From: Salpingoeca rosetta
Lineage: Eukaryota > Protista > Choanoflagellata
Assembly (NCBI GenBank): GCA_033442325.1
Contig: JAWQFM010000013.1
Coordinates: 1,378,298 to 1,401,179, forward strand
Direction: 5' to 3'
DNA: 22,882 bases
This document shows positions 1-22,882 of this stretch, piece by piece. Numbering within the stretch: position 1 is the stretch's first letter; each line of letters begins with the position of its first letter. A program made the position numbers and the translations under genes. The notes beneath the pieces were generated by a model that was not told the origin of the DNA, ran no database searches, and worked only from the letters and a program-made list of their open reading frames with translations.

Positions 1-90
<90 letters not shown>

Positions 91-133
91 TGAGAGTGAG
101 AGAGTGAGAGAGTGAGAGAGTGAGAGAGTGTGA
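1..133. repeat. (TG)n followed by (GAGT/GA)n microsatellite, intronic in the K+ channel gene
   Basis: Direct inspection. Confidence 0.95.
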
Positions 134-293
134 GTATTAGTAATTCAAGGTGGAAGGTGAGCGCACACAAACACACACACGAACAAGTACACGCAAGCAC
201 ACAAGCAAGCACATGCACATGCACACACACACACATGCACATGTAGGACGCGCGTGCTCGCGTGCACACCACCCACACAGGTCATGCACGTAC

Positions 294-2430
<2,137 letters not shown>

Positions 2431-2793
2431 TGCCAGCAGACGCCAAACGAGTCCAGAGCGTGCCGACCCATGAAGCAATGAACGACGCGCCCAGGGGTTC
2501 CAACGACGTACTGGGGGGCGCTGAAGAGGAAGAGAGATAATCAAGGACAACCAAGGGAGGAACAGTGAAGGGGTGCTGTGGTTTGAGAAGGGGAGGGGGT
2601 GTTTGTCGTGGCTAGAGAAGGTGACGTCGGTCGTCGCGGTGTCGAACACACACACACACACACACGCAGGAAGGTGCGACCCAGCACCAGCAGTGACGAC
2701 GAGCGTTGTGTGTGTTGTGCGAGCGAGATTGATTGATTGAGGTGGCGTCCTATGTAAATGCATTTTGTCATGTCTGTGCCCCCTGGTTTTGCG

Positions 2794-2795
<2 letters not shown>

Positions 2796-2864
<69 letters not shown>
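2796..2864. repeat. (TG)n microsatellite between the ataxin-2 stop and the K+ channel start
   Basis: Direct inspection. Confidence 0.95.
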
Positions 2865-2865
<1 letters not shown>

Positions 2866-3211
2866 AAGCACTCACGTTTACCACGTGTAACGCACTGTGG
2901 ACCATACACCTGGTTCCCATGCCTTGCTCCCTTCCTTCTTGCTTGCTTTATTGATGAGTTTCCACCCGACACACGTACTCAACATGACTGTTTCATGGTG
3001 CAAGCACGTGCGCACTGCTGTAATATGATGTGCATATGTGCGTGTGTGTGTGTTTTTGCATCGCTCAATTTTCCTTGAAAGTCACGCCACATCATGCCAT
3101 GCCGTACGATGAGTTGAGATGAGTTCAGAAAAGGCAGTCGGCAGCAAACGAACGATCCAATGTGTCATCGCGCCAGACAACGCTCCTGCTCGTCTTCATC
3201 TGTTTGTCTTC

Positions 3212-3542
3212 TTAGTGCTATCATTTGGTGATGGATCGGTAGTGGATCGGTGGTGGGCGGGTGCAGGTATGTGTGTGTGTGTATGTGTGTGTATGTGTGT
3301 GTGTATGTGTGTGTGTGTGTGCGTGTGCGTGTGCGTGTGCGTGTGTCAGTGAGCTGGTCAGCGAGTAAGCGCACAGCAGGACGCAAAACACGCATGAACA
3401 TGTCGGCAAGATAACGCAAACACATGCGCGCAGGCACGTACCTGTCGGTTAAATGGCATGTGTTGCATGTATGGCCTGACGCGGTTGGTCGGTGTTGAAT
3501 GTGACACGAGTGGGTGAGCGAGCGAGTGAGTGGGTGAGCGAA

Positions 3543-3607
<65 letters not shown>

Positions 3608-6062
3608 AGCAACACATGCACAACCGTTCACAACCGTTCACAACTGCTCGCACCCACACACACGCACAACCGTTCACAAACTCTTCTCACGTTTACATTC
3701 GCCCCGCCCCCCCCCCCTCCCCGCAGGGCACCTTCTTCTCTATTCCTCACCTGGCCTGCGCGTGGTGCTGGTGCGGCATTCCTTGACCTGGGCCTGGCAT
3801 GCGCTGTGCAGGGGAATACCCGCCATAGCCGTACCCGCCGGGCTGGCCCATGCTCATAAACGCCTGTGACGCCACCGGCGTTGGTGGGCCCTGCGAGACG
3901 TGCGGCTGGTACATCTGCTGCGGCTGCTGCATGGGCTGCTGCATGGGCTGCTGCATGGTGTACGGCGTGGACGTGTAGGGTTGCATTGGCATCATCATCA
4001 TGCCTGGCTGTGTCGGTATGTACTGCGGCTGCTGCTGTTGCTGCTGTGGGAACTGCTGCTGTGGGCGTGGCTGCTGAAACATGCCCATGCTCGTGGGTGG
4101 CATGTGCATGCCTGCAGGCGCGGCCGGCTGCTGCTGCTGCTGCTGTTGCGGCGGAATGTATGATGGGATCTGGGTAGCGGGGGACAGGATTGTGTGCACG
4201 AGAAGCCGAAACGGTGTGAGAGCAGGATTATCAGACAAAACTCTGACGCGTGAACACGTATGGAACACCCACATGTGCACACCCACCCACACCCACATGT
4301 GCACACCTACATGTGCACACAAACAGGAGGGCGACTCACAAATTCCTCTGCGTTTGGGTCCAGCACGGGCTTTGGTGGTGGGGCTGCTTTCGTGTCTGCT
4401 GCCGTTGGTGCTGCTTCCTTCTGCTGACCTTGTTCTCCCCCTGTCTCCTCCTTCTTGTCTTCCCCACTGGTCGCCGTGGTTGTGGCTGTGGTCACTGCCG
4501 CTGCTGGCGTCGTTCCTGCTTGTGTGGTGGCTGCTGGTTGCGTCGGCTGTGATGCGGGTGCCCCCGTTGTCGTGACCTCCTCGCCCTTCTTCGTCGTCTC
4601 CGCTGCAGCATTACCGCCCGTCTCCTGCGCGTGTGCACCGTTGCCACCGCTTGCTGTTGCTCCAGCAACACCTGCATGGCATGCGTGTGAGTGTGTGTGT
4701 GTATGTGTGTTTGTGTGTGAAGGTGATGTGTGCAGATGGGTGTGTGCAAATGGCTGTAACACTTGAAGACAACGTGCTTCCGGTTTCAGAAAGTACTGCA
4801 CCACTACAGCAACAGCCATCTTGCACCCTGCCCCAACTCTGCGCCACGAACCAAATTGGATGGACTTTGAGAATTCCGCAAACTGCTTCTTCTCCTGCTG
4901 TCGTACCTGCAATGATGGTGACAGTGATGGTGACATGCAACGCACGGCATGGGAGATGGCTGTGAGTGCATTGAAGCCGCGAGAAATTGACAAGGAGTCA
5001 CAGTACATGGGGGAAACCAAACTCTACACGCCGTATACACCGTACACCACTGTGCACGGCAAACAAAAGCCACTGCACACAGCAACAGATGATCAAAGCA
5101 GCGTACAGCTTTATCAGGCGCGGATGCCTGCTGCTGCTGCTGCTGCTGCTGATCGTCGCGTGTGACGGCGCTGTACTTGTCCTGCAAGTCAGCAACGCAT
5201 GAGGCGCGGCGGTGAGGCCGTGAAGAGAATGACGAAAAAGTAACAATGAGCAAGCACGTGCACACCCACACCCACACACACACCCACACACCATCTCTCT
5301 GTAACACACTCGCACACACGCACACACATCCATTCGAACATGCACACACGCGTGCACACGCACAAGACGCGCCAGCACTGACGTCGTCTGAGCGGTTGAT
5401 GTCGGCCATTGTGCGCCCGCTCTTCTTTCCTTTCCCTGAACACACACGCAGAGTTGCAGTTGCACCCGCACCAGATATGCGATGAGGACACAAACACGAA
5501 CCAGCAGCACTCAACGTGATGCACCGCAAATGCATGCGCCCGTGCGCCCTCCACCCCAAATTTGTACGCACACACATATCCATGCACACACGCACACACG
5601 CATGCACACATGCACACACACACACACGAGGGCCCACCTCCGGTGATTTGGCGGGCGAGGGAGTTGGCGGCGGCAATGTCGGCCTTTGACAGCTTGCTCT
5701 CGTCAAGCATCGTCCTGGCGGTGGTGACAATGGTGATGATAGTGGTGGTGATAGTGGTGGTGATGATGGTGGTGGTGACGTGAGGAATGAAGCACGAGGG
5801 CTTCAAGGAAAGTTGCACGAGCATGTACACATGTATTCGCATTTAAAAACACACACAGGCACGGTAGCCACACCAATAACAATCACATCAACCATCCCAC
5901 ACTCATACACACTGACGTGTATTGGGATTCGTCAAAGGACACGTCAATGCCAAACTTCTCCTTGTTCGTACGCAGCATGTCCTCTGCTGACCAGCCCTGA
6001 TGCAAGTCCATACATACACACGTTCAGACACAATAACACACGCAAAAAAAATTCACCGTGTG

Positions 6063-6159
<97 letters not shown>

Positions 6160-6671
6160 TTGCGGTGTCGACGCACCCCTGCCGACGATGATCCCTCCAG
6201 AGTGTCCAGCGTGTCGTCTTCGCCAGAGGCAACCCACCGCTACAGAGAACCAAGCAGTGGCACGGAAAAGGCAGTGTGGTGGTGATAGCGGGGTGTGAAT
6301 GAGCACATGCACGCACACAAATGCAAACATACTCCACCCAATGCACACACACACGCGTGCATGCATGCGTGAGCCTACAGGAGGCACTGACCGTGAACTT
6401 GCGGGGCTGGTTGGAGGGGGCGGTCTTTGAGATGCCGGCGTCGGTAAACTCGTCCAATCCTGTGTCTGCGGTTGCCATTCGCGCGGGATTCTGTGCAACG
6501 GATATGTCGACCTGCGGCAGATGCACCTGGCCAATCTTCTTCCACTGACATGCAGCACAGGCACGGCACGCGCAAGTGGACACGTGTCAGTGCGTGAGAC
6601 GGCGGTTGACGCGCAGCGTGTGTTCGCACAATCACGCACACACGCACACACACACGCTCATACACACACAG

Positions 6672-6715
<44 letters not shown>

Positions 6716-7494
6716 CGATGCAGAGCTGCTGGATGCACGTCTCCTGATTTGGCACGGGCTCAGGAAAGTCAAATGGTTTGGGACCTGCAAGCAACAACAA
6801 CGAAAGCAAAACCAGGCGGCGGTGAGTGAGGCGTGTGACAGACGCTGTGTCAACAACACACAACACAACACAACACAACACAACACAACAACACATACAC
6901 GCACACTCACTCGCTCACACGCACACACGCACGCACACACGCACACGAATGCGACACAAGCAACACAATGGGGGGGGGGAGGCCGCTCAGCCGGGGTCAA
7001 CACTGCCGCGTTACGGCCAATGTTGCCCCGGCCCCACAATTGTCTTCAACGACACTCGTCCATGCACACATGCAGACAACACACTCGCGCGAACGCGGCG
7101 TGCAGCTGCATGGTGCCGGCAGTGGCTCGAAGCGAAAGGATGTTGTGACTCATCATTGCAGACCCCACAGAACGGAAAGACACGAAAAGACGGGAGAAGG
7201 GGCAGAGGAAAGGAGAAGAGGCCAGGAACAGAGAGAAAGAACGCGAAACGCGAAACCGAGCATTACAGCAACTACACATGCACTGCGCGTATCACACGCA
7301 CACACACGCACACACACGCACGCACACGTACCGCTCTTGTCGTTGACGAGGTATGCCATGCGCAGGTACAGGTCGCCACTCTTCGGGTCAACGCTGCTCA
7401 GGATGCCTCGGTACACGCTTCCGCTCTGCGTTTGCACGCTGATGTTTGTGCCGATTGAGCGGCCATACAAGAAGACGTCGGACTGCGTCGTCAT
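3212..7494 (-). CDS. ATXN2: Ataxin-2 / Pbp1 family RNA-binding protein (LSm + LsmAD + PAM2 + Q/P/M-rich C-terminal low-complexity region), about 552 aa
   Basis: Exons on minus: 7494-7332, 6784-6714, 6544-6392, 6239-6177, 5996-5917, 5714-5638, 5435-5383, 5181-5107, 5023-4946 (tentative), 4906-4852, 4671-4340, 4169-3751, 3475-3442, 3217-3212 (last two tentative); all junction phases match. Motifs: Sm-ATX IGTNISVQTQSGSVYRGIL; FTDAGIS; LsmAD GWSAEDMLRTNKEKFGIDVSFDESQYTTML...AAANSLARQI...DDDKYSAV; PAM2 LDPNAEEFIP. Confidence 0.88.
3546..3606. repeat. (CAGA)n tetranucleotide microsatellite in a putative ataxin-2 intron
   Basis: Direct inspection. Confidence 0.95.
6065..6157. repeat. Perfect (CA)n microsatellite in ataxin-2 intron
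   Basis: Direct inspection. Confidence 0.95.
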
Positions 7495-7915
7495 GGTGAT
7501 GGTTGAGAATGTGCCACGACGTGTAGGGGTTGCGACTGCACGTGGACGTCCGTGTCGCCGTTCTTGTCTGCGCGTGTGTTGCGGGTGCTGTCTCCAGAGA
7601 CGCCGGCTTGCAGACAAGCAAGCAAGGAGAGCAAGCAAGGAAGCAGCAAGCGAAGAGGAAGGAGGAGTAGAAGAGACACCAGAGGAGAGGCAAGGGGGTG
7701 GAAAGAGGGACACACGCAGAGATGAGGGGACGGAAGGAGAGGAAAGCACACTCTCACCCACTCTCCATGCAACAACAACAACAACACCAACACAAGTTCG
7801 CGCGAGCGACCAAAAGGCGAACCAGCCACAAGAACTGGGAAATGGAAAACTGGTGGGAGATGCGCATATTTTTCGGAACGACAGTGCCAAAAACAGACGG
7901 CAGTGGTGGAGGACG
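7495..7915. promoter_or_regulatory. Putative bidirectional promoter/5' UTR region between ataxin-2 (minus) and acid phosphatase (plus)
   Basis: Head-to-head start codons at 7494 (-) and 7916 (+), about 420 bp apart; purine-rich GA tract and short CAA repeat on plus. No specific promoter motif identified. Confidence 0.5.
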
Positions 7916-12427
<4,512 letters not shown>

Positions 12428-12552
12428 CAGACACCACACATGCGCGTGTGCATGTGCATGTGCGTGTGCGTGTGGGTAGAGAATACAAGAGGAGAATTAA
12501 ATTGGAGTGGCAGTCGCAGAGCAAGGAGAAAGGGGGATGAGAGCGTGTTTGT

Positions 12553-12743
<191 letters not shown>

Positions 12744-12889
12744 CCCTGAATTCAGTCGCGTCTGCAGTGACAAAAAAACGGATTTGGCTGTTGTTGTGTT
12801 GTGTTTGGCAACGAAAGCAACACCTGCTGCATCCACAATCAGAGTGCACGCCCAGGCCTTGACCTTCATCCATCGCAGACTGAAGCGCG

Positions 12890-14816
12890 ATGGAGGTGTA
12901 CACCCGCGTGAAGAACATTGGGAGTGGCTCCTATGGAAGGTGAGAAAGATAGACTGGCGTGATCACACCGTCTCTTCGCTCACACACACACGCAGAAGCA
13001 CAGAAGCACAGTCATGCACGCTCTTCATGCACACACACACACGCACACGCATGCACACACACTCTCTCTCTCCCTTTCTCACTCACTCACACCCACACAT
13101 ACATCATGCAGCTGTGTTCTGGTGCAGCGGAAGGACAATGGTGCATATCGCGTCATCAAACAAATCAAGGTGCCCTTGAGACGCACATACATCGCCCGCG
13201 ATGTCCCCACCCTAACCATGACATGCCAGCGACCATGTACCAGCCGCTCATCACCTTTCGTGTATGTACTTCCTCACAGATTGACACAATGTCGGCGAAG
13301 GAACGCGAAGAGGCCAAGTTCGAGGCCAGCGTGATGCTGTCTCTCAACCACCCCAACATCGTCAAGCTGCTCGATCCATGGTATGCAAAGTACTGCCATC
13401 AGTGAGCAAGCGCCTTTCCCTGCACTGATGCCCTCGGCCTCCTTCCAACACACCTAACGATGTCTGGCTTGACTGCCTCTTTTCCATGGCGAATGACAGC
13501 TTCATTCAGGGTGGATATCTGCACATCGTGATGGAGTACGCAGAGAACGGTGATCTGTGCCAGGCCATCGATGCGCAGGTGCGCGCGTGCAAGCGTTGAT
13601 TGAGCTGCACTCATGGCAACCACACACACACACACATACTCACCCACTGACTCACTGACTCACACACTCACTCTCCCTCTCACACACTCACACCTGGCTA
13701 TGTGCACACATTCATCTCGCGAACACATACTTGCACGCACATGCATGCCATGCATTGCAGCGCGCCAAGAGCGCGTTGTTTGAGGAGTCAAACGTGATGA
13801 ACTGGTATGTATTGCATCGTGTACTGCCGCCACACATTAACTTCCACTGTCAGTGTCGGCGGTTCTCTCAACTGCTGGTACTGGAGCATGCCATGCACGC
13901 CCCAAGCTCACACATGCACACGTGCAATTGCTGCCAGGTTTGTGCAAGTCACGTCGGCACTGAGCTATTGCCATTCTGTCAACCTGATGCATCGCGACAT
14001 CAAATCGCAAAACGTCTTCATCATGCGCAACGGTGCGTGCGTGTGTGGGCGTGTGTCTCTCTGTGTGTGTGTATGGGCATGTGTGCGTCTGTGTGTGTGT
14101 GTGTCTGTCTGTCTGTCTGTCTGTCTATGCCTCTGTGTATCTCTCTGTCTGTCTGTCTGTCTCTGCCTCTGTACATCTCTCTGTCTCTCTGTCTGTCTTC
14201 GTCTCTACTCGTGCACCTGTGGGAACGCACCGTTATCGCTCCCCCGCAGCTACTCATTGTACCCACTGACATTGCACGTGCACAGGCATTGTCAAACTGG
14301 GGGACTTTGGCATTGCAAAAGTGCTCTCCAACAACACGCAATTTGCCAACACGCTCGTGGGAACGCCCTACAACCTCTCCCCGGAGCTGTGCGAGGTGCT
14401 TTTGCTCACCACCCGGCACGTCTCTGTCATTCCTCTGTTCTCTAGATGTCTTGCAGGCTGTATGTCAGGTTGGCTGCCTGTCCGAAGGTGGCAAATTCTA
14501 CACAGCCGGCAATGCTCTTGTGCCGACAGTGGACCACACTCACAACTTGTCCTCCCCTCCCTTGCACACGTGCACACACGTACACGTGCACATACAAACA
14601 CACACACAAACACACACACACACAAACACACACACACAAACACACTTACACATACGTCGTTTTTTTTTTTTTTTTTGGTCCTCAGGACAAACCATACGGC
14701 AAGAAGAGCGACATATGGGCACTTGGGTGTCTTTTGTATGAGATGCTGACGCTGAACCACCCTTTCAACGGCAAGAGTCTGCCAGCCCTCGTCCTCAAAA
14801 TCATGAACGGTACCGC

Positions 14817-14859
<43 letters not shown>

Positions 14860-14900
14860 CGCGCTGCTGATTGCGTCGTGGACAGCAGATGGTCACCAGT

Positions 14901-14961
<61 letters not shown>

Positions 14962-16079
14962 CCATCATCACCATCATCATCACCATCATCGTCGTCGTCG
15001 TTGCCATCCACAATGCATTTGCTGCACAGGTCGGTTTCCGCCCATCTCGGGCCAGTATTCCCAGGGAATGCATGATCTGATCAACTCGCTCCTCGCAAAC
15101 GACCCAAGTGCCCGCCCCTCCGCCGCAGAGGTGATGGTCACAACACACATACTCATGGTGGTCGTGGTGATGACGATGGTGGCAGTGTTGGTGACCATCG
15201 TCGAGCGTTGGTGGTCGCGGTGGTGGTCTTGGTCATCGTCATGATGATGGCGATCAATGCTTGTGCTCGCAGCGAGTGCTTGACGTACACGCCTTTGTTC
15301 GTCATGCATCTCCCTCCTCCTTCAGCTTTATCACACCATCAAACACCCCATCCACCCTCACTACCCGCCATCACCACCTCGCACCACCACCCGCTAGATC
15401 CTGCACCGGGAGTTTGTGAAGACGTGGTGCTACGAGAATCTGCTGGAGCGGCGGCGGTCCCGGCACTCTTCCGCTTCGTCACTCGCAGCAGCACCCACAC
15501 ACCACCAGCACCAACAACCACAGCAGCAGCAGCACGATCAGACGTTCACCGCGGGCGATGCACCGGTTGCAAACTCCAATGCGCTCGCGCGCGTGCGCGG
15601 CGGATCTGAGAAGCGGCGGTCGCCTCTCCATCGCGTGGAATCCGTGGAAGGCCAGGGCCCCATGCCGCAGCCTCGAAAGCTAAACGCATTTACAAGCAGC
15701 GAGATTGTCATGCCACAGAACAAACAGGAGACGCAACAAACATCCGTTCAAGACAACGTGTTCCGCGCAGTGGATCCTGTGCCCACAGCGGTGTCCTTCT
15801 CAGTTGACATTGCACCACCAAAGCGGTGTGTATGTGTGTACGAGTAAATGTATGTGTGCTTGTGCGCGCGAGTATGTGTGCGTGTGGTGTGTGGATGTGT
15901 GTGTGTGTGTGTCTGCATTCTGTTCCACTGCTGATGCGTGCACGTTTGATATGCATGCACTTGATTTTCTCCCACGCATGCCGGCCTCCATGCACTTGAA
16001 TGTTTGCACAGGAAACCGCCCAAGAAGCGGCAATCCCTCGCGCCAAAGCAGCAGGTGCGATTACCCAAGCCATGCCATG

Positions 16080-16119
<40 letters not shown>

Positions 16120-19100
16120 AAAAAAATACACAAAAACACACACACACACAAACACACATGCACTGCTTTCAGCACACACGCGCACGCTTGATCGCATACC
16201 CACGCGCGCCTTCCCTCGTGATCCACCACCGATTGCCACTTGTTCCACAGTCGAAAGACACTGGACGCACATCACCAACGAAGAGCAAAGCAACGGCCAG
16301 CAAGACAGGCAAACCTTCAGGCGACACAGCGGCAACGAAAACATCAGCACCATCGTCATCATCAGCCACAACAGCATCACAAGCAACATCATCAAAACCA
16401 ACGACAACTACAACAACAACAGCAGCATCTCGCGGTGGTGGTGGGAAGAGCAGAACCCGACGTGTTCTAGCAGCCGCGTTTGGTGGACGCAAGAAGAAGG
16501 CAGCAGCAAATCGTGATGGTGGCACAACGACCAAGCCGGTGAGCACAGGTGGCGGTGATGGTGATGATGGTGACGCCCTGGGAGCAGACTTTGGAAAGAC
16601 GATGGTGGTGTCGAAGACAAGCAGTGACAAGGATGGCGCTGCAAGTGCACCACCAACAGCAACGGCGGCAGCGACGGTGACGAAGAAGGGTGGGCGACCA
16701 CGGCGATTGCTGCCGTCTACGACACACGTGCGCGCCGCGGCAGCCACGCGGTCACGCACGTCGTCATCGTCATCCACCGGATCCGTCACGTCCACAGCAT
16801 CAGCGCCCGCAGGGGAGGTGGGGAGAACACAGGCAGCGGTGAACGGCAGGACACGCAAGCTCAACTCCACCACCACGACAACCACAGCCACCACAACAAC
16901 AACGAGGACAACAGCAGCGTCGTCGGGGCTGAGAGGGCCGAGGACGAACGCGAGGGACCGCCGATCGGTCGGTGGCATCACGCTCGGGCGCACAGTCGCA
17001 GTTGGCAGCAGTGGTGGTAATGGCATTGGCAGTGGTGCGAAGAAGACAAAGGCGAGGAGGAGTGTTGGTGGTACGGGTGCTGGGCGCAGGTCCACGTCAC
17101 CGTCCATGCTCAAATCGACGACGACGAAAGCCAACGCATCCACACGATCATCTCAGTCGCCATCAGCACCATCAGCGTCGTCATCATCATCATCATCATC
17201 GTCAACGGCAACGACAAGTCGATCGCGTCGCTCGATGACGACGAGGGAAATCATCCACGACAGCGATCTCAACAGGAAGCGCCAGCAGATGCGCAAGGAC
17301 GCAAAGGCGCGGCGTGAGGAGGAGAAGAGAAAGCTGCAGGTTTGTGTGTGCATGTGTGTGTGTGCGTGCGTGCTTGTGCTTGTGTGTTCGTGTGCGTGCG
17401 TGCGTGCATGTGTGTGTACGTGCGTGCTTGTGCATGTGTGTGTTTGTGCATGTGTGTGTGCGTGCGTGTGTATCTGTGTGTGCGTGTTGGACATGCCCTC
17501 CCACCAAGCAGATGACCGCATGCGTGATCACTTTATTTTCTGCGCAACAGGAGCACGAGCGACGGGTTCGCCAAATACGGCAGGCCGGATCAAAGGTGCA
17601 GGTCGTGCGCAAAGGTGGGGCAAATCACACAACACACGCACATATGCAACATGGACGCCTGTACAAACACACACACACACACCTGCACACACACCCAACA
17701 CACACTTTCTCCCCTGCATAGACACAATCGCACGCGTGCGCTGTCGTGTTGGACCACTGCAGGCCCGTCATCATCATCATCATCACACACTGCGTCTTTG
17801 CCCTCTAACAACAACAACAACAACAATTCAGGCAACAGGAAGCCACAAGCGCAGCGTGGGTCATCCCCCAGCCAGCAGCAGCACGAGGACACTGATGCTG
17901 ATCACAATGGCGGTGATCGTGATGGTGACGACATGACAGCACCAGCGTCTCTCGCCCGACCCGTGGGCCGCGCCGGCCTCCGCCAGCAACCACCAATGAC
18001 AGCGACCGACACAACAGCGGCGTTTGATGATGGTGATGGTGATGGTATAAGCACGTCCACGACAACCATCAAGACATCGTTGCCGTCGGCAGGGGCGCCC
18101 GCTGATGTGAAGGAGGGTGAAGCGCAGGACGCGAGCGAACGCGCGCGGAGGCGAGAGGTACTGCCATACGCACACTGCTGGTGTTGCTGTTATTGTTGCC
18201 GTTGTGGTGGTGTGCGTTCAATGGTTTCTGCGTGTGTGACAGTGACTGTGTGTATGCGTGTTCGTGTGTACGTGTGCTCACACGTTGTTATAACTCCGGC
18301 CTTTTCGCTTCACAGGAGCAGCGCAAGTCACTGCGTGCGCGAATGCGCGAGGGACGAAAACGCGTCAACAAAGAGCAGGACATTGTTGTGGTGCGTCATT
18401 TGCTGCCAAAGGAGAAAGTTTGTGCACTCGTGTCCCTGGGTGTGAGAGCAAGACTGATAGTTCTTGGCATGTCTGCTCATGGAGTGCCATTTCTGTATGT
18501 CAAGTGAAGAGACAGCGTACTTGCGTGTGTATGCGTGTGTGCACGTGCCTGAATGTGTACATCTGTGTATATGCTGACGAGATACACCTGCTGCATCTCT
18601 CAAACCAACTCCGAAATGACAGGAAATCAAACTGAGCGACAAGGTCAAGTCAATGCAGCATCGGTACGTGCACTGCAACAGCGATTGCATCCGCTGCGCT
18701 GCTCTGAGACAGACCTTGTTTGTGAAATTAACACCGCTCCAACTCCATTCTTTGACTGTGTGTGTGTGTGTGTATGCTTGCTTGCGTGTGTGCGTCTGTG
18801 CTTGCTCGCGTGTATGCGTGTGCTGTACCTTGTCTTATCGTATTGTATTGTGTATGCAATGCTACGATAGCGCCAGAACGCGTGATGCCCCAGCACGCGA
18901 GCGGGTGCGCGCTAAAGACGATGGAAGCGACGCGACCTCGGATTCAGAGGCAGAGCAGGACCGCCATGATGTGCAGGTGAAGTTGCTGCTGCTGCTGCTG
19001 CTCTGCTGTGGCTGCTCTTGCTTGTTGTCGCTTGTGGTGCTGTTGTTATGCGAGTGCCTCCGCCATCTGTGCGCGTGTGCGTTTCTGCATCCACAGCTGC

Positions 19101-19959
19101 CGATGCAACCGTGCGTTTCGATACCTCACGTCCAGTCATCTTCCACTGCCCACAACCCGTCACGGTCTGTCAGGCTGTCGTGTCCAACCTGGAGAAAGCC
19201 ATGACATCTGAGCTGGCAGCAAACGATCTTCCATCAACCACAACGGCAGCAACTGCTACGACACACGCTCCTGCCGCTTCACAGCCTGGTGCTAACAAGT
19301 CAACCAAGGGGTCGAATACCTCAGCAACGCGAGCTGCAACAAAGGCAACAAAGGGGAAGGCGCAGCAACCAGCAGCGTCGTCATCAGCGCAAGCGGCAAC
19401 AACAGCGTGTAGTGCTGAGTCAGCACAGGCAAGGGGCAGCACAGCGACGCAGCGGGGCGAAGACGCGCTCGCTAAACACGTCTTGGAGGTGAGCCGTGAG
19501 CTTGATCGCCACCGTGCCCGTGCTGGTACTGGTGCTGGTGTTGGTGGTGTTGGAGGTGGAGCCCGCGCGCTTCATCTCGTGTTGCATGGTTCAAATTGTG
19601 TGCTGGTCCAGGTGTTTAGAGTGTTTTGAGCTCGCGCGTTCTTTGCTTCAATGAATGCCCCATGCACACAAGCATATCTACATGCAACAATCACCTGTGC
19701 ACGGCGCCGCAGCACCACCTCACCGAGCGTGTGTTTGTGCTATCGTGAGCTCGTGCACGCGCACTCACCCTCATCCACTGACACACACTCTCTCACTCAC
19801 CACAACGTCATTACATTCCCTGCTTCATGCTGCAGCTTCGTGGCTCGTGTGTACATGCACTTGGCGCGGACTTGTTTGACCAAGTGTACGAGAAGCTCCA
19901 TCGCGTCGCACTGGTGTGTTTGACGTATGAACAGTTGGCTGCTGTTGTTGCTGTTGTGG

Positions 19960-20011
<52 letters not shown>

Positions 20012-20696
20012 GATCGTTGTTGTTGTTTAAGTTGTTGTTTAAGTTGTTGTGATCGTTGTTGTTGTGATCGTTGTTGTTGTTGTGATCGTTGTTGTTGTTT
20101 AAGTTGTTGTTGTTGTTGCAGTTGTTGTTGTTGTTGTTGTTGTTGTTGCTGTTGCTGCTGCTGCTGCTGTTGCTTTTCAACGGTTTATCTTGCTCATGCA
20201 CGTCAACAAACTTGTGTGTGTCCCCCGTGTGCATACGTGTGCATTCCACTGACTGCTGTGCATGTGCATGGTTGCGTGTCTGCACAGGCTGACAATGATG
20301 CTGACAAGGAAGCAGATGTCGATGACGCCATGCACTTGTTGCGACAAAAGTTCATCTCCTCCGCAGACACAAACACCGTTTACCAGCCGCCTCCACAGCA
20401 GCTGGCCCAGCGCATGATTCGCAGAGTACGTTTCGCGGCCCGCTAAAATGCTCTGGCTGTGTGTGCTGCGCGGTGTGTCTGTTTGTCTGTCTGTCTGTCT
20501 CTGCCTCGCTGCCTGTGTGGCTGCAGCCTCTGTCACAGCAAATTCTTGCCAAAGTCAGCTGTCTGTTGTTCTTCTCTCTTGAACCTGTCGCCACCTTCTG
20601 CCTGTGCTCACGCACGTATGTGCATGTTTGACACCTTCCCAGGTTCAAAACTTGATTTGCTGCGAAGGAATCTTGTTGTCGTCACAGCCCGTCTGA
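12890..20696 (+). CDS. NIMA-related Ser/Thr kinase (NEK1/NEK4-like), about 1195 aa, 21 exons
   Basis: Exons: 12890-12939, 13112-13169, 13280-13380, 13500-13578, 13761-13804, 13938-14032, 14286-14395, 14686-14809, 15030-15130, 15398-15825, 16012-16054, 16251-17339, 17551-17614, 17763-18157, 18316-18390, 18623-18663, 18871-18976, 19174-19488, 19836-19913, 20288-20425, 20643-20696; every junction is GT-AG and in phase. Kinase motifs [69 protein letters not shown]; long S/T/K/R-rich tail with coiled-coil-like segments; C-terminal [21 protein letters not shown]...VQNLICCEG resembling the NEK1/NEK4 C-terminal helical module. Confidence 0.92.
14900..15000. repeat. (TCA)n/(TCG)n trinucleotide tract in NEK intron 8
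   Basis: Direct inspection. Confidence 0.9.
19943..20172. repeat. Interrupted (GTT)n tract in NEK intron 19
   Basis: GTT runs interrupted by recurring gtgatc and tttaag variants, ending in (GCT)n. Confidence 0.9.
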
Positions 20697-21372
20697 ATGT
20701 GTAGACAACTTGATTGTCTATCCACCTGCATTCCCCCCCCCCCACACACACACACACACCCTCGCTTTCGTGTTACCGGTTCATCGAATATATTCTTGAC
20801 CATGCGTTTCAGTGGTGTTTCTGAAATGAACACACGCTCCTCCGTCCATGTATCATGCATACATGCATGCAGCTTGCTCTCATCAGCGCAGTGCTCGAGT
20901 CAAATGGAAGTCTCCGACATAACAATTCAAAACACTCTGCCAACTTAAATGCTTGATTCGTTTTAGTGCGAGGAGGGAAGGAAGCGACACAGGACCAGCA
21001 GCCATCATCATTTCACACACAGGACAGAACAGGACAGAGAGAGACAACGCCTCACAACAGGGGGTTAAGCAGACATCCAGGTCTTTTGCGGTAGGGAGGT
21101 GAATATATGTAAACAAAAACAAAACCCGTCATGGCTGGCACAGCAGGACAGCAAAGCAAGGAAGGAGGGGGGGGGGGTCAAACAGACAGGTGAATGAAAA
21201 GAAACGCAGATGAACAAAATGGTGCAACAAGCAAGCAAGCAAGCATGGTCATCATCCCGTCGTCGTCGTCGTCGTCGTCATCGTCGTCGTCGTCACAGAG
21301 AGCAAAGCAGCAGCCGGCACTGCCTCTGTCGCTGCTGCTGGTGATGCCTCTGCTGTCAATTGCTGCTGCTGC

Positions 21373-22740
21373 TTAGACGGACTCAACGGCGGAGGACGAG
21401 GAGGAAGAGGCGTTGGCGCGGTGCTTGGCGAAGAAGACGCCACCAACAACAGCGCCAACAAGCAGCAGCGCGCCAACCACAATGCCGGCAATGGCGCCCG
21501 CAGAGAGGCCTGCAGCGGCATCCCCAGCGCCAGAGGCGCCAGAGTTGTTGTCGGCGTAGGCGTAGTCGTTCTTCGTCGTGTACTCGTTCTTGGGCGCCTC
21601 GTAGGCCGTCGTGTACTCCTGGTGCTTGGTCGTGTACACGGGTGGCTTGGTGGTGTAGACTGGTGGCTTGGTGGTGTACACGGGGCGTGTGGTGTACACG
21701 GCCTCTGTCGTGTACACGGGTGGCTGCGTGGTGTACACGGGTGGCTGCGTGGTGTACACGGGGCGTGTGGTGTACTCCTGGTGCTGGGTGTAGCGTGGGT
21801 AGGCGGGCTTGGTGGTGTACTTGGGTGCCTCGTAGGCGGTGGTGTACTCCTGGTGCTTGGTGGTGTAAGCCTTCTTGGGTGCCTCGTAAGCCGTGGTGTA
21901 CTCCTGCTTGGGTGCCTCGTAGGCGGTGGTGTACTCCTGCTTGGGTGCCTCGTAAGCCGTCGTGTACTCCTGCTTGGGTGCCTCGTAAGCCGTGGTGTAC
22001 TCCATGTGCTTGGTGGTGTAAGCCTTCTTGGGTGCCTCGTAAGCCGTGGTGTACTCCTGCTTGGGTGCCTCGTAGGCGGTGGTGTACTCCTGCTTGGGTG
22101 CCTCGTAAGCCGTCGTGTACTCCTGCTTGGGTGCCTCGTAAGCCGTGGTGTACTCCATGTGCTTGGTGGTGTAAGCCTTCTTGGGTGCCTCGTAAGCCGT
22201 GGTGTACTCCTGCTTGGGTGCCTCGTAGGCGGTGGTGTACTCCTGGTGCTTGGGTGCCTCGTAAGCCGTGGTGTACTCCTGGTGCTTGGTCGTGTACTCC
22301 TGGTGCTTTGGTGCGACGTAGGCGGTGGTGTAAGCCTTCTTGGGTGCCTCATAAGCCGTGGTGTACTCCATGTGCTTGGTGGTGTACTCCTGCTTGGGTG
22401 CCTCGTAAGCCGTCGTGTACTCCTGCTTGGGCGCCTCGTAAGCCGTGGTGTACTCCATGTGCTTGGTCGTGTAAGCCTTCTTGGGCGCCTCGTAAGCCGT
22501 GGTGTACTCCTGCTTGGGCGCCTCGTAAGCCGTGGTGTACTCCTGCTTGGGTGCCTCGTAAGCCGTGGTGTACTCCTGCTTGGGCGCCTCGTAAGCCGTG
22601 GTGTACTCCATGTGCTTGGTCGTGTACTCCTGGTGCTTGGGCTGATAAGCCGTCGTGTACTCGTGCCGCTGATAATCGGCAGCCATCGAGCCCGCAGCAA
22701 GCAGCAGGCACGACGCCACCGCAAACACCAACACGCGCAT
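21373..22740 (-). CDS. Uncharacterised intronless single-pass cell-surface protein with Tyr/Thr-rich tandem repeats (EYTTAYEAPK, PPVYTT), 455 aa
   Basis: ATG in ccagccATG context; signal peptide MRVLVFAVASCLLLAAGSMA; about 20 AYEAPK and about 39 YTT units (hand count); TM GLSAGAIAGIVVGALLLVGAVVGGVFFA (21510-21427); 17-aa tail KHRANASSSSSSAVESV then TAA. Many repeat variants differ at synonymous third positions in this frame, and codons are strongly C/G-ending. Confidence 0.9.
   Translation of the reverse strand: MRVLVFAVASCLLLAAGSMAADYQRHEYTTAYQPKHQEYTTKHMEYTTAYEAPKQEYTTAYEAPKQEYTTAYEAPKQEYTTAYEAPKKAYTTKHMEYTTAYEAPKQEYTTAYEAPKQEYTTKHMEYTTAYEAPKKAYTTAYVAPKHQEYTTKHQEYTTAYEAPKHQEYTTAYEAPKQEYTTAYEAPKKAYTTKHMEYTTAYEAPKQEYTTAYEAPKQEYTTAYEAPKQEYTTAYEAPKKAYTTKHMEYTTAYEAPKQEYTTAYEAPKQEYTTAYEAPKQEYTTAYEAPKKAYTTKHQEYTTAYEAPKYTTKPAYPRYTQHQEYTTRPVYTTQPPVYTTQPPVYTTEAVYTTRPVYTTKPPVYTTKPPVYTTKHQEYTTAYEAPKNEYTTKNDYAYADNNSGASGAGDAAAGLSAGAIAGIVVGALLLVGAVVGGVFFAKHRANASSSSSSAVESV
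21575..22665 (-). repeat. Coding minisatellite: 33-bp unit (QEYTTAYEAPK) organised into a 153-bp higher-order repeat
   Basis: Marker gtaagccttcttggg recurs at 21865, 22018 and 22171 (exact 153-bp spacing = 51 aa: KAYTTKHMEYTTAYEAPK + 3 x QEYTTAYEAPK). Confidence 0.93.
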
Positions 22741-22882
22741 GGCTGGTTGTCACAAAAGAGGAAGAAGAAGAAGAAGAAGAAGTGTGCGCTGGCGGGTGGC
22801 TGGAAGTCACGCAGTTCAAATCAGGGGGTCTTGGTGGTTCTTGGTGCGTTGGATGACAGCTGAGAAAATGAACATCTCATCC

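What the first reader, a model, noticed from the sequence alone, without database searches (positions are those of the whole stretch)
21373..22740. Intronless Tyr/Thr-rich repeat surface protein: candidate cross-linkable coat or adhesive protein
Seen: signal peptide, about 390-aa ectodomain, TM helix and 17-aa tail. By hand count the ectodomain is roughly 17% Tyr and 20% Thr, rich in K/E/P/H, with no Cys, Trp, Phe, Leu or Ile in the repeat region. It is the only gene here without CDS introns (the neighbours have many) and has strong C/G-ending codon bias. Established: Tyr/Lys/Pro-rich repeats are typical of oxidatively cross-linked or DOPA-modified structural proteins (mussel foot protein 1 AKPSYPPTYK; plant proline-rich wall proteins PPVYK, close to KPPVYTT here), and Thr pairs are mucin-type O-glycosylation sites. 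Inference: a highly expressed membrane-tethered glycocalyx/theca/adhesive component, possibly retroposed or horizontally acquired. I recognise no family for it.
Basis: partly seen in the sequence, partly recalled or inferred. Interest (0 to 1): 0.78.

Follow-up and report, generated by a model that had tools for sequence, protein, structure and literature searches.

The report
Tyr/Thr-repeat surface protein family, unannotated
This is a real gene of the choanoflagellate Salpingoeca rosetta for a membrane-anchored surface protein built almost entirely of short repeats ending in Tyr-Thr-Thr. It belongs to a species-restricted family of about 15 genes that public protein sets lack, apart from one mis-joined "aquaporin" model, and its function is untested.

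Summary
Window 21373-22740 (minus strand) is an intact 455-codon ORF. It encodes a signal peptide, about 389 extracellular residues made of 39 units ending in Y-T-T (20.6% Thr, 17.2% Tyr; no Cys/Trp/Phe/Leu/Ile), a TM helix with four GxxxG motifs, and a 17-residue Ser-rich tail.

Variation falls at third codon positions, and the TM differs from a paralog subfamily mostly by synonymous changes, so this frame is under selection.

The genome is S. rosetta. The gene is one of about 15 related loci:
- six near-identical "A" copies, of which three are intact;
- three intact "B" copies;
- multi-exon relatives in which a short YTT segment is the stalk under Cys-rich modules.

The A/B genes are therefore stalk-only derivatives, spread by segmental duplication. 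Retroposition and horizontal transfer are not supported.

No intact member is in a 15-billion-protein collection. The only public model (XP_004993627, "aquaporin") is a chimera made across an assembly gap. An exhaustive HMMER search found no relatives outside S. rosetta.

Most likely it is an extended, probably O-glycosylated cell-coat protein. It fails the usual mucin composition rule, and the role of its Tyr residues is open. Membrane-anchored tyrosinases in the genome keep the cross-linking idea alive but unproven. There is no expression or modification evidence.

The parts
21373..22740 (-). Complete intronless CDS, 455 codons plus stop (stop at 21373-21375)
   Evidence: frame under purifying selection
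22678..22740 (-). Signal peptide, aa 1-21 (MRVLVFAVASCLLLAAGSMA|AD)
   Evidence: Hydropathy window 1-23; small residues at -3/-1; nearly identical in A paralogs and about 50% identical in B paralogs. No SignalP run.
21811..22677 (-). Distal repeat array, aa 22-310: 11-mers AYEAPK(Q/K)(E/A)YTT mixed with 7-mers KH(M/Q)EYTT and two 12-mers; higher-order 51-aa (153-nt) unit
21859..22164 (-). Two adjacent 153-nt super-repeats (21859-22011 and 22012-22164) identical at every base: a very recent tandem duplication
   Evidence: 0 differences; a third copy at 22465-22617 differs at 7 nt
21574..21810 (-). Membrane-proximal stalk, aa 311-389: KPAYPRYTQ, then 6/7-mers (R/Q/K)P(P)VYTT, then KHQEYTT and AYEAPKNEYTT. 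This segment is shared in order with all subfamilies
   Evidence: the heptad pattern is found only in family loci (71 hits vs 0 control)
21511..21573 (-). Juxtamembrane linker, aa 390-410 (KNDYAYADNNSGASGAGDAAA), with one N-x-S sequon at N398
21427..21510 (-). Transmembrane segment, aa 411-438 (GLSAGAIAGIVVGALLLVGAVVGGVFFA), with four GxxxG motifs; the core LS-GA-A-IVVG is invariant in 9 family members
21376..21426 (-). Cytoplasmic tail, aa 439-455 (KHRANASSSSSSAVESV), with a Ser run and a C-terminal E-S-V
20981..21372 (-). 3' flank of about 390 nt, conserved at 91-93% in paralogs A2 and A3 (probable 3' UTR); contains the (CGT)12 microsatellite at 21258-21294
22741..22882 (-). 5' leader/promoter-proximal 142 nt with a CT-rich tract, conserved at 95-98% in paralogs. 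The sequence served to me reads N from the window end onward

Best explanation
The ORF is a functional S. rosetta gene for a type I membrane protein whose whole ectodomain is an amplified stalk. In multi-exon relatives in the same genome, a short Thr/Tyr-rich segment with Y-T-T units sits between Cys-rich extracellular modules and a conserved TM helix. In subfamilies A (this gene) and B, the Cys modules are gone and the stalk units have been multiplied by unequal crossing-over to 23-41 copies. In A, one membrane-proximal unit (AYEAPK-x-x-YTT) was the unit amplified. The product is most likely an extended, largely unstructured and probably O-glycosylated brush on the cell surface, that is, a cell-coat or glycocalyx component. 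It would be held in the membrane by a GxxxG-rich helix able to self-associate or bind a partner, and it has a short Ser-rich tail. Shown here: the gene structure, the family, selection on the reading frame, the duplication mode, and the absence of relatives elsewhere. Inferred: surface location, glycosylation, an extended conformation, and any role of the regularly spaced tyrosines.
For: ORF, signal peptide, TM and tail. Frame-specific selection. Family of about 15 loci. Ordered motif homology with the C36 multi-exon gene, and the invariant TM core. The heptad signature is confined to the family (71 vs 0). Segmental duplication including flanks. Identical 153-nt units. B paralogs meet the published PTS composition rule (45-49% S+T in the best window) and all members fall on the disordered side of the charge-hydropathy boundary: criterion from PMC4948705. 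S. rosetta has a C1GALT orthologue (PMC8022947), and its surface binds jacalin (PMC6322860); from my own knowledge, jacalin prefers O-linked Gal-GalNAc. Environmental type I proteins with Ser/Thr stalks share the same LS-x-GAIAGIVVG start of the TM. The nearest language-model clusters are the TM mucins MUC21 and MUC22, a lead only at 0.80.
Against: The A ectodomain has only 21% S+T (best 100-aa window 27%), so it fails the usual mucin rule. The 11-mers lack Pro at +3 of the Thr pair. The Pfam Mucin-like hit passes threshold for this copy only (34.9 vs 28.7 bits); it scores 22.6 for A3 and gives no hit for B. AF2 draws regular structure at pLDDT about 80-90. There is no transcript, protein or glycan evidence, and no intact member is in public protein sets. 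The promoter region upstream of this copy reads N.
Confidence: 0.6

Rival explanations
1. Cross-linkable coat or adhesive precursor. The regularly spaced tyrosines would be oxidised by surface tyrosinases or a haem peroxidase to DOPA/quinone or dityrosine, tanning the cell coat or tying the membrane to the theca or substrate. This is compatible with the main reading and would add a mechanism to it.
For: 17% Tyr with 10% Lys at fixed spacing. The genome has at least 6 tyrosinase-domain loci and one animal-type haem peroxidase. Three of the tyrosinases end in a TM plus short tail, so they are ecto-enzymes. One of them lies about 1.1 kb from a family member on C7, and its tail starts F-KHRAN-RSAS, against FFA-KHRAN-ASSS here.
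Against: The conserved TM and tail argue for a resident membrane protein, not a secreted wall precursor. The ectodomain is net acidic (K+R 43, D+E 50), unlike basic mussel proteins. There is no sequence homology to any tanned protein. The adjacency and the KHRAN match are single observations that could be chance.
Confidence: 0.2
2. A folded repetitive rod, not a disordered mucin: an alpha-helical rod with a tyrosine stripe in subfamily A, whose 11- and 7-residue units match helical periodicities, or a beta-hairpin stack in B.
For: AF2 single-sequence models give a helix over residues 3-304 at pLDDT about 80 and 12-residue beta strands at pLDDT 80-92 in B1. Tyr shows a 3.6-residue periodicity, and only 1.6% of unit-order shuffles keep the phase as well. 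The low S+T content fits poorly with a classical mucin.
Against: Homologous subfamilies receive opposite secondary structures. The five AF2 models range from 65 down to 27 mean pLDDT. The atlas's ESMFold model has pLDDT 0.32. There is a Pro every 11 residues and beta-branched Thr pairs. Foldseek finds no match for the B model. Regular structure on perfect repeats is a known single-sequence artefact (my own knowledge).
Confidence: 0.12
3. Not a functional gene: an accidental ORF across a coding-looking minisatellite, or a family of decaying pseudogenes.
For: No public gene model, transcript or literature mention. Long ORFs also exist in other frames. Some copies are broken: A4 by a 1-nt loss, A6 truncated with substitutions, A5 interrupted by a gap.
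Against: Six intact copies keep the signal peptide, TM and stop codon. Variation lies at third codon positions, and synonymous changes outnumber non-synonymous ones in the TM between subfamilies. B repeats use many synonymous codons for the same heptad.
Confidence: 0.05
4. Origin by retroposition or horizontal transfer.
For: Intronless in an intron-rich genome.
Against: The paralogs share promoter-side and 3' non-coding DNA, and no poly(A) remnant was seen. Multi-exon relatives in the same genome share the last-exon module. Codon usage is native. No donor-like relatives turned up among 1.84 billion representatives.
Confidence: 0.03

Closest known systems
Small transmembrane mucins of animals (MUC21/epiglycanin, MUC22, podoplanin)
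   Same: Type I topology, with an ectodomain made almost wholly of short Thr-rich tandem repeats, a single TM and a short tail. Repeat number varies between copies. These are the nearest clusters by language-model features (0.80). There is a weak Podoplanin profile match over the juxtamembrane/TM part (E 0.002).
   Different: No homology: all scores are below family thresholds or within the noise range, and there is no Epiglycanin_C or SEA domain. S+T is only 21% and Tyr is 17%, which no animal mucin repeat shows. Glycosylation is untested.
Lineage-specific surface mucin gene families of protists (e.g. Trypanosoma cruzi TcMUC; Pfam PF01456)
   Same: A species-restricted, multi-copy, rapidly expanding family of Thr-rich repeat surface proteins. 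There is a weak compositional PF01456 hit for paralog A3 (E 0.002).
   Different: TM-anchored rather than GPI-anchored (GPI anchoring of TcMUC is from my own knowledge). About 15 loci rather than hundreds. Tyr-rich. No homology.
Mussel foot protein 1 and other DOPA or quinone-tanned Tyr-rich repeat proteins (e.g. flatworm eggshell precursors)
   Same: Two Tyr per 10-11-residue repeat, together with Lys, Pro, Ala and Thr. The genome encodes tyrosinases.
   Different: Net acidic rather than strongly basic. Membrane-anchored rather than secreted. No sequence relation. No evidence of DOPA.
Plant proline-rich and extensin-type wall proteins (PPVYK-type repeats)
   Same: A few membrane-proximal heptads read (K/Q)PPVYTT.
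   Different: Only about 5 such units are present, with no Ser-Pro(3-5) blocks, no Pfam extensin/PRP hit and a TM anchor. The resemblance is a short motif only.
Fungal and protist 'Ser/Thr-stalk + GAIAGIVVG TM' type I proteins (environmental hits L029-L045; Dissophora protein P0043)
   Same: The same start of the TM segment, (G)LS-x-GAIAGIVVG, beneath a Ser/Thr-rich stalk, followed by a basic stop-transfer sequence.
   Different: They have no YTT units (0 in all 17) and low Tyr. The similarity is confined to about 30-45 residues, so common descent cannot be shown.

Membership tests
Mucin-type (PTS) domain protein | Ser+Thr typically at least 40% and Pro above 5% across the domain (PMC4948705) | tested here: not met
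   The A1 ectodomain has S+T 21.2% and P 8.9%, with a best 100-aa window of 27%. The B paralogs reach 45-49% in their best window and do meet it.
Mucin-type (PTS) domain protein | Tandemly repeated, low-complexity extracellular region | tested here: met
   39 YTT-ending units; TRF periods 21, 33 and 153 nt
Mucin-type (PTS) domain protein | Dense O-glycosylation of Thr/Ser | not testable with these tools
   Context only: a C1GALT orthologue in S. rosetta (PMC8022947) and jacalin staining of the cell surface (PMC6322860)
Pfam PF16058 Mucin-like | Score above the gathering threshold, reproducible in close relatives | tested here: inconclusive
   34.9 bits vs 28.7 for A1, but 22.6 for the 96%-similar A3 and nothing for B. 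The match tracks repeat number and composition.
Podoplanin (PF05808) | Profile match above threshold | tested here: not met
   18.9 bits vs a cut-off of 30, limited to the juxtamembrane/TM residues 378-437
Mussel foot protein 1-type DOPA adhesive | Secreted, strongly basic Tyr/Lys/Pro decapeptide repeats | tested here: not met
   TM anchor present. K+R 43 vs D+E 50 in the ectodomain. No sequence relative.
Mussel foot protein 1-type DOPA adhesive | Tyr converted to DOPA | not testable with these tools
   Only enzyme capacity is shown: tyrosinase-domain loci
Plant PRP/extensin | PPVYK/PPVEK or Ser-Pro(3-5) repeat arrays in a secreted wall protein | tested here: not met
   About five xPPVYTT heptads only, no SPPPP, a TM anchor, and no Pfam hit
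Tyrosine-sulfated, O-glycosylated lectin ligand (PSGL-1-like) | A tyrosylprotein sulfotransferase in the genome | tested here: inconclusive
   The best Sulfotransfer_3 ORF (C16) matches the CurM sulfotransferase in the PDB, not TPST. The weaker exon-sized hits were not examined.
S. rosetta YTT-stalk family (defined here) | Y-T-T-ending units, ordered proximal motifs (PAYPRYTQ .. PPVYTT .. AYEAPKN-Y) and the LS-GA-A-IVVG TM core | tested here: met

The most novel reading that the evidence does not exclude
The YTT-repeat proteins are the membrane-tethered substrates of S. rosetta's membrane-anchored ecto-tyrosinases. Periodic Tyr oxidation to DOPA or quinone would tan or glue the cell coat, for example by fixing the thecate cell to its theca or substrate. 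[quoted passage not shown]
Probability: 0.12. Interest if true: 0.75.

Novelty: new variant of a known kind. Interest (0 to 1): 0.42.

Why it matters
S. rosetta is the main experimental model for the unicellular ancestry of animals. Its surface and matrix proteins govern rosette formation, clumping, attachment and theca building.

About 15 genes are involved here, including six intact "stalk-only" genes. They are invisible to every study that relies on the reference proteome, whether RNA-seq quantification, proteomics or comparative genomics. The one public model that touches the family is a false aquaporin fusion.

Correcting that is of immediate practical use. The unusual Tyr-rich chemistry also gives a concrete, genetically tractable candidate for the poorly understood cell coat, theca and adhesion biology of choanoflagellates.

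Tried and rejected
1. **Family and structure libraries:** Pfam gave only compositional or TM-level hits and the PDB sequence search gave nothing.
2. **Cys module:** Pfam on the Cys-rich modules of the multi-exon relatives found no family.
3. **Relatives outside S. rosetta:** the word-based search and the exhaustive HMMER search returned only compositional look-alikes. P0018 (Tara metatranscriptome) and P0002 (JGI) share xPPxYTT heptads, but their non-repeat parts have no counterpart in this genome.
4. **Metagenome DNA scan:** one contig (L028) is a colinear 97.5% copy of the C31 locus. It is genomic DNA, not a transcript. The other 17 hits match the TM only.
5. **Structure prediction:** the A and B models contradict each other and have no Foldseek match, so I did not use them for fold assignment.
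6. **Literature:** nothing on the accession numbers, and nothing on the gene in two thecate-transcriptome papers or their supplements.
7. **TPST check:** inconclusive.
8. **KHRAN tail motif:** shared with one tyrosinase but absent from the other five, so I treat it as possibly chance.
9. **Correction:** in my working notes I first placed the gap in copy A5 at L015:4738-4856. The correct run is L015:4756-4855, 100 N.
Full report
**1. Observation**

It runs from 22740 down to 21373 on the minus strand, 455 codons plus a stop.

The translation has these parts:
- a hydrophobic N-terminus ending in SMA|AD, which I read as a signal peptide;
- about 389 extracellular residues;
- a 28-residue hydrophobic segment (aa 411-438, GLSAGAIAGIVVGALLLVGAVVGGVFFA) containing four GxxxG motifs;
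- a 17-residue tail, KHRANASSSSSSAVESV.

It has no Cys, Trp, Phe, Leu or Ile.

Cutting after every Y-T-T resolves the sequence into 39 units. The distal units are 11-mers, AYEAPK(Q/K)(E/A)YTT, interspersed with 7-mers, KH(M/Q)EYTT. The membrane-proximal block holds KPAYPRYTQ followed by 6/7-mers, (R/Q/K)P(P)VYTT.

A 51-residue (153-nt) higher-order unit is present. Two adjacent copies (21859-22011 and 22012-22164) are identical at every base, so the array expanded very recently.

**2. Is it a gene?**

Repeats without stop codons leave open frames on both strands, and ORFs of 480-498 aa exist in other frames here. The frame therefore has to be argued.
- Among the 18 11-mer units, variable columns fall 1, 1 and 7 at codon positions 1, 2 and 3.
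- Between subfamilies A and B, the 27-codon TM core differs at 8-9 codons synonymously and at only 3-4 non-synonymously.
- In the B genes, one heptad (QPPQYTT) is written with many synonymous codons.
- Only this frame gives a signal peptide, a TM segment and a stop, and six paralogs preserve all three.

I conclude that it is a protein-coding gene under purifying selection. No transcript evidence could be obtained (see section 6).

**3. Organism and family**

The assembly is 55.4 Mb. The one strong database relative is Salpingoeca rosetta XP_004993627/EGD74065, whose aquaporin exons match a nearby locus at 100%.

Searching the genome with the protein, and with two back-translated patterns, gives about 15 loci.

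- **Subfamily A** is near-identical to this gene.
  - Three intact copies: this gene (455 aa), C13:1659935 (297 aa) and C13:1644419 (400 aa).
  - C13:1049321 has a one-base loss in a C-run, which may be real or a homopolymer error.
  - C13:1600868 is cut by a 100-N scaffold gap.
  - C31:495746 is a 5'-truncated copy.
  - Evidence: - **Subfamily B** has three intact genes on C8 (372-406 aa).
  - The repeats are TTEAPAYTT/TKAYTT and QPPQYTT.
  - A two-Cys remnant sits near the membrane.
  - The TM is the same.
- **Divergent members** lie on C36, C31 and C7 (three loci).
  - They are multi-exon genes: a signal-peptide exon, then one to three exons each encoding a Cys-rich module of about 45-50 aa (..C-x-WDY-x-x-x-C..; no Pfam match).
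  - A last exon carries a short YTT/Thr stalk, the TM and the tail.
  - I searched these exon by exon by reference and did not join them into a spliced model.

The C36 last exon shares the ordered motifs of this gene: PAYPRYTQ, PPVYTT, AYEAPKN-Y, Y-A-ADN, SGASGA and GLSAGAIA-IVVGA. In C36 the AYEAPK unit occurs once. Subfamily A is therefore best read as a stalk-only derivative in which that one unit was amplified.

The heptad signature YTT-x-PP-x-YTT occurs 71 times in the genome against 0 for the reversed control, always inside family loci. The TM pattern GA[IV]AGIVVG occurs 13 times against 0. Twelve of those hits are in the family and one is in a receptor-tyrosine-kinase-like gene on C21.

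**4. Origin**

The A copies share at least 310 bp of upstream DNA in all copies, about 1 kb between A2 and A3, and about 400 bp of downstream DNA at 91-98% identity. This is DNA-level segmental duplication that includes the promoter side.

GC3 is 0.84, against 0.71-0.84 in six other S. rosetta coding samples. The 97% C/G ending at two-fold codons is at the top of the range (0.73-0.91), but it is inflated because the repeat units are copies of one another. Together with the multi-exon relatives, this makes a native origin the clear reading.

**5. Relatives elsewhere and annotation status**

None of the intact A or B proteins is in a collection of about 15 billion proteins, whether full length or started at Met19. 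The ESM Atlas does hold a record equal to residues 19-455, of unknown origin.

The word-based search found only the chimeric XP_004993627 and one metagenome protein with KPPAYTT linkers.

An exhaustive phmmer run over 1.84 billion representatives gave 52 hits at E <= 1e-3. Only two reached 1e-30: the chimera, and a Nucella lapillus protein with unrelated NYTTMFQGMNA repeats. All the rest are Thr-rich linkers of other periodicities. B-type proteins, which score about 117 bits against this query, are absent from that library.

Two environmental proteins (P0018 from a Tara metatranscriptome and P0002 from JGI) carry true xPPxYTT heptads next to Cys-rich or acidic domains. Only the heptads match this genome, so homology is unproven.

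The single metagenome DNA scan found one contig (FUWD013148131.1) colinear with the C31 locus at 97.5%. That is a close strain or an unassembled duplicate, and it is genomic, not a transcript. The other 17 hits share only the start of the TM under Ser/Thr stalks and have no YTT units.

The public "aquaporin" model is explained as follows. The 100-N gap at L015:4756-4855 removes the 3' end of copy A5, and the model splices the repeat ORF onto the separate aquaporin gene, whose own ATG lies at L015:5448. An extracellular repeat joined directly to the cytoplasmic N-terminus of a MIP channel would also be topologically odd (my own knowledge of aquaporin topology).

**6. What it probably does**

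The architecture is that of small transmembrane mucin-like proteins: signal peptide, repeat-only ectodomain, one TM and a short tail.

Points in favour:
- The stalk origin described in section 3.
- The B paralogs satisfy the published PTS rule of thumb, at least 40% Ser+Thr and more than 5% Pro (PMC4948705), with 45-49% in their best 100-aa window.
- All members lie on the disordered side of the charge-hydropathy boundary.
- S. rosetta has a core-1 O-glycan synthase orthologue (PMC8022947), and jacalin stains its surface (PMC6322860).

Points against a classical mucin reading for this particular gene:
- Ser+Thr is only 21%.
- Ala, Glu, Lys and Gln together make up about 42% of the ectodomain.
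- Pfam's Mucin-like model passes threshold for this copy only.

Structure prediction did not settle the matter. AF2 in single-sequence mode draws one long helix over the 11-mers (pLDDT about 80, with the five models ranging from 65 to 27). For the homologous B1 protein it draws beta hairpins (pLDDT 80-92), and it leaves the heptads disordered in both. The atlas's ESMFold model scores 0.32, and Foldseek finds nothing. The Tyr residues do show a 3.6-residue periodicity that unit-order shuffles match only 1.6% of the time. I therefore keep a folded-rod rival at low probability.

The tyrosines are the unusual part. For oxidative cross-linking, the genome offers one animal-type haem peroxidase and at least six tyrosinase-domain loci. 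Three of the tyrosinases end in a TM plus a short tail, so they are ecto-enzymes. One lies about 1.1 kb from a family member on C7, and its tail begins F-KHRAN, as here. Against this reading, the protein is net acidic, it is anchored rather than secreted, and both the adjacency and the pentapeptide are single observations.

For tyrosine sulfation (E-Y context), the best Sulfotransfer_3 ORF resembles the CurM sulfotransferase and not TPST, which is inconclusive.

No paper mentions the public accession. Two thecate-versus-swimmer studies do not list the locus in their text or in the supplements held here.

**7. Verdict**

The thing itself is a new Tyr-rich variant of the known kind "repeat-only type I surface glycoprotein". 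It is organised as a species-restricted family of about 15 loci that is effectively absent from public annotation. Interest is moderate. The practical value for S. rosetta work is clear, and there is a testable but unproven link to surface tyrosinases.

Noticed in passing
L015:3869-7800 (G000:C13:1600868-1604800): The public S. rosetta protein XP_004993627/EGD74065, annotated 'aquaporin' (538 aa), is a chimera. Its first 285 or so residues are YTT-repeat paralog A5, truncated by a 100-N scaffold gap (L015:4756-4855). The rest is a separate MIP-channel gene whose own start (MMVNENTYLL) is at L015:5448.
   Followed up: yes
L022:2447-7912 (-) = G000:C7:262946-268411; also L025, L027: Three of the six tyrosinase-domain loci are long open frames (1275-1822 aa) ending in a TM segment plus a short tail, so they are predicted membrane-anchored ecto-tyrosinases. 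The C7 one has a signal peptide and a long Thr-run region, lies about 1.1 kb from a YTT-family member, and has a tail starting F-KHRAN-RSAS, like the window protein's tail. Two others (L023, L024) end in Kazal-like Cys modules.
   Followed up: partly
L012:900-1880, L014:900-2340, L013:2960-3802, 5946-6536 and 9486-9833 (-): A repeated Cys-rich extracellular module of about 45-50 aa, one per exon (pattern ..C..Y....C......C.WDY...C..), has no Pfam match. It may be an undescribed choanoflagellate domain.
   Followed up: partly
L021:995-4129 (+) = G000:C21:439494-442628: A receptor-tyrosine-kinase-like gene has a Cys-rich region, a very long poly-Thr stalk, a TM starting GAIAGIVVG (the same motif as the family) and a kinase domain.
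   Followed up: no
window 22883 onward (G000:C13:1401180-1402537), L004:3566-3591: The sequence reads N from exactly the window end, 142 nt upstream of the ATG, for at least 1358 bases (a gap or a withheld stretch). Three of the five C13 copies abut N-runs, so copy number and repeat lengths of this family may be under-assembled.
   Followed up: partly
L028 (contig FUWD013148131.1, 1467 bp): An environmental contig is colinear with the C31:495746 locus at 97.5% identity. It keeps an intact KPPVYTT unit and the conserved TM Gly, where the reference copy has KPLVCTT and Ser. This suggests a second S. rosetta-like lineage or an unassembled duplicate, and decay of the reference C31 copy.
   Followed up: partly
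window 21258-21294: A (CGT)12 microsatellite lies in the presumed 3' UTR. On the plus strand it forms part of a spurious 60-aa poly-Ser ORF (21194-21376).
   Followed up: no
window 15684-17933 (+): A 750-codon open frame is rich in Ser/Thr/Ala/Gly/Lys/Arg low-complexity sequence, is bounded by GT/CA microsatellites, and has only a weak OPT hit (E 0.02).
   Followed up: partly
window 21376-21390; L013:2373-2390 (-): The tails of subfamily A (..AVESV) and of one C7 member (..AQDSV) both end in [D/E]-S-V, which resembles a class III PDZ-binding C-terminus (my own knowledge). The other members end differently.
   Followed up: no
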